The notes under the pieces: model-generated
The model's input: the letters and a program-made list of their open reading frames with translations, nothing else
What the model was told of the DNA's origin: nothing
Databases searched by the model: none
Source: Clostridiales bacterium
GTDB lineage: Bacteria > Bacillota > Dehalobacteriia > UBA7702
DNA: 64,000 bases
Reading direction: 5' to 3'
Assembly: GCA_040766525.1 (NCBI GenBank)
Contig: JAXGQI010000008.1
Span: 167-64,166 of the forward strand
Shown: one piece after another, positions 1 through 64,000 of the stretch
How positions within the stretch are numbered: position 1 is the first letter of the stretch
How the letters are laid out: each line of letters starts with the position of its first letter
Made by a program: the position numbers and the translations under genes

Positions 1-1162
1 GGAAAAGGTCCCTTGGGCGCCCAATGGGTATGTTGTCGAAGGTGATTTTCGCCCGGCTTTTCACCCCTTTTATCATGGCGGCCTCTATTATATCCAGGAA
101 CCCAGCGCGATGTTGCCGGCGGAGGTTTTGCATCCTCAGCCCGGGGACAATGTTTTGGACCTCTGCGCCGCACCCGGGGGCAAAGGAACACGGCTGGGAG
201 AATTCCTTGCCGGCGAGGGACTTTTGGTTTTAAATGACAGCAGCCAAACGCGTTGCCAGGCTTTGGTGCGCAACGGAGAATTATTTGGTTTGAAAAATGC
301 CCTGATCCTCAATGAAAAGCCGGAACGGATTGCCGCCAAGTTCCCGAAGTTTTTCGATAAGATTTTGGTGGACGCTCCTTGTTCCGGCCAAGGGATGTTC
401 AGAAAGGAACGCCAGATCGCAAAGACGAAGGAGGATCACCGTCCCTTTGCCCAATGGCAACGGGAAATCCTCGCCCAGGCGGGGCTTCTGACTGCCCCCG
501 GCGGGGAGATCGTCTATTCCACCTGTACCTTTCGGCGGGACGAAAATGAGGAGATTATCGCAGGATTTTTGGCGGAGCATCCGGAGTTTGCCCTTCTGCC
601 GATCCCGAAATTGCCCGGATTTAGCGGCGGTTTCGGCGGCATGGAGGAAGTTGTGCGGCTCTGGCCCCATAAGATCAAGGGCGAGGGGCATTTTATTGCC
701 CATTTGAAAAAAGCGGGGGAAAAAGCGCCGCCGCAATTAACGGCGGGATACCGTTTGCCGGAAATCGCTCGCTTTCGTGAGTTTGAAAAGGAAGCGGGAC
801 TGGTTCCCTTGGAAGGCTGTTTTTATGATTTTTCCGGGCATCTTTACTATTTTCCCACACCGTTGCCGGATCTTAGCGGCTTGAAGACGGTGCGCACCGG
901 CCTCTATTTGGGTGAAACCAAAGGAGGGCGCTTTATCCCTGCCCATAGCCTTGCTTTGGCCCAGGAAAGAAGAGAAAGCCCCTTGTCTTTCCCGATTGAT
1001 AGCAAGGAAGTGGATCAGTACCTCAAAGGCTTAACGGTGGCGGCGACGGTGCGGAAGGGGTATCATTTGTTCTTGGCGGATACGCATCCCTTGGGCTGGG
1101 TGAAATCCGACGGGAATGGGATGCTGAAAAATTGCTACCCCAAAGCCTGGCGGAACCTATAA
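1..1162 (+). CDS. RsmB/RsmF (NOL1/NOP2/Sun) rRNA cytosine-C5 methyltransferase, 5'-partial
   Basis: Motifs YYIQEPSAM, DLCAAPGGKG, ILVDAPCSG and VYSTCT, plus an RsmF-type C-terminus. The upstream part runs off the window and has an indel near 60. Confidence 0.9.
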   Translation, partial: EKVPWAPNGYVVEGDFRPAFHPFYHGGLYYIQEPSAMLPAEVLHPQPGDNVLDLCAAPGGKGTRLGEFLAGEGLLVLNDSSQTRCQALVRNGELFGLKNALILNEKPERIAAKFPKFFDKILVDAPCSGQGMFRKERQIAKTKEDHRPFAQWQREILAQAGLLTAPGGEIVYSTCTFRRDENEEIIAGFLAEHPEFALLPIPKLPGFSGGFGGMEEVVRLWPHKIKGEGHFIAHLKKAGEKAPPQLTAGYRLPEIARFREFEKEAGLVPLEGCFYDFSGHLYYFPTPLPDLSGLKTVRTGLYLGETKGGRFIPAHSLALAQERRESPLSFPIDSKEVDQYLKGLTVAATVRKGYHLFLADTHPLGWVKSDGNGMLKNCYPKAWRNL

Positions 1163-1202
1163 ATTGCATAACCCGAATTGGGGTTTTCCTTTGCGATGAT
1201 TT

Positions 1203-1233
1203 TTATGGCGATCCGATTAACGGATCGCCATAA
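1203..1233. terminator. Perfect 13-bp hairpin after the rsmF-like gene
   Basis: TTATGGCGATCCG-attaa-CGGATCGCCATAA. Confidence 0.65.
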
Positions 1234-1354
1234 GACTGCAGACAAAAGCCGATAGCGCCCTTAACCAAAGTCCCTGACCGCTTACGTATGTCTATATACG
1301 CTGCGCGTCCAGGGGCTTTGCTTTTCCTAGCTCTATGCTTTTGTCTTACGTCTC
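1232..1354. mobile_element. ~125-bp MITE-like element, copy 1 (subfamily A)
   Basis: Imperfect TIR AAGACTGCAGACAAAAG / CTTTTGTCTTACGTCTC with a central hairpin. Clearly homologous to 44989-45114. Confidence 0.7.
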
Positions 1355-1634
1355 TCATCTTGTCGACCTTGCCAACAATCTGTGGCGATCTGTTCTTCGC
1401 TGCTGATTCGACGATACGCATCATCAAGACAACCAAATCCCGAAGAGGGCAACCCCTATTAAAGATGGGTATAGAAGTAATGCCGGACACAATATCGTAA
1501 TCATAAATACAATTTTCAGGTTTTCGTTGATGTTTTTTCTTGATTTTGACACAAAAAAACAACAAATTAAGGGCAATCTAAGGGTGAGATCAAAAACAGT
1601 AGCCGAACCCATCTCCGAAAGGAGGGAGAAAGAG

Positions 1635-2609
1635 ATGTTGAACTACAAAAAGCAAGGAAAAACAAGTAAAATCGGTTTTGAAGCTTTGGGTACCTGGAAC
1701 GGAATTGTGCTTCCCGACATCAATGACGATGCGATTTTGCCCCGTTGCCGTGAAATGGTGCTGGCGATGGATGACCGCTGGTCTGTTTTTAAAGCGGAGA
1801 GCGAGATCGCAAAGATCAATGCTGCTGCTGGAAACGGCATGGTGGCGGTATCCGCCGATACGATGAAGATCATCAAACGAGCGCTGGATTTTTCCGTTCT
1901 TTCTCACGGCGTTTTTGATCTGACTTCCCGCCCGCTTTCCGCTTTATGGGGGAAAAGCAAGGACGGGGCGCTGCCAATGGCAGCCGAGATCGAACAGGCA
2001 AAAGCCTTGGTGAATTATCAAGATATCCTCATTGACGAGGCCCATTCCCGTGTCGGGTTGCGGCAGATCGGACAGAGCATCGATTTGGGCGGCATTGCCA
2101 AAGGATATGCCGCTGATGAAGTGGAACGGTTCCTCAAAGAAAATGGGATCGAAAACGGCCTCATCGATTTGGGCGGCAATATTATTACCTTCGGAAGCCC
2201 CGAGGCGGGAAGAAAATGGACGGTGGGGATACAAGATCCCATGGCTGCTTCGGGAAACTATATCGGCGCCTTAGAGACCGGGGACGAAACGATTGTGACC
2301 TCAGGTTCTTATGCCCGGTATTTTATAAAAGACAATCAGCGCTTCCATCATATCATTCACCCCCAAACCGGCGCTCCGGTAGAATCGGATCTCATGGCCG
2401 TTACTGTTGTTGGGGTGGGTTCTATGGATATGGATGCTTTGGCTACCACCATATTTATTCTTGGTGTGGAACAGAGCCTTCCGATCCTGAAACAATATTC
2501 TGCTGAAGCTATTTTTATCACGAAGGATTTTGAAGTTTTTGTAACCAAGGGCTTGAAATCCCGCTTTCATCCCAATCAAGCGATTAAGAGAGGTGAGAAA
2601 CTTGGGTAA
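1635..2609 (+). CDS. apbE: FAD:protein FMN transferase (ApbE family)
   Basis: DLGGIAKGYAAD, DLGGN, TSGSYARY, HHIIHPQTG and DALATT motifs; RBS before ATG 1635. Confidence 0.93.
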   Translation: MLNYKKQGKTSKIGFEALGTWNGIVLPDINDDAILPRCREMVLAMDDRWSVFKAESEIAKINAAAGNGMVAVSADTMKIIKRALDFSVLSHGVFDLTSRPLSALWGKSKDGALPMAAEIEQAKALVNYQDILIDEAHSRVGLRQIGQSIDLGGIAKGYAADEVERFLKENGIENGLIDLGGNIITFGSPEAGRKWTVGIQDPMAASGNYIGALETGDETIVTSGSYARYFIKDNQRFHHIIHPQTGAPVESDLMAVTVVGVGSMDMDALATTIFILGVEQSLPILKQYSAEAIFITKDFEVFVTKGLKSRFHPNQAIKRGEKLG

Positions 2610-4206
2610 AAGAAAAAAGAAAATTCCAAAAGTGCAAATCATAAGAAGAGTTATGCAAATCGCCTCCTTTCTTTTGTTGCCTGCACTTTTTGTAAGTACA
2701 TATATTGCTATCAAAAGCGTATATCTTGCCATTATCAACCAAACATTTGCGGTTGAGACCCTCTTGCCGCAGTTGATCTTATTACTTGCCGTTGTTCCCC
2801 TGACGATTTTATTGGGGCGGTTTTTCTGCGGCTTCCTTTGCTCTTTTGGGGCAATGGCCGATTTCTTTTGGTTTTTGGGGCGGAAAATGAAATTGAAGCC
2901 CCTGAAAATCAGTGAAAAACTCGATAAAAGCCTCCGTTTAGTGAAATACGGGATCTTACTTTTTATTCTGATTTTTATTTGGACCTTGGGTTGGGTACAG
3001 ATTGAGAGCACTTCCAATCCCTGGGATATGTTCGGTATGTTTACCTCCTTTTCGGCCTTACCGTCGGCGTCGTATGTGTTAACGATCGGCTTTGGCCTTT
3101 TGTTCTTGATCATCATTGGTTCGTTCTTTGTCGAACGGTTCTTTTGCCGGTATCTATGTCCTTTGGGAGCGGTATTTTCCTTCCTTTCCCGGCCGCGCAT
3201 TTTGAAATTGAAAAAGCCGACGGAAAATTGCGGCTCCTGTAAGGCCTGTACCAAAAGTTGTACGATGGGTTTGCCTCTTTATCGCAGTGATACGGTCAAT
3301 AGCGGTGAATGTATCCAGTGTATGGCTTGTATCAGCGCTTGCCCCCGCGAGAATATCACCGCCCGGATCGGGAAAAGTGATGTTGCCCCGCTGGCAACGG
3401 GTTTAGCTGCGACTGCGATGATGTTGGGCATCTATTATGTCGGCAATATCGCCACCAGTAATGTGCAGGGTGCGGATTACAGTTCGATGGTGGATCAGGC
3501 CCATATTGCGGAAGCCGAAGGGCTGTATACCGATGGCGTTTATGAAGGGACTGCAACAGGATACCGTGGCACTACGACGGTGGCCGTTACGGTGGAAAGC
3601 GGTTTGTTGACGGATGTCGAGGTTATATCGACCGATGATGATATGGAATTCTTTAGCCAGGCGGCAAATACGATCATTCCTGCGATTCTTTGCAGCCAAT
3701 GTGCCGATGTGGATGCGGTTTCCGGCGCGACCTTCAGCAGTAACGGCTTGATCGATGCGATTGCGCTGGCATTAACCGAGGCCGGCGGAGAAGAGATGAC
3801 GACAGAAATGTCGGAACCACAGGCAACTGTTGAAGAGGAAATTATATCTGCCCCCACAGAAGACAGCGTCGCCCTGGAAACCGGGGCATACGAAGACGGC
3901 ACCTATACCGGGACCGGCACGGGATATGAAAATGGGGAAACGACCCTCCGTGTTTTAGTGGAAGACGGACGCATCAGCGCTATCGACATTATCTCTTATG
4001 AAGACGATGATCCCTATTTCCGTACCGCCTTTGATGGTGTGACCAGTGCGATCATCGAAACTCAGGCCGTTGAAGTGGATGCGGTTTCCGGGGCGACTTT
4101 CAGCAGTAATGGGATCATGGAAGCGGTAGCCGACGCCTTGGATCTCGATTTCACCAATTCCAACAGTGAGCTGCAATCGGAAAAGCGGGGAAAAGGGCAT
4201 AAATAA
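2602..4206 (+). CDS. NapH/NosR-like polyferredoxin membrane protein with two C-terminal FMN-binding domains
   Basis: TM helices, GRFFCGFLC and RFFCRYLCPLG, two CxxCxxCxxxC motifs, and two VDAVSGATFSSNG flavinylation motifs. Confidence 0.9.
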   Translation: MGKRKKKIPKVQIIRRVMQIASFLLLPALFVSTYIAIKSVYLAIINQTFAVETLLPQLILLLAVVPLTILLGRFFCGFLCSFGAMADFFWFLGRKMKLKPLKISEKLDKSLRLVKYGILLFILIFIWTLGWVQIESTSNPWDMFGMFTSFSALPSASYVLTIGFGLLFLIIIGSFFVERFFCRYLCPLGAVFSFLSRPRILKLKKPTENCGSCKACTKSCTMGLPLYRSDTVNSGECIQCMACISACPRENITARIGKSDVAPLATGLAATAMMLGIYYVGNIATSNVQGADYSSMVDQAHIAEAEGLYTDGVYEGTATGYRGTTTVAVTVESGLLTDVEVISTDDDMEFFSQAANTIIPAILCSQCADVDAVSGATFSSNGLIDAIALALTEAGGEEMTTEMSEPQATVEEEIISAPTEDSVALETGAYEDGTYTGTGTGYENGETTLRVLVEDGRISAIDIISYEDDDPYFRTAFDGVTSAIIETQAVEVDAVSGATFSSNGIMEAVADALDLDFTNSNSELQSEKRGKGHK

Positions 4207-4297
4207 CCTTTCGAGAAATGGGGCGGCTGCATAACTTTTGGTTGGAAGCGGTAGTTGAAAATCTGCTAAAGTTATGCTTCTGCTCTTTCACATAGAC

Positions 4298-4326
4298 AAA
4301 GGCCGCCTCATTTTGAGGCGGCCTTT
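4298..4326. terminator. GC-rich hairpin between convergent genes
   Basis: AAAGGCCGCCTCA-ttt-TGAGGCGGCCTTT. Confidence 0.7.
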
Positions 4327-4452
4327 GAGACTGTCAATAAAGGGCTTAGTGCTATGTTCCAGTAAAACCGCAGACCGCTCATGTACGTCTATGTACACAT
4401 CGCGTCCTGCGGTTTTTCTGCGCCTTGTTCTAAACCCTTTCTTGGCAGTCTC
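4327..4452. mobile_element. ~125-bp MITE-like element, copy 2 (subfamily B)
   Basis: TIR GAGACTGTCAATAAAGGG / CCCTTTCTTGGCAGTCTC; highly similar to 60435-60560. Confidence 0.75.
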
Positions 4453-4494
4453 ATATTTTGTGAGAAAATGAGGATTTTTTATACGGTTATCGGA

Positions 4495-5240
4495 TCAAAT
4501 TTTCAGTAAGACATGTTGGATACACTGTTTCATTTCTTGCGCCGCCGCCTTGGCTGATGATCGGTAAGATCCCGGCAATATCCGTAACGATACTGCCTGC
4601 CAGCAAGGTGACCGGCGTATCTTTGGAAGACGCTGGGGCAAAGGGGCGTCGACGGGCCGACGATGCAACCTCACGGGCATTTTGACAATGGGGTAAGATG
4701 TCGTCAATCGTATGATTGATGATACTGGTAGCGGTGATGACGATGACATCGCAGCGATGGTGAGTTGGGGCATCGCGCTTTCGGGATAGAGACCGCTGCC
4801 TTCTTCCACTTGCCGTTCAAAGACGAAGATGTTCTCTGTCATCTTTTTTGCTTGGGCTAGGAGAGGCGAGAAGTGCCCCACCATACCAAAACCTTCCGTA
4901 GCCTTGATCTTCAGTGCTTCCATCACATTTCCGTTCTTTACTGCGTCGGTTCCTTGATTGCAGGCGGCATTGATTGTGGCCAGTCCGATGGCGGATTTCA
5001 ATATATTCTTCTCTTTTACCCACAAGATCAATTCCTCGCTGCTTTTGCCGATGAGGTTCCCCGCATCATGCAGTGGCCGCAGCAGCTCCCCAGCTCATTT
5101 CTAAAGGTAGGCAAGGCCCAGCTCTGATCTTCCAGTACGGTGCAACATAGCCGAGGCCCAGGCGGATATCTTGGATTTTTTTGTTTTGCGCCTTTTTTAA
5201 AGCCTCCGAAATCAGTTGATCGCTGACTGTGTTGTTCCTC
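4495..5240 (-). CDS. DUF364 (Rossmann-like, putative heavy-metal chelation) protein, multiple indels
   Basis: Fragments DIRLGLGY, SAIGLATINA, MVGHFSPL and FVFER are typical of DUF364, spread over several frames. Confidence 0.65.
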
Positions 5241-5364
5241 CTTACCTGAAAATCTTCTAGTCCTATTATAAGATTTCCCTGTGGCACTGTAAAGCCGGGT
5301 TTGTTAGCGGGGGTGAATTCCCCACGTAAAAGAGGGTTCTCCTATTCGGAAATTGACAGGGGTT

Positions 5365-6245
5365 TCATTTGATCTGGGATATTATTTTTTCTTCCTTGGA
5401 AAGGTCTTGTGATTGCCAAACCGTAAAAAAGGATGGTGGCGATGAGGATGAAGATACTCTCAAGGGAAGATACCGTATGCCTCCCCAAATTGGAAGATAA
5501 CCCCCATCTCTAATTTGAAGGCTTCCGTCATCTCTGCCGGCGCTTGCCCGAAAACCTGGTCGAGGGAAGATTCCATCATGACCTGGCGAAAGAGGGCCCC
5601 GGCATGAGAAACCGGGAAAATTTTGACGACGGTTTGCACCCCTTCCGGCAGATTGCCAATGGGGATATAGATTCCCGTCAAAAACCCGATCAGGGTACCG
5701 ATGATCGTGCTGGCGGTACCGAAAGCATTGGCGCTTTTTAGAAAAGTGGTGAGGAGAAAAACCATGGAACTGCTGGAGATCACCGCTAATACCAAGATTC
5801 CCAAGATGCGGAGAAGAGCGGAAAATTCCAAAAGGCTGCCACCATTGCCGAGAATGTAAATCTCTGCCAAAACCAGGGTGATCAAACAAAGGATCAGGCC
5901 AACCACGACGGCATTTAACACATAGCCCGCGGCTAATGTCCCTCGTTTGATGGGAGACGCCATGAAGTCTTTTCCGGTTTTCTTGGCATTATCATCTACC
6001 ATGATGCCGAAAGCGCCCAAAGTCCCGGTCATGGAAGTGACAGCTAAAAGCCCGGCCATGATCCAACTGTCAATTAAAAAGCGCACCTGATCACCCATAG
6101 CGAGCATGCTATTGGTGATGATATCCCCAAGGAATAGGACATAAAGACCGATGATGATAAAAACGGAAAGCAAAGAAAAGAAAACAGAGATGCGATCACG
6201 GAAAAAGAGTTTAAGGTTTCTGTTTAAAAGACGCAAAACGGTCAT
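5365..6245 (-). CDS. ABC-2 type transporter permease (frameshifted near the 3' end)
   Basis: Six hydrophobic segments, RNLKLFFRD and GFLTGIYIP; coupled to the ATPase upstream. Confidence 0.85.
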
Positions 6246-7156
6246 TCTCTGATCTCCTTTCCGGTAATATTGATAAAGGTATCGTCCATATTGCCTTGGA
6301 GCACTTCAAACCCGGTGATATAGGGTTTTGCCGCCTCTAAGACCGGCAGCGCCTCCATGGTTTGATTGAGTGTGAGGGTAATAAAGCCGCCTTGCATTGT
6401 GCTGGTGATCCCCATATTGTCCAGGAGGTTTTGGAGACCTTCCTTTTCCCCGGGGATGAGCTTCAATCGGTCGCGGCTATAGTGTTGCCGCAGATCGGCC
6501 GGGGTCCCTTTGGCGGCAATTTTGCCTTCGTCGATGATGGCCACATAATCGGCTTCCGCCGCTTCTTCCATATAATGGGTGGTCAGGAAGATCGTGGTGC
6601 CGCTTTGCTTTTGCAGTTTTCGCACCGTGTCCCATACATTTTTTCTTGTTTGCGGATCCAGACCCGTGGTGGGTTCATCTAAAAATAGGATCTTGGGGGT
6701 ATGAACCAGGGCTCTGGCAATATCGGCGCGGCGGCGTTGCCCGCCGGAGAGCTTTCCGTACCGCCGTTTGCTGAAATCCTCTCCTCCTACGATGCGAATC
6801 GCATTTTCCGCCGCTTCTTTGAGGGCTTTCCCCGAGAGTTTATAGAATGCGCCGCGGGTATAAAGATTTTCCTCTACTGTCAAGAGCGGGTCTAAGACGC
6901 TGTCTTGAAAGACAACGCCGATACTGTTGCGGATTTTGGCGTCGTCTCGCCCGAGCTTGAATCCATTGATAGTAATCTCCCCGGCGTCGGGTTTGAGTAA
7001 GGTGCAGAGAATATCAATTGTGGTGGATTTTCCTGCGCCATTAGGGCCGAGAAAAGCAAAAAGCGTTCCCGGTTCCAAATAAAAATCGATGCCTTTTACC
7101 GCTTTTACGGAACCGTAACTCTTCCTTAATCCTTCGACATTGATGATCGTATCCAA
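6242..7156 (-). CDS. ABC transporter ATP-binding protein
   Basis: GPNGAGKST, LSGGQ, LFLDEPT and TTHY; TTG start after GGAGG. Confidence 0.93.
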   Translation of the reverse strand: MDTIINVEGLRKSYGSVKAVKGIDFYLEPGTLFAFLGPNGAGKSTTIDILCTLLKPDAGEITINGFKLGRDDAKIRNSIGVVFQDSVLDPLLTVEENLYTRGAFYKLSGKALKEAAENAIRIVGGEDFSKRRYGKLSGGQRRRADIARALVHTPKILFLDEPTTGLDPQTRKNVWDTVRKLQKQSGTTIFLTTHYMEEAAEADYVAIIDEGKIAAKGTPADLRQHYSRDRLKLIPGEKEGLQNLLDNMGITSTMQGGFITLTLNQTMEALPVLEAAKPYITGFEVLQGNMDDTFINITGKEIRE

Positions 7157-7355
7157 GCGTTTACCTCCTTTGTACAGTTTGATAGGGAAAACCCTATTCA
7201 TCTGTCTTGATTTATGATAAAATAAAATATAAAATTATACATATTTTTGTTTTATAAGAAATTCGCTTTTTCATTGGGTTTTCCTTTATTACCGTTCCAC
7301 TGTCCATTCGTAAGGTTGCATGGTTTTAGCTGAAATGAAAAAGGAGATGAGGAGC

Positions 7356-8151
7356 ATGAAGGTACAAGAAATAAACAGGACCATTCAACTTGGTGTGGTG
7401 ATTGCGTTTCTTCTTATGGTTGCCGTCAATTTCCTGGCGAATTTTTTGCCGCTCAATGGGGTTACGACCGCAGAAGTGTCCGATTCGTATGCCAATCTTT
7501 TTGCCCCCGCCGGGTACACCTTTGCCATTTGGGGACTAATCTATTTGTTGCTCGCCTTATACGTGTTATTCCAAATGGGTTTTTTGCATAAAAAAGAGAA
7601 TATGAACCCCCCTTTAATGAACAAAATAGGAAGGGCTTTTATCGTTTCTTCGGCGGCGAATATCGCCTGGATCTTTTCGTGGCATTTTAATGCGCTGCCT
7701 TGTCGATGATCTGGATGATCGTTATCCTCTTATGTCGATTTCGATTGCCCAGACTTTGCGCCGAGCGCCTTTCTTCCGGGGAAAAGCTTTTTCTTAGGAT
7801 TCCTTTCAGCGTATATTTTGGCTGGATTACCGTGGCCACAATCGCCAATGCCACTACGCTCCTTGTTTATTGGAATTGGGGCGGCTGGGGACTGCCGGAA
7901 ACCTTATGGACGGTGGTCGTTTGCTTGTCGGCGTTATTATCGGCGGTTTGACCATGCTGCGTTCCGGGAATATTGTTTATGGCCTGGTGCTGATATGGGC
8001 CTATATCGGCATTCTGGTGCGCCATGCGGCTGATTTAGGCAGGCAATATCCTGCCGTGATTATTGGGGTGAGCCTCAGTATTGCATTGCTTATGACGGCA
8101 ACGGTCATTCTGCTCCGGGAAAAGTGGAGCAACCGTTTACCGGCGGAATAA
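7356..8151 (+). CDS. TspO-like / tryptophan-rich integral membrane protein (frameshifted)
   Basis: FAPAGYTFAIWGLIY, PFSVYFGWITVATIAN and VLIWAYIGI lie across three frames. Confidence 0.7.
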
Positions 8152-8172
8152 AATATAACTTTGTGAGGGTTG

Positions 8173-8905
8173 ATGGCAACAATGCATCAAGTAGAAATCA
8201 AAAATGTGGATAAAAGCTTGGCAAGCATCGGGTCCTCACGGATATCAGCTTGAACGCGGACAGCGGCGAAATCCTTTGTCTTTTAGGACCGTCCGGAGCA
8301 GGGAAAACGACACTGATTCGCCTGATCATTGGTGCAACGAAGGCCGATGGCGGCACGATCACGGTAACGGGCGCTCCCATTCCCAATATGGCGGCGATCC
8401 GCAAGATCGGCTATATGCCGCAAAATGATGGTGTTTATAATGATATTAGTGGGTATGATAATCTCTGTTTTTCGGCCGCATGTATGGTTTGAAAGGGAAT
8501 CCATTGAAAGCCAGGTTGAATCGGTACTGAATTTGGTGGATCTTTTCCCTCGATAAGGATAAGATCGTTTCCGCTTATTCCGGGGGGATGAAAAAGCGGC
8601 TCTCTTTAGCAATCGCCTTGCTTCACGATCCGGAAATTTTGATTTTGGATGAGCCGACGGTTGGGGTCGATCCGGTTTTAAGGAAAACAATCTGGGATCG
8701 TTTTGACGCTTTATGTGCAAAAGGAAAAACGATCATTATCGCCACCCATGTCATGGATGAAGCGGAAAAATGCCAAAAAGCCGCTTTGCTCTATGGCGGG
8801 AAAGTGATTTACAATGACCGGGTGCCGGCGCTTCTGGCGATGACGGCAGACGGAAATCTGGAAGAGCTTTTCTTCACCGCGAGAGAGGCAGGTGAAGAAA
8901 GATGA
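8173..8905 (+). CDS. ABC transporter ATP-binding protein (frameshifted)
   Basis: GPSGAGKTT, GGMKKRLSLA, LDEPTVG and THVM lie across frames. Confidence 0.85.
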
Positions 8906-9918
8906 CAGGGTTGATTCTTCGTATCATTCGGCAAATGAAGAATGACAAGCGTTCTTTAGGCCTCCTCCTGATCGCGCCCTTGCTGATTATGAGCTTGCTC
9001 TTCTTACTTTTAGGCGACAGTGATTATCGTCCGGTTATCGCTTTAGAGGAGAATTTCCCGATTTTGATCGAGAATGCTTTGGCAGAGCAGGAAGTAGATA
9101 TCGTCTCCTTGACGGAAGGGGAAGACGCAGATGCGATGTTGGAAAGCGGGGAGATCGATGCGGTGATCTCAATGGACGCCGACGGCGTTACCGTTAAGCT
9201 TTTGGAAGTGGACAGTGTCCGGATCTCCAAGATCAACGACGCTTTGAAAGCGGCGGTGGCCACCTTAAATCCTTCCGGCAATGTGGAAATGGAGTTCTTA
9301 TATGGCGCAGCAGAGGCCAGTTTGTTCGATAGCTTGGGCTATGTTTTTCTGGGGATCATCTCCTTTTTCATCGTCTTTTTATTGTCCGGCGTCTCTTTCA
9401 TTCGGGAGCGGACCACCGGCACTTTGGAACGGATGATGCTGACGCCGATTCGCCGCTTCCAGGTGGTGCTCGGTTATACCTTAGGGTTCGGTCTCTTTGC
9501 GGTTTTGCAGAGCATTGTGATTGTCTTATTCTTCCTTTATGTTTTGGGGATGGCTTTTGTCGGTTCCGTTACGCTTGTGATCTTTATCATGATTTTACTG
9601 GCCTTTTCCGCAGTGGCAACAGGGACTTTTATCTCCATCTTTGCCAACAATGAATTCCAGATGGTGCAATTTATCCCGGTGATCATTATTCCCCAGATCT
9701 TTTTCTCCGGGATGATCCCCGTGGAGACATTCCCGCTTCACTTGGGGTATCTCTCCTATATCATGCCGGTTTATTATGGTTCCACAGCCTTGAACGAGGT
9801 GATCGTCAAGGGCTACGGGATTATGGATATCGGCAGCTATTTATTGGCTTTGTTTGTATTTATCGCAGTTTTATCTGTCTTAAATACCCTGGTATTGAAA
9901 AAATACCGGCAGATCTGA
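8902..9918 (+). CDS. ABC-2 type transporter permease
   Basis: RERTTGTLER and PQIFFSG motifs; multiple TM helices. Confidence 0.9.
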   Translation: MTGLILRIIRQMKNDKRSLGLLLIAPLLIMSLLFLLLGDSDYRPVIALEENFPILIENALAEQEVDIVSLTEGEDADAMLESGEIDAVISMDADGVTVKLLEVDSVRISKINDALKAAVATLNPSGNVEMEFLYGAAEASLFDSLGYVFLGIISFFIVFLLSGVSFIRERTTGTLERMMLTPIRRFQVVLGYTLGFGLFAVLQSIVIVLFFLYVLGMAFVGSVTLVIFIMILLAFSAVATGTFISIFANNEFQMVQFIPVIIIPQIFFSGMIPVETFPLHLGYLSYIMPVYYGSTALNEVIVKGYGIMDIGSYLLALFVFIAVLSVLNTLVLKKYRQI

Positions 9919-9955
9919 TAGAAATTTATGGTTTGAAATGTTGAGGGGAGGGAAG

Positions 9956-10876
9956 ATGATGCAAAAAGAAGATCAAAAAGCAATTGCTCGGCTGGTGGAA
10001 GAGATTAAAGAGAGTTATCAGCGGGAGCCTAATGTTGCGCCCTGCGATTTTGCGGTGTTACCGAACCGCAGTACCATTATCATGGTCACGAAAAAACTGC
10101 GGCAATTATTGTTCCCGGGTTATTTTGAGGAAAAGAGCTTCCAGAGTGAGGTCAGCACCTATCATATCGGCAGCCTGTTGACGGAGATCTATGAAACTTT
10201 GCGGGAACAGATTTTACTTGCGCTGCGCTATCGGGAAGTGCGGGAAGATTGCGAGGAACACCGAGATTTAAATGAGATGTCCAATAGGATCTGCTTGCAG
10301 TTTATGGGTAAGCTGCCCAAAATACGGGAATACTTGGCAACAGATGTGCAAGCGACTTTTGACGGCGATCCAGCCGCCAGCAGCAAGGATGAGATTATTT
10401 TCTCTTATCCCGGCGTGTTTGCCGTTACCATTCACCGTTTGGCCCATGAGCTTTTTCTCCTTGATGTGCCTTTGATTCCCAGGATCATGGGGGAATACGC
10501 CCATAATCTTACGGGGGTCGATATCCATCCCGGCGCTACGATCGGCAAGCACTTTTTCATTGATCACGGCACCGGCGTGGTCATTGGAGAAACAACGACG
10601 ATTGAAGATAATGTCAAACTATATCAAGGCGTTACGCTGGGGGCTTTGTCCACAAGAGGGGGGCAGGCGCTCCGGGGCGTAAAGCGCCACCCAACTTTGG
10701 AAGAAGGAGTCACGGTTTATTCCGGTACTTCGATTTTGGGAGGCGAGACGGTGATCGGCCGGGGAGCGGTGATCGGCAGTAATGTGTTTATCACCAAATC
10801 GGTGCCTGCCGGGACGAGGGTGAGCATCAAAGACCCGGAATTGCTGATGAAAGACCGCCCGCCCCATAAAGCGTAA
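9956..10876 (+). CDS. cysE: Serine O-acetyltransferase (CysE/EpsC type)
   Basis: DGDPAA, DIHPGATIG, FIDHGTGVVIGET, QGVTLG and KRHPT hexapeptide motifs. Confidence 0.9.
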   Translation: MMQKEDQKAIARLVEEIKESYQREPNVAPCDFAVLPNRSTIIMVTKKLRQLLFPGYFEEKSFQSEVSTYHIGSLLTEIYETLREQILLALRYREVREDCEEHRDLNEMSNRICLQFMGKLPKIREYLATDVQATFDGDPAASSKDEIIFSYPGVFAVTIHRLAHELFLLDVPLIPRIMGEYAHNLTGVDIHPGATIGKHFFIDHGTGVVIGETTTIEDNVKLYQGVTLGALSTRGGQALRGVKRHPTLEEGVTVYSGTSILGGETVIGRGAVIGSNVFITKSVPAGTRVSIKDPELLMKDRPPHKA

Positions 10877-10943
10877 CCGTACCGGGACGATCCGTTTTAC
10901 CGCATTGTTTGGATAAAATGAAGAATCCATCTGGAGGTAAACC

Positions 10944-11606
10944 ATGCAGGTGAGTATTTTTGAGGCTTTGGGGCCGATCATGATCGGCCCTTCCAGTTCC
11001 CATACGGCGGGAGCGGCACGCCTTGCCCGTATCGCCGCCCAAATTGCCGGGCGGCCTTTTTCACGCGTTTCTTTCGGTCTCCATGGTTCCTTTGCCAAGA
11101 CATACCGCGGGCATGGAACCGATAAAGCGCTTTTGGCGGGAGCATTGGGTCTTATGGAGGATGACGAGCGCCTTTCCGAGGCTTTTCATTTGGCCAAAGA
11201 AAGAAATCTACGCTATGATTTTTACGAGCTGTTTTTGGAGCATGTCCATGAAAACACGGTGAAGATCACTTTTTATCATGATGATGGGGTGAGCGAAATC
11301 ATCGGTTCCTCGATCGGCGGCGGGCAAGTCGTCATTACGGAAATCGACGGTTTCGCTTTAGAATATCATGCTCAATCTGCGGCTTTGCTTTTAACGCAAC
11401 GGGATAAAAAAGGCGTGATCAGCAAAGTCACCGGGATTTTGGCGGAACATGACATCAATATCGGCGTGATGAAGGTGAGCCGCCGTGCCAGAGGTGATAT
11501 TGCGTATTGCATCCTTGAGGTGGATACGCCGGTTTCCGATGCGATTTTGACGGCGATCCGGGCTTGTGATGACGTTTTGCAAGCACGGGCCATCAATCCG
11601 GTTTAA
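10944..11606 (+). CDS. sdaAB: L-serine dehydratase (Fe-S) beta subunit with ACT domain
   Basis: GPIMIGPSSSHTAGA, GHGTD and GSSIGGG. Confidence 0.93.
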   Translation: MQVSIFEALGPIMIGPSSSHTAGAARLARIAAQIAGRPFSRVSFGLHGSFAKTYRGHGTDKALLAGALGLMEDDERLSEAFHLAKERNLRYDFYELFLEHVHENTVKITFYHDDGVSEIIGSSIGGGQVVITEIDGFALEYHAQSAALLLTQRDKKGVISKVTGILAEHDINIGVMKVSRRARGDIAYCILEVDTPVSDAILTAIRACDDVLQARAINPV

Positions 11607-11615
11607 GGAGGCGCT

Positions 11616-12498
11616 ATGGTTCAGAATTTTGGGGAAATGGCGGCTTTGGCCAAGGAGAGGCAAGTTTCTTTGGCCGCCATCATTTTGGAAAACGAAATCA
11701 AAAGTAACGGGACGGATGAAGCGGCGGTTTATGCCGGCCTCGCCGCCCATTATGAAGTGATGAAAAGTAGTGCGGGGAAGGCATTGGAGCAAGTATTGCC
11801 CATTGAATGCCCGTTGATCGAGGGGAATGCCCAAAGGCAGTTCCAATACTATAAAACCGGGAATACCATCAGCGGCGATTTGGTGAATCATGTGATGGCC
11901 CGGGCCCTCTCCGGCAGCGAGGTCAATGCCTCTATGGGGAAGGTTTGCGCTGCGCCGACGGCCGGGGCTTCCGGGATATTGCCCGCAGTTCTCCTGACCC
12001 TCGCGGAAAAGTACCGTTTGGAGGAACGGGCGGTTTTAGACGGTTTGCTGGTTGCTTCCGGGATTGGCGCTGTGATTATGGAATCCGCCACGGTTTCCGG
12101 TGCGGAAGGCGGTTGCCAGGCGGAGTGCGGGGTTGCCGCTGCGATGGCGGCGGGGGCGGCGGTGCATTTGGCCGGGGGCGGCGAAGATGTCCCGCTCCAT
12201 GCGGCGGCCTTTGCTCTCATCAATGCGATGGGCTTGATTTGTGATCCCGTTGCCGGTTTGGTGCAAGTTCCCTCGCGCGCAACGGAATGCCTCTCAAGCG
12301 GTGAATGCCCTTCTCAGTGCGGATCTGCTCTGGCTGGGATGCGGAGCATCATTCCCCTGGACGAAGTGGTGGAAGCCATATCGGGTCGGCAAGCAGATGC
12401 CGGTAGAATTAAGGGAAACAGCAAAAGGCGGTTTGGCTGTAACCAAAACCGCACTAGCGTATGAGAAAAAATTCCTTGCCGGGGAGTCAAAGATTTGA
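11616..12498 (+). CDS. sdaAA: L-serine dehydratase (Fe-S) alpha subunit (indels near the 3' end)
   Basis: EVNASMG, AAPTAGASG, SGAEGGCQAECG and GLICDPVAGLVQVP; ELRETAKGGLA lies in another frame. Confidence 0.92.
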
Positions 12499-12514
12499 GG
12501 GAAACTTAAACCTT

Positions 12515-12907
12515 TTATGAAGTCAGGGTTTGAACAAAATACTGCCTTTGCCTCGGCCCGTCAAATTCACAAAAATAGATCCCTTGCCAGGTGCCCAGGA
12601 CGAGGCGGCCATTTTCCACAATGACCGAAGCGGAAGCCCCCAGCAGGCTCGATTTCAGATGGGCGGCGGAATTTCCTTCCCGGTGGCGAAACTCTGCCCG
12701 GTCGGGAGAAATTTTGCCCAAAGCGAAGAGGAGATCGCGGACCACATCGGGGTCCGCATTTTCATTGATGGTGATGGCGGCGGTGGTATGAGGGCAATAG
12801 ATGAGGCAAGCCCCATTTTTTAGCCCGCTTGCCGTTATCGCTTTTTGAACCGCGGCAGTGATATCGTAAAAGCCTTCCCGCTCCGTGGCGAGATGAAATG
12901 TCTGCAT
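12515..12907 (-). CDS. yjbQ: YjbQ/UPF0047 family protein
   Basis: HTTAAITINENADPDV, HREGNSAAHLK and LGTWQGIYFCEFDGPR. Confidence 0.92.
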   Translation of the reverse strand: MQTFHLATEREGFYDITAAVQKAITASGLKNGACLIYCPHTTAAITINENADPDVVRDLLFALGKISPDRAEFRHREGNSAAHLKSSLLGASASVIVENGRLVLGTWQGIYFCEFDGPRQRQYFVQTLTS

Positions 12908-12909
12908 GG

Positions 12910-13377
12910 TTATTTTGCCCCTTCCGCTAAAAAGTCGAGGATCTCTTGGGCATTGCTATCCGGTTTTGCCTTGGGGAATACTTTCATGATGACGCCTTCT
13001 TCATCGATGACATAGGTCGTACGGACGACGCCGAAAGAGACTTTGCCGTAAAGCTTTTTCTCCTGCCAAACGCCATAAGCTTTGATCGCCGCCAATTCCG
13101 GATCGGCAAGGAGGATAAAGGGGAGCTCATATTTGGCGATGAAGCGTTCGTGGGACGCCAAACTATCTTTGCTGACGCCGATGATGACCGTATTTTGGGC
13201 CAGAAAATCTGTATAGGCGGCTTTAAAGGCCAGTGCTTGGCGGCTACAGCCGGGGGTATTGTCTTTGGGATAAAAATAGAGGACGACTTTTTTGCCGCGG
13301 AAATCTTTGAGGGATACGGCCTTGCCCTTTGTATCCATTAAGGTGAAATCCGGGGCGACGGTTTTTGCTTCCAGCAT
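12910..13377 (-). CDS. bcp: Peroxiredoxin Bcp
   Basis: LYFYPKDNTPGC peroxidatic motif. Confidence 0.92.
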   Translation of the reverse strand: MLEAKTVAPDFTLMDTKGKAVSLKDFRGKKVVLYFYPKDNTPGCSRQALAFKAAYTDFLAQNTVIIGVSKDSLASHERFIAKYELPFILLADPELAAIKAYGVWQEKKLYGKVSFGVVRTTYVIDEEGVIMKVFPKAKPDSNAQEILDFLAEGAK

Positions 13378-13431
13378 GAGATCGTCTCCTTTCTGATCTA
13401 AGAGTTTTGCGGTATTTTTGTGTTTATTCCC

Positions 13432-14130
13432 TTATTCCGATGGGATCAGAACAACATGATATTTCTTGATCAGATCATCAAACCCATATAAATAAGAGTC
13501 CTTGTATTCGTGGTAATAATATTCTGTGGTTGTTTGCATATCATTGACATCAGCCGCGGGGAACTGATCGCTGTTCATATAGATATATTGAGCGATACAC
13601 GTGCCCTTTTCTACATATGGCCGGATGCTCTCGCTCTTCCAGAAATCTTCTTCCGTCAAACCTTCATGCTGTAAACAATTGCGCAAAGCATTTTCCTGCA
13701 TTGCAATTATATCCTGGGATGTTATGATCATGTTCTCGATGCTTTTTATTTCCGTTTCCGGTAAGTCTTCCAGCTTTAAATTCTCTTCACAGGCTTGAAT
13801 AGTTTTTTCCAGTAAACTGACCTGTTCTTTGCGGGCGTCAATGGCAGCGTCAATCTCACTTTCGGAAACGGAAATATTCTGTTCCAATGCTTCGAGATAC
13901 AGTAATTCACTCATGATAGCGATTTCTTCATGTAATCCTGTGCTTTCAATGGGAACGGAGCCAAGGACTTTAAATAAATAATCCTCATTATAATAATAGG
14001 GTTCGCCGTCGATTGTGGCAATTTCTTTGCCATCTTGGGGGTAAATCTCCGTATCCACCGCTATATTTCCGCATCCGCTCAATAGTACCAGGCAAAAGCA
14101 TGTCAGTAATAATAGACTAAGCCGTTTCAA
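13432..14130 (-). CDS. Lipoprotein, possibly with a SurA-N-like helical domain
   Basis: Signal peptide with LSGC lipobox; ELLYLEA...ISVSESEIDAA resembles SurA/PrsA N-domains. Confidence 0.6.
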   Translation of the reverse strand: MKRLSLLLLTCFCLVLLSGCGNIAVDTEIYPQDGKEIATIDGEPYYYNEDYLFKVLGSVPIESTGLHEEIAIMSELLYLEALEQNISVSESEIDAAIDARKEQVSLLEKTIQACEENLKLEDLPETEIKSIENMIITSQDIIAMQENALRNCLQHEGLTEEDFWKSESIRPYVEKGTCIAQYIYMNSDQFPAADVNDMQTTTEYYYHEYKDSYLYGFDDLIKKYHVVLIPSE

Positions 14131-14166
14131 AATCTGCACCTCACTCGCTTATAATGATATTTACTA

Positions 14167-14544
14167 TTACTGCGGTTTTTTATGGCCGTGGTGATGGTGG
14201 CCGGTTTCGTCATCCCGGTGTTCGTGATGATGGCCGTGTTCATGATCATGATGCGCATGGTCGTGATCATCGCTGTGATGCTCGTGATGGTGATGATGCT
14301 CATGATGGTGGCAGGAACAAGTGCCGTTTTCCTGGGAGGCGGCGGATTTTTTTTGCAATTTTTGGGCATTTCCTTCCCCGTCTACGAGGTAGACGCTGTC
14401 TAAAGAAAGGGTTACTTTATTACGAAAGTCGGCGATATATTCTTCTCTGAGCTGTTTTTGCTCCGCCAGTTCTTCCGGCGTCAAAGTTTCTATTTTGGAT
14501 TTTCTCGCTAAGGCATTGATCCGATCGATTTTTGCTTTGTCCAT
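14167..14544 (-). CDS. DUF896/UPF0291 (YnzC-like) protein with a His-rich C-terminal tail
   Basis: IDRINALARKSK..LTPEELAEQKQLREEYI followed by CSCHHHEHHHHH... Confidence 0.85.
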   Translation of the reverse strand: MDKAKIDRINALARKSKIETLTPEELAEQKQLREEYIADFRNKVTLSLDSVYLVDGEGNAQKLQKKSAASQENGTCSCHHHEHHHHHEHHSDDHDHAHHDHEHGHHHEHRDDETGHHHHGHKKPQ

Positions 14545-14558
14545 CGGCCTCTCCTTTC

Positions 14559-15380
14559 TTATTTTAAGCTGATATTGCATTTGGCTTCTTTGAGGAAGCG
14601 GTCTTCATCAAAAGAACCGCTGCCGTGGGGGACGATGCTGCTGCCGGCGTCGGAACCGGGGAGAACATGTACGCCCAAAAGCAGCGCCTTTTCTACGGTT
14701 TTCATGTGTTGCTCAAAAATCTGTTGGACAAGGGTTTTGTCCCAGCCGGGTATCCAGCGGTCATAGCGGACGGCATTGCCGAAAGGGGCAATGGTGGGGA
14801 CCCAGACGGTACCCCGTTCTTTCATTATTTGGAGGCAATCATCATCCATAAAATAGCCGTGCTCAATCGTGGTGGCTCCCATTTCGATAGCGGCTTTGAT
14901 CCCTTCTTTACCATTGGTATGCACCATGATGGGCAGTCCGGTCTCTCGGCTGAAATCACGGATATAGTTGCGCTCTTGCTTATCGAAGAAGGGCGGTAAT
15001 TCTTGTTTGCCGTCGGTACAGTTGACGAGGCCGGTCATGATCACTTTAAGCAGGTCTGCTTTTTTGGCGAGCAAAAAATCGAGTTCCGCCTTTAAGTCTT
15101 CCAGATCATCCAGGCCGAACCCCAGGAGCTTCCCGTAGCAATTGGCTTTCACGAGAGCCGGCCCGGGAGAATCTAAGCGGATACCCAATTTTTGCGCTTC
15201 CTCCTTGAGGGTGAAGGCCACCATGTATTTATCGCCGCCGTCCCGTAGGTAGGTGAAGCCGTGATCTCTGTATTGCAATAGATTGTTATAGGCATTGTTT
15301 AAAGCTTCATTTTCAAATTTATCATCCCTGTCTTGCAGGCGAAAATTGCCGTAGCCGAGATGGATATGATAATCTCTCAT
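14559..15380 (-). CDS. Amidohydrolase family protein
   Basis: DYHIH, GFTYLRDGG, MVHTNG, TIEHG, WVPT and GSDAG. Confidence 0.85.
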   Translation of the reverse strand: MRDYHIHLGYGNFRLQDRDDKFENEALNNAYNNLLQYRDHGFTYLRDGGDKYMVAFTLKEEAQKLGIRLDSPGPALVKANCYGKLLGFGLDDLEDLKAELDFLLAKKADLLKVIMTGLVNCTDGKQELPPFFDKQERNYIRDFSRETGLPIMVHTNGKEGIKAAIEMGATTIEHGYFMDDDCLQIMKERGTVWVPTIAPFGNAVRYDRWIPGWDKTLVQQIFEQHMKTVEKALLLGVHVLPGSDAGSSIVPHGSGSFDEDRFLKEAKCNISLK

Positions 15381-15381
15381 T

Positions 15382-16233
15382 TTACATATTCCCCCAATAG
15401 ACATAGTCTAAAATTTCGCCTGCCGCTTCTCCCAATGCGATCATGTTTTTGCGGCTGGGCGGTTGATGATCCATCATTTGATAGCGTGGAAAAAAGCGGC
15501 TGATATGGAGCGGGATTTGTGGTGAAATCCCTTTGATCCATTGGGCAATGGCACGCATCTCTTCTACAGTATCATTCAACCCGGGGATGATCAAGGTTGT
15601 GAGCTCTAAATGACAATGTTCCGCCGCTAAGCGGATGCTCCGTTTTACCGGCTCCAAAGTGCCGCCGCAATAACTGCGGTAGAAAGAATCTTGGAAGGAT
15701 TTGAGATCGATATTCATCGCATCAATGTAAGGCAACAGCTCCAAGAAAGGGGCTTCCTCAATATAGCCGTTGCTGACTAAAACGGTTTTCAACTCCGCTT
15801 CCCGCAGTTTTACCGCTGTATCATAGACGAATTCATAGGAAATTAACGGTTCATTATAAGAAAATGCTAAGCCGATATTGCCCTTTTCCACCTGGGAAAG
15901 CGCGATCTTTACCAAATCTTCCGGCGTGTAATCCCGGGCCTGGCCGATTTTTTGGGAGATCTCATAGTTTTGGCAAAACCGGCAATGGAAATTGCAGCCA
16001 TACCCCCCAACGGTGAGGATATTGCTCCCTGGGAAAAACCGGTTCAACGGCTTCTTTTCAATCGGATCTAAAGCGATTGCTGCGATTTTTCCATACCCGT
16101 CGGCAGATAAGATGCCTTCTTGGTTGGTGCGGATTTGGCAGCGGCCGCTTTTCCCTGAGGGAATCCGGCAATGATGGGGGCAGAGACGGCAGACGACGGT
16201 GTCTCCTTCTCGTTCATAAAATCTTGCTTCCAT
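15382..16233 (-). CDS. amrS: AmmeMemoRadiSam system radical SAM enzyme
   Basis: CRLCPHHC, DPIEKKPL, GCNFHCRFCQN, SYNEP and LHISRFFP; adjacent to the AMMECR1/Memo fusion. Confidence 0.92.
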   Translation of the reverse strand: MEARFYEREGDTVVCRLCPHHCRIPSGKSGRCQIRTNQEGILSADGYGKIAAIALDPIEKKPLNRFFPGSNILTVGGYGCNFHCRFCQNYEISQKIGQARDYTPEDLVKIALSQVEKGNIGLAFSYNEPLISYEFVYDTAVKLREAELKTVLVSNGYIEEAPFLELLPYIDAMNIDLKSFQDSFYRSYCGGTLEPVKRSIRLAAEHCHLELTTLIIPGLNDTVEEMRAIAQWIKGISPQIPLHISRFFPRYQMMDHQPPSRKNMIALGEAAGEILDYVYWGNM

Positions 16234-16243
16234 CGGACGCTCC

Positions 16244-17650
16244 TTAATAATACCGTTCCACTTGAAAACGGAAAAGTTCAATCTTTTCCCACCCTTTAAT
16301 TTCTGCTTTTTCTTTGGCGATACGCACTTGTTCTTCGGCAGTATCAATTCCGTCGAGATTGGGCAATAACAGCCCTTGTTTCCTGCCGCTTTTTACGATC
16401 ACCCCATAAATTTTCGGGTCTAATTCCGCAATGCTGCTAATCGCTTCTTCCTCACCGAGGATATCGACGCTGATATCCAGATCCTCCAATTCTTCCTCTG
16501 TGATGGCGGGGAAGCGGGGGTCTTTGGCGGCGGCGCTGACGGCGCTCGCGATGATCTCTTCGGCGATATTCCGTTGGGTCGGCCTAACCGTGCCGATACA
16601 GCCTCGTAATTGGCCGAATTTTTTGATGGAGACGAAAGCGCCCGCCTGTTTTGTTCGTAGCTCTTCCGGAAGATCATTTGGCACCGGCATTTCTTTCCCG
16701 GTGCGGGTATAGGTTTCCACCGCATCTCTGGCGAGGTTCACCTCCAATGAGGAGAGCTTCCGTTTTTGCGCGGTTTTTTCTTTTGCCCATTGTTCATATA
16801 AGGCGAGAAGGTTTTGCTTCGTTTCTCTCCCCGGTTGTACCCGCGCGGTCATATATCCGACGCCGAAGGGCCCTTCATAGGAAAGGATCTCCGTTTCAAC
16901 CGTATAGCCGTCAAGCGCGCCTAAAAGCATGATGATGGATTTTTCGCCGCATTGCCCGGCTTTTTCCCGCAGTTGATCATCGATGGTCAATACTTGGAGT
17001 GGATCGCCGGATTTGAGCGCCTCAGCCAGGGCCTGGTCATAGGCGGGGCCTTCCGGCGTGTAGCCGTAGGGACCTTCCTCGGAGAGTTTATGGGAAAGAT
17101 CGCCGCTGGCGATGATGACGGTATCATCCGCAAATTCCTCAATGAGCCGACTGAGGATCATCCCCAGGCGATAATGGGCCCGCTTGTCCAATCCCGCAAG
17201 GGAGATGGGCACGAGGCGGTAATCCGTTACTTTTTGTCCGACATGGTAGAAAGGCACGATGATCCCATGATCAAGATCTTCTTTGATGCCGTAGCGCCGT
17301 AAGATCGAATGATGGACGGGGCCTGCGGATATCTGTTCTTCCTTCGCTGACGCTTCGACGGCGTGGACGAAAGCGGGATCATTATCGAAGCCCAGGATCA
17401 AGTTTTTTTGCCCGAATTGGGACAGATCACCGCTGATACGGCCATTATCCGGAATATAAAAATGATCGGAAAAATAAGGGCCGTGAGGGCTGATCACGAT
17501 GATCCGTTTCGGTTTTAAATCTGCGATTTCTTCTGCGATTTTCTTAAAACCGTCTAATGTTGCTTTGGCTTTGTTTTCCTCTCCTTTGCCAATGGCGGGA
17601 ATAAGGATGGGAGGATGGGGAAGAATATAACAACCGCTGATTTTGCCCAT
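16244..17650 (-). CDS. amrA: Fused Memo/LigB-like + AMMECR1 protein (AmmeMemoRadiSam protein A type)
   Basis: N-half PHPP, LDHG, ASGDLSH, YEGPFGVGY; C-half LRGCIGT, DPRF, GLLLP. Confidence 0.9.
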   Translation of the reverse strand: MGKISGCYILPHPPILIPAIGKGEENKAKATLDGFKKIAEEIADLKPKRIIVISPHGPYFSDHFYIPDNGRISGDLSQFGQKNLILGFDNDPAFVHAVEASAKEEQISAGPVHHSILRRYGIKEDLDHGIIVPFYHVGQKVTDYRLVPISLAGLDKRAHYRLGMILSRLIEEFADDTVIIASGDLSHKLSEEGPYGYTPEGPAYDQALAEALKSGDPLQVLTIDDQLREKAGQCGEKSIIMLLGALDGYTVETEILSYEGPFGVGYMTARVQPGRETKQNLLALYEQWAKEKTAQKRKLSSLEVNLARDAVETYTRTGKEMPVPNDLPEELRTKQAGAFVSIKKFGQLRGCIGTVRPTQRNIAEEIIASAVSAAAKDPRFPAITEEELEDLDISVDILGEEEAISSIAELDPKIYGVIVKSGRKQGLLLPNLDGIDTAEEQVRIAKEKAEIKGWEKIELFRFQVERYY

Positions 17651-17769
17651 ATTTTCACCTTCGTTTTTTTTATATTATTCTAACATTCTTATATGCCTTT
17701 TCGCAATAAAGGCGGCTGTTTTTCCCTTGGGGATACCGGTTTTGTGCCGACGTTTCCCTGATTCGGGGA

Positions 17770-17798
17770 TTGACAAACGAATGACCGCGCCTTATACT
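17770..17798 (+). promoter_or_regulatory. Sigma-A promoter of the NifB/NifX-family gene
   Basis: TTGACA-17 nt-TATACT, followed by the palindrome GCATATGC (17804-17811). Confidence 0.7.
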
Positions 17799-17871
17799 TT
17801 TGCGCATATGCCCGAAAGCAGGGGCAAAAGGTTATACGGTTTATGTTTGATTGGAAAAAGGAGGAGCTAAG

Positions 17872-18264
17872 ATGAAAGTAGCGATTACGACGGAGAATGA
17901 TCAGATTTTCCAGCATTTTGGAAAGTGTGGTCTCTTTACCATTTTTACGGTGGAAGACGGCCGCGTCAAGGGGAAGGAAGCCATTACCACGGAGGGGCGC
18001 GGCCACGGTTCCTTGGGGAATTTTCTGAAGGAACAAGGCGTTGATGTGCTGATTTGCGGCGGTATCGGCGGCGGCGCCAGAAACATGATGGTGGAAAATA
18101 ATATCCGGTTGATTTACGGGATTACCGGTTCGGTAGACCAAGCCATGGAGCAAGTCCTTGCCGGGGCATTGGCCAGTGATGAAGATGCCCAATGCAATCA
18201 CCACCATGGAGAAGAGGATCATCAATGCCACGGTCACGAAGAGGGGCATCGCTGCCATTCTTGA
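17872..18264 (+). CDS. NifB/NifX family (Fe-Mo cofactor-binding fold) protein with a His/Cys-rich tail
   Basis: MKVAI..HFGKC..VDVLICGGIGGGA; tail CNHHHGEEDHQCHGHEEGHRCHS. Confidence 0.88.
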   Translation: MKVAITTENDQIFQHFGKCGLFTIFTVEDGRVKGKEAITTEGRGHGSLGNFLKEQGVDVLICGGIGGGARNMMVENNIRLIYGITGSVDQAMEQVLAGALASDEDAQCNHHHGEEDHQCHGHEEGHRCHS

Positions 18265-18302
18265 CCCGATAGGAAATGGGCACGGAAAAAATGATGTAAA
18301 TT

Positions 18303-18335
18303 AGGGCTGCCACACCAATCTGGTCTGGCAGCCCT
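18303..18335. terminator. Bidirectional hairpin between convergent genes
   Basis: AGGGCTGCCA...TGGCAGCCCT. Confidence 0.6.
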
Positions 18336-18375
18336 TTAAAATATCGTTAGGTTGATGACCCTCGGCGTATTTGTC

Positions 18376-18837
18376 CTAGGGGATGATAATGAATGTTGGA
18401 TTCCTCGATTTTTGCTTGGCTTCTTCGTGTTCGGTTACGATTTCGATATAGCCCTCATCGCCGTTTACGATTACTAGATCGCCGGTTTTGATGCGTGCGA
18501 AAATATCCTCTTCAATATCGGTGACGACGGGTACCCCGGTGACGACTGCGGCGACGCCGGTACGGGAATCGATTTTGGGGAAGACCATGCCTGCCGGGGC
18601 CATGCCCCTTAATTTGGCTGCATGAAAGTGGCAAGACCAGCCGTTGGAGCCCTTGCCTCCTGAAATGATCAAGATCGAATCCTTGAGGCATTTTCCTTCA
18701 AAAGGATGGCCGATTTCCATGATAATCCCGGTCGCTTCATCCACTCCGGACCAGCCTTGGATCGTTTCTCTGCTGACCATTGCAACTCCTTTGGCAATTC
18801 CCGGGACCGCTCCCCGGCCATAAATTCTTTGTGCCAT
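18376..18837 (-). CDS. Aconitase X small (swiveling, DUF126) subunit
   Basis: G.A.VS, GHPFEG, GKGSNG and IKTGDLVIVNGDEG; overlaps the large-subunit stop codon. Confidence 0.85.
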   Translation of the reverse strand: MAQRIYGRGAVPGIAKGVAMVSRETIQGWSGVDEATGIIMEIGHPFEGKCLKDSILIISGGKGSNGWSCHFHAAKLRGMAPAGMVFPKIDSRTGVAAVVTGVPVVTDIEEDIFARIKTGDLVIVNGDEGYIEIVTEHEEAKQKSRNPTFIIIP

Positions 18838-20111
18838 TATTCCACCTCCCAAACACCGCTGATTGCGCTTGCGATACATTTTTCCAAAGAGCCGTAATAG
18901 ACCTTCACCTTGCCTTCGGGGGTAATATAATGGGCTTGCTTGGCGGAGTCAAAGGCGGCGGTTTTGCTGTTGGGCGGCATTTTTCCACTGGTTAAGGGGC
19001 AACTGCTGGTCAACAGGATTGCGCCGGCTTCCGCGATGGTTTTGGCATAGCCGCAGCGAACCGCAGTTTCTTTGATGGGGTTGGCCGTCCAGATATGGAG
19101 GACCGTATTTTCGGCGATGTGTTTCCCTTCCAGCAGTTTTGCAATGATTCGCAATTCTTCGATACTGTAATGGGGGCAGCCTAAGCTGATATAGTCGATT
19201 TTTGCGCTTTTATTGTTGCCATTTAGAATTTGCAAGGATTCTTTTAGGTCGTCTTCCGTAATGTCCATGGTAAAGACGGGATCTTTCCCGCCCAGAGCCG
19301 CTTCCAATGTCGGTGCTTCCGGCGTAATGCCGACGAGATGGCACATTTCCGGGCCTGCCGTCGTTGCCATGGCGGCAAAAAAGTATTTGATGGAAAAGAT
19401 ATTGGGGCGGTCTTCCAAGCCGTCGAGTACGGGGATGCTGTGGGTGGGCAGATACCGCCCGATGGTATACCCCAATAAATCCCAATCATAACTGTTTTTT
19501 AAAGAGCATTTGATATTGAAAACATGGGTGCCTTTTCTGTTCTCCATGATATGATTCCCCCATTTGGGAATCCTGCCGCAAGCGGCGGCCCAAAAGCCCG
19601 CTTCCAATCCGTCCGCATTGCCCGAAGCGCTCCAAAGCGAATTCATCAAAGTTACCGCATGGGATTCGCTGGAAACATAATGTTCGCCTTTTAAGGGAAT
19701 GAAGCCGCACATATAGGGGACGCAGGTGCCGACGAGATTGACGCCCTGTTCCCGGTAATATTGTAAGAAGGCCTGATTCTTTTGGCCTTCTGCTTCCGTT
19801 ACATACATTTTGGGGTAATGTTCGGGATCCATCGGTCCCGTGTCCGATTGGCAATAGCAGGCAAAAGGTTCCTGGGGCATGATGGTATCGCTGCAATACT
19901 GCATTTGGGAGATCGTTTCGGGAATACGGTCGCTCCCTGCGGCGTTGAGGTAGCCATGAGCGCCGCAAAAAAGATGGGCCATCGTGACTTCAGCCAGTTC
20001 TTCGGCCCCGAGAACATGGGCGTATTCGACGATCTTGGTGAGGGCCTGCTGCTTTAAGAGGCCATGGGTTCCCGCCAGCATCTCTTTTTCATATTCGGTT
20101 AGTTTAAGCAA
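18837..20111 (-). CDS. Aconitase X catalytic (DUF521) subunit
   Basis: LTEYEKEMLAG, TCVPY, ESHAV..NS, HLVGITPEA, LGCPHYS and DSAKQAHY. Confidence 0.88.
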   Translation of the reverse strand: MLKLTEYEKEMLAGTHGLLKQQALTKIVEYAHVLGAEELAEVTMAHLFCGAHGYLNAAGSDRIPETISQMQYCSDTIMPQEPFACYCQSDTGPMDPEHYPKMYVTEAEGQKNQAFLQYYREQGVNLVGTCVPYMCGFIPLKGEHYVSSESHAVTLMNSLWSASGNADGLEAGFWAAACGRIPKWGNHIMENRKGTHVFNIKCSLKNSYDWDLLGYTIGRYLPTHSIPVLDGLEDRPNIFSIKYFFAAMATTAGPEMCHLVGITPEAPTLEAALGGKDPVFTMDITEDDLKESLQILNGNNKSAKIDYISLGCPHYSIEELRIIAKLLEGKHIAENTVLHIWTANPIKETAVRCGYAKTIAEAGAILLTSSCPLTSGKMPPNSKTAAFDSAKQAHYITPEGKVKVYYGSLEKCIASAISGVWEVE

Positions 20112-20112
20112 A

Positions 20113-20697
20113 TCAATCTTCTCCTTTAAGTGCATCCGCATCAAAATCATAATAGGTAGAAAAGCAATAGTGGATGCTATCGGTTTTGCCGCTGTTTTTA
20201 TACGAATGGGGCGTATTCGCCTCGATACAAAAGGTGTCCCCCTCCTCTAAAAAATAGGTTTGATTGCCGATCGTTAATTCCAGGGTTCCTTGGAGGATCA
20301 CCCCGATTTCATCATTGCTGTGGGAATGGGGTTCCCGATCCGCCGTACCCCCGGAAACGCCTTCCGGTTCGATCGTAATGCAATACCCTTTCAATTTGGA
20401 GTCTTTGGGGCTGATCGCCTCATATTTTGCTTTCGACGGTTCAAAGTAAAATACCGTTTCCCGATCGCGTTTGCGCAAAATATGTTCTTTTGTACTGAAA
20501 GGCTCTAAAAATGCGGACATGTCAACGCCGAGGACTTTGCAAAGATCAAATAATGTGCTGATCGTCGGGCTGGTTAAATCCCGTTCAATATTGCTTAGAT
20601 AGCCGATGGACAAACCGCTCCTTTCAGAGAGTTGTTTCAGCGTCAGCGCTTTTGCTTTTCTGATTGTGCGTAGTTGTGGACCGATTGATGCCAGCAT
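20113..20697 (-). CDS. XRE-family HTH regulator with a cupin domain
   Basis: LKQLSERSGLSIGYLSNIER HTH; HSH..E..G.L cupin motif. Confidence 0.9.
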   Translation of the reverse strand: MLASIGPQLRTIRKAKALTLKQLSERSGLSIGYLSNIERDLTSPTISTLFDLCKVLGVDMSAFLEPFSTKEHILRKRDRETVFYFEPSKAKYEAISPKDSKLKGYCITIEPEGVSGGTADREPHSHSNDEIGVILQGTLELTIGNQTYFLEEGDTFCIEANTPHSYKNSGKTDSIHYCFSTYYDFDADALKGED

Positions 20698-20726
20698 AGT
20701 TCTCCCTCATTCCATCAGAATCTGAT

Positions 20727-21096
20727 TGCCGTATTTCATGACTTGTCTTCAATTATACTTGTTTTTGTGAAATAATCAAGTAAAAATATTTATTCATGAA
20801 ATTTTGTTTTGGCAAGTTTATCGGTGTTGCCCCGATTTTTACAGCCATATCTTATGGTTATGATTTTTTTAGGACGCAAAGAGTTTCATTTTAGTGAAAT
20901 TTTGCATTGACTTTTGCAAAACTGCGTGATAATATTGCCCATGTTGATCAGGCGAGGAGATGCCAGCCACGCAAAAGTGCCGTATTTCATGACGAAATCT
21001 TTGATAGCGTTGCCTTCGGGTGCGGATTTGTTCCGGCGTGCGCCGGTTCTCCCTGTTTCCCGGTGAAATTTGCGCTGTATTTTCACTCCAGTGAAA
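20727..21096. promoter_or_regulatory. Candidate operators in the divergent intergenic region
   Basis: Direct repeat TGCCGTATTTCATGAC at 20727 and 20978; palindromes TTTCAy-N4-GTGAAA at 20884 and 21081. Confidence 0.5.
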
Positions 21097-21196
21097 TTAT
21101 ATGGTTAGCGCTAAAGGTGAGCTCTTTTCATGAGGGATTTGGACCGACGCCCGATCCTCCGAGAATATCGGTAGAAAAATGTACTGAGGTGAAATG

Positions 21197-21976
21197 ATGA
21201 AGGAAAAAGCATTATGGTTATTTGGGTAAGGGGATGATCGGGATACGATCTTCCGCATCGATAAAGGGCAAGTCATCGCGGGGTATACCGTCGGCATTTT
21301 GCTGATTGATGTTTGGTATCCGCTTTTGCCGGGGAATGTCGTCAACGCATCGACCTATTCCTATCCCGTGCGCCATAAACTCATCCCGGGATCGGTGCAA
21401 ACCAGGATCCATAGCGGCGATCCTACGATCTTAGAGGATATTATTGCTGCTGGGAAAGAGTTGGAGCGGGAAGGGGTCCGGGCAATTGTCGGCGCTTGCG
21501 GTTATTTGGGCCATTTTCAACCCCAGGTTGCTGCGGCCTTGGATGTACCGGTCTATTTGTCGAGCTTATTGCAGGTTTCTTTGATCAAGATGGGGCTTAA
21601 ACCCGGGCAGAAAATTGGGATACTTTGCGCCGATGCGCCGGCCCTTACCCCGGATTTGATGAAAAAGGCCGGAATCCTGTCGCCGGACGATTGTATTGTT
21701 GCCGGTTTAGGTGATAAGCCGGAGTTCTCCGGGATTTTACACAGCAATCGCGGCTATTTTTCCAATGAGGCGGTGCGGCAGGAAATGATTACCACGGCAA
21801 CGGAGCTGGTGGCGGCCCATCCCGAAATCGGGGCGATCCTTTTGGAATGCAGTGATATGCCTCCTTATAGCGCTGATGTGCAAAGAGCCGTAAATTTGCC
21901 GGTTTTCGATTTTATCACGATGATCAATTGGGTGCATCAAGCTGTTGCCCAAAGGGCGTATGAAGGGTTTATTTGA
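21197..21976 (+). CDS. Asp/Glu/hydantoin racemase superfamily protein (indels near the start)
   Basis: GVRAIVGACGY, VPVYLSSL, LLECSDMPPY and LPVFD; two Cys at the typical catalytic positions. Confidence 0.8.
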
Positions 21977-22092
21977 TCCCGTAATATGTAATTGATGCGG
22001 CGGCAAAATTTCATGAAAGCGCGTTAAAAAAACGCCCTTTGGCAGTTCGTTGGGAAGTGCGAAGTGACCCCAAAAAGTTAGGCAATAATTGA

Positions 22093-22834
22093 TCAAGCAG
22101 CCGAGAGGGCTTGTTGTCTGTGAATAGCAGGCGGCAAGCCCTTTAAATATACTTTATTGCGGCGGTTGTTATAATAATCAAGGTATTCGATCAACTCCTG
22201 TTTGAAGTGCTCCATTGATTCGAATTTCTGCAAATACATCAGTTCGCTCTTGAGTAGCTCAAAGAAGTTTTCAATCACGGCATTATCCAGGCGATTCCCT
22301 TTGCGGCTCATGCTCTGACGAATGCCCTTGGCCTTTAAAATTTCCCGATAGTGTCTATGCTGGTACTGCCAGCCTTGGTCAGAGTGGAGAATCAAGTTTG
22401 TTCCATCCGGTATTTGCTCGAATGTTGTTTTCAACATAGATGTTACCATAAAAAGCATTGGCCTTTCCGATAGGGTATAGCTTGCGATGTCCTGGCTGCA
22501 AAGATTAAGAATCGGTGATAAATACAGTTTTTGGCCAAACAAGCTGAACTCCGTAACATCTGTAATCCACTTCAGGTTTGGCTTCTCAGCCTTGAAGTCT
22601 CTTTTTAGAAGGTCGGGGGCAGTTTTACCCACTTCGCCCTTGTAGGATTTGTACTTTTTCATTCGTACCCGGCAGACAAGGCCAAGCGCTTTCATCAATC
22701 GCTGAACCGCCTTGTGATTAAGAGGGAATTCCCGGTTGCGGAGCTCCGATGTAATACGACGATGCCCGTAGCGTCCTTTGTTTTCGTGATATATGGCTGC
22801 AATTTCGTCTCTTTCTGTGCTGTACTTATCTGGC
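22093..22834 (-). pseudogene. IS3-family transposase OrfB, 5'-truncated
   Basis: The frame reads DKYS..IAAIYHENKGRYGHRRIT..NHKAVQRLMK, then the DDE motifs WITDVTEF, HSDQGWQY and IENFF. Confidence 0.9.
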
Positions 22835-22913
22835 TATCTTTGCCGTTTTCGGCCATGATTTTATCAATAACTTCATCGGCAAGTTCCAACGACTTTAAAA
22901 ATTCTCTTTTCAT
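22835..22913 (-). pseudogene. Phage capsid scaffolding protein (GP20-like), N-terminal stub
   Basis: MKREFLKSLELADEVIDKIMAENGKD with a GGAGG RBS, cut off by IS orfB sequence. Confidence 0.75.
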
Positions 22914-23048
22914 TTTCTATCCTCCAATTACGCTTTTTTCGGGGTTGCATCCCGTATTGTCCGTAGTTTTACGACATCGGGCGGTCAATTTTGGGCATAT
23001 AAAAAGCACTCTGCGTTTGCAAAGTGCTTTGAAAGCTGTTATTTGGTT

Positions 23049-23330
23049 TTAGCCTTGATGGAGCAACCCTTCCAGTTCATCCAGTTCGCGGCTATCCTCG
23101 CAATAAATAAATGGACCGTCCTCTATATCGTAAACTACGGTAAACGGGGTTTCTCCATGTTTCCCCTCATAGTGATCGGCATATGGCAACACAATAGGTT
23201 TGCCTATGCTAATTTCAGGGACATCGTATAAAACATTTAGCGCACGTGTCAGAAGTGTTCTCTCATCTACACGATCCCTGTTTTTAAAATAAAAACGAAC
23301 GGTATCGCCTTCCATTCTAAATGTATCCAC
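23049..23330 (-). CDS. Small acidic protein, candidate immunity protein for the MuF toxin
   Basis: 93 aa with a strong RBS (AAGGAGG) just after the muF stop; lies between muF and scaffold, as in MuF toxin loci. Confidence 0.6.
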   Translation of the reverse strand: MDTFRMEGDTVRFYFKNRDRVDERTLLTRALNVLYDVPEISIGKPIVLPYADHYEGKHGETPFTVVYDIEDGPFIYCEDSRELDELEGLLHQG

Positions 23331-23348
23331 TCATACATACCTCCTTAC

Positions 23349-24269
23349 TCAAAAGCCAAGGTCTCTGTCGATTTCCTTATTTGACGTCGACGCTGACCTA
23401 ATTATGTCCACGTACAAGTCATCTCCGTCTAAATGATATTTTCGCCTTTTATGCTCCAAAATTTCCTCAAAAGAGGGATTGGGATGCTTTTTATCAAGAT
23501 CCTTCACCTTGTCCCTATCCTTCATCATGTTTCTTGCCTGTGTACGGTACTTGTTTCTTAGGCTAAAAGCCTTTTCAGCTTGCTCCTTCAATGCCTCGGC
23601 TTTATCCAGCAACTGGGGTATTTGTGCAATATGCCCCCTATACCAGCTTCTCACCTCAACTTTTCCAAATAAGCTATCAAGTCTCTCAGAATAATCCAAG
23701 CTATTCAATACGGACTGTTTCTGCCGGACAAACTCGGTCCATACTTCACTCCTATTATACTTCAAATCCTGGAAATCTGCAAACGATTTAGGGAAATCTT
23801 TGCCTTTAAAAATGGCCTTATATTTAGCAAATTGCTCTTTATCAGCCGCCCAATTCTTGGCAGTTTTCTGATTAAAAGCCATCTTGCTTTTCTCATCAGG
23901 AGAAAGACCGGCTTTCCATTCGCTATAGCTTATATCCGCCGGTATGGTGTAGCTTGATCCTTCTGCTGCCCTGGCGGCTCTCTCACCGCCAAGATCAGCG
24001 AAGTATGGGATTGTCGTGCATCGGCAGAAGGGATGCAGCGGGGGATAATTAACACCCGGCTTTTCATCTTTTACGGGATAATGCTTGCCATCCAAACCAC
24101 CGCAATGCTCACATGTGCGGCTGTCAAGGGTGCCGAGAAATTCATACTCTTCAACCTCTGCTTCTTCGTACATGTCTTTAGTCGCTTGATTCAAAATGAA
24201 ATTTGTTTCGGTGCGAATGAGCCGTTGAGCTCGATACAATTCACCGCCTTTCTTCCCCTCTACGACCAT
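23349..24269 (-). CDS. Phage Mu gpF/SPP1 gp7-like (MuF) protein, N-truncated, with a toxin-like C-terminal extension
   Basis: RLIRTETN, LDSRTCEHC and PPLHPFCRC MuF motifs; a linker, then a ~100-aa helical C-terminal domain (RSWY..AFSLRNKYRTQAR..PNPSFEE..DIIRSAS). Confidence 0.82.
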   Translation of the reverse strand: MVVEGKKGGELYRAQRLIRTETNFILNQATKDMYEEAEVEEYEFLGTLDSRTCEHCGGLDGKHYPVKDEKPGVNYPPLHPFCRCTTIPYFADLGGERAARAAEGSSYTIPADISYSEWKAGLSPDEKSKMAFNQKTAKNWAADKEQFAKYKAIFKGKDFPKSFADFQDLKYNRSEVWTEFVRQKQSVLNSLDYSERLDSLFGKVEVRSWYRGHIAQIPQLLDKAEALKEQAEKAFSLRNKYRTQARNMMKDRDKVKDLDKKHPNPSFEEILEHKRRKYHLDGDDLYVDIIRSASTSNKEIDRDLGF

Positions 24270-24542
24270 CTGTTTGAATTTACCCGTATTCTTTTTGTTA
24301 GGTATTTCCTTTGTGCAAAAATCACCCCAATCGTTATTCAGTAGATCATATGGTCAAACTTTTGGGGGTCATTTCATAATGCCATGGGGTGTTTTTATTT
24401 TGTTTTAAAAGTTAAAGTCGCAGCTAAATGCAGCTATTTTCGGTGCTGCACCGTTCGACAGGATTTCCTCCTTTCTAGGAAAGTGTTCTATGGCAATGGC
24501 GAAAGCGGATATGCTAAACTGAAAGAAAAAAGGGGAGGAAAA

Positions 24543-25367
24543 GTGAAGGGATACAAATGGCTTTTTGCCTGTTTTTTTCTTTTATGCCTGCTTTTTTTGA
24601 GCGTTTTCTATCCGCACAGGGAAGAAACCGTATTTCTTGGTTCTGCTGCTTTACGGCCCGGTTATGCGACTTTGTCTGAAGAGGAGCAAGTCCTTTACGA
24701 TCAAGTGCGCGCGGTGATTGAGGCTTTGGCTGTCAATGTCAGCTTGGGGGAAGGCGTCAAAAGCGATACTTTCCATAAAGTAGTGGAATATATCCAACTG
24801 GATTATCCGGAGATTTTCTGGCTTTCTCCCCAATATGAAGTGGTGACAAGTGAGGATGGTGAGCTAATGTATGAAGCTCATTTTTCCTATACCTTTACGA
24901 AAGAGGAAATCAGCGCCAGAAGATGGGAATTGGAACAATGCCTGCAAAAAATAGTGCGGCAAACGGGGACAGGCGTTGATGGGCTCCGTTTTCTCCACGA
25001 TCATCTCATTGATCATGTGCAGTATGATTCTGATGGCGCCGACACATACAGCACCCTGGTTTTGGGCAAGGGGAATTGCCAAGGATATGCCAAAGCTTTC
25101 CAGTTATTGGCCAATCGGGAAGGTTATGCTTGTATCACGGTCATGGGGGAGGCCGGCGGGGTGAAACACAGTTGGAATTTAGTCAAGGTCAATGGGGAGG
25201 TTCTTTATGTCGATGCAACCTGGGATGATCCACTGCTCAGAGGGGATACGGTGCTTTCGGAGCAAGACCGTTACCGTTATTTTTTGATTGGGGAAGAAAC
25301 TTTGTTTCTCGATCATTCTTTGCCACAGGCCACGCCCTATCAATATCCGATTTCGATCTATCAATAA
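24543..25367 (+). CDS. Secreted/membrane transglutaminase-like protein
   Basis: N-terminal TM; Cys-His-Asp triad motifs GNCQGYAKAF, HSWNLV and DATWDD. Confidence 0.85.
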   Translation: MKGYKWLFACFFLLCLLFLSVFYPHREETVFLGSAALRPGYATLSEEEQVLYDQVRAVIEALAVNVSLGEGVKSDTFHKVVEYIQLDYPEIFWLSPQYEVVTSEDGELMYEAHFSYTFTKEEISARRWELEQCLQKIVRQTGTGVDGLRFLHDHLIDHVQYDSDGADTYSTLVLGKGNCQGYAKAFQLLANREGYACITVMGEAGGVKHSWNLVKVNGEVLYVDATWDDPLLRGDTVLSEQDRYRYFLIGEETLFLDHSLPQATPYQYPISIYQ

Positions 25368-25421
25368 GGGCGGTGTCCAGTTCTGTTCTGGGTCAAAGTT
25401 TACTTTAACTTTGTTTTTGGA

Positions 25422-26111
25422 TTAAACGCGTTTCATCGCCCGGATACGGGCTTTTGTTTTTGATCGATGCGGAGAGATTCGGTGATTTTCTGTGGGCAAG
25501 GCTTTATTGTAGGTGAAATCATCCAGCTCATTATCGTTTAAAAAGGAGAAAGTCTCCTCCGGGAATTTGATGAAGCAGACCGATACCGCCCAGGCTACCG
25601 CCATCTTGACATAATAGCCGGGATGGGGTTGTACTCTGAGGGCGAAAAGGACGCGCTGGATATCTTCGGCTGTGATATAGTGGGCGATCAGCATCACCAC
25701 GCCGAAGCGGACGGAGAATTCCTCTTCCTCTCGGAGATAAGGCTGGAGGAAATCCCAAAAAACTGCTTTATTTTTCGCCGCGATCTTGAGATTGCTGCAA
25801 AAGGTATCGCAGATGCTCCAGCTGTTGATTTTAGGGATGAACCGGCGGATATGGGGCAATATCTCAGCGGGCGTTCCTTTGGCATAACCGATGACGAGGC
25901 CTTGGAGCATCACTTCCTCAAAGGAATCGTCTTCAGCGGCGGCGAGATAAGCTGCCCAATCCCCTTTAGCGATTTCTCTGGCGAGTTTCCGCAGCGCCGG
26001 CAGGCGAACGCCCAGGATATTTTCGATCCCCGGCGTGAGTTTCATAGCAAAGTCCCGGTATTCCTCTTCCGCCAGGGCTTGCAGTTGTTGGCGTATTTCT
26101 AAATTTGTCAT
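25422..26111 (-). CDS. DNA alkylation repair protein (AlkD-like HEAT)
   Basis: GVRLPALRKLA, INSWSICD and YYVKMAVAWA; indel near the 3' end. Confidence 0.85.
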   Translation of the reverse strand: MTNLEIRQQLQALAEEEYRDFAMKLTPGIENILGVRLPALRKLAREIAKGDWAAYLAAAEDDSFEEVMLQGLVIGYAKGTPAEILPHIRRFIPKINSWSICDTFCSNLKIAAKNKAVFWDFLQPYLREEEEFSVRFGVVMLIAHYITAEDIQRVLFALRVQPHPGYYVKMAVAWAVSVCFIKFPEETFSFLNDNELDDFTYNKALPTENHRISPHRSKTKARIRAMKRV

Positions 26112-26118
26112 TTCCGTT

Positions 26119-26952
26119 TTATCCTTTATATGCTGCTCTTAAACGCCGGATCTCTTCTCCGTATCCCGGAACATCATTGGGTGTTTCCAAGTAGAAGGGG
26201 AGGTGGGAGAGGCTTGGATGGTTGATGATCCGTTGGATCGCCTCCCAGCCGATCGAGCCTTCGCCGATTTTGGCGTGGCGGTCTTTGTGGCTGCCTAACG
26301 GGTTCATGGAATCGTTTAAATGGATGGCCTTTAACCGTTTGAGGCCGATGATCCGGTCAAATTCCGCAAGCACGCCGTCAAGATCGGCTACGATATCATA
26401 GCCTCCGTCATAGATATGGCAAGTATCTAGGCACACGCCCACTTTTTCCTCCAGCTCCACTTGATCGATGATGGCACGGAGCTCGGTGAAGGTTTTTCCG
26501 ACTTCGCTGCCTTTCCCGGACATGGTCTCCAAAAGAACCGTCGTCGTTTGGGCGGGGAACAATACTTCGTTTAACAGGGCAGCGATGCGGCGGATACCGT
26601 CTTCACTGCCTTGTCCGACATGGCTGCCGGGGTGAAAATTATAAAGGTTGCCCGGGAGATATTCCATGCGGCTAAGATCATCCGCCATGGTTTCCCGTGC
26701 AAAGGCCCTGATTTTTTCCTGATCGGAACAGGGGTTTAAGGTGTAGGGCGCATGGGCGAGGATGACGGCGATATCATGATCCTTCATCCATTGCAGGAAT
26801 GCCGCAATATCGTTTTCATCAATTGGTTTGGCTTTGCTTCCCCTGGGATTTCTGGTGAAAAATTGGAAAGTATTGGCATCAATGGTGAGCGCTTCTTTTC
26901 CCATGGCGAGAAAGCCTTTGGAAGAGGAGAGATGGCATCCGATTTGGAACAT
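26119..26952 (-). CDS. nfo: Endonuclease IV
   Basis: [34 protein letters not shown] and LETP. Confidence 0.95.
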
Positions 26953-26963
26953 GAGGGTCCTCC

Positions 26964-27443
26964 TTATGCGTTTATTTTGTTGTAGGATTTTTCCAATGTA
27001 AGGAGCTTGATTTTAAGGGGCAGCCCCCCGCCATACCCCCCCAGGCCGCCATCGGCGGCGATGACTCGGTGGCAGGGGATGACGATCATGATCGGGTTAT
27101 GGTGATTGGCCATACCGACGGCACGGAACGCTTTACGGTGGCCGATCATTTCCGCGATTTCTTTATAGCTTTTGGTTTCTCCATAAGGGATTTGGCAAAG
27201 CGCTTGCCAGACCTTTTTTTGAAACTCGGTTCCTTTTGGCGCTAAAGGCAGGCTAAAGCAACGGATCGCACCGGCGAAGTAGGCCATGAGTTCGCTAGCG
27301 GCAAGTTTTGTTAATGCGGTCTCTTCGCAAAGGGCGTTCTCCGTTGGTAGATCGGAGGCAAACCCCAGGTGGGTAATGGCAGCGCCGTTTTCGCGGATGC
27401 CGATGGCGCCGATCTCCGTTTCATAATAAAAAAAGTGATCCAT
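26964..27443 (-). CDS. ogt: Methylated-DNA--protein-cysteine methyltransferase
   Basis: [15 protein letters not shown] and IPCHRV. Confidence 0.95.
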
Positions 27444-27724
27444 GGTAATTTCCCCTTGCATTTTCTTATTATCTTAGCATAAAAGAAAAATAATTGCTAA
27501 AAATCTTTTGCCTGAAAATCGTGAAAGGTTTTTTGTTTTCTGCCATGTTTAACAGGGATTTTCTTGTGATTTTCGGCAATTTTTGGGGAATGGCGGCTGT
27601 TTTTCTCTATAATTTTGTTCGATTATATAAATCATTTGAGGCTTTTTTTTTTAAAAAACTTGATGAATAAACATTTTTTAAGTACAATAAGGGAATAGCC
27701 GAAGATTATTAGGAGGAAAAACTT

Positions 27725-29660
27725 TTGGAACGGAAATTTAGAATCGCTTTGCTGTTGCTGATAGCAATCGCCTTTGTTGTTTCTCTGTATATCATTGTTC
27801 AGAGAGTAGAAATTGAACAGGGTGATCAAAATCTGGATGTGGCGGTCGAGTGGGCTCAGTTGCAAAGTTTTGCCGAACGGCAAGGGCTTACGGATGATGA
27901 AGCCTTGGCGATGCTCCAAGATAAAGTGACTGCGATCATCTTCAAGGAACAGTTGTTTTCGGAGTTATTAGCGAATGGTCAGGCTACGGTATATAGCCCG
28001 GTGGATTTGCGTTTTAGTTTAGCCCGGGGAGAAGTTGACGTCCACGATGAGAACGGTGTAACTTTATCGGAAGCGGATGTTTCCCTGGAATCGAATTATT
28101 ATATTTTTGCCAGCGAGGCGGCTTTGGATTCTGTCGTTTGGAATCTTGACGCCAAGCGTATGGGTGAGTATCAAACATATGTGATAGAAACCGGCGGCCA
28201 GGTTTTTCCCTTCCTGGAAACCAATTTCCCGATTGCTTCTTTACTCGATGTGGGGGTTGGTTTTAATCAGGAATCCATGGAAAAAGTGGCTTCTTTTGGT
28301 TTTCGGATCATCCCGCAATTTAGGAGTTGGCCCAGCTATCAAGAGAGAGATATGGCGAAGCTTTTGGAACCCTTTGCTAATCTCCAAATGAGTTGCGTCC
28401 TTTTTAACGATGCGTCTCTCCCGGGGATGGAATTGGAAGGTGAGGATTTCACGGCGGCCTATCAAGATATTGCCCAAGCATTTTCCGCCCTGGATGTTCC
28501 TGTGGCGACCATTGAATTTTTTAATCAAAAGGGCATGAGTTCCTTGATGACAGCGTATAACAATGAGATGGTTCGCCTCCATGTGATCACCGATAGTGAG
28601 ATCACGACGATGACGAAGGATAAAGCCTTGGATCGGTATCTTTTAGCGGTCAATGAGCGCAATATCCGCGTTTTGTTTGTGAAATTTTTCAATACCATGG
28701 ATTTTGAAAGTAATGTAGAATTCTTGGGGACTTTGGATCAGGCTCTGATTGATGATGGGTTTACTTTGGCCGCGCCGGTTTCCATTCCCGATGTTCAGAA
28801 TAATTTCGCCTTACTGTTTTTGATTGCACTCGGTATTGCCGCGGGCGGCGTTTGTTTGTTGGATTTACTGCGGTTGCGGAAGGTGGGGCTGGTTTTGGCC
28901 GCCTTACTGCTCCTTGGCGTTTTAGGTCTGTTGTGCTTGATCGGTCGATATTGGCTGCTAAAGGGCTGGCCTTACGGTGGCTTTGATCTTCCCGACTTGG
29001 GCGTTTTCCGTTGGCGCCGGGGCCGCGGAATCTCTGGCATTCATTGCTCACCTTTTTTAAGATTACCGATTTCCTTACGGGTGCGGCTTTTGTGGTTGGC
29101 CTCTTGGGGCATGGGAAGATCTTTATGCTGTGCTTGGATGCTTTTTCCGGTACAAAAATCGCTTTGCTGGCCCGATCTTGTTGCTGTTCTTGCTCTTAAT
29201 CATCTATAAGGCAGAGGAAAAACTGGGACAGAGAGCATGGAAAATTTTCAATGAACCGGTACGGAACGGCTATTTATTGCTGGGGCTGCTGTTTTGCGTT
29301 GTAATCTTGATTTTCCTCCTTCGTTCCGGGAACGACGGTTTATCCGCGACCAGTATTGAAAATGGTGATTAGACCAAATTGATCAATGGCTGGTTGTGCG
29401 CCCCGAACGAAAGAGTCTCTTCTAGGCAACTCCGGCAATGCCGTTGGCCCTTTACTATGGGTATAAGGATCGGCTTTGCCTTTGTGGATCATGGGCATCA
29501 TTGGGCAGGTGTCGATCATCAATACTCTCTTGCCATTTGCATACCCCCATTTTGATTTCGCTTTTACGCACATTTAACGGATCTGGATCGGTCTTTTGAT
29601 TGGTATTGCCCCTCTCGGTTTCTGTTATGTTGATGATAAAATACTATAAGAAAATGAGAA
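27725..29660 (+). CDS. DUF5693-like membrane protein upstream of csaB (frameshifted)
   Basis: N-terminal TM, a large soluble domain with AVNERNIR, and a C-terminal TM region with LLRSGN and an H.HTP-like segment in shifted frames. Confidence 0.6.
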
Positions 29661-29679
29661 TAAAAGGAAATGGTGTCAT

Positions 29680-31389
29680 ATGAAAAGAGTATGTATTTCG
29701 TTATTTTGGGTTCGACAATATCGGTGATGAAGCGGTATTGTAAACGATGATCCGCTTCCTTGCGGGAGGAGATCGAGGATATCGTGAGATCAATGCCTTA
29801 TCGGACAACTGGCAAAAACATCGGAAGATTACGGCGTCACGGCCTATGACCGTTGGCGCTGGGGGATCTTTCGCCGTGCGATCAAGAGGATCTTTTGATT
29901 AGCGGTGGCGGTAGCCTCTTCCAGGACATTACCGGTAAAAAGTCTTTACTTTATTATTTGCACATCATCAAAATGGCATTACGCCGTAAAAAAACCAGTC
30001 ATTATTTAAGCAGCCAAGGGATCGGCCCCATTGAAAGCCTTTGGGGGCGGAGAAAGACCGTCAAAGTTCTTCGGAAAGCGAAGAAGATCACCGTGCGTGA
30101 TGAGGATTTCCGCGAATACTTTAAAAGCATGGGGCTTTCGCCGTGGACGGGTAAAGGTCACCGCCGACCCGGTTTTGAATATCGGGGATTTGGACAGAGA
30201 TGCGGTCCTGTTGGAGATTGCGTCCTTGCCTCAGGAATATGCGGCCAGATTCAAAGATCGGGCCGAAGCGAATGCTGATGCTGATGTGAATGCAAGCGCG
30301 CCGCCCCAGGAAACCGGGGAAACGGTTGCTACGGCTGATTTAACGGCAGCGGTAGTGGAAGAAGGGAACGATACGCCCATAGCGGAACTGGAAATGCCGG
30401 TAACGGATTTGGAGGCGACCATCGTTTTGGATGATATCCGCCGTATCCTGGCAGAAAAAAGAGTACTCCGTCAAAGAAGAACAAGAGCAAACAGTTGCCG
30501 ACGCCGAAGAAGCTGTGGCGGAAGAAAATACGGAAGCTGCGGCGGGAAGAAGTGCTCGCGGCGGCGGGGAAGCTGCCCCTGAAGAGGAAGCTGCAGCGGC
30601 AGCCGACGGGGAAAGTTTCGTTGCCGAAGCAGCGACGGAAGAAGAAGCGCCGACCGAACCTTTGACGGAAGCGGCTACCGATGGCGCTGAAACTACCGAG
30701 GAAAATTCCGAAGCCACAGCGGAAGCCGGGGATAAAGAAGCCAGACGAAGCAGCAGAAGCTGCTGGAGACGGCTGAGACAACGGAAGCAGCTGCGGAACC
30801 ACGGAAGATGTCGTCACCGTGACGGGAGATCATATTTCCTTTGCGGATTTGAAACGGGCCAGGCGATAAGATCGTTGCGTTTTCCCTGCGCCAATGGGAT
30901 GGGTTACCCGTTGATGATATTGCCTTCTTGGGAGATTATTTGATTGAGCAAGGGTATCGTTTGGTCTTCTTACCCTTCCAGTATCCCGATGATAACCGGA
31001 TGGAAAAAGAGATCATTGGCAAGATCCAGGGGCCTGTTTTGGAGCTTGATCGGAATCTCACCCCTGCGGAAATGCTGTATTGCCTCGATCAGGTAGACTT
31101 TATGTTTGGGATGCGTCTCCACGCCTTGATTATGGCGGCGGCGTTGAAGATTCCCTTTGCTTCTTTGAGTTATGATCCGAAGATTGACGGCTTTGTGAGA
31201 AGTCTCGGCTTGGAAGTTACCGGTTCTTTGGATCAGTATGACAGTGTGGCTTTCATTGAGAACTTCAAACGTGATCTGGAGAAAGCCGATGAGATCAAGG
31301 CGACGATAGAAGAGAATCTTCCCGCTTTACAGGAAAAAGCAGAGGAAGCTACCGAGTATGTCAAGCAACTGCTACAGCGCATTCGTTAA
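29680..31389 (+). CDS. csaB: Polysaccharide pyruvyl transferase CsaB with a large acidic insertion (frameshifted)
   Basis: YFGFDNIGDEA, ISGGGSLFQD, QGIGP, ITVRD and VTADPV, then GMRLHALI and SYDPKI. Confidence 0.85.
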
Positions 31390-31427
31390 ACGCTGCTGCT
31401 AAGGAGATTGGAGAAGAACCAAATATA

Positions 31428-32958
31428 ATGCAAAAGAGTATTTTGCGGGCGACTACGGTCGTCCTGGTGATGAATTTATTGGCGAAGATCCTTGGCTTCG
31501 GCCGGGAAATGGTAATTGCCAGGGTTTTTGGCGCCAATATGTATACGGACGCCTATTTAGTTGCTTATACTTTACCATATTTTTTGCAGACGATCCTTGG
31601 TTTCGCTTTGGTCACGGTTACCGTGCCACTGTTGACGAAATATCTGTTGGATGATAATAAAACAGAAGCCTTCCAAGTCAGCAATTATTTTATCAATATC
31701 GTAATTATTGTAATGACGGGATTTGCGCTGTTGGGCGTTGTTTTGGCGCCCTATTTGGTGAAGATCACCGCGCCGCTTTTCAATGCGGAAACGGCGGCTT
31801 TGGCTACGGAATTGACGCGGATCATGTTCCCCGCAGTCATTTTTATGAGCTTGGGCATGGTGATCACGGGTATTTTAAATGCCCATCACCGGTTTTTAGC
31901 GGCGGCGTTTGCTCCCGGCTTTTCCAGTTTGATCATCATTCTGGGGGTCCTTGTCCTCGGCTCTTCCCAAGGGATTTACGGCCTTGCTGTGGCAACCCTT
32001 GTTAGCTTTGTCGGTTTGATGGTCGTGCAATTACCGAGCCTGTTCCATTTGGGGTATCGTTATGAAGCGAAGATCTCTTTGAGCCATCCCGATGTGAAAA
32101 TGGCGATGAGTACGATCTTGCCGATCGTTTTGGGGACTGCAGTCAATCAGATCTATTTTGCCTTAAACCGCATTTTTGCTTCCGGTTTGGTGGAGGGGAG
32201 TATCTCTGCCTTGAATTATGCCAATAAACTGGGTGAATTTTTCCCGGTGGCGTTCTCTGTATGGCGATTGCCGCGGCAGTTTATCCGTCTTTTACTGAAT
32301 TTGCCCTTAAAGGAGAGCACAGGAAAACTCATGGGCAGTTTGGAAAAGGGGATGGGAATGGTCATGCTCTTAGGATACCGGCGGCAGTCGGCTTGATCGT
32401 ATTGAGGATTCCCATTGTGCAACTGCTTTTTGAGGGGGCGCTTTTACCCTATGAGAATACTTTGCAGACGGCTTCCGCTTTACTCTATTTTTTCCAGTTG
32501 TTCCCTCTTCGCAGCGGTAATTGTTTTAACCAGGGTATTTTATGCTTTTTGGTGATGTAAAGATGCCGGTTTACGCCGGGCTCGTAGGGATTGGATTAAT
32601 GTTGCTTCCAGTTTGCTTTTGCGGGGGCCTTTAGCCCACAGCGGTTTAGCTCAGCTAATTTTTAGCGGCTACCGCCATGTTAATTTTCTATGGTATTGAA
32701 AAAATATCTGCCGGATTTGGCATATCGACCGTTTATTGATTCCTTTTACGCATTACAGCTGCGTTTCTGGTGATGGGGGCGGCGATCCATTTCTCCTTCC
32801 TGCTTTGGGCGGTTTTCGGCAATGACGGCGGTAAGGGGACGATGCTCGTTGTTTTGGGGTTGCGGTGGAATTCTCCTATGTTGCATCGGCATTTTTGTTG
32901 CGGATCAAAGAGGCGAATTATGTGAAAAAGAGATTATTTAAAGCTTCATAAAAAATAA
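31428..32958 (+). CDS. murJ: MurJ/MviN lipid II or polysaccharide flippase (frameshifted)
   Basis: LAKILGFGREMVIA..FGA..DAY, ISALNYANKL and many TMs; end coordinate approximate. Confidence 0.85.
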
Positions 32959-33024
32959 TTCTTATTTCCACATTTTGTTGTATAATATAGACTGTTATTT
33001 TAGGTGGAGCGAAGAGAGGATAAA

Positions 33025-34038
33025 ATGAGAATGCTTTTAGCTTTTGTGGTCGCTTTGGCGGGGCCGATTATGATTGGTAATAAAAAATTAGAATGAAACT
33101 TGGGCGTATATGATCAGCCTGACGCCAGAAAAGTGCATCGGGGGATCACTCCGATGGGCGGTATTGGGATCTATTCTGGATTTTTGGCGGGCCTATTGGT
33201 TTACGGGGCGATGTCAAAACCGGTTTTGGGTTTATTGATCAGCAGTACGATCGTGGTAGCGGTGGGATTTTATGACGATGTGAAAGGGATCTCACCCAAA
33301 ATGAAGCTTTTAGGGCAGGTCGTTGCTGCGATTGTTTTGATTAGCTTTGGCGTGCGTTTGGAATTTTTGACCAATCCAATCAATAATAGCTTGATTGATC
33401 TTGGTTTTTGGGGTTTGCCGATCACCCTGTTATGGCTGATTGGCGTTTCGAATGCGGTGAACTTGATCGACGGTCTCGACGGTTTGGCCGGAGGGATTTC
33501 CGCGATCGCCGCTTTGTCCTTGGCTGTTGTATCCCTCTCGAAGGGCTTTTTCGTCAGCGGTGCGGTTGCCCTGATCTTGGTTGGTAGCTTAGTGGGATTT
33601 TTACGCTATAATCTTCACCCGGCCCAACTGTTCATGGGGGATTGTGGCGCTTTGTTCCTCGGTTTTGTTTTGGGCGCTCTGTCGATTCTCGGTTTGTCCG
33701 AGGGGACTACCGTGATTGCGCTGTTTATCCCAATCATGGTTTTGGGGATTCCGATTTTGGATACATTTTTTGCCATTGTGCGCCGCTATAAAAACAAGAA
33801 ACCGATATTTGAAGCAGATAAAGGCCATCTCCATCATCGACTTTTGGATATGGGGGTGGATCATAAATATACCGTGCTTTTTATCTATGCCATTACATTT
33901 ATCCTCGGTGCCCTGGCTGTGTTGGTGACCCTTTTAACTACGGTTTTTAGTATTATTTTGTTGTTGCTTACCATTGGAATGATTTTTGTGGTCGCTGCTC
34001 GCCTCGGTATCATGGGTGACGGAAAACCTTCTGTGTAA
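33025..34038 (+). CDS. TagO/WecA-type undecaprenyl-phosphate GlcNAc-1-P transferase
   Basis: YDD, NAVNLIDGLDGLA, FMGDCG and DKGHLHHRL; indels near the start. Confidence 0.88.
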
Positions 34039-34088
34039 AGGCTATCGTTTAGAAACATATTCCCATCAAGAGAAAGAAGTGAGAGCAT

Positions 34089-34703
34089 TTGAAAAGAAAG
34101 ATTTTGATTTTAATCATCATTGCAATTGTCTGTTTAGCAGGCGGATTTTTCACCGGTCAATTGATCCAGAGCGGCGGGGTCTCCTATGTGATGGCGTTAT
34201 TCTCCGGTGATGACGATGTCGACGAGAATATCGGCCGTACGATGACGACCGGCGCTTATATCGTCAATGTGCGCAAAGCCCCGGACAGCCAGGCGGTGGT
34301 GCTCAATACGTTAAATCAAAATACCGAAGTGGAATTCCTCGGTGAGGAGAACGGTTGGTATAAAATCGGCTTGGATGGCGGCGAGACAGGGTATGTTGTC
34401 GCTTCTTTCCTGACTTTTGTTGACGATGTCGATCCCATTACAGAAGAGGAACCGGAAACTACAGTAACGGAAACCACGGAAACGCCTGCTGCCGATGAAG
34501 TGGAAGAGGTTGAAAAACGGGTATATCTTACCAATGAATTTGCTAATATTCGTTCCGGTCCCGGTGTTGAAAACGATAAAGTAACGGTCCTCTATGAAGG
34601 GGAAAGCGCCCTTTATCTCGATACGGAAGGGGATTGGTATCAACTGGAATTGGATGACGGTACCATCGGTTATGTGAATACGCCGCTGGCGGAAGTCCGA
34701 TAG
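34089..34703 (+). CDS. Membrane-anchored protein with two bacterial SH3 domains
   Basis: N-terminal TM; VNVRKAP..GWYKI..GYV and ANIRSGPG..DWYQL..GYV. Confidence 0.85.
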   Translation: MKRKILILIIIAIVCLAGGFFTGQLIQSGGVSYVMALFSGDDDVDENIGRTMTTGAYIVNVRKAPDSQAVVLNTLNQNTEVEFLGEENGWYKIGLDGGETGYVVASFLTFVDDVDPITEEEPETTVTETTETPAADEVEEVEKRVYLTNEFANIRSGPGVENDKVTVLYEGESALYLDTEGDWYQLELDDGTIGYVNTPLAEVR

Positions 34704-34795
34704 AATCGTTTATGATTGATATGAAGTGGGATGGAGGGACGCCCTTCATTCCATTTCTTAATGTAAAGACAATGTGGGCAAAGGAGGATGAAAAC

Positions 34796-35453
34796 GTGAC
34801 AACCGAAACGGAAACGGCAATTGCCGCTATGAATGCGCTGCTCCATAGCGATCAGAATGCCGACGTCGTGGCAGAACGCTTCTTCCCTATTTGCAATCGT
34901 CGGAATATCTGATCCGCAGCAAAAGCCTTTACTTTTTTACGATTTTTCGCCCGCTGCCTTCTTTATGTGAGACGCTCTTAGCCTTTTGGAAAAAAGGGGA
35001 GATGAGCGGGAATAGAGCTTTCGGGCTTTGGCCGCTTTGGAGGCTTTGGGGGATCCGTCCGTTGTGCCTCGCCTGTGTCCCTTGCTTTTTCAGCGGGAAG
35101 ACCCCTCTTAATTCGGGGCGCGCCAACGGGGTGATCGCCGCTTTGGGCGGCGTTAAAGAACGGTAAGGCAGTCGCTCTATTGTTGCTCCATCCCCAACCG
35201 TTCTTATTTAAAAGATCGCTTTGATTGCCGCGGCTTTAACCAAATTGCTCGCTTCGCCGGAAGAAGCCAGATGTGGGAAGAAAAGCGCTGCAAAAATCAA
35301 GAGCTGGCAGATGCCTACCGTGAGTTTATGCCGCTGATGGAACAAAAAACGCTGATCGGCGTTTATCCTTTTAGAGATTATCTTTTGATGATGGCAAGAA
35401 AACAAGGCTTGGAAGACCGTGTTTTCCAGCGGGCGATGTATTATCGTTTATGA
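34796..35453 (+). CDS. Hypothetical protein, possibly HEAT/PBS-lyase repeat (frameshifted)
   Basis: RBS AAGGAGG plus GTG; fragment RALAALEALGDPSVVPRL. Confidence 0.4.
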
Positions 35454-35520
35454 GTTGTGCACGCCTTTCCCTGATCTTGGTTTTATGCTATACTTTGCCT
35501 TGTAGATCATTTGAGTGGGT

Positions 35521-38500
35521 ATGAAGATGAAAATAGCCTTCCCGAAAACGAAAAAAACAAGAATCATCGCTGCCTCTGTTTTAGGTGCGGTTCTATTGTT
35601 ATTGGCCGTGGTTGTATACCTGGGGATGGGGCAGGAAACGCGCTATCCCAGCAGCGGCTATACCTTGTTGCCAAGGGAATATGATGCAGCCGGGATTGAT
35701 GATATCCGCGGTTTTGAATTGAAGATACCGGAAGGAACTTTTGTGACGGAAGAGGACATTCGGGCCAATCTTACGGTTGAGCCTGCCTTTTCCTATTTTC
35801 TTGTTCCCGACGGCAGAGATTATATCTTAAAGCCGAATCAACCTTTAGAGGCCGGTCAAACCTATACCTTGATCTATCAAGACGGAGAGGAGAGCTATTC
35901 CTTTTCCTATCAGGTGCGGCAGGAACCAAAGATTTTGACTTGTTCTCTTGATCAGAGCGCGGGGATTGCCCTGGATGCTCCTTTGGTGATTACATTTGCC
36001 GGTGGGTCGATGGCCCATCCGGAAGATGATATTGAGATCAGTCCCAAAGTTGACGGCGAATGGACGGTTACGGAAGACGCCGTCACTTTTCAGCCGGTAA
36101 AATGGCAGGATGGAACATATTACCAGGTGGAAGTTGCTGTGGATGCGGAAATGAACGGGATTGACCGTACGCTGGGGGCCGGTGCAAGCTTCTCTTTTGA
36201 AACGCAAAATCCAGCCGATCGTATCCCTACGAGCGATTATTTTACCGCCGAAAATATCGATCTGACCATCTTGCCGGGAGCAGAGATTCAGATCCCCGTT
36301 TCTTATTATCATGTGGATAATGCCAAAGCGTTGCCGGTCACGATGGAAATTTGGGCTTTCCCGGATGAAGAAAGTTATCTTGAGGGTTTCGGTCCCATCT
36401 ATGCGTTGCCGTCTTGGGCGACCTATACCCGCAGCCAAACGCAGGTAGAGACGAAAGGGCTGGATAAAATCGGCAGGGTGGAGACCCAGATCCAAACGGG
36501 AGACGCGGATTCTTATGTGGTTTATGACGGTACGCTTGATGCGGGTACCTATTTGTTCCGTTTGGAACTGAATGATCAAAGCGTGGATATCGCCGTCCAT
36601 GTGAGCCGTATCGACGGTACTTCTTTTGTATCCGATGGAACGCTCCATGTTTGGTGTCATCGGGATGGCGAGGCGCTTTCCGGCGCTAAGGTTACATGGG
36701 CAGGGAAGAAGTTACACTCGACCAAAAAGGGCTATGGCGCCCTTCCCATCGCGGAAACGGGCGGTCAACGGCAGTTATTTTACCGTATCCACGACCGATG
36801 AAACCCGGGCCTTTTTCCTCAATACGGAAGAGACAGGCTATGCGGGAGACGTTTTCCTCGATAAAAAAACCTATACTTTTGCAGGAAGAGATCATTGTTT
36901 CCGGCTATGGCGAAAGCGGATTCGGTGCCGATCTTCCGGATAGCGGCGTCATTATCTTGCTAAATCAAGGGAAGGGAAGTGCCTCGTTTAACGGTCAAAC
37001 CGGATCAAAGCGGGCGCTTTTGACAAGCCTATCAGCGGATGATCTGCCTGCCGGAGAATATGAGGTTTTTCTTCTCTTTGGAGACGAGCGGTAGCCTCAA
37101 CCGGATTGCCGTGTCTTCTTCTGATCGGGAAGGAATCCCGTTGTTATGTGGAACAAACAGAAAGAGACGATCTTGAGCGGAGAAGGAAGTGTCCTTTGTC
37201 GTTCATGTTTGTGATGACGCCGGAAACCCGATCGAAGGGGCAAAGGTAACCTTCAGCGATCCGGGATGGGGAAGCCGGAACGGACGAAAATGGAGAAGCC
37301 GTCTTTTACCGCCGTTTTACCGGGGATTCCGCTTGCCTGCCCGGGAGCAGCAAGTAGAGATTTCCGTATCGGTTGTGGGGATGGATCCTGTGGTTGTGCC
37401 CGCGGTTGTTTTGATCGTTCGTGAAGGCAGCGTTCTCTCTTTGGATTATGATACTTTGGGGGATAATACCTTTACAGTAGAGGGAAATCTGGCGGGCTAT
37501 ACGGTTCGCAACGGAGAAATGACGCGATTCCCGATAAGAACCGGGGGTAACGGTGAAAATCTACCGTTTGAATCCCGGGGAGGAAGGCACGCTCTTAGTG
37601 GAAGACAAGGTTTATAGCGATAGCGATGGCGATTTTTCCCTTTCCTTTTCTGCGGAAGCGGGCTATTCCTATTGGATCACGGGAGAAAGTGACGATGAGG
37701 AAGCGATCAAACGGGAAGACAGTTTCTTTGTGACGGCAATGGATGGGGACAATAGCGGTGACCATTTGCATTTTGCTGTCGCTGGCGCTACCGTAGCGTT
37801 GGCCGAGGAAGAGGATACCGCAAGCTTTACCCTTTCTTATCTTGACGGAGAATATGCATTGTCGTCCCAAGCTGCGAGCGCTTTATCACAGGGCATGGAC
37901 GCCGTTTCCATTGCAGCGGGTGAGAGATCAGCGCAGAGCTTGCCGCCGCAGGAGGCGATGGCATTTTTGTTTTGGCTGAGCTTTATAGCGGTGCTTTGCC
38001 GCCGGCCTATGAGAGCTGTTTCCTATGAAGAAGACGCCTTGGGCGCTTTCGGTTTTGAGCCGGTGGTGATGTCCTCCTATCTGCCGGGAGAAGATGGTGA
38101 TTTTTCTTTCTCCCTGCCGACGGCTAATCTTTCCGGCCAATATTTCTTGCGGTTTTGGCTCTACCGTGCGGGGACGCCGGCAGTAGCTTATTATTATCCT
38201 GTGGAGATTCGTTCCGGCTATCAACTCTTTGGTTTGGTTCCGAAAACCGTGCTTTTAGGGGAAGAAGCAAAGATCTCTTGAAAACAGAAAATGATGCGGC
38301 CTTTGATGCGCCGATCAAATATCAGAATCGTCCTACCGGACCTGACGGCGAGAAAAGGTCAGTGAAGCGGCTTCTTATGTTGGGAGCACCTTATCCCTCT
38401 CTTTGGATGTGGTAACGGAAGGGGCGCATACGCTTCCGTTTCCCTTCTGCGGGAAGGCCGGAAGGTGGCGACCAAAACGTATGATCTTACCGTTTACGGC

Positions 38501-39670
38501 GGGGAGGCTGCTCTCTACGAGGTCACCCTGGATCCCGGGCTGGAACGGGAAGAAGATGAAGAAGATCTTCGTGCCTGCTGAAGACGGGGCCAAAAGCCCA
38601 AACCTTATTTTTCGCAGAATATTTTGCCCGGTGATCATCTCTTCCAGGTGATGGGCCAAAAATTGATTACTGATGCTTTGGGGGCCGATGCGCCGACGAT
38701 GCTTTATCGCCCGGACGGCAATGTTTTATCCTATCAAAATTCCGATGGCAGTTTTAGCCGTTATGCGGGAGGCAATGGCGATTTGCTGCTTTCCGCTTTG
38801 GTGGCGGAAAATACGGCCGTCCAATACAATGAAGAGGCTTTAGCCGCTTTTATTCTTAGCAAAATCGAGAGCACCAAAGATCGTGAGACCCGTTTGCTCG
38901 GTTATTGGGGGGCTGAGTGTTTTTAGTGATGAGGCCCTTTCCGATATGCAGGCATATTGGGAGAAAATCTCAGCAGCAAAGAAAAATTGTATTTGGCGGA
39001 AGGACTTTTCGAATCTTCAGGATACGGAGAGAGCGCGGACGCTTTATGAGAAGAGGTGAAAGCGGGGTTCCTTACTCGGGGAGGACAACCCGACCTTTAA
39101 AGATACGGATAATCAGCAGCGTTTTGTTTATCGGCTTCTCTTTGTCCACTTAGGGTTGGGATTGGGCGAAAGATGATTTAGACGGTTTTATCGCCGAGCT
39201 TGCCACAGTCGAAAGGGTGAAACGATGACGGGGCGGTATCTGATGACGCTCTGTTTGTTAGTACAATGGATACCGACAGCATGGTGCGCTATGATGAGGG
39301 GACCCGGGATGACGGCCAGTCGCTGATCGCTTTTTCCCCAGCGGAAATCGAAACGGAAGAACGCATCGATATTGCCTACTATATTGGCGACGACCAAGTA
39401 ACCAAAGGTCGAAAAGGGAGATATCGTCCGCCTTTCCCTCTATTGGGGCGGATATTATCAGAAGAATTCCTTGTATAATGGTCTATATGAAACCGGATGC
39501 CGGGATCAAAGTGCTGTCAACGGATGGTATCCAGCGAAGAAGGGTATATCCTGATGATCGAGGCGGATACAGGGGCCGAGCTCTACTTTGAGGCATTGAA
39601 TCCGGTTCTCATCTTGCCAGCGATATTGTCCTTTTCAATTTGACCCAAGGGACAGTGGTCGGTAAATGCT
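35521..39670 (+). CDS. Large membrane-anchored Ig-like / alpha-2-macroglobulin-like protein (heavily frameshifted)
   Basis: N-terminal TM, Big_5-like beta segments, VFLDKKTY (MG2-like) and YQNSDGSFS (TED-like). Confidence 0.55.
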
Positions 39671-39695
39671 ATGGAGAGGGGATCACGGTACAATA

Positions 39696-40543
39696 ATGGA
39701 TAAGAAGAAGATCGTTATTCTGTTATCGTTTGCCATCATTATATGGGTCTCCGTTGCTGCCTGGGCAATTACCACCCAACGGGTTCCGGGGTCGATCCCA
39801 TTTATCCTACGGTGCAAGGGATATTTATCTGCAACGGAGAATACTTTGTTTACTCTGTTGCGGAGGCCAAGACCGTGGATGGGGAGATCAGTTGTGTGAT
39901 TTTACCGCATCCGTACCAAAATCCCAGTGGAACCGCGGAAGCCTTGGCTTCTTTGGCTAAAAGCTCTTACGGCAATCAGATCGTGCTGGTTTCTTTTGCA
40001 TCCGGCAGCGGCAGGACCCCGGTAACGGGAGATTATAGCTGGCAAACACCTTTCGGCGTTATCTCTCCCGGATCTAGTCAGCTGCAAGACCTTATTTCCG
40101 CCGGTGTGAAAACGGACAATCAAATATTGGGCAAAGAAAGCGATTTGGGTTTGTTGATGATTTACTTGCAATATTATTTGCAAGATATCAAGGTGACGCC
40201 GCTACTTCTCGATCGGGATATGACGGCGGCAGAGATGAAGGAGGTTCTTGCTCCCATCTCCATCATCGGGGGAAATACGACCCTTTTGATCGTGCCTCCC
40301 TATGTAGCGGAAGAAAAAGAATTGCCCTTTAGCGATAATCGGGATTGGGCCCAAGTGTTATCTCCCGGTGGCGGTGCGCTCACCGGATATTTGGAGGATA
40401 GCGCGATCCAGGGACTCACCGTTGCGGAAGCGTTATTGCCCACCGACGAGCAGAACATCATCTCTCTTTATTATTCCAAGGATGAGGAGCGAACAATAGA
40501 GTGTTTTAGCGATCTTTTAATCTTCTACGGTAGTGAAAACTAA
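39696..40543 (+). CDS. Membrane-anchored Memo/AmrB-like protein, degenerate
   Basis: TM at the start (in a shifted frame), then ILPH, WQTPFG and KVTPLLL. Confidence 0.5.
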
Positions 40544-40632
40544 AACTAAAGTTTTATCATGACGGGCTCTTGCATATCGTTAGATGCGGGGGCGCTGTGA
40601 AGAATTTGATCCCCCGTATGGGGGATTTTTTT

Positions 40633-41850
40633 ATGGAGAAATTGGCCAAAGCTTATGATATCCATTGCCACTTGATGAATTTGAGCCATCCTGATTTCCT
40701 CGCATTTTTGAGCAGAGTCTATGGTGATATTGCGCCGAAGCGGATCAAGATGCCCTTAGTCTTTCAGACATTGGCGATCGTTTCCTTTTTCAGTGAGCTG
40801 AATCGGGGACGCATCTTGGGTTGGTTGTTCCGTAAATCCGGGGTCGCCGCTTTCCAGGACAGAGTGGTCAACCTTTTTTCTTTTATGGAGAATGATATCT
40901 ATCATATGTTGCGTTTGGTTGAAGAAGATCTGCGCAGCCATTTGGATCCCTTGCCCTTTGAAAAGCTGGTGCTTACGCCGTTGATCATGGATTTCGGCCA
41001 TCTGGCCGATAGCGTTGTCCCCAATCTCTACCGCCGCAGAAATAAGCCCGTTTGGGAACAGGCCACTGATTTGATCGGCGGTATCCGCGTCTACTGTGAG
41101 AACGTAGAAGATCCGCTTTTAGCCGTTTATCCCTTCTGGGGTTTGAATCCTGCCAATTATACGGGGAAGCAAATGGAAGAGACGATCTTCCGGCTTTTCG
41201 GCGATTATCGGGGGGATGAAGAATTGATGCACCGGGAAATCTGCGGTTTTAAGGGGAGTGCAGGGGAGATGGGGAGCAATCTCTTCGCCGGGGTGAAGCT
41301 TTATCCGCCATTGAATTGTGATCCCTGGCCGGAGGATCGAAAAGAGCGGGAAAAATGGGAAATGTTTTATCGCCTGGCGGAAGAGAAGGGTTTGCCGATC
41401 ACCGTCCACTGCAGCGATAACGGTTACCGTATCATTGATAAAGAAACCGCTCTTGCTTTTACGGATCCCCGGCGTTGGACGCCCGTATTGGCCAAATATC
41501 CGCATTTAAAAGTGAATTTTGCCCATTTGGGCCGCGGCAAATTGTCCCCAACGTGGGAAGACGCGATCATCGACTTTATGATGCACTATCCGAATGTATA
41601 CGGCGATTTTTCCAATCGCGGCGTCAATTTGCGGGAATATGAAAAGATCTACCGCATTATGGAAAAGGGGGTTATGCCTAAAATCGCTCGGCGCATCCTT
41701 TTTGGATCGGATTTTATGATCAATCTTTTATGGTTGGAGAGCTACAGCGACTATTTTGAACTGTTTTTTCAAAGCGAGGCGTTTTCTACTTTCCAGAAGA
41801 TGCAGTTTATGCAAAAAAATCCCGGACGTTTTCTCTTTGGCTATCGTTAA
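40633..41850 (+). CDS. Amidohydrolase_2 family metallohydrolase
   Basis: DIHCH, GVKLYPPL, PITVHC, NFAHLG and LFGSDF. Confidence 0.85.
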   Translation: MEKLAKAYDIHCHLMNLSHPDFLAFLSRVYGDIAPKRIKMPLVFQTLAIVSFFSELNRGRILGWLFRKSGVAAFQDRVVNLFSFMENDIYHMLRLVEEDLRSHLDPLPFEKLVLTPLIMDFGHLADSVVPNLYRRRNKPVWEQATDLIGGIRVYCENVEDPLLAVYPFWGLNPANYTGKQMEETIFRLFGDYRGDEELMHREICGFKGSAGEMGSNLFAGVKLYPPLNCDPWPEDRKEREKWEMFYRLAEEKGLPITVHCSDNGYRIIDKETALAFTDPRRWTPVLAKYPHLKVNFAHLGRGKLSPTWEDAIIDFMMHYPNVYGDFSNRGVNLREYEKIYRIMEKGVMPKIARRILFGSDFMINLLWLESYSDYFELFFQSEAFSTFQKMQFMQKNPGRFLFGYR

Positions 41851-41999
41851 AGGTTCCTTGTTTTTCGTGACGGATTCCTCCCCTTGGATGAAAAGAGAAG
41901 ATTCTCCCTACTTTCGCAGAAAAAAGAGGAAGTCCCCTTTTGATTGCGAATACTGATAAGGAGTGTTGGCGTAAAGCCATTATTTGGGAGGAAAAGAGG

Positions 42000-42888
42000 A
42001 TGAAAGATATTAAGACTTTTTTGCAGGGTGAGGGGCCGATCTTTACCGACGGCGCGATGGGCAGCGAGTTGATGCATCGTGGCGGGATCGTTCCCGGCGG
42101 TATCAGCAATATGGAATGTCCCGAGATCGTCTCTACAATCCATCGTGAATATATTGAAGCGGGAGCAGAGCTCATTTTGACCAATACCTTTAGCATGAAT
42201 CCGATTTATGCTGCGATGCACGCGCCCAACTATGATTTTCGGGAGATCAACCGCGAAGGGGCAAGGATTGCCGGGAAGCGGCGGCAGGGAAAGCCTATGT
42301 TATGGGGAACATCGGTCCTACCGGGGATTGATGGAACCCATGGGGGATCTAACCCCGAAAGCGGCCCGGGCGGCCTTTCGAGAACAAACGGAGATTTTAG
42401 CGGACGCCGGCGTTGATTGTTTTACGGTCCAAAGCTTTTATTCCGTGCCGGAGATCGTTGAAGCGGTAAAGGCGGTTCGGGAAGTGAGCGATCTGCCGGT
42501 TTTGGCGAGCTTGGTTTTGGCCCCTAGCCAACCAAGGGAAAACTTTTATGGGCCATGATATTGAAGAAGCATATGACGCTCTTTATCCTTTGGGCATTGA
42601 TTGCTTTGGCCATAACTGCGGTGAGATCACGCCGGAAGAATTGGCTATTTTAATGGCGCCTTTGGCAAAAGGGCGCAAATTCCGTTGTTTGCGATCCCCA
42701 ATGCCGGTTTACCGCGGTTGAAAAACGGAGTCGCCGTTTATGATATGTCACCGGAAGATTTTGCCAGTGGGATGGAAAAGGTCTATGATGCAGGTATCCA
42801 TATTTTAGGTGGATGCTGCGGGACGACGCCAAAGCATATTGCTTTGATGACACAAAGAATTAAGACAAAAGTTAAAGAAAAAAAGTAA
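42000..42888 (+). CDS. Homocysteine S-methyltransferase domain protein (stand-alone MetH N-domain), frameshifted
   Basis: DGAMGSEL, HREYIEAGA..TNTF, PNAGLP and GGCCGTTP. Confidence 0.88.
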
Positions 42889-43027
42889 ACAAAAACCAGA
42901 AAATAAATGAATAATATTGATATTGACCGATTATTGATTCTTTGTTAAAATGTGGTTGATTGTTCGTGAGGTTTAAATGAAAATTAGAGGTATTTTTTAT
43001 TATTGCGATAAATTGATAAATGAATAT

Positions 43028-43172
43028 TGGGCAGAGTTATGGAATCGGGTGGGAATCCCGAACGGACCGGCCACTGTAATGGCGAGCTGAATTTCTGGCA
43101 GCAATGTCACCCACTGGGATAACTGGGAAGGGGAAAGGAAGCGAAGAACCAAAGTCAGGAAACTTGCTCTGT
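43028..43172 (+). ncRNA. Cobalamin riboswitch
   Basis: GGAA-CGGGTGGGAATCCCG, GCCACTGTAA, CCACTG..CTGGGAAGG and AAGTCAGGAAACTTG; the 5' part looks shortened. Confidence 0.85.
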
Positions 43173-43208
43173 GCTTATCCTCCGGTAATGGGAATCAATA
43201 GTGTTTTG

Positions 43209-43246
43209 AAAATATCCGACAAGACGCATGTTTTGCGGATATTTTT
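43209..43246 (+). terminator. Probable riboswitch expression-platform terminator
   Basis: AAATATCCG...CGGATATTTTT. Confidence 0.6.
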
Positions 43247-43670
43247 GGTTTTCAAAACCTATCCAAAATTGCTTAAAAACAATATATTTCTTGCTTGCTG
43301 CCACAAGTTCGATTTTGGCGTTCTTTTTAGAATGGCTGAATTGTATATTTGTGGCATTTATTGTTTTGGGGGAAATATTGAAGTTTTAGCGATTGATAGG
43401 ATAGGATATTGGATTGGATTTCACTTGCTGCCACAAGTGAGATAATTTTCGTTTCCGGATGATGGGAATGAAGCTATCTCTTTTGTGGCATTTTTATTTT
43501 TTATCATCGAAACAGTTTTGCATGTGCGGCCGGACAAATCATTTTTGATTGGCAGGTCGAAAATGACCCAGCCGCATATGCAAATCAATATGAAAAATAT
43601 AAAAGGGGGGTGTAACCGGATACCTGTTATGAAGTGTAGTGTGACAGATCAATTTGAAAGGACGGAGAAC

Positions 43671-44990
43671 ATGAACAGAGAGAGAATCAATAAAAAAAGT
43701 CCATATGTACTGCTTTTCATTTTTCTTTTGTGTATTGCTATGGCTTACCCGGTTGATTTATCTGCCCATACCGGAACAGCAGAAACGGAAGCAGCGGAGG
43801 AAATCACGGTTACTTTCCGTTTGATCGGCGACACGCTCCATGGCACGGCCGATGCGCATGAAAAATATGTGAACTGGATCAAAACCGCCTCGTATACCTT
43901 CCCGGAAGGTGCAACCGTCTATGATGTTTTTGTGCAGGCGATTGCAGATGCCGGCATGACCCAGTTTGGGGCGAGCAACAATTATGTTTCTGCGATCAAT
44001 GCGCCGGCCATATTTGGTGGGTTCCGTCTCGCCGAATTTTCCAACGGCACAAATTCCGGCTGGATGTATACGGTGAACGGCGAACATCCTCCAGTTGGCT
44101 TGAAAGATTGTGTGGTCAATGACGGCGACGCGATCATTTGGCACTATATTGATGATTATCTCGTAGAGCAAGAATTGGATACTTGGTTAGAAGCGGAAGA
44201 TATCAGCCCGGAAGAAGCCTTGACCGCTGCGAAAACCGGGGCAAAGGATGAATTGAACGCTGCTTTGGCCGACTGTGATGAGGTGGATTATACGGCGGAA
44301 AATTGGACGGCATTAAATCAGGCCAAGTCGCTTGGAGATACCGCCATTGATGCGGCGGTGTCCATGACGGCGGTTTCCGATGCGAAGGACGCAGCGCTGC
44401 AGGCGATGGCGGGTATCGAGCAGATTGAACACGACGATTTTGTCGATGTGGAGGAAGGCGCGTGGTACTACGATGATGTGGAATTCGTAGTGCAACATGG
44501 AATCTTTTTCGGAACTTCCGCCCAAACTTTCAGCCCGCAGGAAAAAGTGACCAGAGCCCAATTTGTGACCATTTTAGGGCGTTATGCCGGAATCGAAGAT
44601 ACGCCTGCGGGAACCACGGTAACGACCAAGTTTAGCGATGTAAACGGCAATGCCTATTATGCTTCCCATGTTGCTTGGGCAGTAGAAAATCATATTGTCA
44701 ATGGTACGAGTGCGGCTACCTTTAGCCCCAATGATCGTATTACCAGGCAGGATATGGCGACGATGATTTATCGTTTTGCCGCAACAAAGGAAATTGATCT
44801 TCCCGATGGGGAAGGAGAAGATTCCTTTAGCGACGACGCCCTTATTGCCGCGTATGCGAAAGATGCTGTGTACAGTATGAAGTCTGCCGGGATCATCAAT
44901 GGGAAAGGGAACAATACCTTTGCCCCGAAAGAGCTTGCTATCCGGGCGGAAGCTGCTGCAATTATGCATCGTTTGGTCGAAATGGCCTGA
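43671..44990 (+). CDS. Surface protein: DUF4430 (transcobalamin-like) domain, helical linker and three SLH domains
   Basis: Signal peptide; YVSAIN..LAEFSNGTNSGWMYTVNG..DGDAIIWHY; SLH motifs TRAQF, ITRQDMA and RAEAA. Confidence 0.85.
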   Translation: MNRERINKKSPYVLLFIFLLCIAMAYPVDLSAHTGTAETEAAEEITVTFRLIGDTLHGTADAHEKYVNWIKTASYTFPEGATVYDVFVQAIADAGMTQFGASNNYVSAINAPAIFGGFRLAEFSNGTNSGWMYTVNGEHPPVGLKDCVVNDGDAIIWHYIDDYLVEQELDTWLEAEDISPEEALTAAKTGAKDELNAALADCDEVDYTAENWTALNQAKSLGDTAIDAAVSMTAVSDAKDAALQAMAGIEQIEHDDFVDVEEGAWYYDDVEFVVQHGIFFGTSAQTFSPQEKVTRAQFVTILGRYAGIEDTPAGTTVTTKFSDVNGNAYYASHVAWAVENHIVNGTSAATFSPNDRITRQDMATMIYRFAATKEIDLPDGEGEDSFSDDALIAAYAKDAVYSMKSAGIINGKGNNTFAPKELAIRAEAAAIMHRLVEMA

Positions 44991-45114
44991 GACTGCAGAC
45001 AAAAGCCGATAGCGTTGTCAAATCAAAGTCCCTGACCGCTTGCGTATGGCCAACTACGCAGTGCGTTCAGGGATTTTGGTTTTTCCGGCTCCGGGCCCTT
45101 TTGTCCCCGGTCTT
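44989..45114. mobile_element. ~125-bp MITE-like element, copy 3 (subfamily A)
   Basis: GAGACTGCAGACAAAAG...CTTTTGTCCCCGGTCTT; homologous to 1232-1354; overlaps the upstream gene's stop codon. Confidence 0.7.
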
Positions 45115-45213
45115 TCATCTTGCCGGGGTCTGAAGCGGCCATATCCGCGGTCTTTTTCATGGTTTGATCGGTAAAAAAATGACATCGCCCAAAGAAATCG
45201 GCGAATGAAGTTC

Positions 45214-45242
45214 TTGACAGCGGCAGATAAAGCCGTTATACT
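45214..45242 (+). promoter_or_regulatory. Sigma-A promoter of the infC operon
   Basis: TTGACA-17 nt-TATACT. Confidence 0.8.
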
Positions 45243-45257
45243 ATTAAAGGAAAAATG

Positions 45258-45352
45258 AAAGCAGGAGCTTCCGCTTCTCACCTTGTCGCAAATGCGCACC
45301 AGGTTAATATTTAGGTAAGGTTTACCTATGTATTTTACGGCGGATGATTTCA
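45258..45352 (+). ncRNA. Ribosomal protein L20 leader
   Basis: AAGCAGGAGCTTCCGCTTCTCACC..GGCGGA upstream of infC-rpmI-rplT. Confidence 0.8.
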
Positions 45353-45394
45353 TTCGTCTTTTATTTTTGCTAATAAATTTTGGAGGTGAATTCC

Positions 45395-45913
45395 ATTTTT
45401 AAAGAATTGCGGATCAATGAACAAATTCGTGTTCCATCTGTGCGGCTGATCGGCGCCGACGGAGAACAGCTTGGCGTTATGACTATTAAGGACGCCCAAG
45501 GGTTGCCCAAGAGAGTGGTTTGGATTTGGTGGAGATCGCACCGCAGGCCAAACCGCCCGCATGTAAAGTCATGGACTACGGTAAGTATCGTTTTGAGCAA
45601 TCCAAGAGAAAGAAGGAGACGAAGAAGAACCAAAAGGTGATTACCTTAAAAGAGTCAAACTTCGCCCCAATATTGAAGCGCACGATTTTGAGACCAAAGC
45701 CAGAAATGGGGAACGGTTTTGAAAGATGGGGATAAAGTTAAGGTTACCATCATGTTCAGAGGCCGGGAAGTGACCCATCCGGATTTGGGCAAAGTCCTTT
45801 GCCAGCGGATGGCGGAACGGCTTGCGGAAGTATCAAACATTGAGAAGCAGCCAAAATTGGAAGGCAAAAATATGACAATGATTTTAGTTCCTAAGATCAG
45901 TCCCGAAAAATGA
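45395..45913 (+). CDS. infC: Translation initiation factor IF-3 (ATT start; frameshifted)
   Basis: GGAGGTG RBS plus ATT; [15 protein letters not shown] and IMFRGRE. Confidence 0.93.
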
Positions 45914-45926
45914 GGAGGATTTTGAA

Positions 45927-46121
45927 ATGCCTAAAATGAAAACCCACCGTGGTTTGGCCAAAAGAACGAAAGTAACCGGCACCGGAAAAGTCAAAAGAGC
46001 GAAAGCCTATAAAAGCCATATTTTAGGAAGAAAACGGCGAAGAGAAAGAAATCTCAGAAAGAGCGGTCTCGTCTCCGATGCGAATATGCGCCAAGTCAAA
46101 AGAATGCTTGGAATAGGTTAA
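45927..46121 (+). CDS. rpmI: 50S ribosomal protein L35
   Basis: [14 protein letters not shown]. Confidence 0.95.
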
Positions 46122-46148
46122 GGAAATCCGAAAGAGAGGAAAAGAAAA

Positions 46149-46511
46149 ATGAGCAGAGTAAAACGGGGTCAAGCGAAGCATGCCCGTCATAAAAGAATAT
46201 TAAAGCTGGCCAAAGGATATCGGGCCTCTTATTCCAAATTGTATCGTGTGGCGAAACAGCAAACCGTACGTTCCCAAGCCTATGCGTTTGCCCATCGCCG
46301 GAAAAAAGAAAGGCGATTTCAGAAAATTGTGGATCACCAGGATCAATGCCGCGGCTCGTATTCACGACATTTCCTACAGCCGCTTCATGAACGGCCTGAA
46401 AAACGCCGGAATCACCGTAAACCGCAAAGTTTTGGCGGAATTGGCGGTCAGCGATCCCCAAGCTTTGGTACTTACGCGGAAATTGCGAAAGCAAACGCAA
46501 ACGCGAAATAA
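46149..46511 (+). CDS. rplT: 50S ribosomal protein L20 (frameshifted)
   Basis: MSRVKRG..LAKGY; [26 protein letters not shown] lies in another frame. Confidence 0.93.
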
Positions 46512-46591
46512 TCGGTTCTTCAGTGAGCGTATCGCCGCCGAGATCTCCACTTTGTGGATGTTTCGACGGCCTTGCTTTTTAGGGGGAAATC

Positions 46592-47371
46592 ATGATCGTA
46601 AGCAAGGATAATCAGCATTTGAAGCTGATTCGGCAACTGCAAAAAAAGAAGGGGCGGGAAGAGACCGGGCTGTTTATCGCGGAGGGCCGCCGTTTGATCG
46701 GCGATCTGTTAGCGGGAGGGATGTCCCTCAAGCTGCTTCTCTATGCCGATTCTTTTGCCGACGCCGATCTTGCGCCTTGGATCAGCTGGGCCCAAGATGC
46801 TTTTCCTGTGGCCGCTCCGTTGTTGGATAAACTTTCCGAAACGGAACATGGCCAGGGTTTGATCGCCGTTTTTCGGCAGAAATCGTGGCAGCCGGAAGCG
46901 ATCAACGCTTCGTCTTTGCCCTTTGTTTTCATCTTGAGCGGGGTTAAGGACCCCGGTAATCTCGGTACGATGATGCGTAACAGCGCCGCTGCCGGGGCGA
47001 GCGGACTTTTATTGACCGATGATACGGCGGAGCCCTATAATCCGAAGACCGTGCGGAGCTCCATGGGGGCCATCGGCCGTTTGCCCGTTTACGAGGGACA
47101 TTCCCCCAAAGTATATGCGGATTTGAAAGCCCTGGGCTTTCGTTTTTATCTTGCGGATATGGAAGGGACGATTCCCTATTGGCAGTTGCCTTTAGATCAG
47201 CCGGTTGCGGTCATCATGGGCAATGAAGGGACGGGCCCCAGCGATTTTTGGCGACAAAAAGCCGACGCGACGGTCTCGATCCCGCTTTCCAATAGCGTGG
47301 AGTCCTTAAATGTTGCGATGGCACAGGGCATTATTGCTTTTGACCGTAAAAGACGCCAAGGGGAAAAATAA
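46592..47371 (+). CDS. TrmH/SpoU family RNA methyltransferase
   Basis: DPGNLGT, GNEGTG and ESLNVA. Confidence 0.92.
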
Positions 47372-47397
47372 AATGCAAATCGATCCCCTTTTTCGCC

Positions 47398-47426
47398 TTG
47401 AAATGCGGGAATCCTTTTGTTATAAT
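47398..47426 (+). promoter_or_regulatory. Sigma-A promoter upstream of the yqzL-like ORF, T-box and pheST
   Basis: TTGAAA-17 nt-TATAAT. Confidence 0.7.
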
Positions 47427-47457
47427 AGGGCCATAGCATCTAGAGGAGAGGTTTTAT

Positions 47458-47550
47458 ATGCGCACACCAAAAGATTACTATTGGCGCTTTTTTGAGGAAA
47501 CCGGTTCTTTGATTGCCTACATCTTTTATCGCAAGACACATATACAATAG
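47458..47550 (+). CDS. YqzL-like small protein (30 aa; not in the ORF track)
   Basis: RBS AGGAGAGG; MRTPKDYYWRFFEETGSLIAYIFYRKTHIQ matches the W..F..TG...AY..Y pattern. Confidence 0.7.
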   Translation: MRTPKDYYWRFFEETGSLIAYIFYRKTHIQ

Positions 47551-47551
47551 G

Positions 47552-47790
47552 AAAAAGCTAGGAATGGGATTAGTACCGCCTTTAAGCATTTCCAGGGAGG
47601 TTCGGTCGGCGACTGGAAGCCGGATCAAATGCGAAAGTGAGAATTCACCCATTGGCCGCAGTCTGAAATAGAGTAGGAACTGCCGGCGCCGGCCGTTATC
47701 CGGTGGAAGAGAACCCCGTTATCTGCGGGGTTAATAAGGGTGGTAACGCGGAAGAACCTTCGTCCCTTGCGAAGGTTCTTTTTTATTTTA
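47552..47790 (+). ncRNA. T-box riboswitch (Phe specifier)
   Basis: AGTA and AGGGAG stem-I motifs, specifier GAA-TTC-ACC, T-box AAGGGTGGTAACGCG, and terminator AAGAACCTTCG..CGAAGGTTCTTTTTT. Confidence 0.9.
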
Positions 47791-47804
47791 CGAGGAGGAA
47801 AACG

Positions 47805-48839
47805 ATGCTGGAAAAAATGCTGGAGGATCTGCGGGTCATTGAAGCGGAAGCGAAAAATCGCTTGAGCGCCATCAATAACCCGGAAGAATTGAATGAGATG
47901 CGGATCAAGCTCCTTGGGAAAAAGGGCGAATTGACCGCAATCTTAAAAGGTATGGGAAAATTGGCGGCGGAAGAGCGGCCGAAAGTGGGCCAAGTGGCCA
48001 ATGAAGTCCGGGAGATCATTGAAGCAAAGATCGTTAACCGGGGGAAAGAATTAAAAGAAGTGGTTTTGGCAAAGCAGATCGCCGCGGAGACCTTGGATGT
48101 TACTTTGCCGGGGAAAAAAGTGTTTTCCGGGCACCGCCATCCCTTGACTTTGGTGATCGATGAGATAAAAGAGATCTTCCTCGGGATGGGCTATACCATT
48201 GCCGAAGGGCCGGAGATTGAAAATGACTATAATAATTTTGAGGGTCTGAATATTCCCAAGGATCATCCTGCCCGGGACATGCAGGATTCCTTCTATATCA
48301 GCGATGATGTTCTTTTACGCACCCATACTTCTCCCATGCAGGTGCGGACAATGGCGAAGATGGTTCCCTCCTATCCTGTGAAGATCATTTGCCCCGGGAG
48401 AGTTTTCCGCCGGGATGACGACGCCACCCTTTCCCCTATGTTCCATCAAGTGGAGGGGCTTGTGATCGACGAAGAGATTTCGATGGCGGATTTAAAAGGT
48501 ACGCTGCTCGTCTTTTTGCGGGAACTTTTCGGCCCGGAAAGAGAGATCCGTTTGCGCCCGAGTTATTTCCCCTTTACGGAACCGAGCGCGGAAGTCGATA
48601 TCTCCTGCGGGATTTGCGGCGGTAAGGGCTGCCGTTCCTGTTCCTATACCGGTTGGCTGGAGATCTTGGGTTCCGGCATGGTGCATCCGCGGGTTTTGGA
48701 AATGGCGGGTTATGATAGCAAGAAGCTCCGCGGTTTTGCCTTTGGGATCGGCGTGGAGCGGGTGGCAATGCTGAAATATGGTGTGGACGATCTTCGGGTC
48801 TTCTTCGAGAATGATCAGCGTTTTCTCAATCAATTTTAG
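47805..48839 (+). CDS. pheS: Phenylalanine--tRNA ligase alpha subunit
   Basis: [22 protein letters not shown] and [11 protein letters not shown]. Confidence 0.97.
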
Positions 48840-48850
48840 GAGGCGGCCAA

Positions 48851-51262
48851 ATGAATGTATCATATCAATGGTTAAAATCCCTGGTTCCTTTCGATCTGGG
48901 GCCGGAAGAATTGGCAGATAAGCTGACTTTCGCCGGGCTCAGTGTGGAACAGGTTGTATATTTGAATCAAGGCGTTAAGAATGTTGTCGTCGGGAAAGTG
49001 CTCCAAGTGGAAAAGCATCCCGATAAAAAGAAATTATCCATTTGCAAAGTGGACAGCGGCAAGGAAGAATTGACCGTCGTCTGCGGTGCTCCCAATGTGC
49101 GGCCCGGCATCAAGGTTCCTTTGGCTTTGGTCGGTGCGGTGCTCCCCGGCGGAATCGAGATCGGCATTGCCGATAAGGGGGGTATTACTTCTTACGGCAT
49201 GCTCTGTTCGGAAACGGAATTATCTTTGCCTCAGGGGCTGGCTTTAGCGGATTCCGAAGGTGGGATCTTCATCCTGCCGGAAGATTTTACCGTTGGCGAA
49301 GATATCGTTACGGCTTTAAAGCTGGACGATGCTATTTTAGAATTTGAATTGACGCCCAACCGGGCCGACTGCTTATCCGTGGTCAATATCGCCCGTGAGG
49401 TGGCGGCGATCACCGGCGCGCCCTTGACTTTGCCGGAGATCATACTCCCTCCGGCGGTGAAGGATATTCGCTCAATGATGTCTGTCGAAGTAGAGGACGA
49501 TTTCCTCTGCCCCCGTTTCACCGGGAAGATCATCGAAGGCGTGAAGATCGGGCCTTCTCCTTATTGGATGCGGCAGCGTTTGGCATGTGCGGGAATCCGC
49601 TCCATCAATAATGTGGTGGATATTTCCAATTATGTCCTTATGGAAATGAGCCAACCTTCCCATACCTTTGATTATCACCGTTTGGCCGGGCATAAGATCA
49701 TCGTCCGCAGAGCGGAAGAAGGAGAAAAACTCGTTACCCTAGATGAAATCGAGCGGACGCTGAATCATGATATGCTCTTGATCTGTGACGGCGAGCGGGC
49801 GGTTTCCGTTGCCGGGGTCATGGGCGGTATGGATACGGAAATCACCGGAAACCGAAACGATTTTCATTGAATGCGCCTATTTTTATCCCAAGTCGATCCG
49901 GTTGACTTCCCGTGCTTTGGGCCTTTCTTCCGAGTCTTCCGCCCGTTTTGAAAAAGGGATCGATAAAGAAAATGTTGCGCGCTTCGGACCGCATCGCCCA
50001 GTTGATGTGCGATTTGGCCGGAGAGTACTCTGGTTGAAGGGACTTTGGATACCTTCAGCGGCACATTTGAAAAAGGCAAGTGGAAGTTACTTTAGAACGG
50101 ATCAACGGCACCTTAGGCATCGAATTGACCTGGCAAGAGGTGGAGGCCGTCATGTCCGCTCTCGCTTTTGCATATGATAGAGAAGGAGACAAGATCATCA
50201 TTTCCGTGCCCTCTTACCGTCCGGATATCACAAGAGACGTCGATATTATCGAAGAGATCGCAAGGCTCCACGGCTATGATAAGATTCCCGCTACCCTGCC
50301 GAAGGGGAAGGTGACCGAGGGTCGCCGTACCGAAAAACAAAAATCGAGGACAAAATCAAAGAGCGGATGGTTGCTTTGGGATTTTCCGAGATCATTACCT
50401 ATAGTTTTACCAATAAAAAATATTTTGAAGATCTGCTCTTGACCGAAGATGATTTTCGCCGCCGTACGATCCAGGTGAAAAATCCCTTCAGTGATGAGCA
50501 AGGGATCATGCGCACGACTTTATTGCCCAGCTTACTGACGGTGGCGGCCAGAAATATGAACCGCCGCAATCTCGATATGGCCATCTTTGAAATGGCCCAT
50601 GTCTTTTGCCCGGTGAAGAGAAATTGCCTGATGAGGAGCCGCATTTGGCCGCCCTCGTTTCCGGCGCGCATTTAACCGGCTGGAGCAAAGAGAAGGAAGC
50701 CTTCGATTTCTTCTATCTCAAAGGGATTTTAGAGGCGATCTTGGCGCTTTTGCAGATCAAGGATTGGTCTTTATCCAACGAAGATTTGCCGCCTTTCCTT
50801 CATCCCGGAAGGGCTGCAAAGCTCTATATCGGCGGTGAATATCTCGGTTATTTGGGTGAGATCCATCCCACGGTGGCGGAGAATTTCGATCTGCCGGAAA
50901 AAGCCAATGTGATGGAGATCGATTTGAGCGTATTATTGGCTGAAGGGGCAGGACATATCGTTTATCAATCTGTCTCCAAATATCCCGGTGTTGAGATCGA
51001 TTTGGCATTTCTTGCCAATGAGGAAGATCCTGCCGGTGAGATCGCCGCAGCTATCAAGAGAAATGGCGGCGAGATTTTGCAGCAAGTGGAATTGTTCGAT
51101 ATTTACCAAGGGAACCAGATCGAAGCCGGGCAAAAGAGTTTGGCTTATAAACTGAAGTTCCAGGCGCCGGAAAGAACGTTAACCGCCGAAGAGATCAATG
51201 GAAAGGTAGAGATGATCCGTCAGGGTCTAAAAGAGGAATATGGAATCCTTTTGCGTTCATAA
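48851..51262 (+). CDS. pheT: Phenylalanine--tRNA ligase beta subunit (frameshifted)
   Basis: [30 protein letters not shown] and an FDX-ACB C-terminus, across frames. Confidence 0.95.
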
Positions 51263-51272
51263 GGAGGGTAAA

Positions 51273-51527
51273 ATGGCCGATAGAAAAAGTGTTACCGTTG
51301 TCATCGCAGGGCAGGATTATGTTCTCAAGGGAGATAATAGCGGCAATTATCTCATGTCGCTTGCCAATGATATCGATACGCGTATACGGGAGATCAAAAT
51401 CCAGAATCCCAATTATACCTCGAGCAAAGCCGCAACTTTATTGGCCATCCAATTGCAGGATGAAATTAACCATATCCGGGAAGATTATGATAAACTGATT
51501 GGAGAACTAAACCGGTTGCGTCTCTAA
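51273..51527 (+). CDS. zapA: Cell division protein ZapA
   Basis: VTVVIAGQDY..LA..ID.RI; canonical position after pheT. Confidence 0.8.
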   Translation: MADRKSVTVVIAGQDYVLKGDNSGNYLMSLANDIDTRIREIKIQNPNYTSSKAATLLAIQLQDEINHIREDYDKLIGELNRLRL

Positions 51528-51557
51528 ACAGGAAACAAAATGAAGAAGGTGGAATAG

Positions 51558-52508
51558 ATGAAATTAGGCGATATCTATCGGCTGGCGGTTTCTTGCGGCA
51601 TGGAAAAGGATCCCCGGGGTAAAGACGGGGTCGAAAAAGAATTAAAAAAGCAAAAAGATAAATTTGAAGCGCTGTCCGATCGGGAAAAGGAACTTTTTGA
51701 TGAGGAGCTGCTGAAAAACCCCTATGGCGATACCCGACTGCTCTATGGCGATGAAGAAACGGAGATCCATGGGCTGATCGTCGGGGTCGATATGGAGACC
51801 CAGGAATTGCTTTTGGCGGATCGTTTGCGGGAGAAGGGGAAGAAGATCGATATGGTCCTTGCCCATCACCCGGAAGGCGTCGGGATGCCCGGTCTTGGCA
51901 ATATTATGCATATGCAGGCGCAGATTTTTGCGGAAGAAGGGATTCCCATCAATGTGGCGGAAGGCGTAATGGCTCCCCGTGTGGCGGAGGTGCGCCATGG
52001 TTTGATGGCCGGAAATTTCCAGCGGTCCGTTGATGCGGCGCGGCTTTTGGATATCCCCTTTATGTCGGTACATACCCCGGCGGATAATCTCGTACAGGAT
52101 TATGTGGGCCGGTTTTTGGAAGAAAAAGCGCCCCAAACCGTGGGGGACGTCGTTGATGCGCTTTTGGAAATTCCGGAATATAAAGAAGCGGCGAAGAAAA
52201 TGGACCCGCCTACGATTTTGGTCGGGAAAAAGAGCAATTCTTGCGGCCGTATCTTGATCGAGTTCACGGGCGGAACCGGGACGTCGGCAGATATCTATAA
52301 AGAAATGGCTTCCCAGGGCATCGGCACCGTCGTCGGTATGCATATGCGGGAAGCCTGCCGCAAGGAAGCGGAAAAATATCATATCAATGTTGTGATCGCC
52401 GGTCATATGGCCAGCGACAGTATCGGGATCAATCTGTTCTTGGATCAGTTAAAGAAGAACGGGGTGGAGAGTATCGCCGCTTCCGGATTGATTCGGATCG
52501 AGAGATGA
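51558..52508 (+). CDS. NIF3 (NGG1p-interacting factor 3)-like protein
   Basis: VGVDM, AHHPEG, HTPADN and AGHMASD. Confidence 0.82.
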   Translation: MKLGDIYRLAVSCGMEKDPRGKDGVEKELKKQKDKFEALSDREKELFDEELLKNPYGDTRLLYGDEETEIHGLIVGVDMETQELLLADRLREKGKKIDMVLAHHPEGVGMPGLGNIMHMQAQIFAEEGIPINVAEGVMAPRVAEVRHGLMAGNFQRSVDAARLLDIPFMSVHTPADNLVQDYVGRFLEEKAPQTVGDVVDALLEIPEYKEAAKKMDPPTILVGKKSNSCGRILIEFTGGTGTSADIYKEMASQGIGTVVGMHMREACRKEAEKYHINVVIAGHMASDSIGINLFLDQLKKNGVESIAASGLIRIER

Positions 52509-52520
52509 AAGGAATGAACT

Positions 52521-54978
52521 TTGACGAAAAGTGAATTGCTTCTTCCCGCAGGGAATGAAGAATCTTTAATGGCGGCTATCGCCAATGGAGCCGATGCGGT
52601 ATATTTTGCCGGATCGGCCTTTGGCGCAAGAGCCGGTGCGGAAAATTTTGACCGAGAGCAAATGGCGAAAGCCTTGGATCTTTGCCGTCTTTATCGGGTG
52701 AAAGCGTATATCACGATGAATACCCTGGTGAGTGATGGCGAGATGAATGATGCTCTTGAAGATGCGAAATTTCTCTATGACCAAGGAGCGGACGCCTTGA
52801 TCGTACAAGATTTTGGTTTTGCCATGGCGGTGCGGGCCCTTTTACCGGATCTCCCCCTCCACGGCAGTACCCAGATGACGGTGCATCATGTGGCCGGGGC
52901 ACGCTTTTGTTATGAAGCCGGTTTTAAACGCGTTATTTTGGCAAGAGAGATGACTTTGGCGGAAATTGCGGCGATCAGAACGGCGGTTCCCGCATTGGAG
53001 TTGGAAGTTTTTGTCCATGGGGCGCTTTGCATCTCCTATTCCGGCCAATGTTTGATGAGCAGTTTGATCGGCGGGCGGAGCGGCAACCGGGGCAAATGCG
53101 CCCAGCCTTGCCGTATGGCCTATGATTTATATGAGAAAAATGAAGGGCAGTTAACGGAAAAACCGTTGCATCTTTTGAGTCCCAGAGATTTGAATACCCT
53201 TGAATTTATGCCGGAGATCATGATCTCGGCATCGCTTCTTTGAAGATTGAAGGGCGGATGCGGCGGCCGGAATATGTGGCTACCGTGGGACGGGTTTACC
53301 GTAAGGCCATTGACCATTATTACGGCCATAACGAAGCCCCGGATGCAGATCTGGCCGATGTTACCCAGGTTTTCAACCGTGATTTTACCGGCGGTTATTT
53401 TGGGGAATCCCGGCGTTTCTTTGATGAGCCATTTGCGCCCCAATAATCGCGGCGTCTTTTTAGGCCGGGTCAAAGGGGTGCGCGGCCGTTATGTCGCCAT
53501 CCTGGAGAAGGATCTTCACCGCGGCGATGGCATTGAGATCTGGGTGAAAGTGGGTGGTCGTTTGGGGACCACCGTTGCCGATATTCGTTTGGACGGGAAA
53601 AAGGCGGAGTCCGCCAGGGCCGGTCAAACGGTGGAGATTGAAATCGAGGGCCGCATCAGCGATGGCGACCGTGTTTTTAAAACCTATGACGCCGCTCTGA
53701 TGGGCGCCGCCCAAGAGAGCTATCAACAGATGGGGACGGATATGCCCCTTCACTTTTTCGTCAAGGCGGCTTTGGGGGAAAATCTTTATCTGGAAGTCAA
53801 GGATGAAAGAGGGCATGAGGCTTCCTATGAAGCGCCGTATCGGGTGGAAAAGGCCGTGAAAACGCCTACCGGTTATGACGGGGTGGAAAAGCAGTTGGTT
53901 CGGCTCGGCGGCAGCGGATTTTTCCTCTCTTCTTTGGAAGTGGATTTGGAAGAAGGGATTTTGATCCCCGCCAGCAGCTTGAATCAAGCCCGGCGGGGTG
54001 GTGGCGGATATTGCCGCCCAAACCGCGCGGTCTATCCGCGGATCAGGAAGAAAATCGAGTTCTCCCGGCAGCGGGAAGCTCTTGTGGCTGCGGTAAGCTA
54101 TGAAATTTAACGGACTGCCGAAAATCAGCGTGAAGGTGCGTAACCTTGCCCAGGTCATCGCGCTTTGGAGGCGAAGGCGAAACCGAATTTATTTTGCCCC
54201 GTCTTTGGGGGGAAAACCCTTATCTCCTGAAGAGTGGGAGACTTTTGCCGCTTTAGGCAAAAGTTCCGGCGTGATCGCCTATGCTTTGCCGAGGACCTAT
54301 CCGGAAAGCAATGCCCCCCATGTTCGTGAGCAGCTGGAAAAAGCGGCGGCTTCTTGCCGGAATTTCTTGGTGGGACAAGCCGGGGATAGTTTGCTGGTAA
54401 AGGATGTTTTAGCCGATGCCGAGATTATTGGTGATTATTCCCTCAATGTATTTAACCGCCGGAGTTTTTCTGCTTTGAAGGAGAAAGGCTTTGCCGGCTT
54501 AACCTATTCTTTGGAAATGAATAAGGCGGCCTTGGCGTATCAATCCGGAGCGGGAGAAGTCGTCGTCCACGGGTTTTTGCCGGTGATGGTGAGCCGTCAT
54601 TGTTTGATTGGCGCTGTTTTGGGCAAGGAACCGGAAAAAGTGCCCTGCGGCTATTCCTGCCGCGGGAAAGAGTTTTATTTGTCCGATCGGCTTTCCGCCC
54701 ATTTCCCGGTTTACGGGGATCTCTATCACCAGATGCACATTTACAATGGGCGGGAACTGGCGTTGATTACCGAAGCGGAATTTTTGCGGAAGTTCGCCTC
54801 CTGGCGGATCGAAGGGCAGTTTTATGAAAGCCGGGAACTAAAACAGATTATCAGCCTCTATCGTGAGGCGAGACAAGGGAATTTTGGCCAAGATGCTTTG
54901 GCTTCGCTTTTAAACCGGTTGCGGGCAGAGGCGAAAAATCCCTATACTAAAGGACATTTTTATCGGGGAGCACTGTAA
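52521..54978 (+). CDS. Peptidase U32 family protein with DUF3656 (RlhA-like RNA hydroxylase), frameshifted
   Basis: ELLLPAG, GADAVY, EVFVHGALCISYSGQC..RGKCAQPCR, KIEGRM and TKGHFYRG. Confidence 0.88.
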
Positions 54979-54979
54979 A

Positions 54980-57328
54980 ATGAATGACCGAACTTTAGAA
55001 AAATTAGAATATCCCAAAATCATGGCGATGCTGGCGGATCAATGTACCTCGACATTGGGTCGGCAGCTCGTAGGGAAGCTTAGGCCCAGCCGGGAAATAG
55101 AAAAAGTGGAACATTGGCAGGAAGCGACGACGGAAGCGAAAACGATCATCCGCTTAAACCCTTTGTTTCATCTCGGCGGTATTTTCAATATTCGAGAAGA
55201 TATTGAAATGGCGGAAAAAAGCGGCGTTCTGGAAGGGAGCAAGCTCTTAGAGATCATGACGACCTGCCAGGCGGCCAGACGCATCAAACTTTCCCTCACC
55301 CAGATGAAGGAGACCTATCCTATCGTGCAAGAGATCGGGAATGAGATCTGTTTCATCAATTCTCTGGAGAGCGCCATCGAAGGCGCTGTGGGTGACGACG
55401 GGCAGTTGGTGGATAATGCCAGCGGGGAATTGGCCGATCTGCGCCGTAAGATCCGGATTACTTCCGATCGGATCAAAGATAAGATGGAAGGGATCATCAA
55501 GAATCCCAATCAGAATAAGTATCTCCAAGACCCGATCATTACGATTCGCAATGATCGCTATGTCGTCCCGGTGAAACAGGAATACCGGAATCAAGTGCCG
55601 GGTTTGATCCATGACCAGAGCGCCAGCGGTGCGACCTTGTTTATCGAGCCGATGGCAGTTTTGGAGATGAACAATGATTTGAAACGCTTAAAAGCGGCGG
55701 AAGAGGAGGAAATCCGCCGTATCCTCCGGCATCTTTCCAACTTGGTGGCGACAAATAGCCGGGAATTAAAGATCAATCTCGATGCTTTGGCCCAGCTGGA
55801 TTTTATCTTTGCCAAAGGGCGCTTGAGTACCCTTTGGGACGGGTATGCCCCGCTTGAACAAGGAGGGCCGCCTTCCATTTGAAAAAAGCCCGCCATCCTT
55901 TTGGGGGCAAAGGCCGTCCCGATTGATTTGCTGATGGAGGAAAATTTATCGGCAGTCGTCATTACCGGACCCAATACCGGGGCAAAACAGTCAGTTTGAA
56001 GATCGCGGGGCTTTTGTCTTGATCGCCCAGTCCGGCCTGCATTTGCCCGTGGCGGATGGGAGCGAGCTCCCGGTGTTCGCGGCGTGTTGCCGATATCGGG
56101 GATGAGCAGAGCATCGAGCAGTCTTTGAGTACGTTTTCTTCATATGGTCAATATCGTGGAGATTTTAGCCAAAGTAGGGAAAAATAATCTCGTGCTCTTG
56201 GATGAGCTGGGAGCCGGTACCGATCCGGTGGAGGGCGCGGCTTTAGCCATGGCGATCATCGATACCCTGTTGCAGAAGGAAGCGAAAATGATCGTTACCA
56301 CCCATTGTGAGTTAAAGGCCTATGCCTTCAATCATCCCAAACTGGCCAATGCCAGCGTGGAATTTGATATTGATACCCTTCGGCCCACCTATCGTTTGCT
56401 GATGGGAATCCCCGGTCGCAGCAATGCCTTTGACATTGCCTTGAGCTTGGGTGTAGGTGAAAATGTGGTGGCAAAAGCCGACCAGTATATGTCGAAAGAG
56501 GCCAAAGAGGTGCAAAACTTCCTCGCTAATTTGGAGACGAACCGGGCGGCGGCGGAACAGGCCAAAGATGAAGCGGAATCTTTGAAGATCCGCATGGAAA
56601 ATTTGGAACGGGAAGTAAGCCAAAGAGAAAAAGCCTTGGCTTTGCGGGAAGCGCAAATTATGGATAAAGCCAGGGAGCGGGCGGAAAACTTGGTTCGGGA
56701 GAAAAAGCGGGAGGCCGATGCTCTTTTAGCGGAATTGAAAAACCTCTGGCCAAAGAGGACGCTAGAAAACAAGAAGAGACCATGCGGGCAGCCCGGGAAA
56801 AACCAAGCGCATCGGAGATATGGCGCCGGAATGGGAAGAAGCGGATTTCGGCGGCGAAGAAGTCAGGGTTTTAGCGCCGGGGATGAAGTGTATCTTCCGC
56901 GTTTGAAAAAGAACGGAATCGTCTTAGAAGTTTTGAATGAACAGGAAGTCCAAGTCCAAGCTGGTATCATGAAAATCAAAATGAAAGTGAAAGAACTTCG
57001 CAAGCCCCAAGTCTCGAAAAGCAAGCCAATAAAAGCCGCCACGGTCATCTGGCGGCCAGCAAAACAAAGAGGCCAAGAGCGAATTGGATCTCCGTGGACT
57101 TACCGGAGAAGAGGCGCGGATGGAACTGAAAAATTTCTGGACGACGCATTTTTAGCGAATTTGCCCAGCGTGCGCATCATTCATGGCCTGGGAACCGGGG
57201 TTTTGAAAAAAATGGTTTACGATACTTTGAAAACCCATGCCCATGTGGAAAGCCAAAGATTGGGTGGGTATTATGAGGGCGGCGCAGGTGTTTCCATAGC
57301 GCAGATCATAAGGGAAAACAGCGAATAG
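54980..57328 (+). CDS. mutS2: MutS2 endonuclease with Smr domain (frameshifted)
   Basis: IHDQSASGATLFIEP, ITGPNTGG, LDELGAGTDP and IIHGLGTG. Confidence 0.93.
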
Positions 57329-57688
57329 AACCAATAAACTGTTGTTTGGCAGAGCTCCCTTTTCATTATCGTGATATATTAAGTATTTTTATATATTTAT
57401 AATTTATATATCAGGTGTTGTGTCTTAATATAAATTTTGTTACTATGATTAAGTAAAATAATATATGGGAATTGAACCAATTGTATATAGAGGTATTGGG
57501 AGACATATTTCCTGGGGCGGTTTTGTTATCGTTTATATTACCTTTGCACTGAAATGTAATCTACACAGCTTATATGATTACGCATAGGTAGGCTGGTTAC
57601 ATGCCTTTGAATAATCATATTTTATATAATAGAATTTGATGCAATTTACACACTTTTAGCTTTTTAATTTATGAAAGAAGGGAATATC

Positions 57689-60142
57689 ATGCGAGCGAAA
57701 AAATTGACCCAGGTTTTTTTATTATGTCTTTTGTTGGTTTTGCTCCCTACGGCAGTATTGGCTGCTGAGGCATCGGATTTTTCCGATATGCCGGCAGTGG
57801 ATCACTGGTCTTATGAAGCGTTAAACTCGGCGGTTGAAAACAGTTTGCTTCATGGGTCGAACGGGAAGTTGGATCCTCGTGGTGTTTTGACACGTGCCCA
57901 GATGGCGGCTATCATCAACCGGGCTTTCGGTGCAACGGAAGAAGCGGATATCAGTACATATACCGATGTTCCCTTATCGGCATGGTATTATGAGGATATT
58001 GCAAAAGCGGTACGAATGGGTACTTTTAGGGGCGATGGCAGCGGGATTATGCGGCCAAATGATTCCATTACCCGGCAGGAGGCTTTTGTTGTGCTGGCGC
58101 GGGCCTTTAAACTTTCCGGTGGTGATGTGAATGTATTGGATGGATTTTCGGACAAGGACCAGATTTCTGCTTGGGCAACGGATGCTTCGGCTTCTCTTGC
58201 TGCGGCAGGCTATATTCAAGGGTCGAATAATAAGCTCAACCCAAAGAATCCATTACCCGTGAGGAATTTGCCCAGGTTATGTATAATATCATTAAAACAT
58301 ATATTTCCGAACCGGGCAGCTATACGGAGGTCGCTTCCGGTAATATTATCATCAATACGGCAGGCGTTACCTTGTGCGATGTCACGGTTAACGGTGATTT
58401 GATCATTGGCGACGGTGTTGGCGACAGTGAAGTTATTCTTGATAATGTCATTGTGACCGGCAGGCTGATCGTGCGCGGTGGCGGCGAAAACTCTATACGC
58501 ATTACCGGCGGCAGTGAGATAGATAGTATTATTATCAGCAAGGCTGCTTCCGGCGCCGTTCGTGTTTATGTTACCGCCGATTGCAGTGTTGATATGGTTT
58601 ATGTCAATGACGGGGCGGACGATATTATCCTGGAAGGCTTTTTTAATTCTGTTACTGTTCAATCTGCCACCCCTGTCGTGATGAGCGACGCGACCGTGAA
58701 TCTGTTATCGATTGCATCTGCGGGTGCTACGGTAGCCTTGGAAGGAAATACGGTTGTTACTACGGCGGAGATTACAGAAGCTGCGGTTGGCGCTACTGTT
58801 ACCATGGATGCAGGGGCCGTCATTTCAAATTTGGAAAATAATGCGGATGATGCTAATATCGCGTGTAATGTTACGAGCTTTGCAGAATTGCAGAGTGCGA
58901 ACGATGATGTTAATGTCACCGCCATCAATATCGTTGGGAGTTTTTCGATTACCGAGGATATTACCCTTTCCAAAACGATCTGCGTGGCACAGGGGTGTTA
59001 CGCTTACAGTGGCAAACGGCACAGAATTATTGATGATAGAGACTTCTCAATGTATCAATAATGGTACGATTGATGTAAACGGTCTGCTGCTTTTGGCCAT
59101 TACAGATCTCTGCAATAACGGCACTATTACGGTAAAAGAAAACGTTTTTTTCAATGTTAATATGAGTACACTGGACAATAACGGCTATTTTACCGTTAAC
59201 TTGAATGGAAGTCTAAATATCAACTTTGGCGGTCGTTTTGTTAATAAACACTCTCTGGTCAATTATGGCACGATCAATCTTGGTATTGAAGGCGGCCGAC
59301 TTGAAACGGTGCTGACCGCTGTTACCACAAACCAGGGACGGATCATTATATACGGTTTTCTTGAAGGTGCGGTCATCAATGAAGGCAGTGGTTATATTGA
59401 GAATCATGTAGCGATGCCGATCAATGAAGGCCAGTTTCTGAATGCGCTGGCCGACAATAATATCGCCCGTATATACATTGATGGCGGTACGGAAATTACC
59501 CTCAATACCGATGCAACTTTCACAAAAAAAGTGGAAATCGACGGGGGGATACTTAATATTGCCGCTAATGTTAACATTAACGGCTCAGATGGTTATCTTG
59601 CTGTTGATGGAGACGGAGAAGACATTTACGGCCAGGTCAATGTTGCTCCCGGTAAAACGGTTGCCACCGATGGAGCCGGCCGTATCAGCATCAGCGGAGA
59701 ATTGTACGTGCAGGGGTCTTTTACCAATAACGGTGTACTTATTGTAGATGAATGCGGTGATTTACTGGCGGAAGAAGCTGATACTTGCACCAACACCGGT
59801 ACCTTAATCGTAAATGGTTTTCTTACCTTAGGCGCTACGGATCTGAACAATTCCGGCGATATTTCAGTTAATCCAGATGGTGGCATGGGTGTTTATATGA
59901 GTACGCTGACCAATAGTGGTGATTTTACCGTTTTTGAAAACGGGATGCTTGAAGTTGACCGCGGCGGTTGGTTTGTTAATCAGAATACGCTGACCAATGA
60001 TGGCACCGTAACGGTTACCAACGATGGCGCCAATTTGGAAAACGATAATGGCGCGACGATTACCAACAACGGTATCTTCTATATTTACGGGTATTTTACT
60101 GATAATGGCACATGGGTGGGAACTGCTCCGATAAGGAACTGA
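57689..60142 (+). CDS. S-layer homology protein with an Asn/Gly-rich beta-helix-like C-terminus (frameshifted)
   Basis: Signal peptide, three SLH repeats, GDLIIGDGVG..VRGGGENSI, and repeated N.GT..V motifs. Confidence 0.82.
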
Positions 60143-60189
60143 TTTAATTTGGCAGTGAAATTGAAGAAAGGGCTGCCAAAAGGCAGCCT

Positions 60190-60314
60190 CAGTCCGCCGA
60201 CGAAGTCTGAACCACGGCGAACTCTCTGTCCCGCGACAGCTTGCGTACTTCTATGTACGCGGCGCTGCCGCAGGCCAAAGCGTTCACCGTGTCTAAGCCT
60301 TTCTCGACGACCTG
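60190..60314. mobile_element. ~125-bp MITE-like element, copy 4 (divergent subfamily C)
   Basis: Weak TIR; core GCTTGCGTAC-N6-GTACGCGGCGC; region flanked by repeated AAGGGCTGCCAAA[A/C]GGCAGCC (60168 and 60367). Confidence 0.55.
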
Positions 60315-60394
60315 CCATCCTGTAAGACAAAATCCGCTTTCAGCATCTTCTTTTGTCTATCGTCTGAAGGGCTGCCAAACGGCAGCCCTTCAGA

Positions 60395-60603
60395 TTTTGT
60401 GGGAAGCAGAAAGGAGCCGAAAATCGGCTCCTTTGAGACTGTCAATAGAGGGCTTATAACTGTGTTCCAGGTAAACCGCAGACCGCTCATGTACGTCACT
60501 GTACACATCGCGTCCTGTGGTTTTCCTGCGCCTTGCTCTAAACCCTTTCTTGTCAGCCTCTTGTTTTGTGGGAAGCAGAAAGGAGCCGAAAATCGGCTCC
60601 TTT
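60395..60603. repeat. 40-bp direct repeat containing a terminator hairpin (60395-60434 and 60564-60603)
   Basis: TTTTGTGGGAAGCAGAAAGGAGCCGAAAATCGGCTCCTTT occurs twice. Confidence 0.9.
60435..60560. mobile_element. ~125-bp MITE-like element, copy 5 (subfamily B)
   Basis: Highly similar to 4327-4452; flanked by a 40-bp direct repeat. Confidence 0.75.
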
Positions 60604-60621
60604 TTTTGATTTGTAATATTC

Positions 60622-61686
60622 TTATTTTACTTCCACGGTCCAGCCGTAAGGATCGGCAATTTTGCCCCATTGGATGCCGGTCAGTTGATCATACAAGGTA
60701 GAGGTCAATTCTCCCATCTTGCCGCCGCCGATCTCGATGATCTTGCCGCTCCAGTTTAATTCGGAAACCGGGGAAACAACGGCAGCGGTGCCGGAACCGA
60801 AAACCTCTTCCAATTCGCCCTGCTGATGGCGATCAAAGACTTCTTCAATGGAGAGGAGCCGTTCGCTGACCTTGAGCCCCATATTCTTGGCCATATGGAT
60901 GATGGAATCCCGGGTGATCCCCGCAAGGATGGAGCCGTTCAAAGCCGGGGTGACCAATTCATCTTTGAATTTGAAAAAGATGTTCATAGAGCCGACTTCT
61001 TCGATATATTTTTTATGGATGCCGTCGAGCCAGAGCACTTGGGCATAGCCTTTATCCTTCGCAACTTCTCCCGCCAAAAGGCTGGCCGCGTAATTCCCTG
61101 CTGTTTTGGTGAAGCCCATGCCGCCTTTAACAGCCCGCACATATTCATCTTCCACATAGATCTTGACCGGTTTCAACCCTTCGGCGTAATAAGCGCCGAC
61201 GGGGGAAAGGATGATATTGTAATAGTAAGTGGAGGAAGCTTTGACGCCGACATAGGGATCGGTGGCAAAGATATAGGGACGGATGTAAAGGGATGTACCG
61301 TCGGCTTTGGGAATCCAGTCTTCTTCCAACTTAATTAAGGTTTTCAACACTTCAACGGAGAAATCCACATCAATCTTGGGGATGCAGAGTCGTTCCGCAG
61401 AGATATTTAAACGGTTGAAATTGGCTTCCGGGCGGAAAAGCAAGGTGCGTCCGTCCGGCGTTTTATAGGCTTTTAGCCCTTCAAAAATGGATTGTCCATA
61501 GTGAAGTACCATCGAGGAGGGATCCAATTGAAAAGGACCATAGGGAATAATGCGCGGGTCGTACCAACCTTTGCCTTCGTCATAATCCATCAAAAACATA
61601 TGGTCGGTAAAAATTTTCCCAAAGCTTAAATTATTCCAATCCGGTTTGGCTTTGGGGTTTTTTGTTTTCTCAATGGTCAAATTCAT
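60622..61686 (-). CDS. ilvE: Branched-chain amino acid aminotransferase
   Basis: LHYGQSIFEGLKAY, YIRP, KTAGNY, EEVGSMN, ILAGITR and SGTAA. Confidence 0.95.
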   Translation of the reverse strand: MNLTIEKTKNPKAKPDWNNLSFGKIFTDHMFLMDYDEGKGWYDPRIIPYGPFQLDPSSMVLHYGQSIFEGLKAYKTPDGRTLLFRPEANFNRLNISAERLCIPKIDVDFSVEVLKTLIKLEEDWIPKADGTSLYIRPYIFATDPYVGVKASSTYYYNIILSPVGAYYAEGLKPVKIYVEDEYVRAVKGGMGFTKTAGNYAASLLAGEVAKDKGYAQVLWLDGIHKKYIEEVGSMNIFFKFKDELVTPALNGSILAGITRDSIIHMAKNMGLKVSERLLSIEEVFDRHQQGELEEVFGSGTAAVVSPVSELNWSGKIIEIGGGKMGELTSTLYDQLTGIQWGKIADPYGWTVEVK

Positions 61687-61959
61687 TCTTTTCTCCTCCT
61701 TAATATCCGGCGTGGTTCCGGTAACTCTCCATTAGAATATATTAAAACTTTTTAAAAAAAAGTGCAAGCCTCTCCTTTTGGCAGGATGAGGCTTTTTTTA
61801 TTGTGTTTTTGCTTACTTGAGAGTTGCTAAATCTTAGTTTTTTGGCAAAGGCTTAATGCGCTTGCCTGGTATTTTAAAGAAGAGTTTTGGAGATAAAATA
61901 AATCTCCAGGTCAACATAAGTGACGATGAGAAGAGGAGTTTGTTTTTTGGTGAAAAAAT

Positions 61960-63214
61960 TTGAAAAAAAGAAAAGATTTCTATCCTAGTTTTACTGTTTT
62001 TGCAGATATTTATTCTCTTCCATCTCAGTTTGGCCACAGCCTTTGATGGCGAGTATTTATATTATGCGGGGCAAAAGTTTGAATTAAAAAATAATCTATC
62101 GAAGGCTTTCGGCAATCTGCTGCAATATGAGATCGAAGATGGCGAGAACGAAGCCAAGACGGGCAGTTTAACGGATTTGTCTTTGGAAGAGCCGGGGTCT
62201 TATCTTTTGGGGCTTAAACTCTTTGGCGTTTTGCCGGTAAAAAGCGTTTCCGTCTCAGTTGCGCCGGCATTGGAGCTTATTCCCGGCGGTCATTCCGTTG
62301 GCATCATCATGAAAACGGAAGGTGTGATCATTGTGGGCTTTTCTTCCATCCCGGGAGAGGATGGGAAAATGCTCTATCCTTCCAAAGACGCCGATTTGCA
62401 ACTGGGAGACAGTATTTTGAAGATCAACGGCATCTCCGTCTCCAGTGATGAACAGGCGGCTGAATTGATCGACCGTTTTGGAGCGGAAGGATTTGTTGAG
62501 ATCGAGGTTCGCCAGGGAGATCAAATTCTAACGAAAAAAGTGGAGACGATTGCTTGCCCGGAAACCGGGACCTATCGCATCGGTCTTTATATTCGAGATG
62601 ATACCGGCGGCGTCGTAACCTTGACTTTTTACGATAAAAATAGCGGCCGGTTCGGCGCCTTGGGGCACAGGATCACCGCTGCCGATCCGGGAACGGAAGG
62701 GGAAAAGAATCTCTTGGGCCGTTTGATGCCGGCAAATATCACCGGGATCATTCCTGGGGAAAAGGGACGAACAGGCGAGAAAATCGGCTATTATAATCCC
62801 GGCGTGATCGACGGTGAGATCGATACCGTGGGAGAATTCGGCATATTCGGCACCCTGGCAGAAGATTTGGAGAATCCGTTTTATCCTGTGATCCTTCCGG
62901 CCCGTCCCGACCAGATCAAGGAGGGTCCGGCGGAGATCATAACGGTAATTGAAGGGGATCGCTTGGAACGGTTTTCAGTTGAGATCTTATCCGTTGACAG
63001 AAATGCCGACAAAAAAAGTAAAGGGCTATTAATCGAGGTAACGGACGAAGAGCTTTTGGAAAAAACGGGAGGGATTATTCAAGGAATGAGCGGCAGCCCG
63101 ATTATACAGGACGGGCTTTTGGTCGGCGCTGTCACCCATGTCTTGGTCGATCATCCGAATAAAGGATATGGTTGTTTAATTGACTGTATGCTGTCGGAAG
63201 CCGGGTTAATTTGA
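61960..63214 (+). CDS. spoIVB: Stage IV sporulation protein B (PDZ + S55 peptidase)
   Basis: PGGHSVG, IGLYIRD, GALGH and GGIIQGMSGSPIIQ; upstream of spo0A; indel near the start. Confidence 0.92.
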
Positions 63215-63296
63215 TGTTTCTTGACGGAAATACGTATTATTGTTATTAACCTGTAACAATAAAAATAAGAAATCTGTAATTTTTTTGAAAATTCAA

Positions 63297-63323
63297 GAAG
63301 GAGTTTTTATCCGTAAGAAGAAT
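63297..63323 (+). promoter_or_regulatory. Sigma-H-like promoter of spo0A
   Basis: GAAGGAGTT-11 nt-GAAGAAT. Confidence 0.55.
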
Positions 63324-63361
63324 AATGCTTATAAGAAATAAGTTTAGTTGGGGGAATAAAC

Positions 63362-64000
63362 ATGTTAGAAAACATCAAGATCGTCAGCGCGGATGACAAC
63401 AAGAATTTCTGCGAAAGCCTGCGGCAGTATTTGGAAACTCATGAGGATTTTCATATTGCGGGTACCACCAACAATGGAATGGAAGCATTGGAAATGGTGG
63501 AAAATGAAGAACCGGATATCTTGATCCTCGAACTCATTATGCCTTGTTTGGATGGCTTAGGTGTTTTGTCCCGGCTCAATTATTTGCCTAAACGTCCAAA
63601 AGTCATCATTAGCACTGCAATGGGGCAGGAGAATATGACGCAGGAAGCGGTACGGCTGGGCATCGATTATTTTTTGTTGAAGCCCTATGATTTTCAAGGC
63701 TTGTCCATGCGGATTCGTCAATTGGCGGGGATGCAGGGAACGACAGAAGCGGTGATGATCAACGCCAAGAACTATGATGTGGAAGTGACCAATGTGATTC
63801 ATCAAATGGGTGTTCCCGCCCACATCAAAGGGTATCAGTATTTGAGGGACGCAATTATTTTTGTTATCGATGATATCAACCTCTTGGGCGCCGTAACAAA
63901 GGAATTGTATCCGATGATCGCCCAAAAATACAAGACCACGGCCAGCCGTGTGGAAAGAGCCATTCGCCATGCCATTGAACTTGCTTGGGATCGAGGCAAT
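63362..64000 (+). CDS. spo0A: Sporulation master regulator Spo0A, 3'-partial (not in the ORF track)
   Basis: Manual translation: [64 protein letters not shown]. Confidence 0.96.

Follow-up and report, generated by a model that had tools for sequence, protein, structure and literature searches.

We analysed a 64,000-nucleotide stretch of DNA (the window, G000:C51:167-64166; genome minus window coordinates = 166) from a 1.58-Mb metagenome-assembled genome (MAG) that consists of 52 contigs and is 67% complete. Housekeeping genes were often split in this assembly, as could be expected from the original prediction, which had called the assembly error-prone. On the minus strand of the window, at 22060-24376, the ends of an IS3-family insertion sequence (IS) were found to enclose DNA of a phage head module. 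The enclosed siphophage DNA is 1.42 kb long and holds the 3' 306 codons of muF, a 93-codon ORF, a terminator and 26 codons of a scaffold gene. The IS shell is made up of the inverted repeats, about 21 codons of orfA without the ATG and 775 nt of orfB, and the order inside the IS3 ends is muF'-small ORF-scaffold'. The individual features were as follows.

24351..24376, minus strand: IRL, the left inverted repeat of IS3-family type; TGAAATGACCCCCAAAAGTT = 24376-24357; it aligns to the left ends of the intact ~1.28-kb relatives L003, L004 and L005
24257..24319, minus strand: orfA remnant, ~21 codons, canonical ATG gone; it reads ..KEIPNKKNTGKFKQMVVE
24256..24260, minus strand: left joint from IS orfA into mid-muF, with GAGG(G) microhomology; the IS match runs to element position 120 and the phage match starts at 117
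23349..24269, minus strand: 5'-truncated muF ORF of 306 codons, its ATG supplied in frame by the IS orfA sequence
24009..24236, minus strand: part of the MuF domain, aa 12-87; PF04233 profile positions 34-112 of 112, 63.9 bits
23352..23687, minus strand: putative toxin C-terminal domain, aa ~195-306, common to 526-545-aa MuF proteins and 25 IMG/VR loci
23049..23330, minus strand: 93-aa immunity-like ORF with a GTG start 9 nt after AAGGAGG
22998..23030, minus strand: terminator-like hairpin with a U-run downstream of the small ORF; -17.7 kcal/mol, z -4.36, equalled by 0 of 200 shuffles
22835..22913, minus strand: first 26 codons of a phage scaffold gene; the 26 aa are identical to the start of the L022 scaffold
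22834..22835, minus strand: right joint from scaffold codon 26 into orfB, with at most 1-2 nt of microhomology; it creates a TAG in the orfB frame
22093..22834, minus strand: orfB remnant with HTH_21, rve and rve_2, without a start and without fusion to OrfA; the DDE region is unbroken
22060..22085, minus strand: IRR, the right inverted repeat; CGAAGTGACCCCAAAAAGTT = 22060-22079; its terminal TG is changed to CG

The original prediction had listed the inverted repeats, orfA, muF, the small ORF, the scaffold and orfB at positions that were right to a few bases, and the abrupt switches it had set at ~24257 and ~22834 were placed at 24260-24256 and 22835/22834. It had also described the window as free of other phage genes, and we found that none of the other 66 ORFs of at least 90 aa in the window matched a phage family (E <= 1e-5). 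The muF remnant was the sole MuF match in the host genome. Given these two results, there is no surrounding prophage.

The two inverted repeats were alike at 17 of 20 positions. IS3-family terminal inverted repeats end 5'-TG...CA-3'. The IRL begins with TG and the IRR with CG, so the element does not have both ends of an intact IS3 element. An alternative IS end at 22058, where the element would finish in CA, was rejected since it needs a 2-nt insertion in the IRR, and the in-register end at 22060 was preferred. Searching the own 1.58-Mb genome with the repeat 20-mer (up to 3 mismatches) returned only the two ends of the element, and the reversed-pattern control returned 0 matches. The target-site duplication of the IS3 family is 3-4 bp long. 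No 3- or 4-bp duplication was present: TTA/ATTA flanks one end and CAC/CACT the other. Both the CG tip and the absent duplication had been noted as caveats beforehand.

Intact ~1.28-kb relatives of the IS with orfA and orfB were found in G004, G013 and G040 with 72-74% nucleotide identity, and their orfA begins MPKG.PNK[KR]YTAEFKQ. Compared with them, about 380 bp of the IS interior is missing: the frameshift region, most of orfA before it and the beginning of orfB after it. The IS3-family (NF033516) copies in these three genomes and in Clostridium leptum DSM 753 (L027) share with the element the type of inverted repeat, the orfA N-terminus PNK.YT.EFKQ and an OrfB with HTH_21 and the rve DDE core. 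They differ from it in having the interior, the orfA ATG and an unmutated IRR tip, and the nearest is 79% identical in amino acids and ~74% in nucleotides. In genome_contigs, 586 of 600 pattern matches encoded OrfB relatives, and that 79% match is the best among the 80 loci kept, none of which qualified as a closer parent IS. The joints were therefore positioned with the 72-74%-identical relatives. Relatives both of the IS and of a donor prophage (see below) could thus be traced, as the original prediction had envisaged, but not the parent IS itself.

The orfB remnant matched NF033516 with 268.6 bits over profile positions 132-366 of 369 and PF00665 with 69.8 bits. Its frame is open from PDKY to the stop, it retains the DDE (rve) catalytic core, and its ~243 codons contain no stop and show no visible decay. 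Of 114 highly conserved columns, 9 are deviant in the remnant, as compared to a median of 2, a 95th percentile of 12 and a maximum of 14 in intact copies (67 of the 80 loci, those with stop-free segments of at least 235 aa, were used and 13 were left out). With orfB in this state, a recent event or some retained use of the frame is conceivable. The fusion OrfAB, which intact elements make by a programmed -1 frameshift, is a different matter. With orfA ending at about codon 21, the frameshift region lost and the orfB frame shut on its upstream side by the TAG of the right joint, the element is unable to make OrfAB.

Two thirds of the MuF domain, on its C-terminal side, remain in the muF ORF; a conserved linker and then an all-helical C-terminal domain follow. 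The ORF matched TIGR01641 with 92 bits. As the PF04233 match covers only profile positions 34-112, it begins within the MuF domain. The complete domain and the N-terminal MuF region are lacking, and the product has 306 aa versus 526-545 aa in relatives. Because the N-terminal ~230 residues are gone, the truncated protein as predicted here cannot, as it stands, be a virion-packaged or virion-delivered toxin.

The gene order portal-muF-(small ORF)-scaffold-capsid was found in a prophage of a same-genus genome (L002) and in the metagenome phage contig L022, in agreement with the order portal-muF-immunity-scaffold that the original prediction had given for such loci. These relatives lie within a (pro)phage head module, whereas the element does not. 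The nucleotide identity to L022 was 84% over the MuF domain (345 alignment columns) and 95.4% over the intergenic region and scaffold start (219 columns). The L022 scaffold is a 186-aa protein with a PF06810 match of 160 bits; the 26-codon fragment alone gave 28.2 bits, under the Pfam cut-off of 35. In the same-genus genome G001, a prophage carries a portal, a muF of 530 aa whose C-terminal domain is that of the remnant, a 95-aa small-ORF homologue, a scaffold and a capsid. Its muF is 78% identical in nucleotides over the whole remnant. The small-ORF homologue is 32% identical to the 93-aa protein, and with so low an identity cross-protection against the toxin of the G001 phage is uncertain. 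The terminator hairpin was overlooked by a simpler scan.

[quoted passage not shown] It occurs in 25 IMG/VR loci and 5 database proteins. P0002, the muF product of L022, is 87% identical to the remnant up to about residue 129 and unrelated beyond, whereas P0001, P0003, P0004 and P0157 have the whole C-terminus in common with it at 42-50% identity. The C-terminus is thus swapped between otherwise near-identical MuF proteins, and judging from these alignments it is polymorphic, a variable extension on a conserved body. No toxin-family match to the domain was found in Pfam, NCBIfam or PHROG-function, and the supplementary tables of Jamet et al. might include it. Foldseek gave no known fold (best E 1.7), a VIA-wide fold search gave a best Z of 5.5 (rmsd 3.8 A, 93 aligned residues) with generic helical bundles only, and the atlas gave no match. 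The toxicity of the domain is putative.

The 93-aa ORF starts 19 nt past the muF stop. Its model has a pLDDT of 96.3, and it belongs to a ~90-aa alpha/beta family with 35 representatives at E <= 1e-3. Searches for its fold gave KA1-type alpha/beta domains that were not significant (Foldseek best E 0.03), and the atlas search gave only leads below 0.9, including DUF3630 at 0.86. No Pfam family occurred in more than one of 34 members of the family. In the IMG/VR loci, which were gathered with the alignment of the C-terminal domain, a member of this family lay directly downstream of the full C-terminal domain in 14 of 25 cases, as compared to 0 of 55 linker-only controls. At the remaining 11 loci the position is likewise taken by a frame of 82-101 aa, which was of a second type in 10 of them and borderline in 1, and the immunity type follows the clade of the C-terminal domain. 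Modelling the C-terminal domain together with the 93-aa protein gave a complex score of 0.80, a mark passed by 58 of 80 solved complexes and by 2 of 110 mismatched pairs; the best control scored 0.00. The alignments for these models were built by the authors, at least 81% of the contacts agreed between runs and the partner pLDDT was at least 92. The predicted interface includes the conserved residues R53, W55, Y56, R84 and R92 (numbering of the 152-aa piece).

The polymorphic C-terminus, the pairing in 14 of 25 versus 0 of 55 loci and the complex model support the inference that the muF tail and the small ORF behave like a polymorphic toxin/immunity pair. The original prediction of a toxin-immunity module is in this respect backed by pairing, polymorphism and modelling, but neither a toxic activity nor a known fold was found. 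Immunity by the 93-aa gene and its expression are both putative. The pair could instead be a structural or assembly module, in which the MuF C-terminal extension works with a small chaperone or head-decoration partner and is carried as a passive passenger. No toxin family, catalytic motif or fold could be matched to the C-terminal domain, a chaperone would explain the predicted binding as well as an immunity protein, and domain-less C-terminal extensions are left open as toxins in the available text of Jamet et al. (PMC5576092). We nevertheless regard a structural module as unlikely, as the C-terminus is swapped among MuF proteins that otherwise hardly differ, the partner gene changes along with the clade of the C-terminal domain and the predicted interface covers the conserved face of the domain. 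Small downstream ORFs are moreover typical of MuF toxins, being reported in the same text for 89.4% of 191 MuF toxin genes versus 25.5% of 952 short MuF genes, and the relic has such an ORF of less than 150 aa.

The two joints differ in how well they are covered by independent contigs. At the left joint, where the phage-side homology comes from L022 and L002, a Logan contig of run X1 (record 7, 24173-24326) crosses with 84 and 69 nt on either side and 0 differences, and thereby also confirms the bases of the orfA remnant. The two parents have only ~4 nt in common there, so the k-mers over this joint must derive from reads. At the right joint the overlap is 1-2 nt, at most 9 in register, and no contig of runs X1, X4, X5 or X6 covers 22434-22878 except for one short unlike piece. 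Half of the structure therefore depends on a single assembly. A spanning check of both joints by long reads or PCR had been proposed; here the left joint is bridged by an assembled contig and the right one by none. Contigs of X4 and X6 carry the same left flank and IS end with 1 and 4 differences and end at 24258 and 24272, before the phage part, which was seen in neither run. They may represent an insert-free allele, and the missing cover is no evidence in itself.

These observations bear on an assembly chimera, in which a chromosomal IS copy would have been misjoined to phage DNA of another organism. Misjoins classically come from IS copies and phages, the MAG is fragmented (52 contigs, 67% complete, many split genes), the right joint has no independent cover, and the X4 and X6 contigs stop at or near the left joint. 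Against this, the contig from X1, a run that may be the source sample, crosses the left joint without a difference and reaches at least 69 nt beyond it in both directions, the ~4 nt shared by the parents are too short for a misjoin in a k-mer graph, and the overlap at the right joint is shorter still. A chimera would also need entry into and exit from the phage DNA in one and the same IS and in the same orientation. We thus hold a misassembly to be highly improbable. Both joints are illegitimate, with little or no homology.

The element was found once in its own genome. No match spanning a joint was detected in 40 other genomes or in 13 other genomes of its order, and IMG/VR gave 0 matches to either joint pattern. 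JGI metagenome contigs yielded no second copy; the 5 relatives found there all lacked a high-identity version of this C-terminal domain. The other copies with identical junctions that had been suggested were accordingly missing from the relatives' genomes, JGI metagenome contigs and IMG/VR. The own genome has 21 IS3-type matches, the best 36% identical in amino acids to orfB, and neither an OrfA of this lineage nor a cognate transposase was found in it at its completeness of 67%; assemblies often miss IS copies.

It had been proposed that the element is an IS-packaged mobile cassette or addiction module. Such a working cargo IS would receive OrfAB in trans from an intact IS copy, move the cassette and spread immunity or addiction. 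The IS ends fit this, as both inverted repeats are present and specific and the cargo lies entirely between them. The ORFs of the cassette and orfB are unbroken amid the many broken genes of the assembly, and IS-end relatives are abundant in digester and sludge runs. The ATG of muF' comes from orfA, in frame behind a promoter-like site in the IRL (24372-24345); the scan that gave this site found 5, not more than the 4.6 expected from shuffles. Against the proposal stand the missing OrfAB, the CG tip, the absent target duplication, a search of the 67%-complete genome that found no cognate transposase, and the single copy, with no other in the genomes and the metagenome and virus collections searched. 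Furthermore, the joints are microhomology joints and not products of a transposase. A working cargo IS is therefore very unlikely. Mobilisation in trans through the surviving inverted repeats is formally conceivable, considering that the genome is 67% complete and that related IS ends are present in runs X4, X5 and X6.

Passenger-carrying IS provide the closest comparison for the shell. A tIS is an IS with passenger genes and a MIC has IS ends around cargo with no transposase; both are recognised by repeated copies with target duplications. As in tIS and MIC, inverted repeats of an IS family bracket genes not involved in transposition, here muF', the 93-aa ORF and scaffold'. Unlike tIS, which keep an intact transposase, the relic has no intact cognate transposase inside. 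There is also no sign of transposition as a unit, with one copy, no joints elsewhere in the collections searched and no duplication, and the cargo came in through internal illegitimate joints. In the passenger-gene literature, the available text of PMC7371123 is about Tn3-family transposons and not IS3.

The cargo itself resembles the MuF polymorphic toxins of Jamet et al. 2017 (PMC5576092), which carry a variable C-terminal extension behind a PF04233 domain and have a small ORF downstream, and its relatives likewise lie between portal and scaffold genes. The relic differs in having only the 3' 306 of ~530 codons, in lying outside a prophage and in a C-terminal domain of no known toxin family. 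According to that survey MuF toxins are encoded exclusively in temperate phages and prophages, and its available text contains 'orphan', 'transposase', 'truncated' and 'insertion sequence' 0 times. For orphan MuF toxins, the available text of PMC10083569 has 'orphan' in a reference title only.

Displaced cassettes have their counterparts in other toxin systems. Poole et al. 2011 reportedly described orphan toxin-CT/immunity modules of CDI and Rhs loci. Like these modules and the T6SS orphan immunity islands (available text of PMC10470768 and PMC12247911), the relic combines a 5'-truncated toxin gene, which retains part of the conserved region along with the variable C-terminus, with an intact immunity-like gene after it. 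The delivery machinery is not nearby, and transposase debris adjoins. In contrast to them, the toxin is MuF and not CdiA, Rhs or a T6SS effector, and the module sits within one IS shell. CDI and Rhs orphan modules lie downstream of a full-length locus, which the relic does not, and protection by the relic is only putative.

On top of the observed anatomy, left joint, family relations and co-occurrence of C-terminal domain and small ORF, we consider it probable that the locus is a single-copy, non-autonomous and probably immobile orphan MuF-CT/immunity relic in an IS3-family shell. An IS3-family element of ~1.28 kb would have lost ~380 bp of its interior, with 1.42 kb of a siphophage head module taking its place. 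The phage piece would be the variable cassette of a MuF polymorphic-toxin locus, made up of the last 306 muF codons, 26 scaffold codons and, between them, the cognate immunity-like gene of ~90 aa, which has a ribosome-binding site and a terminator of its own. Formation could have occurred by replacement within one resident IS. Alternatively, the ends could stem from two IS copies, whose outer parts came to flank a decayed prophage after two deletions, a route that fits the missing target duplication. For a comparison with an empty site the relatives are too distant: same-genus genomes are 68-78% identical in nucleotides with broken synteny, in G001 the 327-aa flank gene is inverted and sits at the end of a contig, and the only copy of the 225-aa flank gene, 36% identical, is on a different contig.

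Of the relic, the immunity gene would be the sole part likely to matter to the cell, and it could neutralise a matching toxin from related phages. There is a slim chance, in our view, that the relic is not inert at all, with an immunity gene that protects the genus from the matching MuF toxin of phages like the G001 prophage, a role as chromosomal reservoir for toxin/immunity swaps of infecting phages through homologous recombination and MIC-like mobility in trans. The idea of a reservoir comes from the stretches on either side of the cassette that are still like live phages (84% and 95% to L022), and that of mobilisation as a MIC-like unit from its position between two IS3 inverted repeats.

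The wider significance is limited by the single, probably dead copy in an incomplete MAG. The locus would be a concrete case of phage DNA replacing an IS interior through microhomology end-joining, and it yielded as a by-product a testable new pair, the ~110-aa MuF C-terminal domain and its ~90-aa partner family, with a confidently predicted interface. If the relic proves active and trans-mobile, it would be the first example of phage MuF toxin immunity on an IS-derived vehicle. If the structure holds, MuF toxin cassettes would not be limited to (pro)phages, contrary to the first survey, and orphan modules of MuF C-terminal domain and immunity gene would persist in chromosomes like the cassettes of CDI, Rhs and T6SS.

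The element covers 2,317 bp of the minus strand (window 22060-24376), and its parts in reading direction were the following.

Element left end, minus strand: left inverted repeat (IRL), reading TGAAATGACCCCCAAAAGTT
Minus strand: orfA remnant of about 21 codons, reading ..KEIPNKKNTGKFKQMVVE
Minus strand: muF remnant, an ORF of 306 codons with PF04233, TIGR01641 and PHROG 115 matches
Minus strand: 93-codon ORF with a GTG start 9 nt downstream of AAGGAGG
After the 93-codon ORF, minus strand: strong hairpin and U-run (-17.7 kcal/mol, z -4.36)
Minus strand: scaffold start of 26 codons, identical to the N-terminal start of a PF06810 scaffold protein
Minus strand: orfB remnant of 775 nt with HTH_21, rve and rve_2
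Element right end, minus strand: right inverted repeat (IRR), reading CGAAGTGACCCCAAAAAGTT

The original prediction had described these parts (inverted repeats, orfA start, muF middle, small ORF, 26 scaffold codons, orfB) and their order accurately. Residues 12-87 of the muF remnant matched positions 34-112 of the 112 in PF04233 (Phage_Mu_F) with 63.9 bits, TIGR01641 gave 92 bits, and the PHROG 115 minor head protein matched residues 12-260. The orfB remnant matched positions 132-366 of 369 in NF033516 (268.6 bits). In intact relatives orfA begins MPKG.PNK[KR]YTAEFKQ; the orfA remnant of the element lacks the ATG, and its bases were confirmed by a contig of the public sequencing run X1 that covers 24173-24326. 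Searched as a 20-mer with up to 3 mismatches, the inverted repeat was found in the whole genome only at the two element ends (control, 0). No match to a phage family was detected at E <= 1e-5 among the 66 other window ORFs of at least 90 aa, as had been noticed from the sequence, and the muF remnant is the sole MuF match in the genome. The two anomalies noticed at the same time were also seen: the IRR starts with the dinucleotide CG rather than TG, and no target duplication is present at the element ends. A 7-nt near-tandem repeat (CACTTCG/CACTTCC; window 22046-22066, minus strand) lies exactly at the IRR tip and may reflect damage to this end.

At the left joint, between orfA and muF (24260-24256), the IS relatives align up to element position 120 and the phage relatives from position 117, with the letters GAGG(G) common to both parents. 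At the right joint, between scaffold and orfB (22835/22834), phage identity extends to ...GGCAAAGATA (window 22835) and IS similarity begins at the next base (AGCCAGATAAGTAC), an overlap of at most 1-2 nt. The IS relative L003 has AAAACGGCA in register 6 nt upstream of this joint, and the TAG in the orfB frame arises from the joint itself. Both joints are illegitimate junctions of the end-joining type and not the work of a transposase.

Independent sequence across both junctions had been named as a check; it was obtained for the left joint only, where a contig of run X1 (record 7, 154 nt, 0 differences) reaches 84 and 69 nt to either side, and no contig covers the right joint. Altogether five short X1 contigs matched the element region with 0 differences. 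That an IS copy and foreign phage DNA were joined by the assembly has a very small probability, since the left joint is crossed by this contig and the roughly 4 nt shared by the parents are too short for a graph misjoin; even were X1 the source sample, k-mer assembly could not have produced this joint. In two runs from other studies, contigs with the same chromosomal flank and IS left end were found, one in X4 (record 12, 24258-24550, 1 difference) ending at the left joint and one in X6 (record 21, 24272-24516, 4 differences) ending 14 nt before it. The phage part was seen in neither run; these contigs may stem from an allele that lacks the insert, or merely reflect low coverage.

The genome consists of 52 contigs (1.58 Mb, 67% complete), with the window on contig C51. 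Splits affect many of the window's housekeeping genes, including the following.

Window 48851-51259: pheT, spread over at least 3 ORFs
Window 52521-54975: U32 peptidase, spread over 3 ORFs
Window 31428-32393: murJ, ending at profile position 244 of 451
Window 56144-57325: mutS2, beginning within domain V

Such splitting points to an indel-prone assembly or to gene decay in the genome. The aconitase X (AcnX) region at window 18440-20113 has a second copy, 71% identical, at G000:C23:62723-64396.

Relatives were found for both parents, although a near-identical parent IS was found neither in the genomes compared nor by the pattern search of genome_contigs. Intact IS copies of about 1.28 kb with orfA and orfB are present in three genomes (G004, G013, G040), 72-74% identical to the right part of the element and 79-80% over the left 76-123 nt; the element lacks about 380 bp of the interior of such an IS. 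The search of genome_contigs gave 600 pattern matches, of which 586 encoded OrfB relatives, mostly in Oscillospiraceae-like Clostridia, and the best among the loci kept was from Clostridium leptum DSM 753 (79% aa identity). On the phage side, a prophage in a same-genus genome (L002 in G001) has a muF of 530 aa that shows 78% nucleotide identity over the full length of the remnant, C-terminus included. The genes of this prophage are portal, muF, a 95-aa ORF homologous to the 93-aa ORF, scaffold and capsid. The metagenome contig L022 (SPP1-type portal, 616-aa muF, scaffold, capsid) is 84% identical in the MuF-domain part and 95.4% in the intergenic region and scaffold start, with a different muF C-terminus. 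Another X1 contig (record 4, window 22901-23052) matches the intergenic region and scaffold start with 3 differences and diverges fully at 23052, the final base of the last sense codon of the 93-aa ORF; a related community phage therefore has another cassette at the same boundary.

Two routes of formation fit the element. A break in one resident IS may have been repaired by a phage fragment, which is favoured by the element's neat fit into the space between two intact genes of the same strand; or a prophage between two IS copies may have been lost by two deletions save this piece, and this route, or later IS-IS recombination, is favoured by the missing target duplication. The relatives examined for an empty insertion site were too distant for comparison. 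The orfB remnant deviates at 9 of 114 conserved columns (67 intact copies: median 2, maximum 14), and with so mild a deviation the formation may be fairly recent.

Among the features that define an active IS or a tIS, the element has only the inverted repeats and the DDE core, and it falls outside the tIS class. The mobile, IS-packaged cassette of the original prediction is unlikely: OrfAB cannot be made by the element, the IRR tip is CG, the target is not duplicated and its genome holds a single copy. Neither further copies nor identical junctions came up in 40 other genomes compared, 13 other genomes of the order or JGI metagenome contigs (5 relatives, none with the C-terminal domain, CTD, of this muF), and IMG/VR gave 0 matches for either joint pattern. 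In the 67% complete genome, OrfA of this lineage was not found and other IS3 transposases were at most 36% identical to the element's orfB. Two IS3-type transposase genes with 306-aa open frames (G000:C35:707-1528 and G000:C50:23903-24724; both 294.9 bits), at 36% aa identity to this orfB, suggest that the genome holds another IS3 element, possibly an active one.

Four full-length relatives of 526-545 aa (P0001, P0003, P0004, P0157) share the entire C-terminus of the muF remnant at 42-50% identity. P0002 is 87% identical until about residue 129 and unrelated beyond, a breakpoint of the kind typical of polymorphic toxins, and other MuF relatives carry an ADP-ribosyltransferase or Ntox50 domain in the CTD position. 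The model of the C-terminal 152 residues is a domain made of helices only and is confident (pLDDT 88.5); the 93-aa ORF was modelled with pLDDT 96.3. For the CTD neither a Pfam family nor a matching fold was found (Foldseek E 1.7 and VIA Z 5.5 at best), and the 93-aa ORF likewise had no Pfam family and no significant fold match. An exhaustive HMMER search gave 35 proteins of the small-ORF family at E <= 1e-3, with few outside the range of 86-108 aa; two of the 73 species genomes that make up the small host class in the collection carry the family, this one and G001.

Among the 80 IMG/VR loci kept, 25 had the full CTD, and the other 55 had just the linker that precedes it. In 14 of the 25, and in none of the 55, a family member came directly next, and in the remaining 11 CTD loci a frame of 82-101 aa occupies the same place (10 of a second type, 1 borderline).

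About 2910-3230 in each of L128, L132, L133, L135, L137-L139 and L141-L143: second-type frame, 82-101 aa stop to stop

The second type (motif Y.ICN..D..F..QC.ALE...DVD.S) is probably an alternative immunity type. It follows another CTD clade: a FastTree of 27 CTDs, including several near-duplicate loci and read by topology only, gave a clade of 10 with the second type and one of 17 with the first type and the borderline case.

The complex model of the CTD with the 93-aa ORF scored 0.80 (runs 0.79-0.81; best control 0.00), with contact agreement of at least 81%, partner pLDDT of at least 92 and a predicted interface that includes the conserved R53, W55, Y56, R84 and R92. Among solved complexes, 58 of 80 attain the score mark, and among mismatched pairs 2 of 110 do; both counts apply only roughly here since the alignments were custom-made. 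In section 8 of the first MuF survey (PMC5576092), a small downstream ORF follows 89.4% of 191 MuF toxin genes vs 25.5% of 952 short ones; in section 7, Jamet et al. leave open the toxin status of C-terminal extensions without known domain. The toxin/immunity module first proposed thus stands in its polymorphic CTD, its pairing and its predicted complex, but not in any known toxin family or fold, and we infer that the muF tail and the 93-aa ORF are a well-supported putative toxin/immunity pair. The muF remnant lacks about 230 N-terminal residues, and its sole start is an ATG from orfA without a good Shine-Dalgarno sequence; as it stands it cannot be a virion-borne toxin.

MuF toxins are described as exclusive to (pro)phages in the first survey (PMC5576092), where orphans are unmentioned, and PMC10083569 describes no orphan MuF toxins. 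The element is probably, with some reserve, an orphan MuF toxin-CT/immunity relic enclosed by what is left of a dead IS3 element. By analogy it may work like the orphan toxin-CT/immunity modules of CDI, Rhs and T6SS systems, but unlike these it is made of a phage MuF cassette and housed in a dead IS3 shell.

Follow-up and report, generated by a model that had tools for sequence, protein, structure and literature searches.

The phosphorylation of Spo0A is the textbook decision point of endospore formation, and the presence of spo0A is widely taken to label gut and rumen genomes as those of "spore-formers". In Bacillus subtilis the deletion form Spo0A-sad67 is constitutively active and independent of phosphorylation, and its output is governed by the expression level; we know of no occurrence of this form in nature. 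According to one preprint, every Spo0A studied is activated by phosphorylation of the acceptor aspartate (bioRxiv 10.1101/2022.02.07.479450), and the evolution of the protein is framed solely as a choice between a phosphorelay and direct phosphorylation (PMC6136694). Receivers that lack the aspartate form a well-known class. Glutamate is reported to be the commonest natural replacement in them (26%); placed at the acceptor position, it can activate many regulators in part, possibly through contacts with the conserved threonine and lysine (PMC4395418; PMC12632262). The exchange of Asp for Glu alone is reported to be insufficient for constitutive activity in CheY, PhoB and Spo0A (PMC4395418, citing Green et al. 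1991). A natural Glu-type Spo0A is unreported in the literature searched: the full texts hold no description of a natural Spo0A with Glu or any other non-Asp acceptor, and supplementary data sets may list some.

Here we describe such a Spo0A, encoded at the end of a 64-kb stretch of DNA that was analysed as a whole and is termed the window. The ORF at 63362-64000 is a true orthologue of Spo0A from an uncultured clostridial lineage, the closest genomes of which carry the NCBI labels Peptococcaceae or Clostridiales. Like all features of the spoIVB-spo0A region given below, it lies on the + strand; it comprises the first 213 codons of the gene, which continues beyond the window. Even with the final ~40 residues missing from the window, the whole-protein score (TIGR02875, 290.6 bits) exceeds the NCBIfam Spo0A equivalog cut-off of 200 bits. 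The receiver domain covers residues 7-118 (Pfam Response_reg, PF00072, 83.6 bits), and the DNA-binding domain Spo0A_C starts at 63785 and runs to the window's end at 64000 (PF08769, residues 142-213, model positions 1-72 of 104, 105.4 bits). Both domains are complete in a database relative of 252 amino acids (P0001), which is 99% identical to the window Spo0A across all 213 residues. In phmmer searches against the PDB the receiver matched the Spo0A chain 9phz_E (E 5e-32) and the C-terminal part matched 1fc3 and 1lq1 (E 9e-32 to ~1e-31).

The phosphorylatable aspartate, equivalent to B. subtilis Asp56, is absent from this protein, and Glu57 (codon GAA, 63530-63532) is found there instead. Glu57 is assigned to the phospho-acceptor column because the phmmer alignment with 9phz_E pairs it with the acceptor D of pdvlvlDiimp. 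The remainder of the pocket is intact and consists of the metal-binding acidic pair Asp11-Asp12 (GAT GAC, 63392-63397; D in 121/121 and 120/121 alignment rows), the conserved switch threonine Thr85 (63614-63616) within Ser84-Thr85 (63611-63616), and the pocket lysine of Lys107-Pro108 (63680-63685; K in 121/121 rows). An earlier note on this DNA had reported a GAA codon aligned with Asp56 in an otherwise intact pocket with DD, Thr and KP at a spoIVB-spo0A locus; direct reading, phmmer and MAFFT agree on the codon and its alignment, and all the other elements were found at the positions given here. By its codon, the exchange of Asp for Glu is a single third-position change, GAY to GAR. With a Response_reg fold that lacks the phospho-acceptor Asp, the protein falls under the definition of an aspartate-less receiver (ALR); its acceptor is Glu and there is no histidine kinase, Spo0F or Spo0B among the 75 window ORFs scanned, which places it outside the definition of a canonical phospho-activated regulator. 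Judged from its sequence, the window protein is Spo0A in all tested features save the acceptor residue and, by definition, a minimal pseudo-receiver.

Glutamate at this position is shared by relatives of the window protein. Among the best 120 of 7999 relatives scored in a search of 5.8 billion proteins and aligned with MAFFT, the acceptor column holds Asp in 113 and Glu in seven, the latter being P0001 (99% identity, and perhaps drawn from the same record as the window), P0002 (81%), P0004 (77%), P0021 (76%), P0008 (75%), P0027 (73%) and P0031 (~69-70%). The pocket signature DD-E-T-K is present in all seven. Given seven Glu among 120 relatives, the residue is more than chance or error.

The spread of the Glu-type gene was followed in 185,579 species genomes by means of the degenerate pattern P-D-x-h-h-h-E-h-h-h-P-x-L-D-G, where h is any NTN codon. 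By our own estimate this pattern carries ~43 bits, and less than one chance match is expected. It matched 96 loci, 56 of which were classed as Spo0A(-like) by a local HMM built from the database relatives. Both domains are covered in 45 of these 56 loci, the others being 644-nt loci or cut at contig ends. NCBIfam models applied to the first 41 of the 96 loci gave at least 200 bits for TIGR02875 in 28, 150 bits in one (L034) and other response-regulator families in 12. All 56 carriers stem from records of metagenome-assembled genomes (MAGs) or uncultured organisms, mostly of Oscillospiraceae or Ruminococcaceae from rumen and gut, and no carrier is a known spore-former, because all of these genomes are uncultured. 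The second acidic residue is absent from 49 of the 56 loci (DP-E-S-K in 25, DS-E-S-K in eight, other signatures being rarer). Both Asp residues are kept in seven, four of which are the window's relatives L068, L090 and L091 as well as L070. The acceptor Glu is encoded by GAG in L091 and by GAA in the window and in L068, L070 and L090.

A broader, unbiased view was obtained from the best 150 of 1668 matches (E<=1e-30) among the 50%-identity cluster representatives of 1.84 billion proteins, a sample that may include paralogues. The acceptor column is filled in 143 representatives, with 128 Asp, seven Glu, three Asn, two Ser, two Gly and one Tyr; hence, the acceptor Asp is replaced in about one tenth of these 143 best-matching representatives. 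Since 15 of the 143 lack it, the residue is not invariant, and the description of this Asp as "essentially invariant" in the earlier note was overstated. On a FastTree phylogeny of 320 Spo0A rows, which was built without the acceptor column, a minimum of 21 changes in the D/E label is needed, and the Glu rows fall into 26 maximal all-Glu clusters; Asp-type members nested in these clusters would escape notice, the loci having been picked by their GAR codon. GAA and GAG are both found inside each Glu cluster. The largest all-Glu cluster comprises 27 species genomes of Oscillospiraceae, and on the tree the Oscillospiraceae Glu group has an origin separate from that of the window's clade. Because of the at least 21 changes on this tree, the window Spo0A belongs to a recurrent natural class and is no one-off.

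The closer history of the window protein was reconstructed with IQ-TREE from 47 rows, using a protein sample that is unbiased with regard to the clade. The window falls into a clade of 40 rows (support 100/100) on a long stem of 0.61 changes per column. At the base of this clade lie P0002 (Glu) and the window together with P0001 (Glu), followed by a group in which the Asp-type P0003 joins the five Glu sequences P0004, P0031, L068, P0008 and P0027; a further group consists of 31 Asp rows with the Glu-type P0021 nested within. The best tree implies four D/E changes, and ancestral Asp and ancestral Glu are equally parsimonious. The clade may therefore have had an ancestral Glu with later reversions, or it may have gained Glu three to four times. 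A grouping of the eight Glu rows without P0021 as one clade was not rejected (p-AU 0.27), and a single origin of all nine was rejected (p-AU 1.9e-6, for a group named after the tree had been seen); the residue therefore changed independently at least twice within this clade. The outgroup sequences among the best 120 relatives have Asp in 82/82 cases. Within the clade D11, D12, T85 and K107 of the window Spo0A are invariant; the window protein also keeps the aromatic residue three positions before the lysine. Ser9 of the window Spo0A is seen in no other clade member.

At nine columns the 40 clade members share one fixed residue and the 82 outgroup Spo0As another. Five of these differences, namely L84S, R95E, E98R, A101I and F109Y, map to the receiver's alpha4-beta5-alpha5 side. 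Ser84 of the window protein, which is Leu in 82/82 outgroup sequences, adjoins the switch threonine, R95E and E98R together amount to a charge swap, and F109Y is located two residues past the pocket lysine. These receiver changes are common to the Asp-type and the Glu-type members of the clade. They may represent a remodelled activation surface and thus a permissive background that makes Glu workable, and such a surface may also account for the clustering of D/E toggling in the window's clade.

The pattern of substitutions indicates purifying selection on the Glu-type spo0A genes. Saturation at synonymous sites is seen in all ten Glu-type gene pairs at a dN of 0.05-0.5, so that the comparison of dS with dN is qualitative only; even L068 and L090, the proteins of which are 91% identical (dN 0.05), have saturated synonymous sites. 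Inside the window's clade, dividing receiver divergence by DNA-binding-domain divergence gives 4.0 for the 28 Glu-Glu pairs; the Asp-Asp pairs give 5.5 when all 465 are taken and 7.0 when the 51 with more than 20% divergence are used. The Glu and the Asp groups of the clade show the same degree of conservation in the pocket and helix-1 columns. Based on these ratios and the equal conservation, the Glu-type receiver is not decaying or relaxed.

Directly 5' of spo0A lies an intact spoIVB gene (62000-63214), which encodes the sporulation-specific signalling peptidase (TIGR02860, 370 bits, cut-off 305.25, model positions 58-401 of 402; Pfam Peptidase_S55, 221 bits); spo0A after spoIVB is also the locus order in B. 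subtilis. In L068, too, spoIVB is found beside a Glu-type spo0A (325.7 bits, cut-off 305). Among the 46 loci longer than 2 kb, seven have a SpoIVB-like sequence 5' of spo0A, and a 27-residue fragment occurs in L058. The 75 ORFs scanned in the window include no other sporulation gene, histidine kinase, Spo0F or Spo0B, and no second Spo0A_C ORF was found within the 64 kb. The assembly is visibly error-prone, with the essential pheT in three pieces (48851-51262), mutS2 in two (54980-57328) and a truncated murJ.

The region between spoIVB and spo0A contains a ribosome-binding site, GGGGGA (63350-63355, read directly, 6 nt before the ATG), and a sigma-H-like promoter (63297-63325) composed of GAAGGAGTT, an 11-nt spacer and GAAGAATAA, which ends 36 nt before the ATG. 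The sigma-H pattern, scanned on both strands of the window, occurs twice, as compared to a mean of 0.3 in 200 shuffles, and one of the two matches is the one directly 5' of spo0A. A sigma-H-like motif is also present 5' of the Glu-type spo0A in L068 and L091, and the -10 element lies at the cut edge of L090. Of the 44 Spo0A loci that extend far enough 5' of the gene, one (L068) matched the strict pattern, L091 and L090 having been added by hand from short loci; as it matched no locus outside the clade, the motif is a feature of the window's clade only. Spo0A itself binds the 0A box, with the consensus TGNCGAA. An imperfect heptamer, TGACGGA (63222-63228), differs from this consensus by one base and is weak on its own; the spoIVB-spo0A intergenic region of the window holds no perfect 0A box, and TGNCGAA is not enriched in the 64 kb (46 seen versus 44 expected). 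Perfect 0A boxes (TGTCGAA/TTCGACA) are found further 5' of the Glu-type spo0A in L068, L091 and L070, which fits a Glu-type Spo0A that would still bind its own promoter. A scan of 61600-64000 for sigma-70 promoters and terminators gave counts at shuffle level.

We consider a phosphorylation-independent, expression-gated Spo0A the most likely mechanism, with a rough probability of 0.5. The longer carboxylate of Glu57 would partly mimic aspartyl-phosphate, perhaps via the conserved Thr and Lys, and shift the receiver to the active, dimer-forming state without a kinase. The amount of active Spo0A would then be set mainly by spo0A transcription through the sigma-H-type promoter and feedback via Spo0A boxes, protein partners could contribute to setting its activity, and neither a His-Asp phosphorelay nor orphan kinases would still determine its level. 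We infer an active protein in which Glu is a phosphomimetic, and an organism that sporulates; in these bacteria sporulation would probably begin with no need of the usual phosphorylation signal. The earlier note had proposed a regulator that is either phosphorylation-independent or non-activatable, with a rewired sporulation initiation, and we consider this still the right pair of hypotheses. The evidence leans to the former, because of the purifying selection, the intact spoIVB and the sigma-H-like promoter conserved together with 0A boxes among relatives. The Asp-Asp pair would be dispensable for a pure mimic, yet it is fully retained in the window's clade; the pocket could have a continuing chemical use, or the replacement could be recent.

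The opposite outcome, a locked-off or hypomorphic Spo0A, appears unlikely to us. Glu57 would then be neither phosphorylated nor an adequate mimic, sporulation would be lost or in the course of being lost, and Spo0A would survive for low-threshold or repressor-type roles. To our knowledge, spoIVB has no role beyond sporulation, and its presence in intact form beside a Glu-type spo0A in two diverged genomes argues against such a loss, as do the unrelaxed receiver with its low dN at saturated synonymous sites, the sigma-H-like promoter and 0A boxes retained in relatives, and the preservation of Glu despite the turnover of GAA and GAG. These observations have to be weighed against the reported insufficiency of Asp-to-Glu alone in Spo0A (PMC4395418, citing Green 1991), the more than 1000-fold sporulation loss reported for C. 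difficile D56A (bioRxiv 10.1101/2022.02.07.479450) and the statement, in bioRxiv 10.1101/2022.02.25.481979, that spo0A is often kept by asporogenous Firmicutes. The uncultured state of 56/56 Glu-type carriers and the loss of the second acidic residue from most Oscillospiraceae Glu-type genes point in the same direction.

Spo0A might also have remained a covalent switch, with Glu57 acyl-phosphorylated or methylated or a nearby residue modified, and with kinases or other enzymes gating sporulation, a function that the retained metal pocket and partner-binding face would serve. The Asp-Asp pair, Thr, Lys and the helix-1 face are conserved in all eight full-length Glu-type clade members and are unrelaxed compared to the Asp-type sisters, as would be expected of such a switch; moreover, Glu is phosphorylatable in principle and methylation is a plausible modification of it (PMC4395418). 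The same source, however, knows of no phospho-Glu or such modification in bacterial signalling, there is no candidate enzyme within the 64-kb window, and the Oscillospiraceae Glu group has Pro, Ser, Ala or Gly in place of the metal-binding second Asp, which argues that a Glu-type Spo0A can work without phosphochemistry. We therefore regard this possibility as improbable.

To a similar degree we doubt that the Glu-type gene is a modulating paralogue and that an Asp-type spo0A elsewhere in the genome does the switching. Two spo0A genes are reported in 10 of 118 Spo0A-positive genomes and three in one (bioRxiv 10.1101/2022.02.25.481979), the Glu and Asp subclades adjoin in the clade tree, and the view of the source genome is limited to 64 kb. 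The Glu-type gene nevertheless follows spoIVB in the canonical slot, with a sigma-H-like promoter of its own, the window contains a single Spo0A_C ORF, and P0021, a Glu form nested in an Asp subclade, looks like an orthologue that changed this residue rather than a long-separated paralogue.

Less probable still is that kinases phosphorylate Glu57 itself to gamma-glutamyl phosphate and that D/E toggling tunes the phosphoryl lifetime without a loss of control. This idea arises from the Mg2+ pocket and the partner-binding helix, which are kept under undiminished purifying selection, and, if true, it would describe the first His-to-Glu phosphotransfer in a two-component pathway.

Finally, a base error of sequencing or assembly in one ordinary Asp codon, which the earlier note had considered and for which the split pheT and mutS2, the truncated murJ and the unique Ser9 could be adduced, is scarcely credible, given that P0001 and six clearly independent relatives at 69-81% identity share Glu in this column, that the species genomes L068, L090 and L091 have GAA or GAG, and that the visible faults of the assembly are frame-breaking indels and no substitutions, the note having described them as mostly indels. 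Because independent relatives carry GAA or GAG, a base error is refuted as a general explanation, and Glu at the acceptor site is almost certainly a real, selected natural state.

If the phosphorylation-independent reading is true, a class of Spo0A proteins without acceptor Asp would constitute a third way into sporulation, gated by expression or partner proteins. This class extends to at least 56 species genomes, as recovered with one restrictive motif, and receivers without Asp make up 15/143 diverse cluster representatives. The acceptor column should accordingly be checked before genomes are called "spore-formers" from spo0A. The window's clade furthermore offers a natural experiment, where Asp-type and Glu-type orthologues with otherwise identical pockets adjoin; a one-residue swap in either direction is directly testable, because these pockets do not differ in other respects.

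Compared to known systems, the window protein shares with canonical Spo0A (B. subtilis, C. difficile; PDB 9phz, 1qmp, 5wq0, 1fc3, 1lq1) the two-domain architecture, the locus after spoIVB, the acidic pair, Thr, Lys and the DNA-binding domain, and it differs by the Glu at the acceptor site and by L84S, R95E, E98R, A101I and F109Y, which are fixed in its clade. Pseudo-receivers with a natural Glu, such as Chlamydia ChxR, which binds DNA constitutively, plant PRRs (e.g., TOC1) or fungal Rim15p, resemble the window protein in having Glu in the "D" position. They belong to other output families than Spo0A, however, and typical pseudo-receivers have lost further pocket residues, whereas the window's Spo0A retains all others; unlike in ChxR, PRRs and Rim15p, Asp-type and Glu-type members alternate within one orthologous clade. 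Engineered phosphomimetics (NtrC D54E and others; PMC4395418, refs 31-33) have the same substitution and the same proposed mimicry, yet these are laboratory mutants, while the window's Glu was fixed by evolution and is kept under selection. Spo0A-sad67 likewise is a laboratory form, in this case with a deletion inside the receiver, as opposed to the point change at the acceptor site of the window protein. The Glu-type Spo0A of Oscillospiraceae (27 species genomes; L010, L021, L076; Ca. Limivicinus) scores above the TIGR02875 cut-off, as does the window protein, but has ADP.. or ADS.. at the second acidic residue and Ser for Thr, both of which the window keeps; no spoIVB was found within 2 kb of these genes and no sigma-H-like motif by the strict pattern. 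The Oscillospiraceae group thus looks like an older, chemically dead and more degenerate pseudo-receiver, and the window's clade is the minimal variant, in which the acceptor alone has changed.

The 40 Spo0As of the window's clade, Asp- and Glu-type members alike, are distinguished from the 82 outgroup Spo0As by a reciprocal charge swap in the receiver alignment, R95E plus E98R, which is common to 40/40 members and is accompanied in every one of them by L84S, A101I and F109Y (window 63611-63688). This set of substitutions looks like a compensated remodelling of the receiver switch and the dimer face along the clade's long stem.

A further receiver residue is peculiar to the window. Ser9 (AGC, 63386-63388) lies in the first beta-strand, directly ahead of the Asp-Asp pair, and is replaced by Ile in the other 39/39 clade members, including the 99%-identical relative P0001. 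AGC and ATC (Ile) differ by a single base. The assembly is error-prone, and Ser9 reflects either a miscalled base or a substitution private to this genome. Housekeeping genes of the window are disrupted by frame shifts: pheT (48851-51262) is frame-shifted into three ORFs covering model positions 1-330, 409-501 and 586-798 of 798, mutS2 (54980-57328) is frame-shifted into two ORFs, murJ (31428-32396) is cut at position 271 of 506, and an SLH-domain surface protein (57671-60142) is split across overlapping frames. This pattern suggests the indel errors that long-read assemblies typically contain when left unpolished, rather than pseudogenes.

Elsewhere in the window, the minus-strand region 22093-24269 is a small remnant of a mobile element or prophage, where an IS3-family transposase fragment (the last ~190 residues of the model) adjoins a minor capsid protein domain resembling gp7 of phage SPP1. 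Besides the copy upstream of spo0A, the only sigma-H-like motif within the 64-kb window is found on the minus strand at 7259-7287 (AAAGGAAAA, 11 nt, AGCGAATTT). Directly downstream are the genes for the ATP-binding protein (6242-7201) and the permease (5460-6245) of an ABC transporter. This operon could be a transition-state gene.

A large clade of Glu-acceptor Spo0As, all above the TIGR02875 cut-off, comprises the loci L010, L021, L076 and 24 others from the motif scan, representing 27 species genomes of Oscillospiraceae/Ruminococcaceae and Ca. Limivicinus. These proteins harbour Pro or Ser instead of the second acidic pocket residue (signature ADPNR/ADSNT ... LLLELVLPKLDGLE). Their Glu is encoded by GAG in 25/27 and by GAA in 2/27, and spoIVB is absent within 2 kb of spo0A. 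Probably, the clade represents an old pseudo-receiver Spo0A of rumen and gut bacteria.

Among the best 150 of 1668 cluster representatives (P0121-P0270), seven proteins (P0122, P0123, P0124, P0128, P0231, P0144 and P0218) lack a receiver and carry two, three or four Spo0A_C DNA-binding domains in tandem, with four copies in P0122 and P0123 (PF08769, 398 and 393 bits). Covalent tethering of DNA-binding domains would provide an alternative route to Spo0A-box binding without phosphorylation-driven dimerisation. In the same sample, 128 representatives retain the acceptor Asp, and in 41 of these the second Asp of the acidic pair is replaced by a non-acidic residue (Asn, Ala, Ser, Pro and others); the pocket Lys is replaced by Arg, His or Met in 7 representatives. 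The Spo0A receiver pocket of uncultured Clostridia is far more variable than that of the studied species.
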